From Dehalococcoidia bacterium (GTDB taxonomy: Bacteria; Chloroflexota; Dehalococcoidia; Lucifugimonadales; UBA3495), in assembly GCA_965205495.1 (NCBI GenBank), contig CBDBHA010000002.1, positions 294,451-358,450 on the forward strand: a stretch of 64,000 nt of DNA, read 5' to 3'. How positions within the stretch are numbered: the stretch's first letter is position 1; each line of letters opens with the position of its first letter. The translations under genes were made by a program, and so were the position numbers. Under the pieces are notes generated by a model. That model was not told where the DNA came from and made no database searches. It worked only from the letters and a program-made list of their open reading frames with translations. Shown here in pieces: positions 1 to 64,000 of this stretch.

Positions 1-119
1 TTTCCCAGGCGTCCCTTGGGGGTCAGGCCCAGCAGTTCACCGTAGAATTCCTCGGCTTCCTCCAGGTTGTTGCAGGGAATGGACCAATGGGTTACACCTT
101 CGATTTTCAAGACTGACAT
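1..119 (-). CDS. VOC/glyoxalase family protein (5' part, runs off window)
   Basis: Manual translation MSVLKIEGVTHWSIPCNNLEEAEEFYGELLGL...; AGGAGG RBS upstream; not in ORF track. Confidence 0.8.
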   Translation of the reverse strand, partial: MSVLKIEGVTHWSIPCNNLEEAEEFYGELLGLTPKGRLG

Positions 120-319
120 GATGTCCTCCCTTCCTTCTGCGTTTGGTGTTTTCTCCTCGCCGGGCCGCCCGGTTTACGCCGGTTTCGGTCAGTCAACCAA
201 TTGACCTGTTTGGTATACGCTGGTAGACTGCGGCGGAAATCCACCTTGCTACGCAATTGAGGCATTATAGCGGCTAGACTACGTTATTTCGCAATACGTA
301 GTGGCCGGAGGAGGCTATT

Positions 320-1546
320 ATGGTTACCGCGATAAACGACGATTTGTTCACCGGCGAAGTCGTCAACGAACCCTACCCTTACTTCGCTCGGCTGCGGGAA
401 GAAGACCCGGTGCACTGGAACGAGAAGTACGAGTTGTGGGTGATTTCCACCTACGAAGACCTGGTTTGGGTGGCCCGCCGCCCGGAGTTCTTCTCCTCTG
501 AATGGTGGAAGCGGGACCCTCGAGGCCCCTACCCTGAAATTGACGAATCGGACTTGGGCCTGTACCAGTACGTGCGGGAGTTCTTCGCCGACTGGTTTAT
601 CCAACACGACCGCCCCGAACACACCGAGATGCGGAAAGTGGTCCACAGCTACTTCACCCCCAAGGCCATGGAGATGTGGCGGCCCATGGTCGTCGACGCT
701 GTAAAGGTATTGCTGGACGAGGCGGAAGAGGCGGGCAGCATGGACGCCATGAGCGACTTCGCCGTGCCCCTGCCCCTGCTGGTCATTGCCCAGATGATGG
801 GGATGCCCAACCAGGACCGGAAATTCATTCGCTCCCTGGCCGAGAAGCTGCTCTTCCTGGGGCGGGGCGAGTTGGACCGGATGCAGCCCTTGACCGACGG
901 CATCAAAGGGTTGCAAGAGTACCTGGGCCCGATAGTGGCGGACCGGGTAAAGAACCCGGGGGACGACCTGCTTTCGGTCTTGTGCCGCGGCGAGATCGAC
1001 GGTTTCTACACCAGGGACGAGGTGGTGGCGAACGCCATCTTGTTGCTGCTGGCGGGCCATGAGACCACCATCAACCTGATCTGCAACGGAACGCGGTCGT
1101 TCATCGACCACCCCGACCAATGGGCGTTGTTCGGGCAAAACCCGCAGGAGCGGATGGTGCGGGCCACCGAGGAATGCCTGCGCTACGACGCGCCGGTGCG
1201 GTCGATTCAACGCATCGCCGGTGAGGACGTGGAACTGAAGGGCAAGGTCATCAAGAAGGACGACCGGCTGCGCTGGTTCATCTCCTCGGCCAACCGGGAC
1301 GGCAACATGTTCCCCGATCCGGACCGGTTCGACATCGAACGCTATCCCAACCCCCACGTGGCGTTCGGCTCGGGTATCCACCATTGCTTGGGCGCGACCC
1401 TGGCGCGGCTGGAAGGTCAGGAGGCGCTGCGGGCTCTGGCGGAGCGGTTCCCGTCCATTCATCTGAACGTGCCGGCAGCTGAGTTGGATTACCAGCCCAG
1501 CGTCACCTTCCGTTCCCTGAAGTCCCTGCCGGTGGGCTGGAACTAA
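320..1546 (+). CDS. Cytochrome P450
   Basis: AGHETT I-helix, ExxR (EECLRY), heme motif FGSGIHHCLG; GGAGG RBS. Confidence 0.97.
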   Translation: MVTAINDDLFTGEVVNEPYPYFARLREEDPVHWNEKYELWVISTYEDLVWVARRPEFFSSEWWKRDPRGPYPEIDESDLGLYQYVREFFADWFIQHDRPEHTEMRKVVHSYFTPKAMEMWRPMVVDAVKVLLDEAEEAGSMDAMSDFAVPLPLLVIAQMMGMPNQDRKFIRSLAEKLLFLGRGELDRMQPLTDGIKGLQEYLGPIVADRVKNPGDDLLSVLCRGEIDGFYTRDEVVANAILLLLAGHETTINLICNGTRSFIDHPDQWALFGQNPQERMVRATEECLRYDAPVRSIQRIAGEDVELKGKVIKKDDRLRWFISSANRDGNMFPDPDRFDIERYPNPHVAFGSGIHHCLGATLARLEGQEALRALAERFPSIHLNVPAAELDYQPSVTFRSLKSLPVGWN

Positions 1547-1556
1547 GGGGGAAGTT

Positions 1557-1781
1557 ATGCCGAGGAAGCTCAACATAGTGGTGGACTACAACGTCTGCGT
1601 GGGCAACGCCATGTGCGAGACCTTCGCCACCCACACCTTTGCCTTGAACGACGACCGCCAGTCCACCGTAGTCGACCCGGAGGGAGACCCCGAGGAAGTA
1701 GTCCTGGAGGCGGCGGAGAACTGTCCGGTCAGCGCCATCACGGTGACCGATGCCGAGACGGGAGAGCAGCTTTTCCCGTGA
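1557..1781 (+). CDS. Ferredoxin ([3Fe-4S]-type), probable P450 redox partner
   Basis: CVGNAMC...CPVSAI motif; directly downstream of the P450. Confidence 0.92.
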   Translation: MPRKLNIVVDYNVCVGNAMCETFATHTFALNDDRQSTVVDPEGDPEEVVLEAAENCPVSAITVTDAETGEQLFP

Positions 1782-1803
1782 CCTGGAAGCGCAAGGAGGA
1801 AGC

Positions 1804-2295
1804 ATGTCCCGCGTGACACTGATTCAGCACATCAACATTCAGGTTAGCAACCGGGAACGGACCCGGGAGTGGTACGAGCAGGTCCTGGGGGCCGAGTTCT
1901 TGGACCGGGGCCCGGAGTCCAACAAGCGGCAACTGCAACTTAGGATTGGCAACGGCGAGATTCACACTACCGACAACCCCAACCCGGTAATCGCCCCGTC
2001 GGTCCACTTCGCCGTGGAGATCAACGACTGGGACGAGACCATCGAAAACCTGGAACGGTTGGGCGTCTCCTACACCACCCGCCCGGCGGTTTCCCGGGAG
2101 CAGAACTCCTGGGGCCAGCGGGACTACAGCGGGGGGCACTACACCTACGTCCACGATCCCGATGGCAACATGATTGAACTGGTGCACCATCCCCTGGGGT
2201 TGGAGGACGCCGACGGCGAGCGCGTCGATGTGCCCCACTATGCCGACAGCCCCCGTTGGGGCAAACTGCCGGAGTTCAGCAGCGTAGGATCCTAA
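1804..2295 (+). CDS. VOC/glyoxalase family protein
   Basis: HINI...WYEQVLG, HFAVEI, DPDGNMIEL; AGGAGG before ATG 1804. Confidence 0.9.
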   Translation: MSRVTLIQHINIQVSNRERTREWYEQVLGAEFLDRGPESNKRQLQLRIGNGEIHTTDNPNPVIAPSVHFAVEINDWDETIENLERLGVSYTTRPAVSREQNSWGQRDYSGGHYTYVHDPDGNMIELVHHPLGLEDADGERVDVPHYADSPRWGKLPEFSSVGS

Positions 2296-2438
2296 GACCG
2301 GACGGACTGCCAAGTTAGTCCGGTAGCAACCGGCCCAATGAGTGGGCGCCAACGGCTTTTGTTGAAGGCGCCCACCTTTTGATTTACCCTGTTGCCGTAC
2401 CCAAAACCTTTCGGACCCCGTAACCACGGAGTGTAATC

Positions 2439-3482
2439 ATGGAGTTTGGCCTTTTCCTAGAGTTCCCTCAGCGGGAAGGGACCACTGCCAGCGAGGCTTT
2501 CAAAGAGTCATTTTCGTTGGTTGATACCGCCGAGGAAATGGGTGTCGAGTCGGTCTGGCTGGCCGAGTACCACTTCAACGCCGGGCGGGTCCTTTCCTCT
2601 CCGGTAACCATCGCCAGCGCCATTGCCGCCCGCACCAGCAAGATACGCATTGGGTTTGGGGTCATCTGCCTGCCCTTAGCCCACCCGGTGCGGACCGCCG
2701 AAGAAGTCGCCGTCCTGGACCAAATCAGCGAGGGCCGTATCGAGTTGGGCGTGGGCCGGGGCACCTTCCCCAACGTCCATGAGGGGTTCAACACCCCGTT
2801 TTCGGAAGCGCGGGGCCGGTTTGAAGAGTCCCTGGAAGTCATCCTAAAGTGCTGGGGCGAGGAGCCTTTCTCCTTTGATGGGGAGTTCTTCACCTACAAA
2901 GACCTGGAAGTTTACCCCAAGACCTACCAGCAGCCACATCCTCCGGTGCACGTTGGCGTCACCTCGGCGGAGTCTTTTCCCATCACCGCGGGCCTGGGCC
3001 GCCCGGTTATCGTCAACCCTTCCCGGGTGTTTACCCTGGAAGAGCTGGCCGGACCCATCGAAGCCTACCGGAAGGCTTGGCAGGACGCCGGCCACGAGGG
3101 GGAGGGCCACGTTGGTCTGCGGGTGCCGATCTACATCGCCGAAACCGAAGCGCAGGCCTTTGAGGAGCCCCGGGACAGCGCCATGTTCTCGGTGGAACGG
3201 CTGGGCAACCGGGTAGGCAGCTACGCCGACTACGGCCACACCACCGGCGACTGGCGGGCGGAGTCGGTCCGGATTCTGGGCATGACCTACGACGATTGGT
3301 TCCGGGACAAGGTGGTCTACGGCACCGTGGACTCGGTGACCGAGAAGCTCAAGGGTCTGAAGAAGACCCTGGGACTGGACCTCTTAATCTACGAGATAAA
3401 CTATGGGAACCGGATTCCGATGGAGAACCAGTTAAACTCCATGACCTTGTTCAACGAACAGGTGATTCCCCAGTTGGAATGA
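2439..3482 (+). CDS. LLM-class flavin-dependent oxidoreductase
   Basis: WLAEYHF, HPVRTAEEVAVLDQISEGRIELGVGRG. Confidence 0.95.
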   Translation: MEFGLFLEFPQREGTTASEAFKESFSLVDTAEEMGVESVWLAEYHFNAGRVLSSPVTIASAIAARTSKIRIGFGVICLPLAHPVRTAEEVAVLDQISEGRIELGVGRGTFPNVHEGFNTPFSEARGRFEESLEVILKCWGEEPFSFDGEFFTYKDLEVYPKTYQQPHPPVHVGVTSAESFPITAGLGRPVIVNPSRVFTLEELAGPIEAYRKAWQDAGHEGEGHVGLRVPIYIAETEAQAFEEPRDSAMFSVERLGNRVGSYADYGHTTGDWRAESVRILGMTYDDWFRDKVVYGTVDSVTEKLKGLKKTLGLDLLIYEINYGNRIPMENQLNSMTLFNEQVIPQLE

Positions 3483-3599
3483 CGCTCGGCTTCCCCCAGC
3501 CCGGCTTTGCGTTTAGGGTCCCTGGAAACGGGGGCTCTTACTTTTTTCCAGGACCCTGGGGGTTGGGGTTGGGTCGACGGGCTCACCACGAACGGTAGA

Positions 3600-3640
3600 T
3601 TTTTAAGGTGCTGGGACTTTTGGGGACTTCTTGGGACATT
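3600..3640. repeat. Phased GGGAC triplet site, copy L
   Basis: GGGAC at 3613, 3623, 3633 (exact 10-bp period) preceded by TTTTTAAG. Confidence 0.75.
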
Positions 3641-3657
3641 CTCCGGGTTGGTTGGGG

Positions 3658-3981
3658 TTAGGAGAGACAGGGCGAGGGACGCCAGGGGAGGAGGGCGTCC
3701 AGGAGTAGCTTGTGGTCGGGCTCCTTTTTGCGGCGGCGGCAGTAGTCGAGGTAGCCGAAGGTACCGGTGAAGGGTAGGAACCGAAAACCGGAGTCGGCCA
3801 CCTTTCGGATGAAGTTGTGGGGGTCGGGCAAGGGTTTGTTCTGGGATTGAGCGTCGGCCCATTCCTCGCAGAGTTGGTTCACGTGACGACCGAGGAGGAC
3901 CTCGTGACGGGGGCGGTAGAGTTTACGTCTGAGAGCGCGGACGCGGTTGGCTAGGCCGGCTAGGCTGGGAAATTCGGTCAT
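3658..3981 (-). CDS. Hypothetical basic 107-aa protein flanked by phased GGGAC sites
   Basis: GGAGG about 9 nt before ATG 3981; upstream sigma70-like promoter at 4150-4179; no family recognised. Confidence 0.55.
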   Translation of the reverse strand: MTEFPSLAGLANRVRALRRKLYRPRHEVLLGRHVNQLCEEWADAQSQNKPLPDPHNFIRKVADSGFRFLPFTGTFGYLDYCRRRKKEPDHKLLLDALLPWRPSPCLS

Positions 3982-4040
3982 TTGGGGGTTCCTCCGGGTT
4001 TTGGATTTATTGGGGGTCTGGATGGATGAACGGGGTGAGA

Positions 4041-4080
4041 ATTTTAGATGTTGGGACATTTGGGGATTTATTAGGAGATG
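4041..4080. repeat. Phased GGGAC triplet site, copy R
   Basis: GGGAC/GGGAT/AGGAG at 4053, 4063, 4073 preceded by AATTTTAG. Confidence 0.7.
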
Positions 4081-4149
4081 GGGTTGCTTGGCTCGTCCGG
4101 TCGGTCCGGGGGTTGGATTTTTGGGGTGGGGTTAGGCCTGGTAGTAACT

Positions 4150-4179
4150 ATCTTAGAGAGTCGTCACCGGAAGTGGCAA
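4150..4179 (-). promoter_or_regulatory. Putative sigma70 promoter TTGCCA-N18-TAAGAT
   Basis: Near-identical copy (TTGCCA-N18-TACTAT, same spacer) at 48946-48975. Confidence 0.55.
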
Positions 4180-4249
4180 GGGGCAAGTGTCAGTGATTTG
4201 GGAGGTGGTTCGACGTGGTGACCACTATCCTTAGACGGAGCGCAGGAAG

Positions 4250-4515
4250 AGCGGGGGGTGTTAAGTGCGACCGTCCGTTGGCCCTTCGACGGGGCTCAGG
4301 ACGAACGGACTGGGTGCTTGTGGGGTAGACGTTGGCATTTGGACGGGGCTCACCGCGATCCTTCGACAGGCTTAGGACAAGCGGGGGGGTGTTAAGTGCG
4401 ACCGTCCGTTGGCCCTTCGACGGGGCTCAGGACGAACGGACTGGGTGCTTGTGGGCTGGACGTTGGCATTTGGACGGGGCTTACGACGGTCCTTCGGCGG
4501 GCTTAGGACGAACGG
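4250..4515. repeat. Two tandem ~131-bp units, each with two CCTTCGAC-GGCTCAGGAC REP-like motifs
   Basis: TTAAGTGCGACCGTCCGTTGGCCCTTCGACGGGGCTCAGGACGAACGG at 4261 and 4392. Confidence 0.85.
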
Positions 4516-4676
4516 GGTGGGTTGGAGGGGGTTGGGCGTTTTTTATTTCAGGTTGACCTGCCGTTGTGGTGGGGGTATGGTGGCTGCCTGCGATGAGTTT
4601 TTAAGGGTACCCTGCCGGGGTACCGCAACGGCGGGGCCGTTTTCCGCAAGATTCCGCCCAACAGGGGAACCGCCCA

Positions 4677-5957
4677 TTGCTTCGTTTCGCCGATACGCCC
4701 GTCTTGCAGGTCTTGGAGAACCGAGACTTCCGGTATTTGTGGGTGGCGCGGTGGATTCACGAAATTTCCCGGCGCATGGAACTTATTGTGCTGGGTTACC
4801 TGATCTACGAACTCACCGATTCGGCCTTTCATGTTGGGCTGATTTCCGTTTTCCTCAACGGTCCGCGCCCCCCCTTGTCCTTGGTGGCGGGGATGTTGGC
4901 CGACCGGCTGGACCGGTGGCGCATTTTGGCCGGAATCCATACGTTTTATCTGGTGGTGGCTTCGGGGCTGCTGGTCCTGCTTTATCTGGAAATGATTCAA
5001 CCCTGGCAGGTTTTCATCGCCATCCTGTTTCAGGGGACGGCCAAGGTGCTGGACGACCCCACCAGGCGGGCGGCGCTGTTCGACCTGGCCGGCCAGGACC
5101 GCATTGCCCACGCGATGTCGTTGGAAACGCTCACCAACAACGGCGGGAAGATATTGGGGCCGTTGGCGGGTGGGTTGTTGGTCCAGTTCTACGGGTTCGC
5201 CGGCGCTTTCATGGTCTTGGTGACCCTGGACCTGGTGGCGGCCCTGCTTATTTTCCGGATGCGGTTGCCCAAGAGCGCGGCGGTGGTGGGCCGGGATGCG
5301 GAGTTCTTGCAGGGCATCAAGTCGGGAATCGGGCATTCCTTCTCCAACCAATTCGTGCTGGGGGTGCTTGCCATCTCGCTGGTGATGAACGCCATGGTGC
5401 TGCCGTTGCAGTACTTTATTCCGGTAATAGCCACCGACGTCTTGAAGGTGGGCCCGGCGTTGGGAGGGTTGTTGGGGTCGGCGGAGGGAATAGGGACGTT
5501 CATCGGCGCTTTGGTCATCGCGGTGCGGCGGCGGTACACGTTCCACGGCCGGTATTTCGTGTTTGGAGCGTTAATCGTTGGCGTTGGCGTCGTGTCGGTA
5601 GCCTGGTCGCCCTGGTTCTTGATTTCCTTCGGGCTGCTGTTCGGGGCCGGCATAGGACAGGCGGGGTTCAGCACCATGCAAAGCACCATCCTGTTGCTGT
5701 CGTCGCCGGCGGAAATGCGGGGCCGGATAATGGGGTCGCAGGGGTTGGTCAACGGGCTGGGGCACTTGGTGGGTGGCGTGGAAATCGGAGCGATAGCCAG
5801 CGCCTTCGGCATTTCCCTGGCCATTGGCATCAACGCGGGAGTGGGGCTGCTGCTGATGCTTCCGGTAATAGCATTGACGCCGCTGGTCTGGAAGCCGGTG
5901 GTGGCGTACCAGAACCGGGCGGCGACGCCCCCTTCAACCCCAACCGCCACCGGGTAG
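4677..5957 (+). CDS. MFS transporter
   Basis: Motif A GMLADRLDRWR, about 12 hydrophobic segments, EMRGRIMG. Confidence 0.92.
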   Translation: MLRFADTPVLQVLENRDFRYLWVARWIHEISRRMELIVLGYLIYELTDSAFHVGLISVFLNGPRPPLSLVAGMLADRLDRWRILAGIHTFYLVVASGLLVLLYLEMIQPWQVFIAILFQGTAKVLDDPTRRAALFDLAGQDRIAHAMSLETLTNNGGKILGPLAGGLLVQFYGFAGAFMVLVTLDLVAALLIFRMRLPKSAAVVGRDAEFLQGIKSGIGHSFSNQFVLGVLAISLVMNAMVLPLQYFIPVIATDVLKVGPALGGLLGSAEGIGTFIGALVIAVRRRYTFHGRYFVFGALIVGVGVVSVAWSPWFLISFGLLFGAGIGQAGFSTMQSTILLLSSPAEMRGRIMGSQGLVNGLGHLVGGVEIGAIASAFGISLAIGINAGVGLLLMLPVIALTPLVWKPVVAYQNRAATPPSTPTATG

Positions 5958-6033
5958 GCGTTTCAAACCGGAACTGGACGACGCCATAAATATGGTGGCT
6001 CCAGGATGGTTTCGGGGTCTGTTCCCCGAATGG

Positions 6034-6732
6034 TCAGCCTTGCCGCCGCCGCTCCAGCTCCGCTTCCAGATCCCGGACCCGGGCCTCCCCGGCATCGGCG
6101 CGGGCCCGTTCCTGGGCGAAGGTGGCAATGTGCTGCCCGGTTTCCGGGTCGTGCCAGCCCAACTGTCCGTGGTCCCACCGGATGAAGAGGTTGAGAACCC
6201 TGCTGTATCCCTGGAGGACTCCTTCCTCGACGGTCTCGACGGGGACCGGTTCATATCTGCCGTCCACCAACCGGTCGCCGGCCAGACGGGTCCCGTGGAA
6301 CTCCCCGGTCTCGTCGAACCGCCAGTACTCGGGTATCCCCAGTCCGGCATAGGCCGACCTCTTCTCCACGACGTCCTGCCGGCCGGTGCTCGGGGAGGCT
6401 ATCTTCAGGATGAAGTCCGGCGGCTTTTCCTGCTCGGAGATGATGTAGCCGTTGCTATCCCGGTAGGCTTCCGGGTCGGCACCCATGGCGATGAGAAGGT
6501 CCGGCGCAATCCGGTCTCTCGCAGGAGCTCTCGGCGCCCTGGTCAGATACATCTCGCCGCCCACGATGGTGGTTTCGGGGCTGCCCAGGCGCTGGGCCAG
6601 GCGGTGGGCGCTGCCGGTCAGGGCTAGGTGGACGAAGCTGGTCATGTTGTCTGGGTCGCCCTTCGGGGGATCGGGGAGGACGAAACTCCCCCGGCGTTTC
6701 TTATCGGCTGGCTTTGGATGTCGGGTGGTCAT
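6034..6732 (-). CDS. Uma2 (DUF820) family endonuclease, possibly inactive
   Basis: APDL, PPDFILKIASPST, KRSAYAGLGIPEYWRFD, coiled-coil tail. Confidence 0.88.
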   Translation of the reverse strand: MTTRHPKPADKKRRGSFVLPDPPKGDPDNMTSFVHLALTGSAHRLAQRLGSPETTIVGGEMYLTRAPRAPARDRIAPDLLIAMGADPEAYRDSNGYIISEQEKPPDFILKIASPSTGRQDVVEKRSAYAGLGIPEYWRFDETGEFHGTRLAGDRLVDGRYEPVPVETVEEGVLQGYSRVLNLFIRWDHGQLGWHDPETGQHIATFAQERARADAGEARVRDLEAELERRRQG

Positions 6733-6901
6733 GTGGGACCTCTCCGGTCAGGTTGCTCCGGTTCGGGTTTATTCGCTGCGGGTGTCCGGCTTTCCGGCTT
6801 GGCTGGGAATGTTCGATGTCAGCCTGCTCCGGCGTCTCGGCGGGGTTTACCCAAATCTTGAAGGTCGTGGTCTGTATTTTAACCCATCCTTCCCTGGAAG
6901 G

Positions 6902-7270
6902 TTAGTCTCCCAGGGGAACGACCGCGAAGAAGCGGGGTTCGTCACCGACGACCCGGGTGATGTGTCCTTCGCCGGTGAGGTCTTCGGCCAAGAGGACGTC
7001 GCCGGGGCCGACCTGCTGGACGGTGCCGTCGCCAACCTCGATCTCGGCGCGGCCTCCCAGGGTGATGGTGTATTGACGGCGGGGGGCGCAGTGCCATTCC
7101 AGGACGTAACCCACCTGGGCCACCCGGAAGGTTATGCCGCCGGCTTCCTGCAAGGGCGTTCCTTCGCCGTAAGAGCCCTCGGTGTCGATGAAGGACTCCA
7201 TATCGAGTTCCACTTTTTCGAGATGTGACTTGCCGTCGTCACCGGAATAGACCCTGAAAATGGATGCCAT
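6902..7270 (-). CDS. Cupin-fold protein
   Basis: WHCAPRRQY...GPGDVLLAEDLTGEGH. Confidence 0.85.
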   Translation of the reverse strand: MASIFRVYSGDDGKSHLEKVELDMESFIDTEGSYGEGTPLQEAGGITFRVAQVGYVLEWHCAPRRQYTITLGGRAEIEVGDGTVQQVGPGDVLLAEDLTGEGHITRVVGDEPRFFAVVPLGD

Positions 7271-7443
7271 CGTTCTTCTCCAATTCTTCTGAATATCCTG
7301 GACCAAGACCGTTTGGTCGCGCTTATTCTCTAGGCGTGGACGGTTGGGGTCAAGCGGCTGGCGGTCGGGCGGTTTAGCGTCCCCGGAGGTTGTGGGGTAT
7401 ACTAGCCGCCATCGTGGACTAACATAAGATGAGGAGAGTAGCG

Positions 7444-8634
7444 ATGCAGTTCGGGATTTTGTACGAGATGCAGCGGCCCTTCCAAGGCACGGATATTGAC
7501 TGGAACAGCCTTTATAAAGAGACCCTGGAGCAGTGCGAGTTGGCCGACCAGGTGGGCTTCGACAACCTTTGGTTTGTGGAGCACCACTTTCTAACGGGTT
7601 TTTCCGGCTCTCCCTGCCCCGAGGTCATATTCGGCGCCCTGAGCCGGATCACCAAGCGAATCCGCATAGGCTTCGGCGTCTGCATCCTGCCCTACCACCA
7701 TCCGGTGCGGGTCGCCGAGCGGGTGGCCATGGTGGACCAACTGACCGATGGGCGGGTGGAGTTCGGCACCGGCCGTTCCAACGCCTACGAACAGTTGGGC
7801 CTGGGGATAGACCCCCGGGAGACCCGTTCCCGCTGGAACGAGTCCATCCGGATGCTGCCGCAAATTTGGCAGTCGGACGAGTTTTCCTGGGAAGGAGAAC
7901 ACTGGAACGTGCCCGCCCGGCGGGTGCTTCCCAAGCCCTTCCAGAAGCCCCATCCCCGCATGTACCTGGCTTGCACCCAGACCGAGAGCTTCCGGCTGGC
8001 GGCGCAGTTGGGCATCGGCGTACTGTCATCGGCCTCCTACGCCACCAACATCCTGAAAGAGCACGTCCAGGTCTACCGGGACGCCATCAAGGACGCCGAC
8101 CCGGTGGGCGCGTTCGTCAACGACTTCTGGGGCAACAACGTCCACGCCTTCTGCGGGCCGGACAACCAAGAAGCCCGGGAGTTGGCCGCCAATTCCATGA
8201 AGACCTTCTTCGGGCCGGATAAGCCCTACATTGAGGGGCGGATTAACGCCTATGAAGAGCTGTTAGAAGCCTGGGGAGGAGTTCCCGACCACCTGCAAGC
8301 GGACTTCGGGCGGTGGCTGCGGCAGTCGGATGAAGCGCACCAGGAGCAGGCGGCACAGGCGGGAATCTCCCTGGACAGCGGCCCCGGCGCGGCCCGGGCT
8401 GCGGTGGCGCAACTGGATGCCAACGTGCTGGCGGACCGGGGGGTAATCATCGCGGGAGACCCGGCAAGCTGCATTGAGGGCGTCAAGATGTACGAAGACA
8501 TCGGCGTCGACCAGGTTATGCTCATCATGCAGACCGAGACAATTCCCCATGAGAAGGTGATGAGTTCCATCGAGCTGTTTGGCAAAGAAGTAATTCCCGC
8601 ATTCCGGCAGGCCAAGGTCGCCGCCGGCGACTAG
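7444..8634 (+). CDS. LLM-class flavin-dependent oxidoreductase
   Basis: WFVEHHF, HPVRVAERVAMVDQLTDGRVEFGTGR, PKPFQKPHP. Confidence 0.95.
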   Translation: MQFGILYEMQRPFQGTDIDWNSLYKETLEQCELADQVGFDNLWFVEHHFLTGFSGSPCPEVIFGALSRITKRIRIGFGVCILPYHHPVRVAERVAMVDQLTDGRVEFGTGRSNAYEQLGLGIDPRETRSRWNESIRMLPQIWQSDEFSWEGEHWNVPARRVLPKPFQKPHPRMYLACTQTESFRLAAQLGIGVLSSASYATNILKEHVQVYRDAIKDADPVGAFVNDFWGNNVHAFCGPDNQEARELAANSMKTFFGPDKPYIEGRINAYEELLEAWGGVPDHLQADFGRWLRQSDEAHQEQAAQAGISLDSGPGAARAAVAQLDANVLADRGVIIAGDPASCIEGVKMYEDIGVDQVMLIMQTETIPHEKVMSSIELFGKEVIPAFRQAKVAAGD

Positions 8635-8668
8635 CCCCCAGGTCTAGTTCCCATGGTCCGGCAAAGAG

Positions 8669-8706
8669 GCAAGCCCCGGATAGTTAACCTGGGGCTTGCG
8701 CTTTTT
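8669..8706 (+). terminator. Rho-independent terminator
   Basis: GCAAGCCCC...GGGGCTTGC stem followed by T run. Confidence 0.65.
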
Positions 8707-8731
8707 CCGGTAGAAGCCCCATAGTTTAGCC

Positions 8732-9697
8732 ATGGTTGCCGAAACTCCCCAAGTAAAATTCTGCGTTCGGGTTAACCAGGGCGGTTACAGTTACCCGGAG
8801 TTGAGCCGCATCTGGAGGGACGCGGACCGGTTGGGGTATTACGCCGCCAGCCTGTACGACTTGTTGACAGTGCCGGCGTTGGAGTGTTGGACGACCCTGT
8901 CGGCGCTGGGGGCGCAGACCGAGAATTTGCGGCTGATACCGATGGTGCTGGCCAACCTGTACCGGCACCCGGTCCTGACGGCTAAAATGGCGGCCACCCT
9001 GGACGTGATCACCAACGGGCGGGTGGTGCTGGGGATCGGCGCGGGCGGCGGCCGGGGGGACCATCGGGCCGCGGGTATCTCCTTCCCGCCGACATCCGTG
9101 AGGGTAGAGATGCTGGAGGAGGCGGTGGAGGTCATCAAGCGGTTTTGGACTCAACCCGGCGCGGAGTTTCAGGGGCGGTACTACTCCCTTGACGGCGCGT
9201 CCTGCGATCCGCCGCCGGTACAGAGCCCGCACCCGCCAATACTCATCGGGGGTCACGGGGAGCGGTATTTGCTGCGGGCGGCAGCCAGACACGCCGACAT
9301 CTGCAACATCGGCCAGGATATGTCGTTGGAGGAGCACCGGGAGAAGTTGGGGGTGTTGGAACGCCACTGCCAGAGGGCGGGGCGGGACGCGGCCGAAATT
9401 GAGGTGACGCACAACGCGAGGGTGGTCATTGGCGCGGACGCCCGGGACTTCGGGTGTGTGGTGAAGCGGGCCGCCGCCGGGGAACACGCCACCGCCGAGG
9501 AATACCGGGCTTCGCTGGTGAAGTCGATAGCCGGAACACCCCAACAGTGCGTGGCCCGGATACAAGAGTACGTGGACGCCGGGATTAAGTTTTTCTTCCT
9601 GGTGTTTCCCCATCCGGCGCCGACGGAGAGCCTGGAGTTGTTCGCGCGGGAAGTAATGCCCCATTTCAACACTGGCCCGTCTCCGGCGTCAGGGTAA
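8732..9697 (+). CDS. LLM-class (possibly F420-dependent) oxidoreductase
   Basis: YRHPVLTAKMAATLDVITNGRVVLGIGAG, PPILIGG. Confidence 0.92.
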   Translation: MVAETPQVKFCVRVNQGGYSYPELSRIWRDADRLGYYAASLYDLLTVPALECWTTLSALGAQTENLRLIPMVLANLYRHPVLTAKMAATLDVITNGRVVLGIGAGGGRGDHRAAGISFPPTSVRVEMLEEAVEVIKRFWTQPGAEFQGRYYSLDGASCDPPPVQSPHPPILIGGHGERYLLRAAARHADICNIGQDMSLEEHREKLGVLERHCQRAGRDAAEIEVTHNARVVIGADARDFGCVVKRAAAGEHATAEEYRASLVKSIAGTPQQCVARIQEYVDAGIKFFFLVFPHPAPTESLELFAREVMPHFNTGPSPASG

Positions 9698-9766
9698 TGG
9701 GCCGCCCGCTGAATTTTGTTTCCCAATGTTCCCTGGCCGTGTCTTTAGCCGCCTGATGGGTCTGCC

Positions 9767-10684
9767 GTGTCTGCCGTAATCCGCGCTCGCAACCTGACCA
9801 AGCGTTACGGAGACCTGGTGGCTGTGGCGGGGATTGACTTCGACATCGAGCAGGGCGAGTGTTTCGGGTTTCTTGGCCCCAACGGCGCGGGCAAGACCAC
9901 TACCCTAAAGATGATTAACTGCACCGCCACCGTGAGCGAAGGGGAGCTTTGGGTGGACGGCAAGGACGTCCGGCGGGATGGACGGGAGATAAAATCGGTA
10001 ATCGGAGTGGTGTCTCAGGCGGACAGCCTGGACCCCGACCTGGATGTGTTGCAGAACCTGGTCTCTTACGGCCGTTTCTTCAACCTGCCGGTCCAAACCG
10101 CCCGCGAAAGGGCCCACGAGGCTTTGGAGTTCTTCAACCTGGGGGACCGGATTCGACAGACCCCGGACCAGCTTTCCGGGGGGATGCGGCGGCGGTTGTT
10201 AATCGCTCGGGTAATGCTGCACCAACCACGAATCATGTTGTTGGACGAACCCACCACCGGGTTGGACCCGCAGTCCCGTTTGCTGGTGTGGGAGAAGCTG
10301 AGCCGGCTTAAAGACCAGGGCATCACCATATTGTTGACCACCCATTACATGGCCGAAGCGTCCTACCTGTGCGACCGTCTGGTGGTCATGGACGCCGGGA
10401 AAATTTTGGTGGAAGGCACTCCCGAAGACCTGGTGGAACGCCATGTTGGGAGTCAAGTTATCGAAATCAGGCTGGGGCCGGAGGAGAAGGGGCGGTTGGC
10501 CGGGGAACTGACGGGCTTGGGGCTGGAACTTGACGAGTGGGGTGACTCGATAGTGGTGTACCACCGCAACGGAAGCGGGGCGCTGGAAGGTCTGGGGTTG
10601 GACGGGCACCGGCTGACCACCCGTCCCGGCAACCTGGAGGATGTTTTCCTGCGGTTGACGGGAAGGGGGTTGCGGGAGGAATGA
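9767..10684 (+). CDS. ABC exporter ATP-binding protein (NodI/DrrA-like)
   Basis: GPNGAGKTT, LSGGM, LLDEPTTGLD. Confidence 0.95.
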   Translation: MSAVIRARNLTKRYGDLVAVAGIDFDIEQGECFGFLGPNGAGKTTTLKMINCTATVSEGELWVDGKDVRRDGREIKSVIGVVSQADSLDPDLDVLQNLVSYGRFFNLPVQTARERAHEALEFFNLGDRIRQTPDQLSGGMRRRLLIARVMLHQPRIMLLDEPTTGLDPQSRLLVWEKLSRLKDQGITILLTTHYMAEASYLCDRLVVMDAGKILVEGTPEDLVERHVGSQVIEIRLGPEEKGRLAGELTGLGLELDEWGDSIVVYHRNGSGALEGLGLDGHRLTTRPGNLEDVFLRLTGRGLREE

Positions 10685-11469
10685 GCCTGGGGATCGCGAG
10701 CTTCCAACAATCCGTTTTGTGGGGCGGGTTTCGGGTCTGGCAGAGGGACCGGGACGCCTTCTTCCGTTCCTGGAAGGTGGAGGTTGGCGGCATCGCCATC
10801 GAGCCTTTCATCATGCTGGTGGCGCTGGGGTACGGGCTGGGGTCGTATATAGAGGACTTCAACGGGTTGAGCTATGCCGCGTTTTTGGCGCCGGGGGTGG
10901 TGGCGAGCTACGCTATGTGGCATTCAACTTTTGACAGCACCTACGGGGCTTACCTGCGTATGGAAAGCCACCACATCTACGAGGCGATGTTGTTTACGCC
11001 CCTGGGGCCGGGGGATATTGTCATGGGGGAGGTGCTGTGGTCGGCGACGCGGGGTCTGTTCTCGGCGGCCTGCGTATTGGCGGTGGCGGCGGGGTTGGGC
11101 CTGGTCTCGTCGGCCTGGGCGGTGTTGGCATTGCCGGCGGCGTTGTTGATTGGGGTGATGTTCGGGTCAATTGCGATGATGTTGACGGCGACGGTCAAGA
11201 CCATCGGGCAGATTAATAATTTCTTCACCCTGTTCATCCTGCCCATGTTCTGGGTGGCTGGGGTGTTCTTTCCCGCCGACCGGCTGCCGGAGGTGGTGCA
11301 GCGGGTGTCCTGGGTCCTGCCGCTGACTCCGGCGGTGGCGCTGGTGCGGGGGTTGACCACCGGGGAGCTGTCGTGGTGGATGTTGGCCTGGACCGGGGAG
11401 TTGTTGGCCTTTGCGCTGGTGGCGCTGACCCTGTCCTGCCGGTTGATGCGGCGGCGGTTGATTACATAA
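10681..11469 (+). CDS. ABC-2 permease (NodJ-like)
   Basis: ATGA overlap with ATPase; YAAFLAPG, GVFFP, LPLT motifs. Confidence 0.92.
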   Translation: MSLGIASFQQSVLWGGFRVWQRDRDAFFRSWKVEVGGIAIEPFIMLVALGYGLGSYIEDFNGLSYAAFLAPGVVASYAMWHSTFDSTYGAYLRMESHHIYEAMLFTPLGPGDIVMGEVLWSATRGLFSAACVLAVAAGLGLVSSAWAVLALPAALLIGVMFGSIAMMLTATVKTIGQINNFFTLFILPMFWVAGVFFPADRLPEVVQRVSWVLPLTPAVALVRGLTTGELSWWMLAWTGELLAFALVALTLSCRLMRRRLIT

Positions 11470-11518
11470 AAAAAGACCGGGAAAAGACCGGCCCGTTGGC
11501 GGGCGGCCTTTTTGGGTG

Positions 11519-11980
11519 TTAATTGGATGGAGGCTCGGGTGGGGTGACCAAGGAGCCGTAGCCGCCCGTTCCCCGGTATTGGCGGCTAAAGACGTCGAAG
11601 GACTTGCCGTAGCTTGGGATTATGAAGGTCGGGGAGTCAACCGGCTGGCCCATCTCGACAATCAGGTCTTCCAGGTCGATACCGACTTCCTTCTTCAGCG
11701 TGTTGCCGAATACGATTATGTCGTTGGCCTCATCCCGGGGGACGAAACGGATGATGAAGGGATGGTTGACGGGCACGTCGAGTTCCCTCGGTTCCCAAAC
11801 CCGTTGCGTGATGAAGGCCCCGGGGCCGCCCAACCCGCCCTTGGCGCCGATGCTCCACTCGATGATCATTGGTTCGGCGTCCACCGGAGGAGGGGCTGCC
11901 GGCTCGGAACCGCCGCAGGCCAACAAGGCTATCAAAGTTGCGCCCAATGCTACCGGCCAGAAGAGGCTACGAGTTTTCAT
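11519..11980 (-). CDS. Hypothetical lipoprotein
   Basis: Signal peptide with LLAC lipobox followed by Pro/Ala linker. Confidence 0.7.
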   Translation of the reverse strand: MKTRSLFWPVALGATLIALLACGGSEPAAPPPVDAEPMIIEWSIGAKGGLGGPGAFITQRVWEPRELDVPVNHPFIIRFVPRDEANDIIVFGNTLKKEVGIDLEDLIVEMGQPVDSPTFIIPSYGKSFDVFSRQYRGTGGYGSLVTPPEPPSN

Positions 11981-12291
11981 CTGTACTCCGGGGCGTGAAA
12001 GAGGATTAGTCCGCAAGATAACTACTTCAACATCGTATAAGCTTTCCGGCTTTAAATCCAGCCCGGAGGGTGGTGACTATAAGTTGGATGCTCGGCCAGG
12101 CCGGGGCGCCGGAACCCCGGTGTCCCAGCGGTGTTTTGCTTGACATGGCGAAAGCAGGTCTGTTACAAGACAACCCCAAATGGCTGGTGCTCCGGGTCCC
12201 GTTGGCCCGCCTTAAATCACCGGCCCGCTGGCTCCGCGAGATGATTTCCGGAAATCCGGGTTGCCGCCCCAAGATGGAAAGGAGGAGATTT

Positions 12292-14097
12292 ATGACCAAA
12301 GGAATACCCAAGACCAAGGCAGCACTCTTTAGCTCTGCATTGTTATTGCTCGCCTTCCTGTTTGCCTGCGGAACGGCCGCTGAGGAACCTGTTCCGGCGG
12401 CACCTGCCGCTCCCGCTGCCCCGGCGGCCGGTTCCGAGGAAGCGGCCGCTGCCTCCGGTGCTGCCACCCCCGTTGCCAAGATGGAGGAGGCCCGGGCTCC
12501 CGCGGCCGAACCGGCCATGGGGAAGGACAAGGCCATCGCGGTCATCGCCACCGAGCCGGAAGTGCTCTTCTACATGATTACCGCCGACGCGCATACCGGC
12601 CAATTTACCGACACGATCAATGCGTATATTGGGCACTTGGACAAGGACACCCTGGAAGTGGCAGCTACGTCGCTGGTGGAAAGCTGGACGCAAACCGCCG
12701 TTAACGAGTGGGAATACAAGCTGCGCCCTGGAGTTACTTTCCATGATGGTGAAGAATGGAACTCAGCCGCTTGGGAGACCTACGCCAAGATTACCGGCAC
12801 GCCGGAGTACGGTCAGGGTTCGTTCGCTCACACCGGTCCGTATCAAGTTGAGCCCGTCGACGAGTTGACCGCCAAAATCAAGTGCGGCGAACCTTGCCCC
12901 TTGTTCGAGAGGGGGCTGAACCTTTCGAAGACCTACTCTCCCGCGCCGTTGCGGGAGGTTACGTCCGTCGGTGAACTCCGCGAAATCACCGAAGGTATCG
13001 GCGCCGGTCCCTTCCAGGTGGTCGAATGGAACCGGGGCCAGAATATCACCACCAAGAAGTTTGAGGATTTCGTTCCCGCCCCAGAGACTCCCGAATACGC
13101 CGCGCCGAAGCTCAACGAGATTGAGTGGCAATGGCGCGGGGAAACAACCGTGCGTCGGGCCATGATTGAGACCGAGGAAGCTGACTGGGCCTTCCTCCTC
13201 ACTTTGGAGGACGCCGAGGTGCTGGGCCCGGAGCGGTTCGTCACCGGCGGAACCGCCGAGATCGCCCAGTTCCGCATCGACTCCATCTGGGACCCCTGGA
13301 TGAAGATTAAGGAAATGCGCCAGGCCGTGGTGCATTCAATTGACTGCCAGGAAATTGTTGAGTCCCTGTACCAGGGAGCCACCACCTGCCGGGGCAACCA
13401 CGGGGCCCCTGGAGTGCTGGGAATCACCGAAGCGAACATCGCACCCTACGAGTATGATCTGGACAAGTCGCGGGAATTGTTGGAGGGCATTGGTTACATC
13501 TGCGGCCTGAGCAACTCCAGAGACGACTGCGAGGCCGAGATTACCATCACCAGCCGCAGCGCCCGCATTGCCCGCAACGACGAGTTTATCGAGTCCATGG
13601 TGCTGTTCATGCAGCAAGCAGGCATTAACGCCAAGGCCCAATTCGTTGACGTTTCCATCCGCACCCAAATGGGCCTCTGCGGTATCGGTCTGGAAGGCGC
13701 CGGCGCGACCCAAGTGGGTTGGCAGGGAGCTACCGAAGCCACCCCGCCGGTCTGCCCCGGTGGTGTCGGTGTAGGCCAGATTTTGGACGGCATCGGCTTT
13801 GGTTACGAGATTATGGACTACGCCAAGGTGGTAAACCGCCATATGCTCTGCGAGTCCGGCCGCTCCACCACCTGCGTTCCTGAGAAGGAAGAAGAGTGGA
13901 AGCGGGCCCGTACCCTGGACGGCGAGGACCGGCGTATTGCCTTGGAAGCCATCGCCGACTGGCAGCGGGAGAATGTCTACATCCTCCCCATGTTCGACCT
14001 CTTCGCAATTTACGGGGTGAACCCCAAGCTGCGGGGGTTTGAAGAGCCGCGTTTCGACAAGCATACCTTCGCCAACCTGTGGTGGTTCGCGCCCTAA
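12292..14097 (+). CDS. ABC transporter substrate-binding lipoprotein (family 5), orphan
   Basis: LFAC lipobox, KLRPGVTFHDG, GAGPF; AGGAGG RBS; TTGACA promoter box near 12142. Confidence 0.9.
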   Translation: MTKGIPKTKAALFSSALLLLAFLFACGTAAEEPVPAAPAAPAAPAAGSEEAAAASGAATPVAKMEEARAPAAEPAMGKDKAIAVIATEPEVLFYMITADAHTGQFTDTINAYIGHLDKDTLEVAATSLVESWTQTAVNEWEYKLRPGVTFHDGEEWNSAAWETYAKITGTPEYGQGSFAHTGPYQVEPVDELTAKIKCGEPCPLFERGLNLSKTYSPAPLREVTSVGELREITEGIGAGPFQVVEWNRGQNITTKKFEDFVPAPETPEYAAPKLNEIEWQWRGETTVRRAMIETEEADWAFLLTLEDAEVLGPERFVTGGTAEIAQFRIDSIWDPWMKIKEMRQAVVHSIDCQEIVESLYQGATTCRGNHGAPGVLGITEANIAPYEYDLDKSRELLEGIGYICGLSNSRDDCEAEITITSRSARIARNDEFIESMVLFMQQAGINAKAQFVDVSIRTQMGLCGIGLEGAGATQVGWQGATEATPPVCPGGVGVGQILDGIGFGYEIMDYAKVVNRHMLCESGRSTTCVPEKEEEWKRARTLDGEDRRIALEAIADWQRENVYILPMFDLFAIYGVNPKLRGFEEPRFDKHTFANLWWFAP

Positions 14098-14133
14098 CCA
14101 AGACCAGGACCACCTCTGACGGCGCAACCCAAA

Positions 14134-14168
14134 GCGGGCCGGGGCAACCACCCCGGCCCGCAGCTTTT
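14134..14168 (+). terminator. Rho-independent terminator between convergent genes
   Basis: GCGGGCCGGGG...CCCCGGCCCGC stem followed by T run. Confidence 0.7.
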
Positions 14169-14187
14169 CGGCCCTTGGGGCGTTTAG

Positions 14188-16014
14188 TTAGTCAACCACG
14201 GTCAGCAGCAGGTGGGATGGGTGGTCTGGGTCGTGGTAGATGGAATTTGCGGCGGCAACCTTGACCTGGGAAAGAGCCGGGTTGTCGCCGGTGTTGCCGT
14301 TCACGTCCAGGCGGGGGAAGTTGCTGGAGGATAGGTCCAACCGGATGCGGTGTCCGGCGGCGAAGAGGTTGCTGGTGGGGTATAGCTGGATGGAAATGGG
14401 GTAGATTTTCCCGGGCTCCATCAACTGCGGGCTTTCCCAAGAGTCGCGGAACTTGGCCCGCAAAATCCCGTCGGTCAAATTCAGGGCATAACCCTCCGGG
14501 TAGTCCTCCGACTGGGGATAAACGTCGATTAGCTTGGCGGTAAAGTCGGTGTCCACCGCCGAAGAAGCCACCCACAGGTTCACAGCGACTGGGCCGGTGA
14601 CCTGTACCGGGCGAGACAAGGGCTCGGTCTCGAACACCAGGACATCGGGGCGGGATGCCAGGGGCAGGTAGGGCGGTTGGCAGCCGTAGAAGGTGGGCGA
14701 CTCCCGTTGGTCGAAGCCGCCCGGCTCCATGATGGGCAGGCCCGAGGACAGGTTGCCGCCGATGGTTGGGACGGGATGGGCCGGGTCGAAGATATAACGG
14801 CTGGGGCAGGCGCCCTCCGGTGGGAGTTGCGTCGACAAGCCGCCTCCCGGCGCGAGGAAAATGGACTGTGCCGATGCGGAGTCCGGGGGCCATTGAGGGT
14901 GACTGCTCCAGTGGCCGCCGTGGTCCAACCGTCCTTCGGAGTTGCGCCGTCCGGAACCGCCGCCCATAACGAAAATCCGGACCGGCGGCAGCTGTTCCCA
15001 GGGAGTGGGGATGCCCTTGAGCCAACGGTCGAAGAAGGCGAGGCGCAGCAGGTTGTAATCCGGGGCAAGGTTGCCGTCGACGGGGGCGGCGGGCCCCAGG
15101 TCAACGTTGCCCGCGTAGGTGACCGAGCGGGCCCCGTGGGTCCACGGCCCCATTATCAACGAGACCGGGCCTTTCTTGGTGGCGGAGAGGGCGGTGAAAT
15201 TGTTGGTGGTGCTCAGGGCGTAGGTGTCGTACCAGCCGCCCAAGTGCACCTGGGGGACGTCGGCCAGGGCCGGGTAGTGGGCATGGGCGCACAGGCCCAC
15301 CTGCTGCCAGTACTCGTCGAAAGTCTCGTGGCCCCAAATTTCCAGCAGGTAGTCCTCGTAGTCCGGCGTCCAGGACAGGGGGCTGTGGCCGCGCTTCCAG
15401 GGTAGGCGTTGGAACCAATCGTGGATATTCTGGGACTCCAAAGCCCGCTTCTTGACCGGGTCGGCGGCGGCCTGCGGGCTTTCCAGCGCCTCGCGGAAGG
15501 CCCAGGTAACCTGCCGAAGCTCGAAGGCCCCGCCGTTGCGGCAGCCGCTCTCAAAGGCGTTGGAAAACCCGCCGCAGTCCAGCCACATGCAGGCCAGGTG
15601 GGGCGGGTTGAGGCTGGCCAGGGCCGCCTGGGTGTGGGCGGCGTAAGATAGGCCGTAAGTGCCCACCTTGCCGTCGCACCAGGGCTGCCGGGCGACCCAT
15701 TCCAGGGTGTCGTAGCCGTCCTTACCCTCGTCGACATATTTGGAGAAACCGCCTTCCGAAGCGTAACGGCCCCGGCAGTCCTGTATCACCACCACGTAAC
15801 CCTGGGCGGCGAAAAACCCGGCTTCTTCCCGGCGGGCCTGGGCCGACTTGCCGTAAGGGGTGCGGTGGAGCAGGGTGGGCAGCGGGGTGGTCAATGGCCG
15901 GCCATCTTGGGCCGGGTGTAAAATGTCGGTGGCCAGCCGCACTCCGTCCCGCACCGTCACAATGATGTCGTTCTCGATGTGGACCTGGTAGGGCCGGTTT
16001 GGGGGGTTGGTCAT
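14188..16014 (-). CDS. CocE/NonD family hydrolase
   Basis: RDGVRLATD, RTPYGK, QDCRGRYASEG, GLSY, GWYD, GPWTH. Confidence 0.95.
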   Translation of the reverse strand: MTNPPNRPYQVHIENDIIVTVRDGVRLATDILHPAQDGRPLTTPLPTLLHRTPYGKSAQARREEAGFFAAQGYVVVIQDCRGRYASEGGFSKYVDEGKDGYDTLEWVARQPWCDGKVGTYGLSYAAHTQAALASLNPPHLACMWLDCGGFSNAFESGCRNGGAFELRQVTWAFREALESPQAAADPVKKRALESQNIHDWFQRLPWKRGHSPLSWTPDYEDYLLEIWGHETFDEYWQQVGLCAHAHYPALADVPQVHLGGWYDTYALSTTNNFTALSATKKGPVSLIMGPWTHGARSVTYAGNVDLGPAAPVDGNLAPDYNLLRLAFFDRWLKGIPTPWEQLPPVRIFVMGGGSGRRNSEGRLDHGGHWSSHPQWPPDSASAQSIFLAPGGGLSTQLPPEGACPSRYIFDPAHPVPTIGGNLSSGLPIMEPGGFDQRESPTFYGCQPPYLPLASRPDVLVFETEPLSRPVQVTGPVAVNLWVASSAVDTDFTAKLIDVYPQSEDYPEGYALNLTDGILRAKFRDSWESPQLMEPGKIYPISIQLYPTSNLFAAGHRIRLDLSSSNFPRLDVNGNTGDNPALSQVKVAAANSIYHDPDHPSHLLLTVVD

Positions 16015-16126
16015 AAAAACGTCAATCTCAAGGACCGGGGTTGGTCGAAAGATAGTTGCCCAGTTGGGCGTGTTTTAAATCGTAACACACTGGTTGCACC
16101 GGGACGGCTCGGCGGGGAAGGTGGAG

Positions 16127-16315
16127 CGGGGTATTTTCGTTGTCGTTGGGGGAAGCTTGCGGGGAAGAATCCGGGAGGAAGCTGGCTGGGGCCGATGGAT
16201 TTTAGATTCCTCCCTGCGGTCGGAATGACAGGTTGGGGGGTCGGGATGACCCTTCGACGGGCTCAGGGCGAAGGGATGGTACGGAGAGGAATTTGGAGAG
16301 AATCAAAAGGCCAGG
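16127..16315 (+). mobile_element. Degenerate CAGGG-type (ISAs1-like) MITE carrying REP hairpins
   Basis: Ends CGGGGTATTTTCGTT / AATCAAAAGGCCAGG; interior homologous to 33772 and 48356 copies. Confidence 0.6.
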
Positions 16316-16324
16316 GAGGTGAAT

Positions 16325-16768
16325 ATGCAGATCCCCGAGCGGATACAGCCACAGAGCATCAATGATTACCTGGACGTGATGAGCCGTTCGGTGTTCCAGT
16401 CCGGCCTATCCTGGAAGGTGGTGAACTCCAAGTGGCCCGGCACCAGGGAGGCGTTGCAAGGGTTCGCCCCTCGGATCGTGGCCGGTCTTACTGATGGCGA
16501 CCTGGACCGGTTGACCGAAGACACCCGCATAATCCGCAGCCGACGCAAGCTCAACGCAGTGGTGCACAACGCTTAAAAAATGGTGGAACTGGAGGCCGAG
16601 CACGGCAGTTTCCAAAACTACCTGCGTTCCCACGCCGGATTCGAGGCGACGCTGGCCGACATTAAGAAGCAGTTTAAGTACATGGGCAACGCCGGGACTT
16701 TCCATTTCCTGTGGGTGGTGGGTGAAGACGTCCCCGACTACCAAGAATGGTGCGAGTCCCACCATTAG
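16325..16768 (+). pseudogene. DNA-3-methyladenine glycosylase I (Tag-like) with internal TAA
   Basis: VFQSGLSWKVV, IIRSRRKLNAVVHNA-TAA(16574)-KMVEL continues in frame to KKQFKYMG. Confidence 0.8.
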
Positions 16769-16815
16769 CCGTCGCAAGTTTTAGTTCTTCATTTCAGTTC
16801 TTTGAGGGAGCAACA

Positions 16816-17529
16816 ATGCCGCAGTATGTATTCATCCACGGTCCGGGCGCGGGAGGCTGCGCTGATTCCTACGTGAACCAGCTAGAGCATTTTCCGGGCA
16901 GCCTGGCCCCCAACCTGCCGGGGCATCTATCGGGCATCGCTTGCGCCGACATTCCCCGCTACACCGAGTGGCTGCGGGGCTGGCTGTGGTCCCAGGGGCA
17001 CCAGGAAGACCTGGTTTTGGTTGGGTTCACCCTGGGGGCCTGCATCGCTTTGCAATACGGCCTGGATTACCCGGAAGAGGTCAAGGCGCTGGTCTTGATG
17101 ACCGTTGCCATGCGTCCCAAGCAACGGGCCCCCGGTTCATTGGAGTTCCGTCTCCAGGCGGCGGAAGACCCCCAAGTGTACCAGCAATGGAAGGACGCCA
17201 TGGCCCACACCATGATGTTCATGGAGCCGGACCTGCGGGAGCGGCTGCTCAAGCAGCACGACAAGGTTGGGCCGCTGTCCCAGCACCGGGACCTGGTCAC
17301 CATCGACGTATTCGACGTTCACGACCGTATTGCCACGCTGAAGCCGCCGTTGCTGCTCATCAGGGGCATTGACGATCCGGGCAAACCGCCCGAATACGAA
17401 ATGGAAATCCACCAGGCGGTGCCGGGGTCCCGCTACTTGAAGCTGGACAACGCCGGTCATTTCCCCATGGCGGAGCGGCCCGCCGACGTCAACCGGGCCA
17501 TCGAGGAGTTCATCGCGGCCAGGACTTAG
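16816..17529 (+). CDS. Alpha/beta hydrolase fold protein
   Basis: FIHG, NLPGH, GFTLG elbow, AGHFP. Confidence 0.88.
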   Translation: MPQYVFIHGPGAGGCADSYVNQLEHFPGSLAPNLPGHLSGIACADIPRYTEWLRGWLWSQGHQEDLVLVGFTLGACIALQYGLDYPEEVKALVLMTVAMRPKQRAPGSLEFRLQAAEDPQVYQQWKDAMAHTMMFMEPDLRERLLKQHDKVGPLSQHRDLVTIDVFDVHDRIATLKPPLLLIRGIDDPGKPPEYEMEIHQAVPGSRYLKLDNAGHFPMAERPADVNRAIEEFIAART

Positions 17530-17541
17530 TTTCGGTCCGGT

Positions 17542-18138
17542 TTACTTCAAACTGGCTACGCTGAACACGACCTGAAAGGGTTTGCAGTAAATTACCACGC
17601 TCCCTTGCGCTCCAATGTCCGTCCCTTCGGGTATCTCGTAGTTCTGGTTGCCGATGTTGCCTTTGAGGGAACCGAGTTCGATGTAGCCCGGGCCCTGAAC
17701 GTCGTCCCGGTTTTGCGGGTCGGGGTGGCCGGCCAACAGCACGCGCAGGTCCGGCCCGTTGGTAACTGAGAAGTCCTCCAACCGCAGGAGGTGGGCGCCC
17801 TCGGGAGACTGGTAGATGGCGGCGGTCCCGCTGCCGCGGTGGAAGTTGTCGGCGTCTCGGAAGGTCCCGGTCTTGACCGCCGTGGGGCTCTCCGATGGGC
17901 CGGCCATCATCTGGGGCATCGCTTCTTCCACCGGCAGGTCCACCTTGGCCATTCCCGACATGACCATTTCCACTTCCATCGGTTCCATGTCGGGCGGGAC
18001 CTGGGCGTTGACGCTGAAGGGCAGGGCTTCGTCGACGGTCTGATTGAGGAAAAGCGGTGATAGGAGCCACCAACCGACCGCCCCTACCACCACCAAAAGG
18101 ACTGCTCCCACTCCCAGGAAAATGTTTTTGCGGCTCAT
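17542..18138 (-). CDS. DM13 domain protein
   Basis: N-terminal TM; HRGSG, NGPDL, LKGNIGNQNYEIP, YCKPF. Confidence 0.92.
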   Translation of the reverse strand: MSRKNIFLGVGAVLLVVVGAVGWWLLSPLFLNQTVDEALPFSVNAQVPPDMEPMEVEMVMSGMAKVDLPVEEAMPQMMAGPSESPTAVKTGTFRDADNFHRGSGTAAIYQSPEGAHLLRLEDFSVTNGPDLRVLLAGHPDPQNRDDVQGPGYIELGSLKGNIGNQNYEIPEGTDIGAQGSVVIYCKPFQVVFSVASLK

Positions 18139-18369
18139 TCTCTAAACAACCTTTTGCAAATGGTTTCCGACGTTGAGGACCTGGGCTTAGACCCATATCT
18201 AGGGCGCAGCTTAGTCTATTACAATCTACGTTCCAAGGGGGTGCGGCGGTTCTCATGGTTTTTCGATGTTTCCCGGGAGGCAGCCCCTCCCGGCAATACC
18301 CTTCATCCCGACAAGCTTGCGACAAAGAGTATGAACTCGTTTGGTTGCTAAATTGTTGCTACGCCGAGG

Positions 18370-18490
18370 ATTTTAGACCCCTCGCTCCGCTCGGGGTGAC
18401 AGCAGGAGGGCTCAGGGTGAGAAGGGAAAGGTGTCACGGTGAGAAAAGGAACGGTTCATGGTGAGAAGGGTGACAAGGGAAAGACGCTGG
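18370..18490. repeat. REP-like hairpin with degenerate GGTGAGAA tail repeats
   Basis: AGACCCCTCGCTCCGCTCGGGGTGAC matches 49111 and reverse of 43700. Confidence 0.65.
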
Positions 18491-18557
18491 GCGGTTGCGG
18501 TGGGCGGGGACAGCCGCGGATTTCTACCGTAAAATGCCCCAAGAGGAGGGACCAGCT

Positions 18558-20249
18558 ATGCCGGACGGAATCGAGGGTATCGACGGGGCCATCGGTCAGC
18601 TAATGCGGGCCAGGCCGGACCTTTGGGAGCGGGGGGTCTGCGGGCTGACCCAAACCGGACAAGGCATACCTGCCCTGGTCCATCGGGACGCCCATGCCAG
18701 CGGAACGCCCCTGGCCCGGGTGCTCCTGGTGGGGGGCCTGTCGGGCCGGGTGGAAGACGCTGCTATTGCCCAACAAGCCTTGGAACAGGTATACGAAGAC
18801 CGGGACAAGCTGGCGGCCAAGATCGCTATCAGCGCCGTTCCGTGCCTGAACATCGGAGCTTTTCTCGGTGAATCGGCGCCCCGGGACCTTTCCGAGAATT
18901 TCCCTCCGGTTGAAGGATATTATTTCGACACCGAAGCGCCCGAAGCCCGCTACATCTGGCGTTGGGCCACGTTGCAGGCGCCGGACCTGGTGTTGGAAGT
19001 CAGGCGGGGCGAATCGGTGCGGTGGGAAGGCAATAACGCCGTGGGGTTCTTGCCCTTTACCGTGGGAGCCGGCCTGTTGACCGGCGACACCACTTTTCTC
19101 GGAGCCCTGGGAGAAGGAGGGCCGGAGGGCATCGGCCCCATTCCGGGGCTGCGCTTGACGGCGGACGAGGAGTCCCTGGCGGGGGAGTTGTCCCGGTTGT
19201 GGGAGGCTTTAAACCAGGTACGGACCTGGCGGCCCGCTCCCGGACGGCAGGAGCTGGAACGGCGCAGGGACCGTTCCCATCTGGAGGTGGCGGGCATCCT
19301 GGCCGCACGGTACGGCCATGGATTGGACCCCATCGTCTACACCCAGGGCGTGGGTATCAGCGGGCGGGTGCAGTTGGCGGCCATGACCTCGGGGAGGGAA
19401 GAATCGTTAAGGGACGTGGCCGCCCTGGTGGAACCCTTGGTTTCGGGGGAGCGGGAAGCCATTGGGGAGAACCCGGGAGGATCCGCCCTGGCGGGGTTGG
19501 TCTGGACCTACGACTTGGCCCGAGCCGGCAACGACCAGCGAGCCGGCGACCTGCTGGTGCGGGCGGCGGACCAATTTCAACCCCGCGGACCCGGGGAGGC
19601 TCCTTCCCCCCTGGACCCGGACTTCCGGGTTGAGGATATGTTCATGGCCGGCGCGATGCTGGGGCGGGCTTACCAATGGACCGGCGACGAGTCCTACCTG
19701 GAAATCCTGAGCCGGTTCCTGGCGGACAGCGATGTGCAGCAGGACAACGGCCTCTTCTGGCACTGTCGCGGCGCTCCCTATTTTTGGTCCCGGGGCAACG
19801 GTTTCGCCGCCCTGGGGTTTGCGGAGGCCCTGACTTACCTGCCGGATTCCTGGCCCCAGCGAGATTCGTTGCTGGCGGCCCACCGGCGTCACTTGCAGGT
19901 CTTGCAGGCCATCCAATTGCCTTCTGGCTTGTTTTCCCAGCTTTTGGACGTTCCGGGTTCCTACGCCGAGTTCACGTCGACCTGCATGATTGGCTACGCC
20001 ATGGCCCGGGGCCTGCGGCGGGGGTGGTTGGACCCTTCTTTCCGGGAGTCGTTGGACCGGGCTTGGCGGGGAGTCAAGGAACGCATCGACGACGAGGGGA
20101 ATGTGGCTGACGCCTGTATCAGCACCGGAGTGCAGCAAAGCGTCAAGGAATACCTGGACCGGCCGGCCGTTTTGGGGTATGACGACCGCAGCGGCAGTCT
20201 GGCCCTCTGGTTTGCCCTGGAGATGGAACGGTTGGAACCGGAAGGGTGA
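18558..20249 (+). CDS. GH88/GH105-like glycoside hydrolase with N-terminal M14-like domain
   Basis: EDMFM, GLFWH, FWSRGNG, EFTSTCMIGY in the C-half. Confidence 0.8.
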   Translation: MPDGIEGIDGAIGQLMRARPDLWERGVCGLTQTGQGIPALVHRDAHASGTPLARVLLVGGLSGRVEDAAIAQQALEQVYEDRDKLAAKIAISAVPCLNIGAFLGESAPRDLSENFPPVEGYYFDTEAPEARYIWRWATLQAPDLVLEVRRGESVRWEGNNAVGFLPFTVGAGLLTGDTTFLGALGEGGPEGIGPIPGLRLTADEESLAGELSRLWEALNQVRTWRPAPGRQELERRRDRSHLEVAGILAARYGHGLDPIVYTQGVGISGRVQLAAMTSGREESLRDVAALVEPLVSGEREAIGENPGGSALAGLVWTYDLARAGNDQRAGDLLVRAADQFQPRGPGEAPSPLDPDFRVEDMFMAGAMLGRAYQWTGDESYLEILSRFLADSDVQQDNGLFWHCRGAPYFWSRGNGFAALGFAEALTYLPDSWPQRDSLLAAHRRHLQVLQAIQLPSGLFSQLLDVPGSYAEFTSTCMIGYAMARGLRRGWLDPSFRESLDRAWRGVKERIDDEGNVADACISTGVQQSVKEYLDRPAVLGYDDRSGSLALWFALEMERLEPEG

Positions 20250-20364
20250 CCCAGGGCCGCCCCAGGTTCAACGGCGGGTTTTTGACTGGCAATCTCCCAT
20301 CCTGGGACTTATCATGGGCCTACTTAGCCCCCACCACTCCTATTGTTATTGAGGAGGTCGAACC

Positions 20365-21570
20365 ATGACCACGACGCCGCAACTTCAAGGCGAATTCCGC
20401 CCTCCGGTGCCCTCCAGGGTAATTTTTGGGCAGGGGAAACTCTCCCAACTGGGGACCGAAGTGGCAAACCTGGGCGGCAAGCGGGCCCTGCTGCTTTCGG
20501 GCCGCTCGGTTGCCGAACAGACCGACGCCGTCCGCCGGACCCAGGAAGTTTTGGGCGATTCCTGCGTCGGCGTCTACTCGGGACTTACCCAGCGGGCGCC
20601 CTTGTCCACCGCGGTTGCCGCCACCAAGCTGGCGTTGGAGACCGGGGCGGACACGTTGGTGGGCGTGGGAGGCAGCACCATCTCTGACGCCGCCCGAATG
20701 ATTGCCGTGATGATGGCTGAAGGAATCACCTCTGAGGAAGAGCTGCGCCGTTTGGGGCACCAGTCCGACGGCTTGTTGGCCCCGGACTTGACCGGCAAGC
20801 AGCTTCCCTGGCAGGTCTCCATACCAACCACGCTTTCCGCCGGAGAGTTCAACCAGGGAGGCGGCAACATTCTGGACGACCAGGCCAACCATAAGATACG
20901 AGTGCGGAACGCCGGTCTTTACGCCCATCTCATTGTCCTGGACCCGGAGATGACCGTGGGCACCCCCGACTGGTTGTGGTTGTCCACCGGGGTCAAAGCG
21001 CTGGACCACTGCATAGAGCGGTTGTACTGCAAGGGCAGCCAACCCGCCACCGATGCCACCACCGCCAAGGCGGCTGAACTGCTGTTCAGCTATCTACCCA
21101 AGTCACGGGAAGCCGACCACGACTTGGAAGCTCGTTTGCAGTGCCTCCTGGGAGCCTGGCTTTCCATGATGGGCGCTCCCAGCGTCGGGTCGGGGCTTAG
21201 CCACGCCCTGGGCCATGTCATCGGGGTGAAATACAACGTTGGCCACGGGTACACTTCCTGTGTAACCCAGCCCTACGTGATGGAGTTCAACCGTTCCGCC
21301 TCGGCTGACAAGCAGGCCATGCTGGCCCGGGCGTCGGGGATCGACACCACCGGCATGAGCGACGAAGCCGCGGCGACGGCGGCGGCCCGGGTGGTGGACG
21401 AGTTCATCATGGGCCTGGGGATGCCCCACCGCCTGCGGGACCTGGAAATCCCGAAAGAGGACTTCGGCGAGATTGCCGACCTGACCCTGGGTGATGGTGC
21501 ATCGGGCAACAACCCGGTGGCGGTTACGACCCGGGAACAGGTAATGCAGGTCTTGGAAGCGGCCTGGTAA
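20365..21570 (+). CDS. Iron-containing alcohol dehydrogenase (maleylacetate reductase-like)
   Basis: GGSTISD, IPTTLSAGE, ALDHCIE, HALGH. Confidence 0.92.
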   Translation: MTTTPQLQGEFRPPVPSRVIFGQGKLSQLGTEVANLGGKRALLLSGRSVAEQTDAVRRTQEVLGDSCVGVYSGLTQRAPLSTAVAATKLALETGADTLVGVGGSTISDAARMIAVMMAEGITSEEELRRLGHQSDGLLAPDLTGKQLPWQVSIPTTLSAGEFNQGGGNILDDQANHKIRVRNAGLYAHLIVLDPEMTVGTPDWLWLSTGVKALDHCIERLYCKGSQPATDATTAKAAELLFSYLPKSREADHDLEARLQCLLGAWLSMMGAPSVGSGLSHALGHVIGVKYNVGHGYTSCVTQPYVMEFNRSASADKQAMLARASGIDTTGMSDEAAATAAARVVDEFIMGLGMPHRLRDLEIPKEDFGEIADLTLGDGASGNNPVAVTTREQVMQVLEAAW

Positions 21571-21619
21571 CCGGGGCAGCCGAACACGGACGTAGTACGT
21601 CAAAAAGAGGAGCGCGAGC

Positions 21620-22471
21620 ATGGCGGGACTGGAAGGAAAGGTGGCCCTGGTTACCGGGGCCGGCGGAATGCGCGGCGTAGGCCGGGCCACCGCTTTGAAG
21701 CTTGCCTCGCAAGGGGCGGACCTGGTAATCACCGACGTTAGACGGGAGGCCGGCGACCTTCCACCCGCCGAAGTGCGGGTGGAGTGGAACAGCATCGACA
21801 GCGTTGCCGAGGAAGTCCGCGCCCTGGGGCGGGAGTGCGAGCCCATCTACGCCGACCTGGGGCAAAGCGAACAGATCCAGCAAATGGTGTCCCAAGCGGT
21901 GGAGCGGTTCGGCCACATCGACGTTTTGGTAAACAATGCCAGGGCCATCATCGGCCGGGACAAGGTCCCCGTCACCGAGTTGGAGGAAGACGTTTGGCGC
22001 CATTTCCTGGACATCAATACCACCGCCGTTTTCCTTTGCACCAAGTTCGCGGGGCGGCAGATGATTAAACAGGGCGGCGGCGGACGCATTATTAACATTG
22101 CCTCCAACGCTTCCAAACAGGCCAGCGCGACCGGCGCCGCCTACTCAAGCTCCAAGTTTGCCGTCTTGGGTTTGACCCAAGCCTCGGCCTTGGACCTGGC
22201 GCGTTACGGGATAACGGTCAACTCGGTGTGCCCCGGACCCATTAACACCGACCGCATGAGCTACTGGGAAAGGGCGGAAGCCCAGCAGCGGGGGATTACC
22301 CAAGAGCAGTTCCGGGCCCAAATCGTGGAGCAGTCCGGTCAATCGACGCCCCTTGGCCGCATCGCCGAGGCCGAGGACGTGGCTAACATGGTGTCCTTTT
22401 TGGCGTCGGAGGATGCCAGCTTCATCACTGGCCAGGCCTACAACGTCAACGGCGGGCTGCTTTTCCACTGA
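21620..22471 (+). CDS. SDR family oxidoreductase
   Basis: TGAGGxxGVG, NNA, YSSSK, CPG. Confidence 0.95.
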   Translation: MAGLEGKVALVTGAGGMRGVGRATALKLASQGADLVITDVRREAGDLPPAEVRVEWNSIDSVAEEVRALGRECEPIYADLGQSEQIQQMVSQAVERFGHIDVLVNNARAIIGRDKVPVTELEEDVWRHFLDINTTAVFLCTKFAGRQMIKQGGGGRIINIASNASKQASATGAAYSSSKFAVLGLTQASALDLARYGITVNSVCPGPINTDRMSYWERAEAQQRGITQEQFRAQIVEQSGQSTPLGRIAEAEDVANMVSFLASEDASFITGQAYNVNGGLLFH

Positions 22472-22508
22472 AGAACCTTTCCAAACGCAGGGCTGAGGTG
22501 CAACCAAC

Positions 22509-23471
22509 ATGAAATACGGGTTTACCGTGCCGGGACGGGGGCCGCTGGCCAGCCCGGACTCGCTCATCACTATTGCCAAGCACGCCGAGGAGTTGGGCTA
22601 CGACTCCATCTCAATGGGCGACCACATCCTGGTGCCCAACAACATCGACTCCACCTATCCCTACACCGAGGGCGGGGAGTTCCCGGGCAGCGCGACCGGT
22701 TCGTCGATGGAGCAGATAACGGCCTTGTCCTTCCTGGCCGGAGCCACGGAAAAGGTACGGCTGGCCACCAGCGTGCTAATCGTTCCCCACCGGAACCCGT
22801 TGGTGGCGGCCAAGGCGTTGGCGACCCTGGACCTGCTGTCCCAGGGCCGGCTGATTGTGGGTATCGGCGTGGGTTGGATGCGGGAGGAATTCGAGGCCTT
22901 GGGGATTCCGCCCTTTGAAGAGCGGGGAGCGGTAACCGACGAATACATCCAGGCTTTCAAAGAGCTGTGGACCAGCGAAAACCCCAGCTTCGAAGGGAAG
23001 TACATCGGCTTTTCCGACATAACCTTCCTGCCCAAACCGGCCCAGAAACCCCACCCGCCCATCTGGGTGGGCGGAGAGAGCCGGCGGGCGATCCGGCGGG
23101 CGGCCAGGTATTGCGACGCCTGGTACCCCATCGGCTCCAACCCCCAGTTCCCCATGGGCGAGCCGGAGCAGTTGGCCGAAGGAATGCAGCGGTTGGTGAC
23201 CTATGCCGAGCGGGCGGGACGGGATCCTTCCGAGGTTGAGGTGGTCTACCGGACCCACCACTACGAAATCGCCGCCGAAGGCAACCGGCCCGCCGGCCCG
23301 GACCGGGAGAAGTTCACCGGGACTTCCGACCAGGTGGCCGCCGACGTCCGCCAATATGAAGAGATGGGGGTCGGGTATCTGGTGGTGGACCTGGCCCGCA
23401 TGAGCGGCACGCTGGAGCAGATGTTGGGGCACATGGACGACACCGCCAACCGGGTCTGGCCCAAGGTTTAA
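22509..23471 (+). CDS. LLM-class F420-dependent oxidoreductase (Rv2161c-like)
   Basis: DHILVP...YPY, ATLDLLSQGRLIVGIGVGWMREEF. Confidence 0.92.
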   Translation: MKYGFTVPGRGPLASPDSLITIAKHAEELGYDSISMGDHILVPNNIDSTYPYTEGGEFPGSATGSSMEQITALSFLAGATEKVRLATSVLIVPHRNPLVAAKALATLDLLSQGRLIVGIGVGWMREEFEALGIPPFEERGAVTDEYIQAFKELWTSENPSFEGKYIGFSDITFLPKPAQKPHPPIWVGGESRRAIRRAARYCDAWYPIGSNPQFPMGEPEQLAEGMQRLVTYAERAGRDPSEVEVVYRTHHYEIAAEGNRPAGPDREKFTGTSDQVAADVRQYEEMGVGYLVVDLARMSGTLEQMLGHMDDTANRVWPKV

Positions 23472-23478
23472 GGGGCGG

Positions 23479-24312
23479 CTAGGAGCGGGAGCCGGTGCCC
23501 ATTACCCGCCGGACCTGCTGCATCAGCCGCTCCACCGAAGCGGTATCCTCGGCGGGAGCGGTGGCGGCCAGGTAGCTCTGTAGGTCGTCCAACGCTTCCT
23601 GCAGGTGGCGGAGCCGGTAATGGACCACGCCCCGGTCCCGTATCTCCTGCTTGGCTTCGGGTTGGATGATGACCAGCCGGTCCAGGAGGGGCAGGGCCCG
23701 GGTATAGTCCCGCTGGTTCAAGTAGATGGCCTTCAGGTTCCGGATCATTCGGGCGATGAACTCCCGGTTGCCGATGGGGGTCAGGTATTGGGGGTCCCAG
23801 GGGACCGTTCCCTGGGCAATGTCCTGCAACCGCTGTTCGGTTTCACCGGGGGACAACAGTATGCCGCCGAAGAAGGGGTCGATGTACCAGTCTTCCACGT
23901 CGCGATGCCGCAGCAGCAGGTGACCCGGCATTCCGATGGCCAAGAGGGGGATGCCCAGCCGCCGTCCCACTTCGATGCAGACCAATGAGAGGGCGATGGG
24001 GATGCCGGTGCGGCGGGCGAGGACGTCGTTTAGGAAGCTGTTGCGGGGATCGTAGTACTCTTCTTGGTTGCCGTGGAAACCAACCTCGTCGAAGAGGTAC
24101 TCGCTGAGGCGGTTGACGGCGGTAAGGGGGTCGGGGTTGTCTCCGATGCGCCGGGAAGCGGCGGCGGCCAGAGAGTCGAGCACGCGCAATTGTTGGTCGA
24201 CGTCCAGGGCGGGATACTCAACCGCCGCGATGAGGAGAGCTGCCCGGCCCAATTCAATCTCTTCCTCCGGCAGGTGCGCGAGCCGTTGGAAATGTTCGAT
24301 GGCGTTGGTCAT
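23479..24312 (-). CDS. SirB1/transglutaminase-like protein with TPR
   Basis: YYDPRNSFLNDVLARRTGIPIALS, PGH, DPF, EIRDRG. Confidence 0.92.
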   Translation of the reverse strand: MTNAIEHFQRLAHLPEEEIELGRAALLIAAVEYPALDVDQQLRVLDSLAAAASRRIGDNPDPLTAVNRLSEYLFDEVGFHGNQEEYYDPRNSFLNDVLARRTGIPIALSLVCIEVGRRLGIPLLAIGMPGHLLLRHRDVEDWYIDPFFGGILLSPGETEQRLQDIAQGTVPWDPQYLTPIGNREFIARMIRNLKAIYLNQRDYTRALPLLDRLVIIQPEAKQEIRDRGVVHYRLRHLQEALDDLQSYLAATAPAEDTASVERLMQQVRRVMGTGSRS

Positions 24313-24348
24313 AACGGAAGACCGGTCCCGAACAGTGTCCTTGGACGG

Positions 24349-24579
24349 TTAACGGGCGGGTTTGAGGGGTGGGTAGCTGGCCTGTTCTTGCTGGATTGAG
24401 CCGGACCGGCCCGCTATGTCCCGGACCTCGTGCTTCTCCGCTTGGCACTGGGGGCACCAGACCAGTTCGTCGGAGAAGAGCCGCATGTTGTCCTTCTTGA
24501 CGGTTACCGTCTCGATTTCGCTGCCGCAGTCGCGGCAGCTTCGGCGGACGGAGACTTCGTTGATGAGGTTAATTGGCAT
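24349..24579 (-). CDS. Small zinc-ribbon protein
   Basis: CRDC...CPQC; AGGA upstream of ATG 24579. Confidence 0.65.
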   Translation of the reverse strand: MPINLINEVSVRRSCRDCGSEIETVTVKKDNMRLFSDELVWCPQCQAEKHEVRDIAGRSGSIQQEQASYPPLKPAR

Positions 24580-24666
24580 GGGAAATTCCTGAAGGCTGGT
24601 TACGTTGCAATGGCCTGATTCGAGTGTAGTCTGGGCCCCTTGGCGTGTCAACGCGGGAAAAATTCG

Positions 24667-24799
24667 GTAAGTGTTCAGACTTGAGGAGTCATCCTGACAT
24701 CAAACTGTCATTCCGGCCCCCGTATCGGGTACGGGGGAGGCTTTGAGCCGGGATCCAGGAATCCTGGGTTGAGCTAACCCCTTAATTCTGAACAGTTAC
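24667..24799. mobile_element. IS66-type MITE (133 bp)
   Basis: Ends GTAAGTGTTCAG / CTGAACAGTTAC like IS66 at 31181; perfect 8-bp TSD AAAATTCG (24659-24666, 24800-24807). Confidence 0.88.
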
Positions 24800-24916
24800 A
24801 AAATTCGGGGCCGGTATTGGCAACGGCCGGTTTCAAGGGTATAGTTAGCGCAAACCTGATGGAGTCATATACTCCTGGGGAACAGCCGGATTCCGGCATA
24901 ATTGGGAGGTCTAGTT

Positions 24917-25363
24917 ATGGCAAAACCTATCCGTGTTGGGCATCTGGTGCTTAACGTTAAAGACCTGGAAGCCTCGACCAAGTTCTACACCGACATCCTG
25001 GGCTTCGAAGTCTCCCGTTCCACTCCGACGGGTACTTTCCTGAGTTGCGGCAAGATTCACCATGACCTTGCGCTGTTCAAGGCCCCCGAGGGCGCAATGC
25101 CGGTCACCGAGGGACAGTTGGGTCTCAATCACTTCGCGGTGCAAGTGGCCGACCTGGCCGACCTGACCGAGGTTTACAACGGCCTTAAAGACCAAGACGT
25201 TAATCTGGACCGGAACACCGACCACGGCATGACGTCCAGCGTCTATTTCTTCGATCCCGACGGCAACCGGATTGAGTTCTTCTGCAACAACACTGAGAAC
25301 GAAGAAGGACTGGCCATGATGGGCGACATGAACCGGGTCAACAAGGAACTGGTGCTGGGTTAA
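24917..25363 (+). CDS. VOC/glyoxalase family protein
   Basis: GHLVL, FYTDILGF, HHDLAL, GLNHFA, YFFDPDGNRIE. Confidence 0.93.
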   Translation: MAKPIRVGHLVLNVKDLEASTKFYTDILGFEVSRSTPTGTFLSCGKIHHDLALFKAPEGAMPVTEGQLGLNHFAVQVADLADLTEVYNGLKDQDVNLDRNTDHGMTSSVYFFDPDGNRIEFFCNNTENEEGLAMMGDMNRVNKELVLG

Positions 25364-25381
25364 ACCCGCCGCAGATTAGCT

Positions 25382-25413
25382 AAACGCCCCGGCGTATTGC
25401 CGGGGCGTTTCTT
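25382..25413 (+). terminator. Rho-independent terminator
   Basis: AAACGCCCCGGC GTATT GCCGGGGCGTTT CTTT. Confidence 0.8.
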
Positions 25414-25457
25414 TGTCTGGGACATCCCTGGGAACGCCGCCCGAAACTTTTGAGCTA

Positions 25458-26057
25458 ATGTCCACTTCCAACAAGCCTATAATCGTAGGAATATCCGGCG
25501 CCAGCGGGGCGATTATCGCCAGGCAGACCGTTGATGAATTGTTGCGTCGTCAAATCCCGACCATTGCCCTGTGCTCCAACGGCGGCAAGCTGGTGTGGCA
25601 GGACGAGTTGGGCTGCTCCTTTAACGACACCTTGGCCCAATGGACCGAGGACCCCAATTTCACTCACTATCCCATCAACCATCTGCGGGCCCCCATCGCC
25701 AGCGGCACCTTTGCCACCGCCGGCATGGCTGTGGTCCCGTGCAGCATGAACAGCGTCGCGGCCATTGCCCACGGCCTTTCCAACAACCTGTTGCTGCGGG
25801 CCGCCGACGTTTGCTTGAAAGAGAACCGGAAACTGGTGCTGATGCCCCGGGAAACCCCGCTCCACAGCATCCACCTGGAAAACTTGCTTACCCTGTCCCG
25901 CATGGGCGTGGTGATCCTCCCTCCCCAACCGGCTTTTTACCTCAATCCCCAAACTCTGGATGACATGGTCCAGTTTTTCGTCCAGCGCGTGCTGGTAGCC
26001 CTGGGAGTCGAGCCTGAGTTGCCCCAGGACCTCCAGTACAACGAGCGGGCCCGGTAG
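25458..26057 (+). CDS. ubiX: Flavin prenyltransferase UbiX
   Basis: GISGASG, APIASG, PCSM, RAADVCLKE, PRETP, PAFY. Confidence 0.95.
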   Translation: MSTSNKPIIVGISGASGAIIARQTVDELLRRQIPTIALCSNGGKLVWQDELGCSFNDTLAQWTEDPNFTHYPINHLRAPIASGTFATAGMAVVPCSMNSVAAIAHGLSNNLLLRAADVCLKENRKLVLMPRETPLHSIHLENLLTLSRMGVVILPPQPAFYLNPQTLDDMVQFFVQRVLVALGVEPELPQDLQYNERAR

Positions 26058-26092
26058 CGGCCTCCGCTAACGCATCCCGAGGTTTTCGCAGT

Positions 26093-26815
26093 ATGGCCGA
26101 GTTGACCGGGGAAGCCAAGCGGCGTTACGTAGCCGGCCTTTTTGCCCGCATCGCCCGCCGTTATGACCTGATGAACACCCTGATGACCGGGGGGATGCAC
26201 CATTATTGGAAACGCCGCACCGCCGTTCTGACCGCCGAGGGGCTGGAAGGCGTGGCCCTCGATGTCGCCACCGGCACCGGCGACTTGGCTTTTGCCCTAG
26301 CCAGACGTCCCGGAATCACCCATTCCGTTGGGCTGGACCTGCTGCCCGAGATGCTGGCTTTGGCCCAGTCCAAGTCCGGCAAAAGGGGACTTCGGAACAG
26401 CGTTAGCCTCATCACTGGTGACGCGCTGGCGCTGCCCTTCCCCGACGCGAGCTTCGCCTGCGCCACCGCCGGATTCAGCCTGCGGAATGTTCCCGACCTG
26501 CCCCAAGCATTGGCGGAAATGGCCCGGGTGGTGCGTCCCGGTGGGCGGGTAACCACGCTGGAGCTGACCCCGATGGGGCCCGGGGTAAAGTCCAGGGTGC
26601 TACGGTGGTACTTTCATGGGTTGGTGCCGGTCATTGGGCAGTTGGTGGCGGGAGACCGGGCCGCTTACACCTACCTGCCTCAGTCGGTGGACTATTTTCT
26701 GGAAGGGGGCCGGCTGGCTGGCCTTTTCCGTCAGGTTGGGTTGGCCGACGCGGGGTTTATCACGCTGGGATTTGGAGCGGTGGCCGTCCATTACGGAGTT
26801 AAACCACCCAATTAG
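26093..26815 (+). CDS. menG: Demethylmenaquinone methyltransferase (UbiE/MenG)
   Basis: FARIARRYDLMN, LDVATGTGD, LRNV, AYTYLPQSV. Confidence 0.9.
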   Translation: MAELTGEAKRRYVAGLFARIARRYDLMNTLMTGGMHHYWKRRTAVLTAEGLEGVALDVATGTGDLAFALARRPGITHSVGLDLLPEMLALAQSKSGKRGLRNSVSLITGDALALPFPDASFACATAGFSLRNVPDLPQALAEMARVVRPGGRVTTLELTPMGPGVKSRVLRWYFHGLVPVIGQLVAGDRAAYTYLPQSVDYFLEGGRLAGLFRQVGLADAGFITLGFGAVAVHYGVKPPN

Positions 26816-26954
26816 CAGCGTGATTCCCCAAAAGCGGCAATTCTGTCACCGTAAATGGCACTTGTTACCGGCGCCCGAATAGGCTAAAATGGAATTTGTT
26901 GCCGGTTTTCGCCGGGAAAGCCAACCATCCGGTCGCAATCCATCAGGAAACATT

Positions 26955-28034
26955 ATGAGTTCCATCTTCGATAAATTGGTTCCCATTGTCCGGCGTTACG
27001 AGGAGATCGAAGACAGCATGGGCCAGCCCGAAGTCGCCGTTGACTTCGAGCGCGTCCAGACGCTGGCTCGGGAGCGCGCCGGGCTTGAAGACCTGGTGGA
27101 AATCAGCCGGAAACACAAGAAATTGACCGAGGACCAAGGGGACCTGCGGTCCCTGGTTGAAGAGGGCGGAGACCCTGAGTTGGTCCAGATGGCCCGCGAA
27201 GAGTTGGAGGGAGTGGATAGCCGCTTGGACGGTCTGGCCCAGGCCCTGCGCGTGGCCCTGCTGCCTAAAGACCCCAATGACGATCGGGATGTCATCGTCG
27301 AAATCCGCTCCGGTACAGGGGGCCAAGAAGCCAGCCTTTTCGCCGGAGACCTGTACCGGCTGTATGCCAGGTACGCCCAACTCAAACACTGGCAGGTTGA
27401 GGTTATGGACTCCAACCCGTCGGACCTGGGCGGTTTCAATAAGATTGCTTTTGAAATCCAGGGGAAAGGCGCCTTTAGCCGTTTGAAGTACGAACGGGGT
27501 GTCCACCGGGTGCAGCGGGTGCCGGACACCGAGGCTCAGGGGAGGATTCACACCTCCACCGCCACCGTTGCGGTGCTGCCCGAAGCCGACGAGGTGGAGG
27601 TCAAGATTAACCCCGACGATGTTCGGATTGACATTTTCCATGCCGGCGGCCACGGCGGGCAAAACGTCAACAAGGTAGCCACCGCAGTGCGGATTGTTTA
27701 CGAACCCACCGGTTTGGTGGTGGTCTGCCAGGACGAACGCTCCCAGCACAAGAACAAACAGAAAGCCATGGCCATGTTGCGCGCCCGAATTTTCGAGGTT
27801 GAGCAGGAACGGCACGATGCGGAAATCAGCCGCGACCGCAAGTCCCAGGTGGGGAGCGCGGAACGGTCTGACAAAATCCGCACCTACAACTACCCCCAGG
27901 ACCGTATCACCGATCACCGTATCTCCTCCAGCTTCCACCCGGTCCAACGGGTGATGGACGGCGACTTGGACGACATCATCGACGCGCTGGTGTCCCACGA
28001 ACAAGCCCGCCTGCTGGAAAAAGTCACCGCTTAA
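26955..28034 (+). CDS. prfA: Peptide chain release factor 1
   Basis: PxT (PDT) motif, GRIHTS, GGQ, RTYNYPQDR. Confidence 0.97.
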   Translation: MSSIFDKLVPIVRRYEEIEDSMGQPEVAVDFERVQTLARERAGLEDLVEISRKHKKLTEDQGDLRSLVEEGGDPELVQMAREELEGVDSRLDGLAQALRVALLPKDPNDDRDVIVEIRSGTGGQEASLFAGDLYRLYARYAQLKHWQVEVMDSNPSDLGGFNKIAFEIQGKGAFSRLKYERGVHRVQRVPDTEAQGRIHTSTATVAVLPEADEVEVKINPDDVRIDIFHAGGHGGQNVNKVATAVRIVYEPTGLVVVCQDERSQHKNKQKAMAMLRARIFEVEQERHDAEISRDRKSQVGSAERSDKIRTYNYPQDRITDHRISSSFHPVQRVMDGDLDDIIDALVSHEQARLLEKVTA

Positions 28035-28042
28035 TTTCCTCT

Positions 28043-28912
28043 ATGCCCTCTTTGCGCCAGGTCATCCAGCGGACCCACCAAACCCTTGAGTCCGGCGGAA
28101 TTCCTGATGCCCGGTTGGAAGCCGAGGTTATGACCATGAACGTCATGCGAATGCCCCGCCAGGACCTTTTCGCCCAGCAGGAAACGGAGGTGGCTCCCCA
28201 GCAAGAAGGGACTCTCGACGAAATCATCCGGCGCCGGTTGGAGCGGGAGCCTCTGGCCTACATCCTGGGCTACAAGGAGTTTTACGGGGTAAACCTGCTG
28301 GTCAACTCAGATGTGCTGATTCCCCGTCCCGAGACCGAGTCACTGGTGGAACACACCCTCTTCATGGCGTTGATGGGCATGGAGACTCCGGAGTTGGTCA
28401 TCGCCGACATTGGCACCGGCACGGGCGCCGTGGCGGTGAACCTGGCGATTCACCTGGCGGCGGCCCGCATCTACGCCGTGGACATTGCCGACCCGGTGCT
28501 GGACGTGGCCAGCTACAACATTCGCGCCCATAATGTGGCCGACCGGGTGACCCTGCTGAAGGGCGACTTGTTGGAACCCCTGCCGGAGTCGGTGGACCTG
28601 ATCGTCGCCAACCTGCCCTACCTGCCCACGGAGAGGATTCCCACGCTTCAGCCGGAGGTGCAAAGAGAACCGGCGGCGGCCCTGGACGGCGGGCCGGAAG
28701 GGTTGGACTTGATTAACCGGCTGCTGCACCAGGCGGCGGAGGGCAAGCTTAAAGACCACGGAATCATTGTGTTGGAGTTGGACCCGGAACAGGTTGCCCC
28801 GGTTACCGCCCTGGGTCAAGAGCTTTTCCCAGGGGCGGAAATCGACGTGGAGAAAGACCTGGGCGGGCTGGACCGGATGCTGGTGATCAACCAGGGCGGC
28901 GACGCCTACTGA
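28043..28912 (+). CDS. prmC: Release factor glutamine methyltransferase
   Basis: EPLAYI, LIPRPETE, DIGTGTG, NLPY; follows prfA. Confidence 0.96.
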   Translation: MPSLRQVIQRTHQTLESGGIPDARLEAEVMTMNVMRMPRQDLFAQQETEVAPQQEGTLDEIIRRRLEREPLAYILGYKEFYGVNLLVNSDVLIPRPETESLVEHTLFMALMGMETPELVIADIGTGTGAVAVNLAIHLAAARIYAVDIADPVLDVASYNIRAHNVADRVTLLKGDLLEPLPESVDLIVANLPYLPTERIPTLQPEVQREPAAALDGGPEGLDLINRLLHQAAEGKLKDHGIIVLELDPEQVAPVTALGQELFPGAEIDVEKDLGGLDRMLVINQGGDAY

Positions 28913-29625
28913 AGTTTTGTTCCCTGGTATATGGCGGTGGGGGCCCCCTCCGCCAGAAGCGCACACACCGGAACGCCCTTCAAAGGTCCGGCAAAAACCG
29001 GCCCGAAAACTTCGCCGATGTCCCCTTCAATCCGGTAACTCTCCGCAATTTGGACCCTCCATCTGGGACGGTCCACCAGGTACTCCAATGTGGAGCCATC
29101 GGGTTGGGCGTTGTAGCCCCAATAACGCTCGGTGACGAACTCTTCAATTGACTCGGGTTGAGGGTAGCCCAATGATTGCAGGTCCGAGACTTCCAGCGCC
29201 CCCTTGCCTTCCCGCCCGTTCCACTGGTACTCGACGCTGCGGGGTTGGTCCTCGCCCGGGGGCATCCGCAAGGAACAGGTCACCTTCATGGCGATGAACC
29301 GCTCGTGGTAAATCCGCCGCGCCGCCGCCGCAACACTCCGGTACGGCACAATCTGCTTGATGAACACCACTCCCCGCCGGGGCTCAGAGGCGGACTCGCG
29401 TTGAACGTAGAACCGCAGGTTGACCTCGGAAAAGCTGCCGAAAAAGGGGACGGGAACGCCCAACGCGCGGCTTTTGAGGAATTGCAGCCCGACCAAGCTG
29501 ACCAGGCATTTGCCCTGCCACAAGTCCAAAACAAGACCCGGAGGCGCCTGGTTACCGATGGCCTCCGGGTCGATTTCGTAGGTCACGATTGCCAGGTTGC
29601 GCCAGTCCGCGGTAAGCAGCTTCAT
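28906..29625 (-). CDS. DUF2071 (YqjF-like) protein
   Basis: FSEVNLRFYV, RGVVF, FVTERYWGY. Confidence 0.85.
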   Translation of the reverse strand: MKLLTADWRNLAIVTYEIDPEAIGNQAPPGLVLDLWQGKCLVSLVGLQFLKSRALGVPVPFFGSFSEVNLRFYVQRESASEPRRGVVFIKQIVPYRSVAAAARRIYHERFIAMKVTCSLRMPPGEDQPRSVEYQWNGREGKGALEVSDLQSLGYPQPESIEEFVTERYWGYNAQPDGSTLEYLVDRPRWRVQIAESYRIEGDIGEVFGPVFAGPLKGVPVCALLAEGAPTAIYQGTKLQ

Positions 29626-29658
29626 GACGGGCCCAGCAGTAGGCGGGTTGGGGCAGGC

Positions 29659-30582
29659 TTAGGCGAATTTGCCGGAAATCTGGGGGGTGGTGCCTTCCAG
29701 TCCCTGCTCCATCCGGTCCAGGCGGGTTTCCCGCAGCCAGGTGCGCTTCAGGTCATCCTTGACGCTAAAGTGCAGGGTGCCCAGGCCCTCGCACTCCAGG
29801 TCAATCAGGTCGCCGTCCATGAAGGCGCTGAGGCCCCGGTGGTTGGTGCCGGTGGCTACCACGTCGCCGGGCTCCAGAGGGTGGATTGAACTGACCCACT
29901 CAATGACCCGGGGAATCTGGTGGGCCATGTCGTTGGTGTTGAAGTTCTGCTTGAGCTCCTCGTTGACCCACAACTGGATTTGCAGGTTCTGGGGGTCGGC
30001 TATTTCGTCGGCGGTCACCAGCCAAGGCCCCATGGGGGCGAAGGTGGCGCGGGACTTCATCTGGTAGAAGGTGTTGCCGGCTGGGGGCAGGCCACGGGCC
30101 GAACCGTCGATGAAGTTGACGTAACCGAAAATGTAGTCGTAGGCGTCGTCTGCGCTGACATTTTCGGCGTGTTTGCCGATGACCAGGGCCATTTCAGCCT
30201 CTCCTTCAAAGATAGTGGCCGGCGCGTCGGGCAGTATCATGGTGTCGCCATTGCCGATCACCGCGTTGGCCGACTTGTGGAAGGCGTTGATGGGGGCGGG
30301 CTCGTCCCGGGTGCCGTCTTCCATGTAGTTGACCGCCATTGCGACGATGTTGTTGGGCTTGGGCAGCGGGGACCGCAGCCGGACGCTGCTGGCAGGCACC
30401 CCATCCTGGGCGTTTACCGCCGCTTCCAAAGCGCCCCGGTGTTGGTCGAAGTTAGCAATAAGCTGGTTCAACAAGTCTTGGGGAGAGGTGTGGGCGATGC
30501 CGCTAATGGCCTCCCTGACGTCCACCACGTTGTCTCCCTTGACCACGCCCAGCTTGAAATCGTCGAAAAATACCAGTTTCAC
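29659..30582 (-). CDS. Fumarylacetoacetate hydrolase family protein
   Basis: NY, EAEMALVIGK, FAPMGPW, PGDVVATGT. Confidence 0.93.
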   Translation of the reverse strand: MKLVFFDDFKLGVVKGDNVVDVREAISGIAHTSPQDLLNQLIANFDQHRGALEAAVNAQDGVPASSVRLRSPLPKPNNIVAMAVNYMEDGTRDEPAPINAFHKSANAVIGNGDTMILPDAPATIFEGEAEMALVIGKHAENVSADDAYDYIFGYVNFIDGSARGLPPAGNTFYQMKSRATFAPMGPWLVTADEIADPQNLQIQLWVNEELKQNFNTNDMAHQIPRVIEWVSSIHPLEPGDVVATGTNHRGLSAFMDGDLIDLECEGLGTLHFSVKDDLKRTWLRETRLDRMEQGLEGTTPQISGKFA

Positions 30583-30605
30583 AGTTGTTACTCCTTTTCA
30601 TTTGC

Positions 30606-31118
30606 CTAGTAAGTTTTGCTGAATCCGCTTTCCGAGTGGGCGCCAATGGCAGGCCGCTCGCCCCGCGGCAAGCCAAGGAGGTGCGCAACCCGGTTCCGGT
30701 CGGACTCGTTCGCAATGGCAAAGGGTCTCGGCTCGGACGCGCGGACCTCTTCCAGGTCGGCAACGAGACTTTCCACCTCGTCTATCCCCCGGCTGATACT
30801 GTCCGCCTCTTCCAGGTTCTCGTAAAAGTTGACGTGGAATGAGTTGGCGACGCGTATCTTAGTCTCAAAGTCGGGACGGGCGAACTCGTTCCCCAACTGG
30901 ATAGCAATGCGGTGGATGTTCCGGTGATCGGTGTGCTGCCACCCGCGTTGTATGGCAACGGCTTTTAGGGCGTGAGCGGCGGCGCCCCAAAGCTTCTCGG
31001 ACGCTTGCAGGCGGTCGCCCTTCCGCAGTTCTTCCCTGGCGTGGTCGATGAACCGCCGGCTCATCGCCGCGTGGTCTTGAATGTCATTGGCGCCGGACGG
31101 CGGCAGTTCTGGGGTCAT
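30606..31118 (-). CDS. PaREP1/HEPN-like protein
   Basis: GDRLQASEKLWGAAAHALKAVA, HxNFYE. Confidence 0.82.
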   Translation of the reverse strand: MTPELPPSGANDIQDHAAMSRRFIDHAREELRKGDRLQASEKLWGAAAHALKAVAIQRGWQHTDHRNIHRIAIQLGNEFARPDFETKIRVANSFHVNFYENLEEADSISRGIDEVESLVADLEEVRASEPRPFAIANESDRNRVAHLLGLPRGERPAIGAHSESGFSKTY

Positions 31119-31180
31119 CTGATTTGTGCCCTCCGCCCGCATTATACAGGCATTTAAAGACCGTTGGCATGGCAAAAAAG

Positions 31181-32612
31181 GTAACTGTTCAGAGTTGAGG
31201 GGAAGTGAGCAACTGGCGGCATGCGGTGAGGGGATTCAATCCTCGGGCGCGCCAGGTACCGAAGAGGGAAGCGAGAGCCATCTTGGTGGCGGTGCCCTGG
31301 GTTGAGCGGGTGCCGCCGCTGATCTTGCGGCTGGTCACCAGGTGACGAAGGCTCCTCTCGGCGGCGTTGTTCTCCGAGGGGACGTCCGGTTCGGCTACGA
31401 ATACGAACAACTCCTTGATGAAGCGCTGGATGCGCCGGCAGAGCTTGGCCTGGACTGCCCCTGGGTCATCAAGGAAGGGTCGGCAGCAGGCCAACAATTT
31501 CCGCTCCAACTCCAGTTGGGCCTGACGGCGTTTCCTTGCCTGAGGATGGGAGAACCGCTTGGCCTGGGCGTAGAGGTCATGCACTGCCGCCGCCCATCCG
31601 GCCAGCTTGGCGTCTGCTGGGTAGAGGGCCTTCAGGTCATGGATGTCCCGGAGCAGATGAGCCCAACACCGCTGCTTCAGGCCAGGGTAGTGGTTATAGG
31701 CAGCGTAGAAATCGCTGACCAACACCCCGCTGAAGGACTCCCCCAGCGCCTCGTCCACCACCTCCTTATTCCGGCCCCGGCGCAGGAAGTACCGCTCAGT
31801 GGGAGTGGAGAAGGTCCAGACATAGCCATTGGCTCCCTCCTGGCGCCAGCCGGTCTCGTCGGCGTGCACCACCTGGCTGGTCCGGACTAGTTCCAGCACC
31901 TCGGCCACCGCCGGTTGGGCTTGCCGGGCTACGCCGTGGAGGACCTGGGTGATTCCCCCAACGCTCAAGCGCAACTGGTGGACGGTCTCCAGATACCATT
32001 GGATGGTCCGAAGGGGCAACCGGCCCTCTTCCCGCAGGCCAGCGATCAATGAGACCAAGTTGGCTCCCAACCGTCCCCGACCGATTACCCCACCGCCCAA
32101 GTCCGTCTTGGGGGTCCGGCGCCGTTCACATACTGGGCAGACCCGGGTCACGAAAACGTGCTCCGTGACCTCCACCGGAGCCACTGGGATATCGATGACT
32201 TCCCGAGTCCGCTGCGGCCATCCCCCAACCAACCCGGTGCCACACTCCGGACAGGAGTCCAAGACATGTTCCACCTGGTGAGCCGCCACCGTGCGCCGAC
32301 GGCTAAAGCCGTGGGGCCGGGGCTTTCTTGGCTCCTTCTTCTCGGCCGGCTCTGACTTTGCACCCGGTTTGTTGCCCGGCATTCCGGGCCGCCCTTTGCC
32401 CTGGAGACCCCCTTCCAACGCCGCTATCCGCCGCTGCAACTCGTCGATGACCGCCTGCTGCCGCGCAATCACCGCCAACAGCGCCTCCCGGCTGGCCGTC
32501 CCCAAGTCTATCTTGTTCTCCATCCTCCTGATTTAACATAACCGACGACCCGACGCACCGAACTTCCCAAGCAAGTTTTAACTAATCCATCCCCTCAACT
32601 CTGAACAGTTAC
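31181..32612 (-). mobile_element. Complete IS66-family insertion sequence (single ORF, 1432 bp)
   Basis: Perfect 23-bp TIR GTAACTGTTCAGAGTTGAGGGGA; 8-bp TSD CAAAAAAG (31173-31180, 32613-32620). Confidence 0.97.
31189..32523 (-). CDS. IS66 family transposase
   Basis: CPEC/CPVC zinc finger, HADETGW, SDFY, QRCWAHLLR, NNAAERSLR; stop codon lies inside the TIR. Confidence 0.96.
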   Translation of the reverse strand: MENKIDLGTASREALLAVIARQQAVIDELQRRIAALEGGLQGKGRPGMPGNKPGAKSEPAEKKEPRKPRPHGFSRRRTVAAHQVEHVLDSCPECGTGLVGGWPQRTREVIDIPVAPVEVTEHVFVTRVCPVCERRRTPKTDLGGGVIGRGRLGANLVSLIAGLREEGRLPLRTIQWYLETVHQLRLSVGGITQVLHGVARQAQPAVAEVLELVRTSQVVHADETGWRQEGANGYVWTFSTPTERYFLRRGRNKEVVDEALGESFSGVLVSDFYAAYNHYPGLKQRCWAHLLRDIHDLKALYPADAKLAGWAAAVHDLYAQAKRFSHPQARKRRQAQLELERKLLACCRPFLDDPGAVQAKLCRRIQRFIKELFVFVAEPDVPSENNAAERSLRHLVTSRKISGGTRSTQGTATKMALASLFGTWRARGLNPLTACRQLLTSPQL

Positions 32613-32647
32613 CAAAAAAGGTGGTGGAGGGCCAGCCCTCCACCACC
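32613..32647 (-). terminator. Terminator of 32686-33672; its T-tract is the IS66 target
   Basis: GGTGGTGGAGGG CCAG CCCTCCACCACC stem with adjacent A6. Confidence 0.75.
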
Positions 32648-32685
32648 GAAAAAGCATGTAACGCTTGGCCCAGGCCAGCAGCCCC

Positions 32686-33672
32686 TTAGTTGGGGGTTAT
32701 GGCCAGGGAGCGTATCTCGCCAAATTCCTTCTTCTGCTTGCTCCAGGAGTCGCCGCCGTCCTCGCTAATGTAGAGGTATCCGTACAGGCTGGCCGCAGCG
32801 ATGACGTTGGGCAGCTCAGGGTGGGTACCGAACCAGTAGACCACCGAGTTGGGTTCCACCGGCAGCGGGGCAACGTCCCAACTGCGTCCGTTGTCCTTGG
32901 TGCGGCGGATGGTACCGGTGACGCCGGGGATGGAGTCGCCGTTGCCGACGAACATGGTGTCGGGGTCATCATGCTTGATGGCCATGCCCCGGCAGTAGGA
33001 GCGGGTGTCACTCTCGTTGAACTTGGGGAACTCGTGGTAGTCCCAGCTCTCCCCCTCGTCGGTACTGGTGGCGATGCCGAAGGGGCTGGTGACGTAAACC
33101 GACGTCTGGCGGCCCGGCTTGATGGCCATGCCGTGAACGTCGCCGTGGAAGGGATCGGGGCCCAGGTCGGGCAGATGCACCCAACTGTCGCCACCGTCGA
33201 GGCTCTTGTAAACGCCGTCGACTTCAATGCCGGCCCAGATGGTCCGGTGGTCCCGAGGGTCCACAATTACGTTGGTGGTGCGGGGAATCCCCACCGGACA
33301 GGGGATGGTCACCCCAATGTCCAGGTGTTCCCAGGAATTGCCGCCGTCGCGGGAGCGGTAGGCGTCGGGCCGCGCGCCCACGAATATCGTGTCGGAGTCC
33401 TCGGGGTCCACGGTGACCGACCAGGTCTGGATGTTGTCGTCAAGGGGGGACTCGAGGTGTTCCCAGCTCCCGCCGTTGTCGTTGCTGCGGAAAATCCCGA
33501 CGTCGGAGCCCACCAATACCCGGTGGGGGTCGTTGGGGTAGACGCTCAGGGCCCGCACGTTGCTCTCAGAGGGCAACGGAGTCCGCACCCGGTTCCAGGT
33601 CTCGCCCCCGTCGGGAGTGAAGGACAGACCGCCGCCGACGCAGCCCACGAAAACCGAATAGCCATTCGCCAT
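32686..33672 (-). CDS. BNR/Asp-box repeat beta-propeller protein
   Basis: Seven SxDxGxSW-type repeats. Confidence 0.9.
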   Translation of the reverse strand: MANGYSVFVGCVGGGLSFTPDGGETWNRVRTPLPSESNVRALSVYPNDPHRVLVGSDVGIFRSNDNGGSWEHLESPLDDNIQTWSVTVDPEDSDTIFVGARPDAYRSRDGGNSWEHLDIGVTIPCPVGIPRTTNVIVDPRDHRTIWAGIEVDGVYKSLDGGDSWVHLPDLGPDPFHGDVHGMAIKPGRQTSVYVTSPFGIATSTDEGESWDYHEFPKFNESDTRSYCRGMAIKHDDPDTMFVGNGDSIPGVTGTIRRTKDNGRSWDVAPLPVEPNSVVYWFGTHPELPNVIAAASLYGYLYISEDGGDSWSKQKKEFGEIRSLAITPN

Positions 33673-33771
33673 TTGTTCATCCTCCTTTCGTTAGGAAAAC
33701 GTTTTTCTTGCCCGGTATGTGGTAATAATAGCCGCAACGGTTGGGAAAAGCTACCAGCGAAAGCGCTACTG

Positions 33772-33955
33772 CAGGGCCTTTTCATTGTCGGTGTGGGGAG
33801 TTTGCGACGGCCAATCCAGGGCCAAACCGGCTGGCGGCGATGGATTTTAGATTCCTCCCTACGGTCGGAATGATGGGTAGGGGTCGCCGGAATACTCCTT
33901 CTACGGGTTCAGGGTGAAAGTGAGGGCGGCATTTGGGGAGAATGAAAAGGCCCTG
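33772..33955 (+). mobile_element. CAGGG-type (ISAs1-like) MITE, 184 bp
   Basis: Perfect 15-bp TIR CAGGGCCTTTTCATT; TSD AGCGCTACTG / AGCGCTACCG; near-identical to 48356 copy. Confidence 0.88.
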
Positions 33956-33959
33956 AGCG

Positions 33960-34346
33960 CTACCGGTAACCGGCCAGGTTCTCGGCGTCTTGGATATAGT
34001 CTGGCGTCTCCCGGATACGCCGTTCCGTGTCTTCTATGGGTTCGCACAGTCCCAGATAGAAGCAGTCGCCATGCAGTATCCCCTGCCCGGAGTAATAACG
34101 GCGGACCAGGGGCCGGACTGCCTCATCCTGGATACTCAGTTGCCTCAATCTAGTCGAGGTCTCCGGCGTTTTTTCGGGTTCGATCCCCGTCCGGGCCAAA
34201 ATCAGGGCGTCCGTAGCCCTCTTGGTGGCGCACCAGGCCTTTTCCGACGCGTCCCGAATGTCTCCTTGCCCCAACCGTTCCAGGGCGTCGGCGTGCATCT
34301 GGCGGGCGTCGTTGAAAATTCTGGCTACGTCGGTGGTTATTGTCAT
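33960..34346 (-). CDS. PaREP1/HEPN-like protein
   Basis: GDIRDASEKAWCATKRATDALI, LHGDCFY; AGGAG RBS. Confidence 0.75.
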   Translation of the reverse strand: MTITTDVARIFNDARQMHADALERLGQGDIRDASEKAWCATKRATDALILARTGIEPEKTPETSTRLRQLSIQDEAVRPLVRRYYSGQGILHGDCFYLGLCEPIEDTERRIRETPDYIQDAENLAGYR

Positions 34347-34386
34347 AAACAACCTGCTCCTTGAACGTCGTCAACTCCCAACCACC

Positions 34387-35405
34387 TTAAAGGGAAACCA
34401 ATGGCAGCCCTTCGTCGGCCCGCACGTCGTTGATAATTTCCAGCACCCGCTGGCGGAAGGGCGCGTACTCGACCTCGAACTCGTCGAGCAGCCGGCTGTT
34501 GTCCACCAGGTAGTTGCCCGACTGCTCCCGTCCGCCCTCGTGGTCAAAGGTTATCTGGGCGTCGGCCAGGAACTCCCGCACCATCGCGGCCAGGTCTCCC
34601 AGGCTGATGGCGTGGCCGCCCGAGTTGTAGACGGGATAGTGGCTGGAGTCGACCAGCAGAACGCGGGCGAAGACCTCGGCGATGTCCTCGACGTGGATGG
34701 GGAGCCGCATCATTTCCTGGTAGGGAAAGCTGATGGGCTCGCCCCGGGCGGGCAGGGTGATGCACTGGACGTGGTCGGTGGAGCCCCTGACCTTGTCCGG
34801 TCCGGTGACGTTGGCGGGCCGGATGCCGGTGATGTTCAGGCCGTAGTTCTGGATGTACATCTTGGCTTGGAACTCGTTGAAAATCTTGTGGGTGGCGTAC
34901 TGGCTGTTGCCGAACATGCCGTCGTCCTCGTTGACCAGCCGGTTCCCGAAGTGACTCTGCTGCCCGCTGACGGCGATGGAGCTGGCGTAGACCACCCGGT
35001 TGACGCCCAGGAGCCGAGCCGCCTCGAAGCAGTTGTCCATCCCCAGGATGTTGAGGCGCATGTTCAGGTGGGGGTTGATTTCCCCGCCGCCCAGCAGGTA
35101 GGCCAGGTTGATGATGCGGTCGGGTTCCGCCACGGTGATGGCGTGGACGACGTCCTCGAATTGGGTTACGTCGCCCCGCATGACCCGCACCTGGTCTTCC
35201 AGGCCGGCGAAGGAAGCCGCCCCGGGGTTGATATCCATGCATGGGTTACGTCGCCCCGCATGACCCGCACCTGGTCTTCCAGGCCGGCGAAGGAAGCCGC
35301 CCCGGGGTTGATATCCATGCAGACAATTTCGTGGCCCCGCTCCACCAGCTTGCGGATAAGCCGAGGGCCGATGAAACCGGTGCCACCCAAAACCAAAATC
35401 GCCAT
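34387..35405 (-). pseudogene. NAD-dependent epimerase/dehydratase frameshifted by an 80-bp duplication
   Basis: GGTGFIG N-terminus (35405) and YxxxK C-part (34387-35238) in different frames. Confidence 0.8.
35162..35321. repeat. Perfect 80-bp tandem duplication
   Basis: 35162-35241 identical to 35242-35321. Confidence 0.95.
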
Positions 35406-35491
35406 TTCTTCACCCTTTCTCTAAGGTTTGTCATGTATGCTTGCCGCCGACTGCGGAAGGCCCTGGCGGGCCGCGCCTGAACTGCTACTAA

Positions 35492-36814
35492 TTATTTCAA
35501 GCCCTTTAGCGCATCTGCAATCTTCTGCCCCGTCTTGCTAAAGTCTTCAATCCGTTTGTCTAGCCTCTGCCGTATCTCTTCGGCACTGAGGTCGTTGTAT
35601 TCTTTTTGAGTTATCCAAGTTTCCGAGAAAAAGGAATGATACGTTGGCGACAGCTTGGGCTTCGGTTTTCCGAAGATGCCAGGCCTTTTTTTCCCCTCTT
35701 CGTATACTTGCTCCCGTATTTGCTGGGGGCCGGGCTGCATTTCCAGTCTGAACTGTACTGTACCGTTTTTGTTCTCTAGCAGCCAAGCCAATAATCGCCT
35801 TTCTTCGTATTGGAGCTGAGGAATGTCCATGGATCGAGGCAAAAATTTTATGTAGGTTTTGCTGAAATAGTCGGGAATCAAGTCCTTCCGCGATTTGATG
35901 TAATCCTGTATGACTTGAGACACTTCGTCTGCCCGATCCGGCCGATGCTCGAAAATCAAATCCAAAGCCCGTCGATGATTTTTGTAGAGCCTATGGCAAA
36001 GTTCCTGGATGTCGGAATCTTCCACGATGTGCCTCCGCACCATATCGAGATACTGCTGAACGAACAGCCTGATTTCGTCGTTGAGCTGGCTCTCCCGCTT
36101 CTTCAAGGTGTTCTCAACTACGGATGCGATGCCTCCGTAGCTCATGGGTACCCAAGTTTCGTCAGAAGGAGGATCGGGAGGATAGCCGGATATGGTCAGG
36201 AAAACAAAGGCTTTCCTGTACCCTTTGAACTCGTGCTCCACAATTTCCCGGTATCGCTCAAGCTGATGGAGTCCCTCACCGGAGTCAACCTTGTTTTCGA
36301 TGGCGCAAACGAAGCGATGGTCTTCGTCTTCGTTAACAATGAGAAGGTCTATATTGCGCCACTCTTTGCGAACTTCGGCTCGTCCGAAATTCCAGCCATC
36401 CAAATCGAAGAGAGAGGGGGCATCGTCCGAAATTCCCTCACCGGCCTTGATGACTTGCCGGAGAAACTGGCGCAAAAAATAATCGTCCAGACCGTGCGTT
36501 TCGGTCGGATCAAGGAGCCAGCGGAGAAAGGCGGAATGGCGAATCTCTTGCCGGACGAGGCCCAGTGCCTCAAACATATTGAAACGGTCGAGGAGCGTTT
36601 CCAGTTGTTCCAGGTCATCGTTATCGCCTATGAAGGTCCTTAAGGCTTCAACTCCATCGGTATCAGCCAAGCGGTTTTGCGGGGTGGAGGCTTGATGGAA
36701 AACCGGCTCCTTGACCTCTTCAAGTTGGTCTTCAAAATCGGTTAAATCGTGAGTGTCCCAGAACTCGGCAAGTTCTTTAATTGATTCGGTGTTGGGAATT
36801 TCGGAGTCGTTCAT
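35492..36814 (-). CDS. PD-(D/E)XK nuclease (PDDEXK_4-like) with N-terminal BrnA/CopG-antitoxin-like peptide
   Basis: EIRHSAFLRWLLDP, IDLLI, IENK, QLERY; N-terminal ELAEFWDTHDLTDFEDQLEEV; lower GC. Confidence 0.85.
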   Translation of the reverse strand: MNDSEIPNTESIKELAEFWDTHDLTDFEDQLEEVKEPVFHQASTPQNRLADTDGVEALRTFIGDNDDLEQLETLLDRFNMFEALGLVRQEIRHSAFLRWLLDPTETHGLDDYFLRQFLRQVIKAGEGISDDAPSLFDLDGWNFGRAEVRKEWRNIDLLIVNEDEDHRFVCAIENKVDSGEGLHQLERYREIVEHEFKGYRKAFVFLTISGYPPDPPSDETWVPMSYGGIASVVENTLKKRESQLNDEIRLFVQQYLDMVRRHIVEDSDIQELCHRLYKNHRRALDLIFEHRPDRADEVSQVIQDYIKSRKDLIPDYFSKTYIKFLPRSMDIPQLQYEERRLLAWLLENKNGTVQFRLEMQPGPQQIREQVYEEGKKRPGIFGKPKPKLSPTYHSFFSETWITQKEYNDLSAEEIRQRLDKRIEDFSKTGQKIADALKGLK

Positions 36815-37095
36815 CTGGTTTTCCATTGGTTATATCTTCGCCTTTCGTTAAGGGTCATTGGCCGAGCGGTTACCGGATATGCCCTGCCCCCAGGCAACTG
36901 GATTACGACGCAGAATAAATACCGGCCTGCCAATGTCTGTCCCAAGACGCTAAAGACCGGGTTGACACCCCTGGATCTGGTGCGCTGGATGAAGGGCCGA
37001 CCGAAGCAAACCTCTTCGACCTCCTCGGGTGAAACACGGTGCCGAGCGATATGGTCGACCCGGTCCTCTGGCCAAACAAACTCGTAAATCTTCCC
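36811..37095 (-). pseudogene. BrnT-like toxin frame lacking an in-frame start codon
   Basis: Manual translation KIYEFVWPEDRVDHIARHRVSPEEVEEVCF...GQTLAGRYLFCVV...PVTARPMTLNERRRY; stop overlaps next ATG. Confidence 0.8.
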
Positions 37096-37331
37096 TCAAC
37101 CACGGCGTCAACGTTCCGTAGCCGTAAAACGGGCATCGACCAAGGACATTGTACGCTAGCCCAAACCCCCAGGCTATTGCCCGACCGCCTAGAGCAGCCC
37201 CGTATTCTCAGTGATTCCCCTCATACAATATAATGCCCATATTGCGGGGTTGAGGGCGAGGTGTTTGTCGGTTCGGCCGCGCCCCAATATGACACCTGGG
37301 ATTGTTGGAAACCTTAACATTACGGAGTTAT

Positions 37332-38906
37332 ATGCTGGACCTAATCATCCGCAACGGCTTAATCATAGACGGCAGCGGCAGTCCCGGGTTTTTTGGCTCG
37401 GTGCTGGCGGAGGGAGACCGGATAGCCCTGCACCGGGGTGACTCCACCCATTTGGAAGCTGCCCGCGCCATTGACGCCGCGGGGTACGTGGTCTGTCCGG
37501 GGTTCATAGACCTGCACTCTCATACCGGGCTGACCATCTTCGGCGATCCGCACCACGACCCCAAGGTGCGCCAGGGCGTGACCACCGAGCTGGTGGGTAT
37601 CGACGGGATTTCCCACGCCCCCTTTAAAACCCAGGGGGAGTTGCACCGTTACATCTGGCTGGACTCGGGGCTTAACGGTTACCCGCCGATGCCGGCGGAC
37701 TGGCTGACCGTGGCGGAGCTTTTGGGGAAGTACGATAACAGCGTCGCCATCAACATGGCCTATATCCTGGGGAACTCACCGGTCCGCATCTGGAGCGTGG
37801 GTTGGAATGACCGGCCCGCCACCTCCGCCGAGATCGCCGATATGCAGGCGGTAATCCGGGAAGCGATGGAGGAAGGGGCCTGGGGAATTTCCACCGGCTT
37901 GGACTACCCGCCGGGCGCCTACGCCGACACGGACGAGTTGGTGGCTATTTCGGAGACGGCGGCGGCGTTGGGGGGCATGTACCACACGCATACCCGGGCC
38001 AGCCTGTTGTCCCAGGGGCCGTTGGCTCCCTGGGAAGAGGCGGTGGAGATTGGGCGGCGCAGCGGGTGTCCGGTGCACCTGACCCACTACCGGCAGCCGG
38101 CCCAGGGGCATGGCAGCCACCACGATTTTCTGGGGCTGGTGGACGACAACCGCGCCAGAGGCATGGACATTACCTTCGACTGCTACACCTACCCCTACTC
38201 GGGGACGACGATCACCATCGGCCTGCCCCACTGGGCCAAGGACGGCGGGCCGGAGCGGCTGATGGCGGCGCTGCAAGACGCCGACGACCGGGAGCGTATG
38301 AAGCGGGAAATTGCCCGGGACCGGCTGGAAAACAACTGGTTGACCAACTTCACTAAACCGGAGAACCGGCAGTATGACGGTCGGTTGATTACCGACATCG
38401 GGGAGATGCGGGGACAGGACCCGGCAGACGCTCTTTTTGACCTGTTGGTGGAGGAGAACCTGGGGCTTTCAACGGTTGGGCTAGGGACCAACGCCCAAAC
38501 TTTGCCCGCGTTTGTTTCGCACCCCTACGGGATGATTGCCAGCGATTCGATTTTGTTTGGGGAGTACCCCAACCCGCGCACCTACGGCTGCTTCCCCATT
38601 GTTTTGGCGGAGTTTGTGCGGGCGGAAAAGCAACTGCGGCTTCCCGAAGCCATCCGCAAGATGACATCTTTTCCGGCGCAGCGGCTGGGGATTCCCGACC
38701 GGGGTTTGCTGCGGGACGGCTTCCGAGCCGACATAGTTATTTTCGACCCGGACCGGGTGAAGACCCACGCCACTCGGGAAGACCCCAAACATTTTCCGGT
38801 GGGGATTGACTACGTGATTGTCAATGGTCAGGTGGTTATCGATCAAGGCGAGAATACCGGGGCGTTGCCCGGGCGGGCCATCCGCCGGGGGCGGGCCTCG
38901 AGTTAA
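37332..38906 (+). CDS. N-acyl-D-amino-acid deacylase
   Basis: PGFIDLHSH, QGVTT, STGLDYPPG, PNPRTYG, ADIVIFDP. Confidence 0.93.
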   Translation: MLDLIIRNGLIIDGSGSPGFFGSVLAEGDRIALHRGDSTHLEAARAIDAAGYVVCPGFIDLHSHTGLTIFGDPHHDPKVRQGVTTELVGIDGISHAPFKTQGELHRYIWLDSGLNGYPPMPADWLTVAELLGKYDNSVAINMAYILGNSPVRIWSVGWNDRPATSAEIADMQAVIREAMEEGAWGISTGLDYPPGAYADTDELVAISETAAALGGMYHTHTRASLLSQGPLAPWEEAVEIGRRSGCPVHLTHYRQPAQGHGSHHDFLGLVDDNRARGMDITFDCYTYPYSGTTITIGLPHWAKDGGPERLMAALQDADDRERMKREIARDRLENNWLTNFTKPENRQYDGRLITDIGEMRGQDPADALFDLLVEENLGLSTVGLGTNAQTLPAFVSHPYGMIASDSILFGEYPNPRTYGCFPIVLAEFVRAEKQLRLPEAIRKMTSFPAQRLGIPDRGLLRDGFRADIVIFDPDRVKTHATREDPKHFPVGIDYVIVNGQVVIDQGENTGALPGRAIRRGRASS

Positions 38907-38919
38907 TGGGAGCCATCCA

Positions 38920-39468
38920 ATGATCCAGTACCGCTTTTGTCCCCAATGCGCCAACCCGCTGGAGCAGCGGGAACGGGGAGGCTTGCCTCGACCCACCTGC
39001 CCTGCTTGCGGGTTCGTCCACTACCGCAACCCGGCCGTGGGCGTGGCGGTGGCGGTGTTGCAGGACGGGAAAATTCTGATGGGCCGCCGGTCTCGGGGCG
39101 GGTATGAAGGTTACTGGTGCATCCCCTGCGGCTACGTTGAGTGGGGCGAGGATATTCGGGACGCCGCCCGGCGGGAGTTTTTGGAAGAGACGGGCCTGGA
39201 GGTGGAATTGGGGGAGGTGTTGGCGGTCCATTCCAACTTCCACAATGCCCAGCAGTTGACTGTGGGCATCTGGTTTAACGGGAAGTTGGTGGGTGGAAGG
39301 CTGGAAGCCGCCGATGACCTGGATGCCGTTGATTACTTCCCGGTGGCCGCCCCGCCGGAGCCATTGGCGTTTCCCACCGACCGGCTGGTACTGCTTCAAC
39401 TTCAGGATATTTCTCAGCCATCCATAGTTTTGGACGCCTCTGGGTTCCCGCCCGGCTACAACGGATGA
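38920..39468 (+). CDS. NUDIX hydrolase with N-terminal zinc ribbon
   Basis: FCPQC..CPACG; GYVEWGE...REFLEETG Nudix box. Confidence 0.93.
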   Translation: MIQYRFCPQCANPLEQRERGGLPRPTCPACGFVHYRNPAVGVAVAVLQDGKILMGRRSRGGYEGYWCIPCGYVEWGEDIRDAARREFLEETGLEVELGEVLAVHSNFHNAQQLTVGIWFNGKLVGGRLEAADDLDAVDYFPVAAPPEPLAFPTDRLVLLQLQDISQPSIVLDASGFPPGYNG

Positions 39469-40226
39469 AGCGGGTTTTGGTCATTCAACACGCTGCCCCG
39501 GAACCGCTGGGGGGCAATTTTTCCGGGGTCTTGGCGGACCGGGGGTTCAGGTTGGAGACGCTGCGATTTTTCGACGGTGCGCCCGAGTTTGCGGAATTTG
39601 CAACTCCAGGGTTGGAGGGCCTTGCGTTGATTATCGCTCTGGGCGGGCCGTTGTCCGCCAACGACGATTACCCAGCCATCCACCAGGAACGGGCGTTCCT
39701 GGCTCAGGCGATGGACCAAGGCATTCCGGTGTTGGGGATTTGCTTGGGAGCTCAGTTGATGGCTACCGCATTGGGGGGTTCGGTGGAACCCACCGGCGGC
39801 TACCAGTTCGGCCTGCGGAAGATCAACGTTACGCAGGAAGGAGACGCCGACCCGGTGTTTGGCCGGATCACGGCGCCGTTGGTTCCGACTCTGCACGGCG
39901 AGCGCTTTTCGATACCGCCGGGGGCGGTGAAGCTGGCCGAGGGTTTTATGCTGTGCCGTAACGGGGAGTACCGGAAAATCAACATGGCCTTCCGGTACGG
40001 CAACTCCTATGGGTTTCAATTCGAGCCTCATTTGACGTTGGAGGACCTGAAGGTCTGGAACCGGGAGCTTTTCGACGATTACCTCCTGATGGGGGAGCGG
40101 TTCGACCCCAAGGAGGAAGCGGCCCGCAATTTGCGGGAGTTCACCAAGTACAGTCCCTTTTACCAGGCCCAAATGCGGGAGATGTTTGCCGCCTTTCTGG
40201 ACAACGCCGGGGTTGACGCTTTTTAG
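39465..40226 (+). CDS. Type 1 glutamine amidotransferase
   Basis: LGGP, GICLGAQL, FQFEPH. Confidence 0.9.
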   Translation: MKRVLVIQHAAPEPLGGNFSGVLADRGFRLETLRFFDGAPEFAEFATPGLEGLALIIALGGPLSANDDYPAIHQERAFLAQAMDQGIPVLGICLGAQLMATALGGSVEPTGGYQFGLRKINVTQEGDADPVFGRITAPLVPTLHGERFSIPPGAVKLAEGFMLCRNGEYRKINMAFRYGNSYGFQFEPHLTLEDLKVWNRELFDDYLLMGERFDPKEEAARNLREFTKYSPFYQAQMREMFAAFLDNAGVDAF

Positions 40227-40373
40227 GCCGGAGTTGGCGGGCCGCAGCCCCCGGCACCGCCGGGCAGTAAACATAATTGACACTATTCCTTCCGGATAGT
40301 AACCTGCAATGAACGGCCACCATCCCGTAAAAACCCGAGGCCGAGACATAACTATTGAGGGAGGACAACCCTA

Positions 40374-41159
40374 ATGCCATACAACGGTTTGATTGCCGAG
40401 ACCATCAACATGATCGGCCATGAAGGCGACCAGATTGACGCTTATCTGGCCCGACCCCTGGGCGCCGGACCCTTTCCCGGCGTGGTGTTGATTCACCACA
40501 TGCCCGGCTGGGACGATGCCTCCAGGGAAATGGCCCGTAAGCTCGCCTACAACGGCTATGCCTGCATCTCGCCCAACCTGCATTTCCGGGAGGGCCAGGG
40601 CAGTTCCCAGGCCAACAGCGAGAGCGTTCGCGACGCCGGCGGAATGCCCGATGCCCGCACCATGGGCGATGTGTCCGCCGCTATCGGCGTGCTGCGCTCC
40701 CTGCCCTACCATAACGGCAAGGTTGGAATCATCGGGTTCTGCTCCGGTGGCCGCCAGGTTTATCTGGCCGCCTGCACCCTGGAAGGCATCGACGCCGCGG
40801 TTAACTGCTGGGGCGGCGGCGTGAACCAGGTCCCCGAAGGAGCCTTGGAACGCTCGCGCCAACCGGTCGCCCCCATGGACTACACCGCCGGTCTGAGCTG
40901 TCCCATGCTTGGCCTGTTCGGCAACGAGGACGCCCGCCCTTCTCCGGCGGACGTGGACGAAATCGAGGCGGAACTCAAGAAGCACGGTAAGACCTACGAG
41001 TTCCACCGCTACGACGACGCGGGCCACGGGTTCTTCGCCGTCGACCGGCCCAGCTACCGGGTGCAAGCTGCCACCGACGGTTGGGAGAAGGCCCTTGAAT
41101 TCTATGGCCGCCACCTGAGCTCCGATGTGAGGGAGGCGGCGGGAGTAGCCGACAACTAA
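40374..41159 (+). CDS. Dienelactone hydrolase family protein
   Basis: GFCSGG, D, AGHGF triad motifs. Confidence 0.93.
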   Translation: MPYNGLIAETINMIGHEGDQIDAYLARPLGAGPFPGVVLIHHMPGWDDASREMARKLAYNGYACISPNLHFREGQGSSQANSESVRDAGGMPDARTMGDVSAAIGVLRSLPYHNGKVGIIGFCSGGRQVYLAACTLEGIDAAVNCWGGGVNQVPEGALERSRQPVAPMDYTAGLSCPMLGLFGNEDARPSPADVDEIEAELKKHGKTYEFHRYDDAGHGFFAVDRPSYRVQAATDGWEKALEFYGRHLSSDVREAAGVADN

Positions 41160-41316
41160 CCCCGCGAACCCTTTATCAGGGTTGACCACGTTCTTTTGTT
41201 GCAGGCCACTTGGTGGCCTGCAACTTTTTTGGCTCAGGGTAAGGAATGTGGCGGCAGGCGGGTTTGCCGACCCGCCATGCTATAATTCGCCATCTTTTGA
41301 AACTTGGGCGGTGAGC

Positions 41317-42672
41317 ATGGGGACCACTGAAGACCTGGCACGTTACGTTGTTGAAACTTCGGCAGACCAGATACCCGATTCCATTATCCACGAGGGGAAA
41401 CGCTGCCTGATTAACTTTCTGGCGGTGGCCCTCTATTCCTCCCGGGACCCGTCGCTGGACATTCTTTTGGATGTGTTTGACCTGGAGGGCAGCGCGGCCA
41501 ACGCTTCGGTGCTGGGTTCGGATGTCCGTACCAGCTTGCAGAACGCGGCCTTGGCCAATGGGTATTTGGGGCACCTGGAGGACTACGACGATACCCATTT
41601 CCCGACGGTGATCCACCCGTCTTCGCCCACCCTGCCCGCCGCTTTGGCTTTAGGCGAAAAACTGTCGGCCAGCGGCAGGGATGTCCTGTTTGCGTCGGTC
41701 CTGGGCATGGAGCTTTGCTGCCGCATCGGTATGGCGGTGCATCCTTATCACTACGATGAAGGCTGGCACATTACCGGCACCTGCGGGGTTTTTGGGGCGG
41801 TGATTGCTGCCGGCAAGCTGCTGGGGTTAGATGTTGGGCAGATGACGCAGGCTTTGGGGATTGCGGGCACGCAAGCCGCCGGTGTGCGCGAGGTCTTCGG
41901 CTCGATGACCAAGCCTTTCCACCCGGGGCGGTCGGCGCAGAGCGGTGTCCTAGCGGCTCTGCTGGCCCAACGGGGTTTTACCTCCACCGACGCCATCCTG
42001 GAGGGCCGGCGGGGGTTCGCGGCGGTTATGTCCGGGGACAGCCACCTGGAACGGGTCACGGAAGAGTTGGGCGAACGGTGGGAGCTGACGATGAACGGCT
42101 TGAAACCCTACGCCTGCGGGGTGGTGAACCATCCCCTAATCGACGCCATGATTGCCCTGCGGGGGAACCCGGAAATAACTCCGGACAACGTGGCTTCGGT
42201 GCGGGCCAGGGTGCATCCCTTGGTGTTGGAGTTGGTTGACCGGCCCAATCCCCGGGTGGGGCTAGAGGGCAAGTTCTCCTACCAGCACAGCATGGCGGTG
42301 GGTCTGTTGGACGGGGCCGCCTTCCCTGCCCAGTATACCGATGCCAAGGTGTTGGATCCCCGGATAGCGCGGTTGCGGGACTGCATCGAAGCGACCATCG
42401 ACCAGGCTATGGACGAGGACTCGGCGGAGGTGACCATCACACTAACCGACGGGCGGACCTTTACCCAGGGGGTGGAACATGCCACCGGCGCGCCGAAGAA
42501 CCCGCTGACCGACGGGCAATTGGACGAAAAGCTGCGGGCCTTGGCCGGTGACGTGATGCCGGAGAACGCGGTTGAGACCCTGCTGTCGGCCCTGTGGGAC
42601 TTGGACCAAGCGGACAACGTCAATGATGTGGTCCAGCAGACTCGTTTGGCGGGCCGGACGGTGCGGGGGTAA
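41317..42672 (+). CDS. MmgE/PrpD family protein
   Basis: HLEDYDDTH, HPS, GWHITG, KPYACG, GKFS. Confidence 0.93.
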   Translation: MGTTEDLARYVVETSADQIPDSIIHEGKRCLINFLAVALYSSRDPSLDILLDVFDLEGSAANASVLGSDVRTSLQNAALANGYLGHLEDYDDTHFPTVIHPSSPTLPAALALGEKLSASGRDVLFASVLGMELCCRIGMAVHPYHYDEGWHITGTCGVFGAVIAAGKLLGLDVGQMTQALGIAGTQAAGVREVFGSMTKPFHPGRSAQSGVLAALLAQRGFTSTDAILEGRRGFAAVMSGDSHLERVTEELGERWELTMNGLKPYACGVVNHPLIDAMIALRGNPEITPDNVASVRARVHPLVLELVDRPNPRVGLEGKFSYQHSMAVGLLDGAAFPAQYTDAKVLDPRIARLRDCIEATIDQAMDEDSAEVTITLTDGRTFTQGVEHATGAPKNPLTDGQLDEKLRALAGDVMPENAVETLLSALWDLDQADNVNDVVQQTRLAGRTVRG

Positions 42673-42688
42673 GTCATCCTCAGCCGGT

Positions 42689-43579
42689 TTAAAGGACCAC
42701 GGCCAGCACGGTAAACACGAAGAGCTGCACCGAGATGAAGCTGTTGACCCGGAAGAAGGCGACGCCGACCTTGGACAAGTCGCCGGGCTTTACCAGGCTG
42801 TTCTCGTAGACCAGCATCACCACGGCGATGGCCCAGCCGATGTAGTAGTAGAAGCTGAGTTCCAGCCAGATGCCCAGGGCCAGCAGGGCCGCCGCCGCGA
42901 CGACGTGCATCCCGCGCACCAGCCAAAGCGCTCCGGCGATGCCCAGCCTGCGGGGCACGGAGTTTATGCCGTGCTGCCGGTCGAATTCGTAGTCGGTGCA
43001 CCCGTAGATGACGTCGAAGCCGCCGGCCCACATGGCCACCGCAAAGGCCAACAGGATGGCGGGTGGGTCAAGGCTGCCGGTAACCCCCACCCAGGCTCCG
43101 GCGGGCGCGATGGCCAAAGCCCACCCCAGCATGAGGTTGCAGACCCAGGTGTGGTACTTGGCGTAGGAATAGAGCACCACGTAAATCCCGGCGACGGGGG
43201 CCAAGGCCAAGGCCAGGAAATTTAGCTGGTAGGCCGCGAAGAGGAAGATCGCCGCCGCCACGACCATCATCCCGATGACTTCGGCGGGCTTCAACAACCC
43301 CTGGGGGATGTGCCGGTTGCGGGTGCGGGGATTGAGCGCGTCTTCCTTGGCGTTGATGACCCGGTTGCCGGATATGGCCAGGGTGCGCGCGCCGAAAAGG
43401 GCGACGTTGATCCAGATGAAGGCGTGCCAGCCCGGCCAACCCTGGGCCGCCAATACCATGCCGCCAAAGGCGAAGGGATAGGCAAACAGCGACTCCCAAA
43501 TTCGGATCGTGCTAAGGTAGTGGGGAGCCTTGGTAATCACCAGGCGGGCTAGGGATGGGCGGACTGAGGAACTCGTCAT
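42689..43579 (-). CDS. UbiA-like polyprenyltransferase (MqnP-type)
   Basis: NRVI..EDALNPRT.NRHIP, YSYAK, FDVIYGCTD. Confidence 0.9.
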   Translation of the reverse strand: MTSSSVRPSLARLVITKAPHYLSTIRIWESLFAYPFAFGGMVLAAQGWPGWHAFIWINVALFGARTLAISGNRVINAKEDALNPRTRNRHIPQGLLKPAEVIGMMVVAAAIFLFAAYQLNFLALALAPVAGIYVVLYSYAKYHTWVCNLMLGWALAIAPAGAWVGVTGSLDPPAILLAFAVAMWAGGFDVIYGCTDYEFDRQHGINSVPRRLGIAGALWLVRGMHVVAAAALLALGIWLELSFYYYIGWAIAVVMLVYENSLVKPGDLSKVGVAFFRVNSFISVQLFVFTVLAVVL

Positions 43580-43665
43580 GCTGCTGGCGGCATTCTCAAC
43601 GTAGGTTTAGGCACCTCATCATAACCCGCCGCCTCTGTTTCTGTCGAAGCGCGGCGCGGTGGACT

Positions 43666-43847
43666 AAGGGGCCTTTGCATTGTTACCCCATCCCCCTCTG
43701 TCACCCCGAGCGTAGCGAGGGGTCTAAACTCCCGGCCCAATACAATCCCCAACCCTGGATTCCAGCCGCCGCCACAATTACCCTGCGGATGCCGACTTGC
43801 CTTCCAATACTAACCGGCGCCGCTGCCCGGAAAATTAAGAGGTCCTT
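43666..43847 (+). repeat. B-type repeat with REP hairpin (probable degenerate MITE)
   Basis: GTCACCCCGAGCGTAGCGAGGGGTCTAAACTCCCGGCCCAA shared with 52871 and reversed at 49050-49137. Confidence 0.65.
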
Positions 43848-43858
43848 CGTGGTAGGCT

Positions 43859-44008
43859 CAGTGCCTTTTCGTTGTCGTTGTGGGGAGTTTGCGCCGACGA
43901 ACCGGTGGGCAAACCGGCTGGAGGCGATGGATTTTAGATTCCTCCCTGCGGTCGGAATGACAGGTAGGGGTGGTCGGAATGACAGGTGGGGGGAATGAGG
44001 AGGCTTTG
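43859..44008 (+). mobile_element. Degenerate CAGGG-type MITE
   Basis: Ends CAGTGCCTTTTCGTT / AATGAGGAGGCTTTG; decayed TSD GTGGTAGGCT / GCGGTGGACT. Confidence 0.65.
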
Positions 44009-44016
44009 GCGGTGGA

Positions 44017-45471
44017 CTACAGCCCGTACTCTGCCCAACGGCGGTCAACTAGGTCTTTGATTTCCGGGGACATTTCGATGTCCGGGGGCCAACCCCGGTG
44101 GTAACCCTCGCCGGGACCTTTGCGGGTGGCGTCGATACCCAGCCTGGCCCCGAACCTGGGGGTGGGCGAGGCTACGTCCAGGTCGTCTACCGGCCCGTCC
44201 ACCACCACCAAGTCCTTGCCGGGGTCCAGGTTGTTGGTCACCCGCCAAGCAACCTCGGACAGGTCTTGAACGTCGACAAAGTCGTCCACCACCACGAAGG
44301 TCTTGGATAGGCTCATCAACCCCAGCCCCCACAAGCCAAACATCACCTTGCGGGCTTGGCCGGGGTACTCCTTCTTGATGGACACCAGGACCAGGTTCTT
44401 GAAAATGCCCTCCGCCGGCATGTTGATGTCCACAACTTCCGGCAAGACCATCTTGATCAGGGGCAGAAACATCCGCTCCGTGACCTTGCCCATCCAATAG
44501 TCCTCTTTGGGGGGACGGCCGACAAAGGTGGTGGGGTAGATGGGGTCGCGGCGGTGGGTGATGGTGGTTACGTGGAAGACGGGGTAGGGGTCTTCCATGG
44601 AGTAGTAGCCGGTGTGGTCGCCGAAGGGGCCTTCTAGGCGTTCTTCGCCGGGGGTTACATAACCTTCCAGGACAATCTCGGCTTGGGCGGGAACCAGCAG
44701 GTCCACCGTTTTGGCCGGGACCAGGTCAACTGCCTCTTCCCTGATGAAGCCGGCCAGCACCATCTCGTTCACATCGGGAGGAAGGGGAGCGGAACCGGTC
44801 CAGATGGTAGCGGGGTCGCCGCCGAGGGCCACCGCCACTTCCAACCGGTCGGCTTGGCGGCCTTCGCTGAGCCGGTAATGGTGGGCGCCGACTTTGTGGG
44901 TTTGCCAGTGCATACCGGTGGTGCGGGAATCGTAGACCTGCATCCGGTAGATGCCGTAGTTCTGTACGCCGGTTTCCGGGTCCTTGGTAATGACCAGGGG
45001 CAGGGTGATGTAGCGTCCGCCGTCCAGGGGCCAGCACTTCAAAATGGGGAATTTGAAGAGGTCGACTTCCTCTCCTTGAAGGACCACTTCTTGGCAAGGA
45101 GCGTGGCGCACCGTTTTGGGTTGGAAGGACCCGAATTGGACCAACTGCCCCAGGGTGCGGAGCTTGTTCATCAACCCTTCGGGCGGGCCCTGGGTCAACC
45201 GGAGTAGACCCTGAATGCGGTCGACCAGCGGGTCCAGGGTTTCTACGCCCAAGGCCCAGGCCATGCGGCGGTCGGAGGTGAACAGGTTAATCACCACCGG
45301 CATATCGTAGCCGTTGACGTTTTCGAATAGCAGGGCCGGTCCGCCCGCCTTGACCACCCGGTCGGCGATTTCGGTTATCTCCAAGTCCCAAGTAACCGGA
45401 GATTTGATCCTATGAAGGTCGCCCTTGCGTTCCAAGAAGTCGATGTAATCTCTAAGGTCTTTGAAATTCAT
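44017..45471 (-). CDS. Menaquinone biosynthesis decarboxylase (UbiD family, MqnL-like)
   Basis: GPALLFEN, YRMQV, EGPFGDHTGYY, GRPPKED, GIDAT. Confidence 0.93.
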   Translation of the reverse strand: MNFKDLRDYIDFLERKGDLHRIKSPVTWDLEITEIADRVVKAGGPALLFENVNGYDMPVVINLFTSDRRMAWALGVETLDPLVDRIQGLLRLTQGPPEGLMNKLRTLGQLVQFGSFQPKTVRHAPCQEVVLQGEEVDLFKFPILKCWPLDGGRYITLPLVITKDPETGVQNYGIYRMQVYDSRTTGMHWQTHKVGAHHYRLSEGRQADRLEVAVALGGDPATIWTGSAPLPPDVNEMVLAGFIREEAVDLVPAKTVDLLVPAQAEIVLEGYVTPGEERLEGPFGDHTGYYSMEDPYPVFHVTTITHRRDPIYPTTFVGRPPKEDYWMGKVTERMFLPLIKMVLPEVVDINMPAEGIFKNLVLVSIKKEYPGQARKVMFGLWGLGLMSLSKTFVVVDDFVDVQDLSEVAWRVTNNLDPGKDLVVVDGPVDDLDVASPTPRFGARLGIDATRKGPGEGYHRGWPPDIEMSPEIKDLVDRRWAEYGL

Positions 45472-45727
45472 TGGAGGCCCAAAGTCGAAACCAGGCTATA
45501 GCGGAAGGAGGTTGGCCCGGGATGGGATGATGACCGCCGGGGAGCTTTTGCCATTGTATCGGCGTTGGGCGAAGGAATTCAACCGAGCGGGGTTGGTTGA
45601 CAACGAGTCCCTGCAAGGCAATGCTGGTTTGGGGGCATCGAGGAGGCGAAAAAAGAATTGTTCATTGGCGAGAGGCCAGGGGAAGGGGTCGGCCTCTCGC
45701 TGGGGTTACGCTTTCGTCTGCTAGCGC

Positions 45728-46030
45728 TTAGAACCCGCTGCTACGGGCGTTGCTGAAGCAGTCGCTGCAATAAACAGGACGGTCACCCCGGGGGCGGAAA
45801 GGTACCATTGCGTCGGCGCCGCACTGAGCGCACACGATCGGGTGCATCTCACGGGGGGACCCGTCGTAACCGCCGCTGCGCTGCTCGGTGCGCCGGCTGG
45901 CTCGGCAAGTCTGGCACCGCTTGGGGTCGTTGACGAAACCGCGGGAATTGAAAAACTCCTGCTCGCCAACTGTGAAAGTAAACTCCCCACCGCAGTCCAC
46001 GCATACCAAAGTTCTGTCGGATAGTGCCAC
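45728..46030 (-). CDS. Zinc-ribbon CxxC-x17-CxxC domain protein
   Basis: CVDCG..F.FTVGEQEFF..PKRCQTCR; CAQCG...VPFRP..RPVYCSDCF; AGGAGG RBS. Confidence 0.92.
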   Translation of the reverse strand: MALSDRTLVCVDCGGEFTFTVGEQEFFNSRGFVNDPKRCQTCRASRRTEQRSGGYDGSPREMHPIVCAQCGADAMVPFRPRGDRPVYCSDCFSNARSSGF

Positions 46031-46152
46031 TGATTGACCTCCTTGGATTCCACTGAAGAGATTATCGGCTCACTAGGTCAACCGGCTCCGGACAAGAAAC
46101 CCTGGTTGGGGTACTGGGACAATGCCTGGGAAAACCTAACTATGCCGTCTTC

Positions 46153-46181
46153 AATATATACTGGGGTTCCGGTATTTGCAA
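46153..46181 (-). promoter_or_regulatory. Putative sigma70 promoter TTGCAA-N17-TATATT
   Basis: Consensus-like boxes about 120 nt upstream of 46030. Confidence 0.5.
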
Positions 46182-46367
46182 CCTTTGGGGCATTGGGGTA
46201 TTTGTAACAGTTATTCGTAACAAACCGGGGATTCATGACGACAACCAGTTCTCTATGTGAAAAAACCGAGGAATCCCGCTTATAGGCTGATACGAAAGAC
46301 GGTTCGGAGTCCTTATTGGTCTGACCAAACCAATTTTGATTGGATCATAAAAGGAAATGATTCGCGG

Positions 46368-46922
46368 CTAGACCGGCAATGGGGGTTCCGACAAGCCGTG
46401 GGGCAACTCCAACTGAACGGCGTTGGCGTTGAAGGCGAGCATGGTGTAGAACCCCAGGAGAGTGGTCAGTTCCACCAGGCCTTGGGACCCCAGGAGGTCG
46501 TGGACCGCTTGGAAGGTCTCGTGTTGGACCTTGCGGTTTTCAAGCAGCTCGCGCCCGAAGTTGAAAACGGCGGCTTCGTCGGGGGGCAATTGGGGGAGTT
46601 CGTGGTTGTCCCGCAAGGCATCGACCAGGGCGTTGCTGAGGCCAGTTTCCCGGCCCAAGGCGGCATGGGCGTTCCAGATGTATTGGCAGTCCATGACGCG
46701 GGCGGTGGTAATCATCGCCAACTCGCGCAGTTTCCTGGGGACGGTAGACTCGTTGCGGACGTAGTTAAAAAGGGGAACAGCCCGACGGGACAACTCCGGG
46801 CTGTACTTCAGCACCGACATGGGCCCGGTGCCCACCCCGCCGGGGCCGCCGGACACTTCGTCGAAAATATCCCGCAGCTCTTCTTTAACCAGTTCCCGGG
46901 TAACCAACGGTATTCGGGGCAT
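46368..46922 (-). CDS. Carboxymuconolactone decarboxylase family protein
   Basis: LRELAMITTAR..CQYIWNAH, LVELTTLLGFY. Confidence 0.9.
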   Translation of the reverse strand: MPRIPLVTRELVKEELRDIFDEVSGGPGGVGTGPMSVLKYSPELSRRAVPLFNYVRNESTVPRKLRELAMITTARVMDCQYIWNAHAALGRETGLSNALVDALRDNHELPQLPPDEAAVFNFGRELLENRKVQHETFQAVHDLLGSQGLVELTTLLGFYTMLAFNANAVQLELPHGLSEPPLPV

Positions 46923-46976
46923 CACTCACCTTCGGGGGCCGGTTGTAGTTTTCCAAGGCGCCGGGGCAACCCGGTC

Positions 46977-47759
46977 TTATAAGCCGGCTGCCGAAGCCGA
47001 CTCCCGCATCGTCTTTAGATAAGGAACGCTGGAACTTTGGAGCAAGGTGCCCACGTTGCTGTGGAAGTATTGGACGCCCAGGTCGAGGAACTTGGGCACC
47101 AGGGAATCCGGGCAACTGCACCCGGCGATGCGGCCCGCGTCCCGAATGATCTTCACGCCCTTTTCCATCTGTTCTTGGACTTCGGGGTGGGTCTGCTGAC
47201 CGGGGTAGCCCATGGACTGGGACAGGTCGCCGGAGCCGATGAAATAGACGTCCACGCCGTCGACGCCCACCAACTCGCCCAGGTTGTCGATGGCTTCGAC
47301 CTCTTCGAGCATGAGGCAGACCAGGGTATTGGCGTTGGCGCCGGTGACGTAGTCCTGGGTGGAACCTTCGAAACCGTAGTCCGCTGGGCGGCTGCGGCTA
47401 AAGATGCCGCGGTGTCCCAGGGGGTAATATTTCACGGCGTCGACGCTGGCCCGGGCTTCTTCGGCGGTGTTGACGTGGGGGACCTGGACCCCCCAGGCGC
47501 CGCGGTCCAGGAAGGGGGCGATGATTTCGGGTTTGTTGGCAACGGGACGGACGATGGGGGCGATGCCGGTGAGGTCGGCGGCCCTGACGAGGTCTTCCAC
47601 ATTGTCCACGGATACGGTGCCGTGCTCGTTGTCGAGGAGCACCCAGTCAAATCCGAGTTGGCCCAGCATTTCGACCACCGGAGCTGAGGGGAAGGTAATC
47701 ATGCAGCCGAAAACCGCTTTACCGGCTTCCAGCTTTTGTTTGAGGGTATTTTCCCGCAT
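46977..47759 (-). CDS. HpcH/HpaI aldolase family protein
   Basis: DWVLLDNEHG, LDRGAWG, PLGHRG, GSGDLS. Confidence 0.93.
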   Translation of the reverse strand: MRENTLKQKLEAGKAVFGCMITFPSAPVVEMLGQLGFDWVLLDNEHGTVSVDNVEDLVRAADLTGIAPIVRPVANKPEIIAPFLDRGAWGVQVPHVNTAEEARASVDAVKYYPLGHRGIFSRSRPADYGFEGSTQDYVTGANANTLVCLMLEEVEAIDNLGELVGVDGVDVYFIGSGDLSQSMGYPGQQTHPEVQEQMEKGVKIIRDAGRIAGCSCPDSLVPKFLDLGVQYFHSNVGTLLQSSSVPYLKTMRESASAAGL

Positions 47760-47809
47760 GGTGGGGCCCTCCTATATATGAAGTTGAGGGGTAAGAGAAC
47801 AGGCCGGGG

Positions 47810-48274
47810 TCAGGATGCGATGGCCAAAACCGACCTTCGCAAAACGAAGCCCAGGACGATGCCACCCACCGCGCCGAGGAACCCGACGGTTGCCCCGGCC
47901 ATGATACCCAGGCTGACCGAAGTTATGGCCTGGCCGTCCACGCTGGGCATCTGCAATACGGCTAGGTTGGTGGAAAAGAAGAGGGCCAAAACCCAGCCTA
48001 TGGCGGCTCCAATGATCAACCCTTTGTGAGAGATGAAAAACCCGCGTGTTCGTCCCTCATGGTTAGCGATTCGGCCACTACGGTGCAAACAGCGCCTAGG
48101 AGAGCGCCGATGATGGGCCCAGCCCAGGGCTTCTTCCCAAAGGTCGCGAGGCGGGTGCCTGGGATTGGGTTCAATGCCGAGAATCAGCAACCCGGCATTG
48201 GCTGCCAGGTAGATTAAAGCCAGAAACGCCATTAGAACTCAAGACCAACTGGTCTCCTTGAGAATCACCTTCAT
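47810..48274 (-). pseudogene. Membrane protein with in-frame TGA and two compensating frameshifts
   Basis: ATG 48274 MKVILKETSWS-TGA-VLMAFL; hydrophobic IIGALLGAVCTVV only in shifted frame between 48117 and 48020. Confidence 0.55.
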
Positions 48275-48355
48275 CGTCCTTGAAATCGAGATGGGGTTAA
48301 CCAATTGATTTTAGGGATTATTGAGGTTGAGCGTCAAGCTTTCGGAAGGGCGCGC

Positions 48356-48539
48356 CAGGGCCTTTTCATTGTCGGTGTGGGGAGTTTGCGACGGCCAATC
48401 CAGGGCCAAACCGGCTGGCGGCGATGGATTTTAGATTTCTCCCGTAGGGAGAAATGACAGGTAGGGGTGGCCGGAATACTCCTTCGACGGGCTCAGGGTG
48501 AAAGCGGGGGCGGCATTTGGGGAGAATGAAAAGGCCCTG
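48356..48539 (+). mobile_element. CAGGG-type (ISAs1-like) MITE, 184 bp
   Basis: Perfect 15-bp TIR CAGGGCCTTTTCATT; 9-bp TSD AGGGCGCGC (48347-48355, 48540-48548). Confidence 0.9.
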
Positions 48540-48675
48540 AGGGCGCGCCAGGGGCGATCGCGTTGTAACTTTCAACACACTAAACAAGCCGAAAACGCCG
48601 GGAAACCCCGATGATTCCCATGAAAGAGGCAATAGATACTGCCTTGCATCGGCAAATAGGTCCTTGTCCGTGACT

Positions 48676-48727
48676 TCTGGATTCCCGCCTGCGCGGGAAA
48701 GACGGGTATGGGCGGGAAAGACGGGTA
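48676..48727. repeat. REP-like hairpin GGATTCCCGCCTGCGCGGGAA with duplicated tail
   Basis: Palindrome plus two copies of CGGGAAAGACGGGTA. Confidence 0.65.
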
Positions 48728-48824
48728 AATGAACTTCCGGGCTTTATGACGCGATTGCCCTGGAAGGGGGCGGCGAGGTGTCCCGATTTTTGCGGTAAAG
48801 GCGGGTTGGTGTTGGAAGGCGGGA

Positions 48825-48980
48825 AATTTTTAAGCGCTGGGACATTTTGGGACTTTTTAGGACATGGGGTTGGTTGCCTGGTGCGGTCAACGCTGTGGGT
48901 TGGGTTTTTGGGCCTCTGTGGGCGGCGGGTTTTTGCTACCTATTTATAGTAGAGAGTCGTTACCGGAATTGGCAAGGGGC
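48825..48980 (-). repeat. Solo promoter + phased GGGAC triplet module
   Basis: GGGAC/GGGAC/AGGAC at 48839, 48849, 48859; homologous to 4041-4185. Confidence 0.7.
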
Positions 48981-48989
48981 CGGGCGTCA

Positions 48990-49137
48990 GCGGGGTCCTT
49001 TAATTTTCCAGGTAGAGTCTGATTGGTGTTGGCGGGGAAGGTGGAATCCCGGTGGTAATTGTGGTGGAGGGTGGAATCCGAAGTTGGGGATTGGGTTTGG
49101 CAGGGAGTTTAGACCCCTCGCTACGCTCGGGGTGACG
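48990..49137 (-). repeat. B-type repeat with REP hairpin, reversed
   Basis: GGGAGTTTAGACCCCTCGCTACGCTCGGGGTGAC is the reverse complement of 43700 region. Confidence 0.7.
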
Positions 49138-49142
49138 GGGGG

Positions 49143-49508
49143 GGCGGGGTTATGGACCAATGCCCCGACCTGAAAATCTGCCTGGCCCACGGCGGCGGTT
49201 ACACCTGCTTCGGCATTGGGCGGATGGACCGGGGGTGGCAGACCCGTCCGGAGGCCAGCGTCAACACTTCCAGTCCCCCCAGCAGTTATCTGCGCCGGTT
49301 TTACTACGACTGCTTGACCCACAGCGAAGCGGCGCTGCGGTACATCATCGACACGGTGGGGGCCGACCGGGTGGTGCTGGGCACCGACTGGCCGGCCAAC
49401 ATGCGGATTGACTGGCCGGTGTCCTGGGTGCTGGGAATGAAGAGCCTGACCCAAGAAGAGAAGGAAGCGATACTTTGGAAAAACCTGGAGACCCTGCTAG
49501 GATTGTAG
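49143..49508 (+). pseudogene. 5'-truncated amidohydrolase (C-terminal third)
   Basis: GGVMDQCPDLKICLAHGGG aligns to GGVMDKYPGLKVCLCHGGG of the next gene; begins right after a REP hairpin. Confidence 0.85.
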
Positions 49509-49553
49509 CCCTGCGGAACCCCATAGAAACGCGGCTAGGAGTTTAATCCAAGA

Positions 49554-50519
49554 ATGCGCAGCATAGATATTCACGCTCACATCTCCCCTCAAGGATGCTT
49601 TGACGCCATGAACGCCGGCCGGGACTGGCACGGCATAACGCCGGACCAAATCCGGGGCGGCCACGAAAGCAATCCCCGCACCATGTGGACCCCGGACCAA
49701 CGAATCGAAGACATGAACTCCCTGGGGGTGGACATGCACGTCCTGTCCACGGGGGCGTTCTTTTATTTCTACAACCGGGACGCGGCGCAAGTGGCGGCGA
49801 TGAACGTGGAGTGCAACGACTACGTATCGCAGTTGACCAAGGACTACCCGGACCGTTTCGCCGGCCTGGCCAACCTGCCGATGCAGGATGTGAGGGCTTC
49901 GGTGGCGGAACTGGAGCGGTCGGTAACCCAACTGGGGTTGAAAGGCGCCATGATTGGCGACCAGGTCAACGGCAAGACCTACGATGATCCGGAGTTTTCC
50001 CCGCTGTGGGAAGCCGCCGAGCAACTTGGGGCGTTGATGATGGTCCACCAGGGGGGCAATACCGTGGTCAGCTCCCGGCTGGACCGGTACCACCTGCCCA
50101 ACACCATCGGAAACCTGGCGGACCGGGCGGTCACCTTCGCTTCCTTTGTGTTTGGCGGGGTCATGGACAAGTATCCCGGCCTGAAGGTCTGCCTGTGCCA
50201 CGGCGGCGGTTATACCTGCTACGGCGCGGGGCGCATGGACCGGGGCTGGCAGGTGCGGGCCGAGGCCCGGGTCAACATTCAACAGCCGCCCAGCAAGTAC
50301 CTGGACAAGTTCTACTATGACTGCCTGACCCATAGCGAAGAGGCGCTGCGGTTCCTCATCGACCGGGTGGGTATCGACAAAGTGATTTTCGGGACCGACT
50401 GGCCCTTCGACATGTGCTTTGACTGGCCGGTGTCGTGGATTCTCAGCCTGGACAGCCTGACCCAGGACGAGAAAGAAGCCATCCTCTGGAAGAACCTGGA
50501 AGCGCTGTTGGGCGTCTAA
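49554..50519 (+). CDS. Amidohydrolase family protein (ACMSD-like decarboxylase)
   Basis: IDIHAH, LPMQD, HGGG, FYYD, GTDWPF. Confidence 0.93.
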   Translation: MRSIDIHAHISPQGCFDAMNAGRDWHGITPDQIRGGHESNPRTMWTPDQRIEDMNSLGVDMHVLSTGAFFYFYNRDAAQVAAMNVECNDYVSQLTKDYPDRFAGLANLPMQDVRASVAELERSVTQLGLKGAMIGDQVNGKTYDDPEFSPLWEAAEQLGALMMVHQGGNTVVSSRLDRYHLPNTIGNLADRAVTFASFVFGGVMDKYPGLKVCLCHGGGYTCYGAGRMDRGWQVRAEARVNIQQPPSKYLDKFYYDCLTHSEEALRFLIDRVGIDKVIFGTDWPFDMCFDWPVSWILSLDSLTQDEKEAILWKNLEALLGV

Positions 50520-50540
50520 GTTCCGGCGGGTAAGACTGCT

Positions 50541-51545
50541 TTGGGAGAGAAACCGGTGCGGACCATCGACATCCATGCTCATATAGCCCCGCCCCAGGCG
50601 GTCAACCTGCCCGAGGGAGGGGACTGGCACGGGATTACCAGCGCCGGAAACGGCGGGCGCAAGTTTCTGGTGGTGGGGCCGAAACGCCACTGGGTCCATC
50701 CCAGCTATGCCAAGACGGCCGAGGAAAGGATTGCGGAGATGGATGCCCTGGGGGTGGACGTTCACGTTCTTTCCACCTGGACCCAGCTTTACAACTATGA
50801 ACTTCCCCTGGAGGCGGGCGCCGCCGCCTGCCGGGACTGCAACGACCACGTTGTCGATATGGTACGGGCCCATCCCGCCCGCTTCGCCGGTTTGGTGACC
50901 CTGCCAATGCAGGACGTGGCCGCCGCCATCTGGGCGTTGGAGCGTTGCCAGGCCAACGGGTTAAAGGGGGCCCAGATCAACGACCACGTCAACGGCGTCA
51001 CCCTGGACCACCCTGACTTTCTTCCTTTCTGGAAGGCCGTTGAGGAACTGGGTGCGTTGATTCTCTTCCACTAGGTAGAAAACGAGACTATGGTGGAGTC
51101 CCGCACCACCCGGTACGGGCTGGGGAACAGCATCGGGAACCACGCGGACCGGACGGTGACCTTTGGGACGTTGGTGTTCGGCGGCGTCTCAGACCGGTTC
51201 CCCGGCCTGAAGCTTTGCCTGGCCCATGGGGGAGGGTTCACCTGTTTTGGAGCGGGACGGATGGACCGGGGCTGGCAGGTGCGGGCCGACGCGCGGGTCA
51301 ATATTCAGCAGCCACCCAGCAGGTACCTGGACCGGTTTTACTACGACTGCCTCACCCACAGCGAGCGGGCCCTGCGGTTCATAATTGATGCCGCCGGTAT
51401 CGCCCGGGTGTTTCTGGGCAGCGACTGGCCCTACAACATGGGGTTTGAGTCGCCGGTGGAAAGGATTAACGGGCTGGACAGCCTGACCCAGGACGAAAAA
51501 GACGCCATTCTTTGGAAGAATTTGGAGAACGCGCTGGGGATTTAA
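50541..51545 (+). pseudogene. Amidohydrolase paralogue with in-frame TAG
   Basis: LILFH-TAG(51072)-VENETMVES aligns to MMVH-Q-GGNTVVSS; rest in frame and conserved. Confidence 0.8.
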
Positions 51546-51566
51546 CCGGGGTCCCCGGGGATACTG

Positions 51567-52589
51567 TTATGAGGGAACGTCGGTAGGGGCAGACGCTGCT
51601 GAATCAACGGTCGGTCCAGCAACCGGGGCCTGGCTGCCACTACCCTTGGCGGACTTGGAGCGGCGTTTACGGCGGGGTGGCTCGGACGCTTTTTCGTGGG
51701 CTTGTTGCCACATGCGGCAGAAGGCGCAGACCTCACCGGTGGTAGCCTGGCCGCAGATCCGGCACTCGACGAGTTCGAAATCGTCCTGGGACTCCACCAT
51801 CACCGGACGGATGCGGTCCAAAAAGGTGGCAACGAACCCGTGCTTGGCCCCCGGGGACTGGGCCTCAATTTGGTCCAGGGAATTCTTGTAGAGGATGGAG
51901 CGGGCTCCCACCGAGTTGGGACACTCCTCTTCCACGTAGTCGATGCCCCGCAGGATGGCGTTGGCGGCCACCTCGCGTTCGGTAACGGTGTAAAGGGGTT
52001 TGACTCTTTTGATTAGGGTTTCCCCGTTGGCGGGCAGCGCCGGCGACTGGCGGGCCAGGCTGCCCACCTCCCAGTGCAGGACATTGCCCAAGAGGGTGGC
52101 GGCTTCGTCATCCAGGTTGTGGCCCATGGCGACGACGGTGAACTCCCGGTCGTAAGCCTCTTTGTTCAGGATGTAACGTTTGCTCAGGCCGCAACCGGAG
52201 CAGGGGACCCGGCGTAGGATGTTGGACAGCTCGGGGACTCCCATCCCGTAGGACTGGGCCAGGTCAACGGTGAGCAGCGGAGCGTCCCGTTCCTCGGCAA
52301 ACTTGAGTGTTCGTTGCAAGGAATTATCGGAGTAATCGCCAATGCCCAGGTGGATATGGAGGCCGGTGGGTTGGTAGCCCTGCCGGAGCAGGTAGTCCCA
52401 AAGGGTGAGGCTGTCTTTGCCGCCGGACACGCCGACCAGGATGCGGTCATCGGGGGCGAACATCTTGTGCCGCCGGACGGCCCGGTCGACCTGGCGGTCA
52501 AAAAACTCCAGGTAGTGGGACTTGCAAAAAGCGGCGTGGTGACGCCGCAATTCGATGGAAGCCTGACCCCGGCACTTGCTGCATCTCAT
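51567..52589 (-). CDS. ttuA: tRNA 2-thiolation protein TtuA/TtcA family
   Basis: CxxC zinc fingers at both ends, SGGKDS PP-loop, CSGC, GHNLDD, ECP. Confidence 0.88.
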   Translation of the reverse strand: MRCSKCRGQASIELRRHHAAFCKSHYLEFFDRQVDRAVRRHKMFAPDDRILVGVSGGKDSLTLWDYLLRQGYQPTGLHIHLGIGDYSDNSLQRTLKFAEERDAPLLTVDLAQSYGMGVPELSNILRRVPCSGCGLSKRYILNKEAYDREFTVVAMGHNLDDEAATLLGNVLHWEVGSLARQSPALPANGETLIKRVKPLYTVTEREVAANAILRGIDYVEEECPNSVGARSILYKNSLDQIEAQSPGAKHGFVATFLDRIRPVMVESQDDFELVECRICGQATTGEVCAFCRMWQQAHEKASEPPRRKRRSKSAKGSGSQAPVAGPTVDSAASAPTDVPS

Positions 52590-52789
52590 CTGCTCCCCCC
52601 GCTGATGGCCGTGACAATTTCCACCGTCTCGTGGTCTTTAATCCAAACGTCCCGGGTCAACAGGTCGCCGCCGCGGATGACCAAGACCTGTTCCGGGTTC
52701 AGGTCCAGCTCCCGGATCAGGGCATCGACTCTCCGGTTGCCTGCCAGTTCCAACTCTTTACGTTTTGGATTTCTGATGATTACCTTCAT
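52586..52789 (-). CDS. ThiS/MoaD-like sulfur carrier (TtuB-like)
   Basis: Beta-grasp size, ends AISGGSR; ATGA overlap with ttuA. Confidence 0.85.
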   Translation of the reverse strand: MKVIIRNPKRKELELAGNRRVDALIRELDLNPEQVLVIRGGDLLTRDVWIKDHETVEIVTAISGGSR

Positions 52790-52801
52790 ATCCGCTCTGC
52801 G

Positions 52802-53153
52802 CCAGGTCTTTTCAATTCTTCCCGGATGCCGCTTCGATCCCCCGCCCAATGCGATTCCGAACCCCACAACCTGTCATTCCGACCGTAGGGAGGAATCTAA
52901 ACTCCCGGCCCAACACAATCCCCAACCCCGGATTCCAGCCCCCGCCACAGTTGCGACGCAGATGGCAGCTTGCCCTCCAACAACAATTGGTCTCCACCTC
53001 CAAATTTGAAGAACGCTGGGCCTTTTCATGGTCGTTGCGGGGAGATTGCGACGAAGAATCCGGGGGGCAAACCGGTTGGCGGCGATGGATTTTAGATTCC
53101 TCCCTACGGTCGGAATGACAGGGAGAGGGGCGCGGAACAATCAAAAGGCCCTA
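52802..53153 (+). mobile_element. Adjacent degenerate B-type and CAGGG-type MITEs with inverted REP hairpins
   Basis: GTCATTCCGACCGTAGGGAGGAATCT at 52873 and its reverse at about 53094; ends CTGGGCCTTTTCATG / AATCAAAAGGCCCTA. Confidence 0.6.
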
Positions 53154-53242
53154 GCTCTGCGCCGCCTGAGTTTAAATCAGGCTGGTTTGGGTGTAAAGTC
53201 AAGGGAAACGGGAGCCAAGCCGGGGCGCCACAAGGAGGCGGC

Positions 53243-54415
53243 ATGATTAAGTCATTTTCCGCGCTGTATGCTGGTCATGTGTTGGAAGGAGAGGGAGTTG
53301 GGTTTGCCGGGACTCCCCACGACGACCGGTGGTACCCCAACGAACGGCTGATTAAAGCCTTCGACATCGCCCGGGAAGCCGCCGTCTTGATGGAGGACCT
53401 GAATTACGACGTTTTGTGGATGGCGGAGCACCACTTCCAACGGGAGGGGTACGAGTGCATTCCCAACCTGCTGATTCTCAGCCAATACCTGGCGCAGCAT
53501 ACGCAGCGCATCAAGTTCGGCTGCGGTTTTAACGTCCTTCCCATGTGGCATCCCATTCGTTTGGCCGAGGACTTCGCCATGGTGGACATCCTCACCGGCG
53601 GGCGGGTGGTCTTCGGGGTGGGCCGGGGTTATCACACCCGGGAGGTGGAGAGCTTCGGGGCGCCCCTGTTGGACACCGACGCCAACCGGGAGCTGTTTGA
53701 AGAGCAGTTTGAGATTGTCATGAAGGCTTTTAACGAAGAGTCCTTTTCCCACCAGGGCAAGCACTACTCCATACCGCCGGAGGTCCCCTATCGCGGGTAT
53801 GATTTAAAGGACGTGACCCTGGTGCCCCGTCCCGCCAACCTGCCGGTTGAGGTCTGGCAGCCGGTGGTGAGCGGCACCGACCGGGCTTTCGATTTCATGG
53901 CGAAGTGGGGGATCAAGGGAGTGATTTTGGGTACCGGCGAGCGGTACGTCGAGGACTGGGTCAACCGGTACCAGCAGGCTTACGCCCGGACCGGCAAGGA
54001 ATTGGAGCTGGGGGAGAACCTGGCCCTGGGTATCTGGTCCTACATGGACGACAGCCGGGAGAAGGCCGAAAAAGCCCTGGAACCCATGTTTGAGGAGCAC
54101 GTGAAATTTGCGGCGCCCCTGGGGATGCTGCGGTACAACGACCGGCAGATGGAGGCCACCGGTCCGGGTGGAGTGGCCCACCATATTGCCGCCGGCACCG
54201 ACTTCCGGGACGTTATCGAAAAGCGGGCCTGGTGGGCGGGGACTCCGGAGCAGACGGTTGAGTACCTGAAGGGCCTGGAAGAGAAATACCCCGGCTTGGA
54301 ACAGATTATGGTGGCCTTTCCCATGGGCGCCACCGTCGAGCAGTTCCGGGAGCAGATGACCAGGTTCGCCAGGGAAGTGATGCCCGCTTTCCGCCAGGCC
54401 GAACTCAAGGTTTAA
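53243..54415 (+). CDS. LLM-class flavin-dependent oxidoreductase
   Basis: WMAEHHFQREG, WHPIRLAEDFA, GVGRGYHTRE. Confidence 0.95.
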   Translation: MIKSFSALYAGHVLEGEGVGFAGTPHDDRWYPNERLIKAFDIAREAAVLMEDLNYDVLWMAEHHFQREGYECIPNLLILSQYLAQHTQRIKFGCGFNVLPMWHPIRLAEDFAMVDILTGGRVVFGVGRGYHTREVESFGAPLLDTDANRELFEEQFEIVMKAFNEESFSHQGKHYSIPPEVPYRGYDLKDVTLVPRPANLPVEVWQPVVSGTDRAFDFMAKWGIKGVILGTGERYVEDWVNRYQQAYARTGKELELGENLALGIWSYMDDSREKAEKALEPMFEEHVKFAAPLGMLRYNDRQMEATGPGGVAHHIAAGTDFRDVIEKRAWWAGTPEQTVEYLKGLEEKYPGLEQIMVAFPMGATVEQFREQMTRFAREVMPAFRQAELKV

Positions 54416-54427
54416 CCGGACATTTCT

Positions 54428-55531
54428 TTGGGGCCAACGGTGCGAGACCTGAGCCGGCATAAACTCAGTCTGGGGCTTTTCGGCGCCAACTGCTCCGGCG
54501 GCTTGGCGGTCACCACCGTGCCGGAGCGTTGGGAAGCCAGTTGGGAGAACAACCGGCGGCTGGCCGTGATGGCCGACGACGCTGGCATCGACTTCATGCT
54601 CCCCTTGGGCCGTTGGAAGGGCTACGGGGGAGTAACCGACCACAACGGCTCCAACTTCGAGACGCTGACCTGGGCCTCGGGCATCCTGGCCGCCACGGGC
54701 AATTTGAAGGCGTTTGGCACCGTCCACGTTTCTCTGTTCAACCCGGTGGCCGCCGCTAAGCAAATCGTCACCGCCGACCACATTGGACAAGGGCGGTTCG
54801 GATTGAATGTGGTCTGCGGCTGGAACCGGGACGAGTTTGACATGCTGGGGGTGGATTTGGCCCAGCATGACCGGCGGTACGACCAGGGACAGGAGTGGAT
54901 AGACATTCTCTACCGGGCCTGGGACCGCGAAACCCCTTTCGATTATGAAGGGGTCTTTTACCAGGTGCGGCAGACGGAAATCAACCCCAAGCCTTATGGC
55001 GGGGGGCGCCCCCTGGTCGTCTGCGCCGGCAACTCGCCCCGGGGCCGGGACTTCGCCGCCCGCAACGCCGACATGATGTTCACCAACATCCGTTCCGGCG
55101 TGGACCAGGTGGAGGCCAATACCTCGGAACTGCGGGCGTTGGCGGCGGCGTACCACCGGCCCATCGGCGTGTTTACCAACGTGGCGGTGATATGCCGCGC
55201 GACGGAAAAAGAGGCGGAAGAGTATTTCCACTACTACGCCGTGGAAAACGCCGACCAAGAAGCGGTGGAGAATATGGTGGAAGGCCGTGGGCTGAACAAG
55301 CCGGGGCAGTCGGAAGAGGAGCGTTGGGCGATTCGGCGGCGGGCCGGGGGCGGCAACGGGGCATTGCCCATCATTGGGACTCCCGACCAGGTGGCGGAGA
55401 CAATGCGGGGGTTGTCTCAATCCGGCGTAACCGCCCTGGCCATGGGGTTCGTCAACTACCTGGAACATTTCCCGTATTTTCAGCAAGAAGTCCTGCCCCG
55501 GTTGGGGCGGTGGGGCCTGCGGGTGGAATAG
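54428..55531 (+). CDS. LLM-class monooxygenase (RutA/SsuD-like)
   Basis: NCSGG, RWKGYGG, GRFGLNVVCGWN, AGNSPRGRDFAA; start uncertain. Confidence 0.9.
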   Translation: MGPTVRDLSRHKLSLGLFGANCSGGLAVTTVPERWEASWENNRRLAVMADDAGIDFMLPLGRWKGYGGVTDHNGSNFETLTWASGILAATGNLKAFGTVHVSLFNPVAAAKQIVTADHIGQGRFGLNVVCGWNRDEFDMLGVDLAQHDRRYDQGQEWIDILYRAWDRETPFDYEGVFYQVRQTEINPKPYGGGRPLVVCAGNSPRGRDFAARNADMMFTNIRSGVDQVEANTSELRALAAAYHRPIGVFTNVAVICRATEKEAEEYFHYYAVENADQEAVENMVEGRGLNKPGQSEEERWAIRRRAGGGNGALPIIGTPDQVAETMRGLSQSGVTALAMGFVNYLEHFPYFQQEVLPRLGRWGLRVE

Positions 55532-55583
55532 GCGCCGGCCGCGCCTTTAGCCCACCAATTTCTGACCTAGTGGAGAATTTGCG

Positions 55584-56582
55584 ATGACTACTGCCCAACC
55601 CGGCCGGACCATAGAGGCTCGGCCAATTGGCGGCAACGCGGCTTTAACCGTGATAGGCGTTGGACCCGGACAGCCGGGCCCTTGGCCGTTTATCAGCGGC
55701 ATACCCAACCCGGAAACCGGTCTGGTTGGGCCTCCGCCGGAGTATCTGGCGGTGGCGGCCTGGGCCGCTTGAACCGTGGTCACCGTGGTAGGCGTGGCCT
55801 ACCGGGGCGGCATACCCTTGGACGACATTCAGGTGGAGTTTCAGGTGGAGTCCATGGAGCTTCCCCATGCCCTGGGGTTTGGGGTATGGGAGAAAGTCAC
55901 CTTGACGGGAGACATTTCCGAGCCGCAGCGGGTCCGGTTGGAGCGGGCTTCGCGCTTTTGCCCGGTGGGGCAAGCCCTCACCAAGGGGGCCATGGACATT
56001 GAAGACCGGCTGCGGTGGAGGTCAGGTGAGGTTGCAGCGGGGGCAACTGCGCCGGAGGACTTGCCGGACTTGGACGACGTCCGAACTCCCATACCTTCGG
56101 GAACGGTGCGGGCGATTTATCTCCTGGACACCAAGGAATACGAAGCCGACGGGGCAATGTCCCACGAAGGGGAGGCCAAGGTCTACGTTTCCTGCGAAAA
56201 TTTGACCCGTTCCAGCACCTGGACGGTTTTGGCGGGGCATAGCTCCCAGGGACTGGTGCCGCCGCCTTTTCCCACGGTGCAGGCGGCCTGGGCTGCGTCC
56301 ACCGCCGCGACGTTGGACCGGCTTTTGCCACCGACCACGGAGGGGGGCGACGGCCTGAGCGTCCGGTTGGAAATGGCCGGGGCGGGCAGCCGGGGGCAAT
56401 CTCAGGGGAGCGCCGACCGAGGGGAAGTGCGGCGGCGGGCGGTTTCCCGCCGTATAGACCTGCCGGGCACCCCGGCGGAGATTCCCTTGGAAGTAGTCCA
56501 AGCCGCCCTGCGCGCCGATCCCGTTTCGGCGGCGTTCATTCACGGGGGCGTGCTGTTGGACGACGAAGTGGTGGTGGCATAA
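55584..56582 (+). CDS. Probable selenoprotein: tandem OsmC-like protein, UGA codon 63 read as Sec
   Basis: In-frame TGA 55770-55772 in AAWAA*TVVT; downstream FCPV; SECIS-like hairpin; second domain AAWAAST. Confidence 0.75.
55783..55805 (+). promoter_or_regulatory. Putative bacterial SECIS element
   Basis: GGTAGGC-GTG-GCCTACC perfect stem; loop starts with G, 21 nt after UGA. Confidence 0.65.
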
Positions 56583-56628
56583 TCCGGCGTACCCCGCAAG
56601 GAGGACGCCGGAAAATCGGGCAGGTGAA

Positions 56629-56838
56629 ATGGTTACCGTAACCGAAAGAGAAACCGAACTCTCCCAGGGGACCGGGGGGCGTTACTGCGAGGGGTGCCCC
56701 CGCTGCCGGGACGCCAACGCGGGGTTTTGCTCCCAGCGGCACCCGCAATACAACAATCTACACCCGGTTTGCCGGCGTTGCGGGCATTGTGTCCTGCGGG
56801 GCAGTCACAGCGACGACACCTCGGACCTACAGGAGTAG
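56629..56838 (+). CDS. Small Cys/His-rich putative metal-binding protein
   Basis: CEGCPRC...C...H...CRRCGHC; AGGTG upstream. Confidence 0.6.
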   Translation: MVTVTERETELSQGTGGRYCEGCPRCRDANAGFCSQRHPQYNNLHPVCRRCGHCVLRGSHSDDTSDLQE

Positions 56839-56856
56839 GCGGGTATCCGCCAAGGC

Positions 56857-57048
56857 AGGGTGTTTCAATTATCCAGGTAAAAGCCGGTTGCAGTTAGAGG
56901 GCAAGCTGGCATTCCCGGGGTAATTGTGGCGGAGGCTGGAATCCGGGGTTGGGGGTGGGAACGGCAGGGGGACCGGCACGATGTGTACAGTTTGGCCCAA
57001 CGGTTGGTACGGTTGGGATTAACGGAATCTTTGGAGTGAAAGGCACAG
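56857..57048. repeat. Degenerate B-type repeat/MITE
   Basis: Begins CAGGGTGTTTCAATT; GTAATTGTGGCGGAGGCTGGAATCCGGGGTTGGGG is the reverse of 43745-43780. Confidence 0.5.
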
Positions 57049-57051
57049 TTT

Positions 57052-57348
57052 ATGACCACCTTTTCAGATTATGGAGCCGAGCGGATATCCATCGTCAACG
57101 CTCGGGCAAAACTGACCCAATTGCCGGAAATCCTGGCCGCGGACAACCGGGCCCTGGCTTTGACTCGGCACGGCAACCCGGTGTTGGCGGTAATGTCTTG
57201 GGATCTATTCCAAGCCATCGTCGAAGTCATGGAGATTGTGGGGGACCCGGGGATGATGGCGGCATTGCGGCGAGGGATTGCGGACGTTGAAGAGGGGAAC
57301 CTGGCGTCGCTGGAAGAGGTAAAGTCCCAACTCGGTCTGGACCCGTAG
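57052..57348 (+). CDS. Phd/YefM family antitoxin (orphan)
   Basis: ISIVNARAKLTQL...LTRHGNPVLAVMS...ALRRGIADVEEG. Confidence 0.85.
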   Translation: MTTFSDYGAERISIVNARAKLTQLPEILAADNRALALTRHGNPVLAVMSWDLFQAIVEVMEIVGDPGMMAALRRGIADVEEGNLASLEEVKSQLGLDP

Positions 57349-57449
57349 GGCAGCCCAAGCGCCGTTTGTGCCCCAAGAAGCGATGACCGGCTGGCTACGG
57401 GCGGTGGCGGACTACAACCCGGTAACCTACCTGCCGGCCGCCTGGTAGC

Positions 57450-57780
57450 GTAACTGTTCAGTCTTGAGGGGTTAGCCCAACCCAAGGTCCGTCATTCCGG
57501 CTTTGGAGCCTGTCTCAGAAGTCCAGGTGTATTACGATAAACTCCGTCTTGCCTGGTAATCCTCTGTGTTAAGTATATATAGTTATCACTATTGTCCATA
57601 AAAGGCGAGTTGTATTATGTAATCCGATAGCCTTTAGATTTATGAGACACCCTCTTTGAGCCGGAATCCAGAATGGTTAGGGAGAGACCAGCATTCAAAA
57701 TGACTGGGATTCCTGGATTCCGGCTCGAGGCCGGAATGACGGTTCAATGTCAGGATGGCTCATTAAGTCTGAACTGTTAC
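57450..57780. mobile_element. IS66-type MITE with nested insertion
   Basis: Ends GTAACTGTTCAG / CTGAACTGTTAC; inverted homologue of 24667 element; decayed TSD CTGGTAGC / CCGGCGGC. Confidence 0.8.
57506..57654. mobile_element. Nested AT-rich MITE (IS5/IS1182-like ends)
   Basis: TIRs GAGCCTGTCTCAGAAGTC / GATTTATGAGACACCCTC; 4-bp TSD TTTG. Confidence 0.75.
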
Positions 57781-57827
57781 CCGGCGGCCTCTTCCCGCCA
57801 GGGCTGAGACGCGCCCGCTGGGTGAAT

Positions 57828-57935
57828 TTGTGCTAACCGGCGAATTGGGATAAATTAAGGCCGGTTGGAAACCCCGGTGGCGGCTGGTGGGAAGGCGATG
57901 CCGCCACCTTGAAAAAGTCCGAACGTTAACCGGCC
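57828..57935 (+). promoter_or_regulatory. Putative promoter plus structured 5' leader
   Basis: TTGTGC-N17-TAAATT; stems GGCCGGTT/AACCGGCC and GGTGGCGGC/GCCGCCACC. Confidence 0.45.
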
Positions 57936-57951
57936 CCTGGGAGGAGTCTCC

Positions 57952-59115
57952 ATGCCCGACACCCCTTTGTTTCCCGTAACCGTTGTTGGCAGTTGGCCCC
58001 GCTCCACCGAGTTGGTGCGGGCTTTGCGCCGCAAGGAAGCCGGAGAAATTACCCTGGCCGAGTTCAACGCCGCCGCCGACGGGGAAGTGCTGGCCTGCAT
58101 CCGGGCCCAAGAAGAGGCCGGTGTTGACATAATCAGCGATGGGGAGCAGCGGCGGGACAATTTCTACTCCTTCGCCGTCGACAAGCTAACCGGAATGCAA
58201 TTGATGAAAGTCTCGGAGTTGTTGGACTACTCACGGGACCGCGCCCGCATGGAAGAAGTGCTGCGGGCGTTGGACGTGCCGTCCTTTGCCATCAAGAGTC
58301 CCATCGTGGTGGACCGCATCGGGAAGCGGGAAGGTCTGGCCCTGGACGAACTGGCGTTTTTGCGGGAGCATACCGACCGGCAGATTAAGATTCCCCTGCC
58401 GGGCCCCTACATGCTCACCCGTTCGAGCTGGTTTGAGGGGCTTTCCGACCGGGTTTACCCCAAACCGGAAGACCTGGCCAAAGACGTGGTGGCCATCCTG
58501 CGAGAAGAGATAATCGCCCTGCGGGACCTGGGCTGCGATTTCGTCCAGCTTGACGAGCCAATTCTCAGCCAGGTGGTGTTCGGCGAGGAAAGCACCGAAA
58601 CCTTCATGTGCGCCGCCCTGCCCAACCGCCGCGACCCCACCGACGAGTTGGAATTTGCGGTGCGGCTGATGAATGAGACCACCGAGGGCATTGAGGGCAT
58701 CAAGACCGGCGTGCACATCTGCCGGGGCAACTGGAGCCGCCGGGAAGAAGTGCTGCTCACCGGAAACTATGGTCCGATGCTTCCTTACCTGACCCAGATG
58801 AACATCGACCAGTTGGTGTTGGAATGTGCCACGCCCCGGGCCGGGGAGATGGAAGTTTTCAAGGAGTACAGCAACGAAAAGGAAATTGGTTTTGGGGTGG
58901 TCAACCCGCGTACCGATGAAATCGAACCACCGGAGCAGATTGTGTCGCGGGTAAAAGAGCTGCTTCAGTACTTCGACCCGGACAAGATTTACCTCAACCC
59001 CGACTGTGGGTTCGGGACCTTCGCCGAGCGGAACGTCAACACCCACGAAATAGCGGCCCAGAAGATGAAAGTCATCGCCCAAGCCGCCGAGAAGCTGCGG
59101 GCGGAGTACAGCTAG
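57952..59115 (+). CDS. Cobalamin-independent methionine synthase II-like protein (single catalytic barrel)
   Basis: VVGSWPR, DGEQRR, QLDEP, HICRGN, NPDCGF zinc ligands. Confidence 0.9.
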   Translation: MPDTPLFPVTVVGSWPRSTELVRALRRKEAGEITLAEFNAAADGEVLACIRAQEEAGVDIISDGEQRRDNFYSFAVDKLTGMQLMKVSELLDYSRDRARMEEVLRALDVPSFAIKSPIVVDRIGKREGLALDELAFLREHTDRQIKIPLPGPYMLTRSSWFEGLSDRVYPKPEDLAKDVVAILREEIIALRDLGCDFVQLDEPILSQVVFGEESTETFMCAALPNRRDPTDELEFAVRLMNETTEGIEGIKTGVHICRGNWSRREEVLLTGNYGPMLPYLTQMNIDQLVLECATPRAGEMEVFKEYSNEKEIGFGVVNPRTDEIEPPEQIVSRVKELLQYFDPDKIYLNPDCGFGTFAERNVNTHEIAAQKMKVIAQAAEKLRAEYS

Positions 59116-59175
59116 TCCGGCCTGGGGGCCAACTTTCGATTAGTCCAAATCAGCAACAGCAACAAGGAGCGGAAA

Positions 59176-59709
59176 ATGGCAGAAGAACGAGACCTGAACG
59201 GGCTGCCCCGGGAAAAACTGGCCCAAGTGTTGGACTCTTTCCGCGACCCCGACGTTTTCAACGCGGTGACCGGCCCCTGGAAGTCGCGGGTGGTCTGGCA
59301 GGACGGAATGCGGGCGCGGGCCTATATGCGGAATCACCAGGTGGATATGGACGAGCCCGGCGACCTGACCGCCACCGACGTCGCCGCCAGCGCCCATGAG
59401 CAGTTGTTGTCGGCCATTGGAAGCTGCATGACGGTGGGCTTCGTGGTCAACGCCACCAAAAAGGGTGTCCGCATCCATGACCTGGAAGTTGCGGTGGAAG
59501 GCTATTTTGACAACATCCGCAAATGGGCCGGTGTGGAAGACGAGGGCAATCCCGGATACGGCCGGATTTCGGCCAAGTGTTTCGTGCGGGCCGACGCCGA
59601 CGAAGAGACGTTGCGGGAAATCTGGCGGCTGGCGGTGGAAGGTTCGCCGGTGACTCAGTCGGTGGTTAACCCAACCTCGGTCGAGACCGACTTTGAAATG
59701 GTTGGTTAA
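59176..59709 (+). CDS. OsmC family protein (single resolving-Cys-less type)
   Basis: DEP, EQLLSAIGSC, SPV in place of CPV. Confidence 0.85.
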   Translation: MAEERDLNGLPREKLAQVLDSFRDPDVFNAVTGPWKSRVVWQDGMRARAYMRNHQVDMDEPGDLTATDVAASAHEQLLSAIGSCMTVGFVVNATKKGVRIHDLEVAVEGYFDNIRKWAGVEDEGNPGYGRISAKCFVRADADEETLREIWRLAVEGSPVTQSVVNPTSVETDFEMVG

Positions 59710-60482
59710 TGACCACCTTTGTCACCGCTGAGTGGGTCGCGGACCATATTGGCCGGACGGGTTATCTGATAATTGATCCGCGGTCGGCCATGCGTTATCT
59801 CATGGGCCATCTGCAGGGGGCGGTTAGCGCCCCTTTCAAGAAGTTTCAGGGGCCCGATGGCCGGTTGGGTCCGCCGGAACAACTGGCCGCGGCTTTTGGA
59901 GACGTTGGCTTGGGGGACGATGTAACCCCGGTGCTGTACGACCATCAGGACGGGCGCAACGCCGCAATGGCCGCGTGGGTTTTGGAATTCCTGGGGCGGG
60001 ACGATGTTCACATAATGAACACGCGCTTCGAGGCCTGGAAGGAGCAGGGCCGGGAGGTCTTTTACCGGCCCGTGGCGGTTCAGTCCAAGGCTTTTACCCC
60101 CAGGTTGAATCCCAAGGTAAGGGCCACTTTGGAGGACGCCGCCAACCCGGGAGAAGCCAGGCTTTTGGACACCCGCTCCGTCGAGGAGTTTCGCGGCCAG
60201 GTTGAAACGGACCACCGGGCCGGTCACATTCCCAACGCGGTAAACCTTCCCCACATTGAAACCGCCGGCGCCGGCGGGAAATTTCTGGTTGATCCCGCCG
60301 TGCTGCGCCGACGCCTGGCCGGTTTGGGCATCAACCCCCAGGACTCGGTGGTGGCCTATTGCCGCAGCGGAGTCCGCGCTTCACTGGCCTACCTGGCCAT
60401 GAAGCAGGCGGGCTATGACGTCCGCCTCTACGACGGCTCCTACGCCGAATGGATGGACAGCGGCTTGCCGGTGGAAGTTTAG
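59709..60482 (+). CDS. Sulfurtransferase (tandem rhodanese)
   Basis: GHLQGA, GHIPNA, YCRSGVRA, LYDGSYAEW; TAATG overlap. Confidence 0.93.
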   Translation: MTTFVTAEWVADHIGRTGYLIIDPRSAMRYLMGHLQGAVSAPFKKFQGPDGRLGPPEQLAAAFGDVGLGDDVTPVLYDHQDGRNAAMAAWVLEFLGRDDVHIMNTRFEAWKEQGREVFYRPVAVQSKAFTPRLNPKVRATLEDAANPGEARLLDTRSVEEFRGQVETDHRAGHIPNAVNLPHIETAGAGGKFLVDPAVLRRRLAGLGINPQDSVVAYCRSGVRASLAYLAMKQAGYDVRLYDGSYAEWMDSGLPVEV

Positions 60483-60643
60483 CCCGCCCGCCTGCCCAGT
60501 CCTGCTCCCGCTAACCGTTCCACGCATCGGTTGTTTCTGCCCCATTCCTCTGGGGATTGGTCTATTCCCCTTTGGTAAGGGGGGAAGGCGGGCAGATATA
60601 ATCTACCTTCATCCAAGATTCGGCCACGAATGGGGGCCGGGCG

Positions 60644-63580
60644 TTGCCAGAGATAACCTGTCCAAATTGCCAGGGGGTCAACCAGGGCTCCAACCTTTTC
60701 TGCATCTTTTGCGGTCGTGGACTGCCGCCTCAGCCCGGAGCCCCGGATTTGCCTGAAGGCGGGACCGGCGGGGAGGACGCTCCGCAGGACTTTCCAACGG
60801 AAATCTCTCTGTTGCGCAGCCAGTTGCGCGAGGCCGGAATCTTCCTGGACCAATTGCAAGACCGCGTATTCCAGCTAGAACTGCGGAGCGCGACTCCAGC
60901 CGCACCAAGGCCGGCCGCTCAAGCCCCTGAACCAGAGGTCCCAGAAGCTGCCGGACCGCCGCCGGTTTTGGAACCCGAACCTGCCCCCGGCGAGGATGCC
61001 GAGGATGTGGGGCCCGGTGTTGAAGTACCTGCGGGAGCCGTCTTGGAAGCCCTGCCAGGGCCCGTCGCCGCAGCGGGAGCAATGGCGATTGGAACGCCCG
61101 CTACCCCAGAGCGGAGGTTGGGATTTTTTGAAGCCCTGGGGCTGCCTAATCTTTCCATAGACTGGGAAAACCTGTTGGGGCGGAACTGGTTCGCCATCAT
61201 CGGGGCGGTGACCCTGGTTTTGGGGATTGGTTTCTTCCTGAAGCTGGCCTTCGACAACAACTGGATTGGGGATACCGGCCGGGTGCTGCTGGGCGCCGGG
61301 CTGGGTCTGGCCCTCTTCGGGACCGGAGAATACGCTCACCGGCGGGTGCCCATCTGGGCGCAGCCGGTTACGGCGGGCGGGGCCTCGATCCTCTACCTGT
61401 CCATCTACGCAGCTTTCGGGCTCTACCAACTCATCCGGCCCGACGCAGCGTTCCTTCTGTTGGCCGTGGTCGTGGCGGTTGCCGGGGTCTTGGCCCTGCG
61501 GTACGGGTCCATCGTCATAGCGGTTTTGGGGATATTGGGCGCCTTTCTCTCCCCAATTCTCTTGGGTCCGGACCTCCCAGATGTCCGGTTGGTGCTGGTC
61601 TATATCCTGGTGATTGACCTGGGAATCCTGGGAGTATCCACCTTCCGGAACTGGCGTTGGTTCACCCTGTTGGGGTGGGTGGGGTCCTACGGACTGTTTG
61701 CCTATTGGTTGGTCCGGTTTCCGGGCTATGAACCGGTCCTGATTGAACTCGCCCTGGTCGGCGTTTTCCTGGTTTTTGCCGGTGCAACAACGCTGTTCCA
61801 CGTCCTTTGGCGGCGGGCGCCCGGGCCTCTCGATATGGGGCTGATGGCGGTCAACGCCACCGTCTTTTTCGCGTTGACTGTGCAAATAATGTGGGCGGAC
61901 TACGAACCCTGGTTCGGGCTGATTTCCTTCGCCTTGTCCGTTTTTTACGGACTTATCGCCCTTGTTGCGTTTAAAAGGTCCGACGCTCCCCCGCAGATTG
62001 CCCTCATCGCCCTGCCGGCGGCAATCGTTTTCCTGACGGTGGCCGTACCGTTGCAGTTGAGCGGGGTATGGGTGCCCGTGGCATGGGCCGCCCAGGGCGC
62101 GGTTATGACCTGGGTCGGTTTTATGCTGTCCAGGTGGCAGATGCGGGCCTTGGCCCTGGGCGCATTGGCGTTGGCGGCCGGCCATTTGCTGCTGTTTGAC
62201 GCCTGGTTGCCCTTGGAAGGGTTCGTCCCCGCCTTGAATGACCGGTTCCCGGTGTTCGTCGCGGTGATCGCGGGGTTCTATGCGGCTGGGTACGGTTATT
62301 GGCGCAACCGCGATATGACCGAATTCTGGGAGCGATACCCGGCCCAAGTCCTCTGGGCCGCAGCCAACCTGTTAACCTTGTTCCTTTTCAGCCTGGAGGT
62401 CATTTGGTACTTCTCAGGTGGGGCGGTTGACGCCGGACTTCGGTGGGATAACATCAATTCTCTCAACGATACTCTCCTTACCTTGACTGCGGTTTGGACC
62501 GTTTACGCCTTCGTCCTGGTGTCGGTTGGAAAATGGCGCGGGTGGCAACTGGCTCGGGCGGGGGGCCTGGGACTATTGGGGATCGCCGTGGTCAAGTTGT
62601 TGTTGTTTGACACCACCACCGTCTACCTTGACCTGGCGAGTTTCACGCCCGTTCTGAACGAAAGGTTCCTGGTTTTCGGCATCGTGATAGCCGCCAGTTA
62701 CGGCGTTGCGAACTACTACCGGGGACACCGGGGCCCGGTCGACCATTGGGAGAGTTACCTTGTTCCCGCCGCTTTGACCGCCGCCAGCGTCTCAACCCTG
62801 GTCTGGTTCAGCTTGGAGGCGGTGACCTATTTCAACAGCCGGGAATTCCAGGCCCCCGGGTCGGGGGTAAATAACGGCATTTACCTAACCCTGTCGGCGG
62901 GATGGGCGGTCTACGCAGCGCTGCTGGTGGGCGTTGGGCTGGCGAAAGGGTGGCTGCTGGCCCGGTGGGGAGGTCTGGCGTTGATGGCGGGGGCGGTGTT
63001 CAAACTCCTGGCGGTGGATACTTTCGTCGTCAGGTTGGACCCTTTCAGTTTTGTGCCTTTCCTCAACCCCCACTTCCTGACCATACTCCTGGTGACGGTC
63101 CTGCTGGCGGGCTTGGCATACTGGGGGTTGAGGAAACGGACGGGAACGGGAAGGTACGAACCCCTGGTTTTCCGCGGGTTGGCGGTGGCCGCCAACGTGG
63201 TGGCCGTGTGGGGGGTGAGCTTTGAAGCCCTGCACTACTTTGGCAGCCGGGAGGTGGTCCTGGGGGTCGACAATTTCAGCGCCAAGCACCTTACCCTGAC
63301 CGTTTTGTGGGCAGTTTACGCCGTTGGTGTGATTGGGGTGGGAATCGCCCGCCGTTCCAGCAAAATCAGATTGGCCGGGATCGCCTTGTTGGCCGTGCCG
63401 GTAATCAAGCTTTTCGCGTTCGACGTATTCCTGTTGGACCGGGAGTATCGGGTCGCCGCCCTCGTCACCTTGGGGGCGCTGCTGCTGGGAACGGGCCTGG
63501 TTTACCAACGCTACAGCCAGGCGTTGCGGGGGTTCCTCTTCGGCGCGCCACTTGACCCCGAAGAAACCCCGTCGCCATAG
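60644..63580 (+). CDS. DUF2339 family membrane protein with N-terminal zinc ribbon
   Basis: CPNC..FCIFCG; WENLLGRNW, repeated KLLLFD-type TM blocks. Confidence 0.88.
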   Translation: MPEITCPNCQGVNQGSNLFCIFCGRGLPPQPGAPDLPEGGTGGEDAPQDFPTEISLLRSQLREAGIFLDQLQDRVFQLELRSATPAAPRPAAQAPEPEVPEAAGPPPVLEPEPAPGEDAEDVGPGVEVPAGAVLEALPGPVAAAGAMAIGTPATPERRLGFFEALGLPNLSIDWENLLGRNWFAIIGAVTLVLGIGFFLKLAFDNNWIGDTGRVLLGAGLGLALFGTGEYAHRRVPIWAQPVTAGGASILYLSIYAAFGLYQLIRPDAAFLLLAVVVAVAGVLALRYGSIVIAVLGILGAFLSPILLGPDLPDVRLVLVYILVIDLGILGVSTFRNWRWFTLLGWVGSYGLFAYWLVRFPGYEPVLIELALVGVFLVFAGATTLFHVLWRRAPGPLDMGLMAVNATVFFALTVQIMWADYEPWFGLISFALSVFYGLIALVAFKRSDAPPQIALIALPAAIVFLTVAVPLQLSGVWVPVAWAAQGAVMTWVGFMLSRWQMRALALGALALAAGHLLLFDAWLPLEGFVPALNDRFPVFVAVIAGFYAAGYGYWRNRDMTEFWERYPAQVLWAAANLLTLFLFSLEVIWYFSGGAVDAGLRWDNINSLNDTLLTLTAVWTVYAFVLVSVGKWRGWQLARAGGLGLLGIAVVKLLLFDTTTVYLDLASFTPVLNERFLVFGIVIAASYGVANYYRGHRGPVDHWESYLVPAALTAASVSTLVWFSLEAVTYFNSREFQAPGSGVNNGIYLTLSAGWAVYAALLVGVGLAKGWLLARWGGLALMAGAVFKLLAVDTFVVRLDPFSFVPFLNPHFLTILLVTVLLAGLAYWGLRKRTGTGRYEPLVFRGLAVAANVVAVWGVSFEALHYFGSREVVLGVDNFSAKHLTLTVLWAVYAVGVIGVGIARRSSKIRLAGIALLAVPVIKLFAFDVFLLDREYRVAALVTLGALLLGTGLVYQRYSQALRGFLFGAPLDPEETPSP

Positions 63581-63581
63581 A

Positions 63582-63611
63582 GAAGGGTCTCCCAAAAGCG
63601 GGAGACCCTTC
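63582..63611. terminator. Hairpin between convergent genes
   Basis: GAAGGGTCTCCC AAAAGC GGGAGACCCTTC. Confidence 0.65.
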
Positions 63612-63664
63612 ATAATCACCGGGTGAACCGTGCCGGAACCGTTGGCTAGCCCGGGAGGGAAGTT

Positions 63665-64000
63665 TTACTCAAGCCATTTCATTTGTTCGTTCCAGCGTAC
63701 CTCCCGCTCTGCCCTGGGCGTGAATTCCAATTGTTCGGAGACCCCGTAGACGATGGGCAGTTCCAAAACCCCGGGGAGCAGTCCGGTGTCGTAAACGTAC
63801 TTCCAGAGCTCGTAGAGCTTGGCTTCCCGCGCGTCGTCGCTCAGGGTTCCGGCGGGCTGAATCTCCTGCTCCAAGAAGTCATCGCAGCCATAACCGGACC
63901 GGTGGTTGCAAGTAATGTTGCGGAGCGAGAACCAGGAGTCGCCGGTCTCGTTGCCGTGGGGCCAACTTATGATGTCGGCGCCCACCCCGTACAGGGGGCT
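63665..64000 (-). CDS. Family-5 substrate-binding protein, C-terminal part
   Basis: Resembles C-terminus of 12292 protein (ELPIVYGVSEQLEF vs DLFAIYGVNPKLRG); runs off window. Confidence 0.7.
   Translation of the reverse strand, partial: SPLYGVGADIISWPHGNETGDSWFSLRNITCNHRSGYGCDDFLEQEIQPAGTLSDDAREAKLYELWKYVYDTGLLPGVLELPIVYGVSEQLEFTPRAEREVRWNEQMKWLE

Follow-up and report, generated by a model that had tools for sequence, protein, structure and literature searches.

Ohr and OsmC peroxidases assemble from two identical chains of ~140 aa; each homodimer has two active sites, with a cysteine at the peroxidatic position. Within the same superfamily, OsmC-like proteins containing selenocysteine (Sec) have been in print since 2005, as a family in COG1765 with the motif UxxT (Zhang, Fomenko & Gladyshev, 2005, Genome Biol 6:R37). 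The gene that we describe here lies in a 64,000-nucleotide stretch of a Dehalococcoidia genome (the window), and positions 55584-56582 very probably make up one gene that encodes a genuine selenoprotein of tandem OsmC-like type. As far as the 2005 account of the family extends, its members and the tandem protein have in common the OsmC superfamily, a Sec in the active-site helix and a bacterial SECIS element directly 3' of the UGA codon; a preliminary description of the locus had rightly stated that such proteins had been reported. The kind of selenoprotein is already known; the tandem-fused form is uncatalogued. Our literature search found no paper linking a selenoprotein with SAR202 and, on tandem, fused or two-domain OsmC proteins, only a paper on an esterase-OsmC fusion.

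Comparison with curated families sets the tandem protein apart. NCBIfam NF041052, "OsmC-related (seleno)protein," is a single-domain model of 144 positions, whereas the tandem protein fuses two domains within 332 aa, the second of which lacks both redox residues, and scores 11.9 bits (E 0.15) against a cut-off of 95 bits. The same genome carries an NF041052-type gene with the motif F-U-E-M-T, in contrast to A-U-T-V-V-T in the tandem protein. The class and order to which the genome belongs also include relatives of the N-terminal half that have a single domain and Sec at the same column (G255, G041), and single-domain relatives reach 45-49 bits on NF041052; another single-domain relative, the one in G089, has Cys at the Sec column. 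The Ohr/OsmC peroxidases of known structure (for example PDB 2bjo, 6eb4, 1n2f, 1qwi, 1vla) match the tandem protein in fold and in the two redox positions, but the tandem protein has one chain, two unequal domains, a single predicted active site and Sec. It falls below the cut-off of the Ohr model TIGR03561 (18.2 versus 88.85 bits) and gives no match at E <= 1 to the OsmC model TIGR03562 (cut-off 85.8 bits). The same two domains are found in metagenomic Cys-containing tandem proteins (P0123, P0126, P0129, P0137 and P0149, named "uncharacterized OsmC-like protein" by JGI), with C...CP(V) in the N-terminal half and S...DP in the C-terminal half as in the Sec protein; they differ in having Cys for Sec and in an identity of only 31-44%.

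The gene is one reading frame from an ATG at 55584 to a TAA at 56580-56582, with a sole in-frame TGA at codon 63, so that the ORFs 55584-55772 and 55776-56582, which the preliminary description had joined, do belong to one frame split by a single codon. The motifs it had pointed out are also in place: the TGA stands in the context EYLAVAAWAA-TGA-TVVTV, RFCPV occupies residues 124-128, and the second half reads QAAWAA-S-TAATL ... ADPV, with the codon of Ser239 at 56298-56300 and that of Asp312 at 56517-56519. The features are as follows.

55572 to 55575, forward strand: Shine-Dalgarno-like GGAG, 8 nt upstream of the ATG, read off the sequence.
55584 to 56582, forward strand: complete coding sequence of the predicted tandem OsmC-like selenoprotein (332 residues, Sec63 among them), TAA stop.
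55584 to 56033, forward strand: N-terminal OsmC-like domain, residues ~1-150, with Sec63 and with Cys126 in FCPVGQ (Pfam, AF2 and PDB profile alignments).
55770 to 55772, forward strand: UGA codon 63, predicted Sec, homologue of the OsmC/Ohr peroxidatic Cys (column conservation, Cys homologues and Ohr structure alignment).
55786 to 55804, forward strand: predicted SECIS apical hairpin, 8-bp stem 55786-55793 / 55797-55804, loop GUG 55794-55796.
55959 to 55961, forward strand: codon of Cys126 (TGC), homologue of the OsmC/Ohr resolving Cys (alignments).
56076 to 56579, forward strand: C-terminal degenerate OsmC-like domain, residues ~165-332, Ser239 and Asp312 replacing the two redox residues (hhalign and AF2 topology).

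The Pfam OsmC domain (PF02566) is recovered only when the TGA is read through: the full protein scores 39.2 bits over residues 49-139 (cut-off 27.5), while the downstream ORF alone scores 19 bits and the upstream ORF nothing. Upstream of the TGA, residues G32, P33, P51, Y54, L55, W60, A61 and A62 are invariant in 17 genomes. Reads with a sense codon at this site had been named as evidence against the proposal, and reads from four runs contain no variant letter at 55770-55772. The TGA is also bridged by a contig from an RNA library, which as such is no proof of transcription. As had been predicted, standard annotation misses the gene: among the best 120 of 314 database matches, 119 begin after the TGA and lose the first 63 codons, the shortened entries being named "hypothetical" or "OsmC family" with the active-site residue missing.

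We examined the codon-63 column in homologous loci. TGA is present in all 83 loci covering the site, which comprise 56 distinct UGA-hairpin sequences: 17/17 loci from the genome search, 42/42 from genome contigs and, from metagenomes, all 24 loci (out of 28 returned) in which the column is covered. Because the contig loci were fetched by the pattern CPVGQ, they are unbiased for codon 63. At the DNA level, neither TGC, TGT nor TGG was seen at codon 63 among the 83 loci. Cys occupies the column in six distant tandem homologues (P0135 in addition to the five metagenomic proteins above; 31-44% identity), so that both TGA and Cys, the two states proposed beforehand for homologues of a selenoprotein, were found. 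Cys126 is invariant in alignments of 17 and of 8 sequences, and the WAAST and DP of the C-terminal half are invariant or nearly so.

These data bear on whether the TGA could be a true stop, with a product of ~268 aa starting at GTG 55776 and the 62 upstream codons being either an independent small ORF or what is left of a decaying gene. This is how the 119 shortened database proteins are annotated, and TGA normally works as a stop in this genome, ending 5 of the 25 long ORFs in the window. However, the 62 upstream codons are conserved as protein, the OsmC domain, like its long helix, continues across the TGA, full-length homologues with Cys exist, and the short product would begin halfway along the active-site helix and have none of the three strands at the N-terminus. 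Moreover, a gene in decay would not keep TGA fixed in every one of the 83 loci, whose proteins share 51-77% identity. We therefore consider a true stop very unlikely.

A selenoprotein gene calls for the Sec machinery, which the preliminary description had suggested looking for and which is present in the genome: selA (546.8 bits), selB (318.5), selD (395.6) and tRNA-Sec (66.4) all score over curated cut-offs, ARAGORN reports a tRNA-SeC with anticodon TCA, and selD carries its own in-frame TGA (Sec-containing), with a GUG-capped stem downstream of that UGA too. At codon 63, a 7-bp stem GGTAGGC/GCCTACC with a G-initial loop had been noted 21 nt after the UGA. The stem exists (55787-55793 / 55797-55803, loop GTG at 55794-55796) and is lengthened to 8 bp by a U.G pair between 55786 and 55804; the distance of 21 nt is right for the start of the loop, while the stem starts at 14 nt.

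The hairpin is maintained across the family with a GUN loop. Over the 56 distinct sequences, a pair forms in 502 of 504 cells (99.6%), and sliding the partner column lowers this share to 27-58%; the stem of one distinct sequence, found in three loci (L045, L046 and L048), contains a C.A mismatch. Covariation, which had been proposed as a check, is seen as compensatory changes: pair 21:31 occurs as AU, GU, GC and CG, and pair 19:33 as GC, GU and AU. Double-sided changes occupy 12 cells and 0 of 500 shuffles match the covariation score, although such changes are limited to few clades, and sequences that share ancestry can outscore shuffles even where no structure exists. The compensatory changes are partly non-synonymous (Val to Met, Tyr to His, Tyr to Asp). 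Normalised synonymous entropy is lowest over the hairpin, at 0.48 for codons 61-72 versus 0.78 gene-wide, within a dip spanning codons 61-75. Since the hairpin sits in conserved coding sequence, part of its conservation is protein-driven.

Two other approaches gave no signal. A 63-nt stretch folds with an MFE of -23.3 kcal/mol (z = -0.59), which 46 of 200 shuffles equal, and folding energy, being no better than chance, was dropped as evidence for the hairpin; an Rfam scan of 55500-56100 at E <= 10 returned three chance-level matches and no SECIS family. The hairpin and the TGA nonetheless appear to stand beyond chance on comparative data, namely the TGA column, the pairing and the synonymous dip.

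Could the TGA instead be translated without Sec, as Trp, Cys or Gly, through near-cognate decoding or under a different genetic code? The preliminary description had named homologues with Trp, Arg or Gly at this site as evidence against a selenoprotein; the loci known as DNA all carry TGA, but one database protein, P0006 (JGI, known as protein only and from a 1362-nt contig that is absent from the 28 metagenome loci), shows Trp at column 63. The four DNA loci nearest to it (77% identity) are all TGA, and most likely its Trp is a TGA translated by the gene caller under another code. Read-through to a standard residue is further countered by the complete Sec machinery, with selD itself requiring UGA as Sec, by the co-varying hairpin at SECIS distance, by the use of TGA as a stop elsewhere, including at the end of the G029 homologue, and by the nature of the site, which is that of a redox-active Cys, so that function would be lost with Trp or Gly. 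We regard this reading as highly improbable. Comparison shows a single gene, a conserved UGA, the Sec/Cys pairing, a co-varying hairpin, the Sec machinery, the OsmC fold and an internal duplication. We infer that selenium is incorporated at UGA codon 63, and this insertion of Sec, taken alone, is almost certain.

The AF2 model of the full protein (pLDDT 83.8, pTM 0.88) bears out the expected fold, with an N-domain topology of beta-beta-beta / alpha / beta-beta / alpha-alpha / beta. The best Foldseek matches are OsmC/Ohr proteins at a probability of ~1.00, with E-values of only 4e-3 and none at E <= 0.001, and VIA-align places 31 OsmC/Ohr entries at Z 7.1-9.4, unrelated rows staying at Z <= 5.6. 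In PDB profile alignments, U63 falls on the AAC Cys of solved Ohr structures and C126 on the FCPYS Cys. Sequence E-values for Ohr in the PDB are weak (0.011-0.9), and the top sequence match is 9wo1_A, a COG1765-type GACTAMT...CPV domain (E 3.5e-6). In Ohr, the peroxidatic Cys has catalytic Arg and Glu partners; residue 52 of the tandem protein is variable (Glu, Gln, Pro or Gly).

The claim that the protein consists of one duplicated domain also held. The N- and C-terminal halves align by hhalign with a probability of 88.5% (E 2.7e-6, 124 columns), and the C-half has the same order of secondary-structure elements as the N-half in the full AF2 model, showing that the two halves are homologous through an internal duplication, with Ser and Asp in the second half at the positions of Sec and Cys. 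Residues E195, E197, K199, H219, S220, S221, R285 and R289 of the C-domain are invariant. Folded by itself, the C-half is modeled with low confidence (pLDDT 56.1), so its OsmC fold rests on the hhalign match and on full-model topology. The poor model of the lone C-half is consistent with an intertwined two-domain body and proves nothing. Judging from Ser239 and Asp312, the second domain is presumably catalytically inactive.

We propose the following scheme. During translation, UGA codon 63 would be decoded by Sec-tRNA(Sec), delivered by SelB bound to the GUG-capped hairpin 14 nt downstream. The product would be a "pseudo-dimer" in one chain, its two OsmC-fold domains derived from an internal duplication and the redox pair Sec63 ... 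Cys126 (A-U-T-V-V-T ... F-C-P-V) retained in the N-domain. With Ser239 ... Asp312 in the C-domain, a single active site would be left of the two in a classical OsmC/Ohr homodimer. By homology, the substrate attacked by Sec63 would be a hydroperoxide or a similar oxidised compound; Cys126 would resolve the selenenic acid so formed to a selenenylsulfide, and a dithiol donor may then re-reduce it. Such peroxidase-type chemistry, judged by homology, is fairly probable.

A real tandem-OsmC selenoprotein could also lack hydroperoxide peroxidase activity and use Sec63 and Cys126 in another thiol/selenol redox or carrier role, such as disulfide or persulfide handling, compare the vague COG1765/YhfA-type prediction. 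Consistent with this, 9wo1_A matches better than any Ohr (E >= 0.011), the NCBIfam Ohr and OsmC subfamily models leave the protein out, and Sec-OsmC is listed as a "predicted redox protein" in the 2005 family listing (Zhang, Fomenko & Gladyshev, 2005). Nor is a peroxide-stress regulator or reductant gene conserved nearby. On the other hand, positions 63 and 126, including their spacing, match the two cysteines, peroxidatic and resolving, of characterised Ohr enzymes, and the nearest solved folds are all OsmC/Ohr peroxidases, which leaves a non-peroxidase role rather unlikely in our estimation.

The neighborhood was searched for functional clues. An LLM gene lies directly upstream, an arrangement conserved in 5/42 loci, and some LLM-family gene is found within 3 kb in 14/42; a 69-aa Cys-rich ORF downstream keeps its position in 8/42 loci, and a downstream 770-aa ORF with an amidase domain recurs in ~18/42 (an eyeball count of ORFs, the domain being identified by Pfam in one representative). 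Among 10 representative loci scanned, no neighbor of the thioredoxin, lipoyl or OhrR type was seen. Synteny was set aside as a functional clue, no conserved reductant or regulator gene adjoining the tandem gene.

Full-length homologues (51-68% identity) occur in 16 other genomes. Within the family-level clade of the source genome, a match was found in 18/36 genomes, and in a phylum-wide sample of 401 genomes the full-length form was present in the source genome only. The clade includes MAGs labeled SAR202. A more ambitious reading, which we put forward tentatively and consider possible rather than probable, is that these proteins form an uncatalogued obligate-Sec family (no Cys codon in 83 loci) of asymmetric single-chain OsmC "pseudo-dimers," found in one family-level Dehalococcoidia clade among the sampled genomes, with a composite active site built from both halves and acting as a high-turnover organic-hydroperoxide reductase that guards cells with very large flavin/luciferase-like monooxygenase repertoires.

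Since public entries lose the active-site residue, counts of Dehalococcoidia/SAR202-type selenoproteomes may miss this family. The hairpin, whose covariation forces residue changes (Val to Met, Tyr to His/Asp), offers a clear case of RNA structure constraining a protein. The tandem protein would be a natural single-chain counterpart of an obligate homodimeric peroxidase, with one site kept with selenium and the other dismantled, and would therefore provide a clean system for studying the partner subunit's part in OsmC/Ohr catalysis and why Sec invariably persists in this clade while distant relatives have Cys.

The tandem OsmC-like gene at window positions 55584-56582 had been described as one frame split by a single TGA, and the sequence matches that account: EYLAVAAWAA-TGA-TVVTV is followed by RFCPV at residues 124-128, and the C-half carries QAAWAA-S-TAATL and then ADPV. 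Pfam OsmC matches the read-through protein across the TGA (residues 49-139) with 39.2 bits against a gathering cut-off of 27.5, whereas the ORF downstream of the TGA scores 19 bits by itself and the upstream ORF gives no score, which places both sides of the TGA in one domain, as proposed. Ahead of the TGA, a 17-genome alignment has eight invariant residues (G32, P33, P51, Y54, L55, W60, A61 and A62). Judged from these comparisons, 55584-56582 is one gene, not two, and the features of the locus are as follows:

55572-55575 (+), GGAG ahead of the ATG, read from the sequence
55584 (+), ATG start codon, opening the frame to the TAA at 56580-56582
55770-55772 (+), the sole in-frame TGA, codon 63
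55786/55804 (+), U.G pair lengthening the stem to 8 bp
55787-55793 / 55797-55803 (+), stem GGTAGGC / GCCTACC
55794-55796 (+), loop GTG, capped by the 7-bp stem
56629-56838 (+), 69-aa Cys-rich ORF with several CxxC-like pairs, directly downstream of the tandem gene

Homologues were expected to carry TGA or Cys at codon 63, and TGA occupies the column in all DNA loci that cover it. A six-frame search of 60 relatives gave 16 full-length homologues (51-68% identity) with exactly one in-frame TGA apiece, in the same column and context (W-A-A-TGA-T). A scan of species-representative genomes, unbiased for codon 63 because loci were retrieved through a CPVGQ pattern, gave 42 loci, every one from a Dehalococcoidia/Chloroflexota MAG, with TGA in 42/42; among 28 metagenome loci, the 24 that extend across the column carry TGA without exception. 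These overlapping sets combine into 83 loci (56 distinct 48-nt UGA-hairpin sequences, 59 distinct complete CDS), in whose DNA column 63 never reads as Cys, Trp or another sense codon. Likewise, contigs from four public runs hold no letter other than TGA at 55770-55772, where the preliminary description had named a sense codon in reads as grounds for refutation. One contig of a metatranscriptome library spans the TGA, such a contig not being proof of transcription, and short contigs of other organisms stack only on 55750-55807, the gene's most conserved nucleotide stretch. At one of the 42 species-representative loci (L085, OZ244795.1, ~2100-3000 of the locus), the tandem gene is broken after ~residue 100 by a DDE-type (IS) transposase insertion, with the parts on either side still recognisable.

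Homologues with Sec or Cys at one and the same site classically mark a true selenoprotein. Searching 1.84 billion representatives with a profile gave 264 matches at E ≤ 0.001, among them six tandem proteins (P0123, P0126, P0129, P0135, P0137 and P0149; 31-44% identity) that span column 63 and have Cys there. All six retain Cys126 and the Ser...Asp-Pro of the second half; the P0135 sequence diverges beyond ~residue 222. The N-half also has single-domain relatives, with Sec in two genomes (G255, G041) and Cys in another (G089). Trp, Arg or Gly at this site had been set against a Sec reading, and a single protein entry, P0006 (JGI, 1362-nt contig), does have Trp; the four DNA loci nearest to it (77% identity) all have TGA, and the likeliest cause is a gene caller that translated TGA under another code.

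The genome (2 contigs, 3.82 Mb) encodes the Sec machinery asked for in the preliminary description, each component exceeding its curated cut-off:

selA, 546.8 bits (cut-off 267.9)
selB, 318.5 bits (cut-off 242.25)
selD, with its own in-frame TGA, 395.6 bits (cut-off 125)
tRNA-Sec, 66.4 bits (cut-off 47)

ARAGORN calls the tRNA candidate tRNA-SeC with anticodon TCA. The selD UGA lies in SHCAG-U-AAKLS and is followed by a stem with a GUG cap, as at codon 63 of the tandem gene. TGA is otherwise an ordinary stop: among 25 long non-overlapping ORFs within the window, 5 terminate in it, and so does the G029 homologue of the tandem gene itself. At the selD locus (L011, contig C1), a ~222-nt tandem direct repeat at ~1171-1600 of the locus doubles the start of the gene with its UGA and hairpin; it may be a true duplication or an artefact of assembly.

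The hairpin had been placed 21 nt after the UGA; stem and G-initial loop are present, but it is the loop that starts at 21 nt, the stem starting at 14 nt. Its folding energy is no better than chance (z = -0.59; 46/200 shuffles fold equally well, in DNA of 61% GC), so the argument is built on comparison. Across the 56 distinct sequences, standard pairs fill 502/504 cells (99.6%) of a 9-pair structure, against 27-58% with the 3' partner displaced by 1-3 columns. Pair 21:31 is found as A-U (33), G-U (13), C-G (6) and G-C (4), and pair 19:33 as G-C (50), G-U (4) and A-U (2); a C.A mismatch occurs in one distinct sequence (3 loci). Both-sided changes, in 12 cells, are confined to few clades, and the covariation score was reached by 0/500 shuffles, which relatedness alone can also beat. 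Several of the compensations alter amino acids: in one, Val becomes Met and Tyr becomes His; in another, Tyr becomes Asp while a Val codon changes silently. RNA structure thus constrains the protein. Normalised synonymous-codon entropy is 0.48 at codons 61-72 versus 0.78 gene-wide, and A62, V68, G70 and A72 each use a single codon across all 59 CDS. Codon 62 (55767-55769) directly precedes the UGA and reads GCT in 59/59 despite the four-fold degeneracy of Ala; this may reflect a context requirement for Sec decoding. No Rfam family matches the hairpin region. Comparison thus shows a structured element at SECIS distance, a conserved recoding site at UGA-63 and a Sec-competent genome, and Sec is almost certainly inserted at UGA-63.

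The proposed domain duplication was recovered by hhalign, which aligns the N- and C-half profiles over 124 columns (probability 88.5%, E 2.7e-6) and sets WAA[U]T against WAAST and FCPV against xDPV, consistent with one Sec/Cys and one Ser/Asp domain. An AlphaFold2 model from a 17-sequence alignment (pLDDT 83.8, pTM 0.88) has the same element order in both halves: beta-beta-beta / long alpha / beta-beta / alpha-alpha / beta. Its best Foldseek matches are OsmC/Ohr structures (probability ~1.0, E only 4e-3), with none at E 1e-3 or better; VIA-align gives 31 OsmC/Ohr entries Z 9.4-7.1, unrelated rows reaching Z ≤ 5.6. In a sequence profile search of the PDB, U63 falls on the AAC cysteine of Ohr enzymes and C126 on their FCPYS cysteine (E 0.011-0.02); the strongest hit is a COG1765-type OsmC domain (9wo1_A, E 3.5e-6). 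By comparison, then, the gene encodes two copies of the OsmC fold, and one redox pair is intact. Folded by itself, the C-half reaches pLDDT 56.1, which would fit an intertwined two-domain body yet is no evidence for it.

Ohr/OsmC chemistry is established, and by analogy Sec63 would reduce a hydroperoxide, its selenenic acid would condense with Cys126, and a dithiol donor would regenerate the enzyme; peroxidase-type chemistry of this kind is reasonably probable. Carrying Ser239 and Asp312, the C-domain is presumably silent in catalysis and would provide the 'partner-subunit' side of a single active site, for which its invariant residues in the 17-genome alignment (E195, G196, E197, K199, H219, S220, S221, R285 and R289) are candidates.

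Two luciferase-like monooxygenase genes lie directly upstream of the tandem gene, and the Cys-rich ORF, a Phd/YefM antitoxin and a MetE-like gene downstream. Only close relatives keep neighbours in place (monooxygenase 5/42 loci, Cys-rich ORF 8/42); elsewhere an amidase-domain protein, SBP_bac_5, alpha/beta-hydrolases, MFS transporters or transposases are found. No conserved reductant or regulator gene was seen in the neighbourhoods of related loci, and gene context therefore adds little. The 69-aa ORF has no Pfam match and is probably a real small protein, since it is conserved at 76-98% identity in those eight loci and elsewhere in one more.

The genome holds other OsmC-type genes. A conventional single-domain gene 2.6 kb downstream (59176-59709, +; Pfam 52.7 bits) has Cys at the peroxidatic position (IGSCMTVG) and, in place of the resolving Cys, Ser (EGSPVTQS); the ORF that follows (59709-60482) contains CRSGVR, a motif we take to be rhodanese-like. 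A third gene (L119, contig C2, 48456-48722, +) has peroxidatic Cys (GIVACAVNMV), an in-frame TGA at the resolving-Cys position (TWKRR-TGA-PLYGS) and, ~17 nt downstream of it, a hairpin GGTCGC/GCGACC with a GUG-containing loop, and is possibly a Sec-at-resolving-position variant. A further gene (L115/L117, contig C2, 1288775-1289199, -; ASCITF-TGA-EMTQ) matches NF041052, the NCBIfam model of the OsmC-like selenoprotein family (144 positions), in two frames (50.6 and 60.7 bits), with an apparent frameshift ~12 codons past the TGA that could be an assembly error or mark a pseudogene.

In the accessible text of the sources, an 'OsmC-like protein' selenoprotein family was published in 2005 from 3 Sargasso Sea sequences (COG1765, motif UxxT; Genome Biol 6:R37) and still stands in 2022 and 2026 reviews, and BSepDB (2026) lists Dehalococcoidia genomes with 46-49 selenoprotein genes. 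Tandem genes may already be entered as 'OsmC-like' in BSepDB or in supplements of selenoproteome papers; our literature search found no paper pairing 'selenoprotein' with 'SAR202' and no description of a tandem or fused two-OsmC protein. The tandem protein scores 11.9 bits against the 95-bit cut-off of NF041052 (single-domain relatives of its N-half, 45-49 bits), and the genome's own NF041052-type gene has the motif F-U-E-M-T, which together place the tandem family outside the catalogued one. The full-length tandem form was found only in this genome in a 401-genome sample of the phylum, and 18/36 genomes of its family-level clade have a match. That standard annotation would miss the gene proved correct: 119 of the best 120 matches in public protein sets are ~247-273-aa truncations beginning after the TGA, some labelled 'OsmC family protein' or 'hypothetical protein' from Dehalococcoidia, SAR202-cluster or Chloroflexi MAGs.

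The conserved UGA, Cys forms, hairpin, Sec machinery and fold support the reading of a hidden tandem OsmC-like selenoprotein. On sequence evidence, the gene at 55584-56582 does encode a selenoprotein; both its superfamily and its kind of recoding are known. The protein is an asymmetric OsmC pseudo-dimer formed by a single chain, in which Sec is invariant within the clade; this architecture has been missed by the catalogued family model and systematically mis-annotated.
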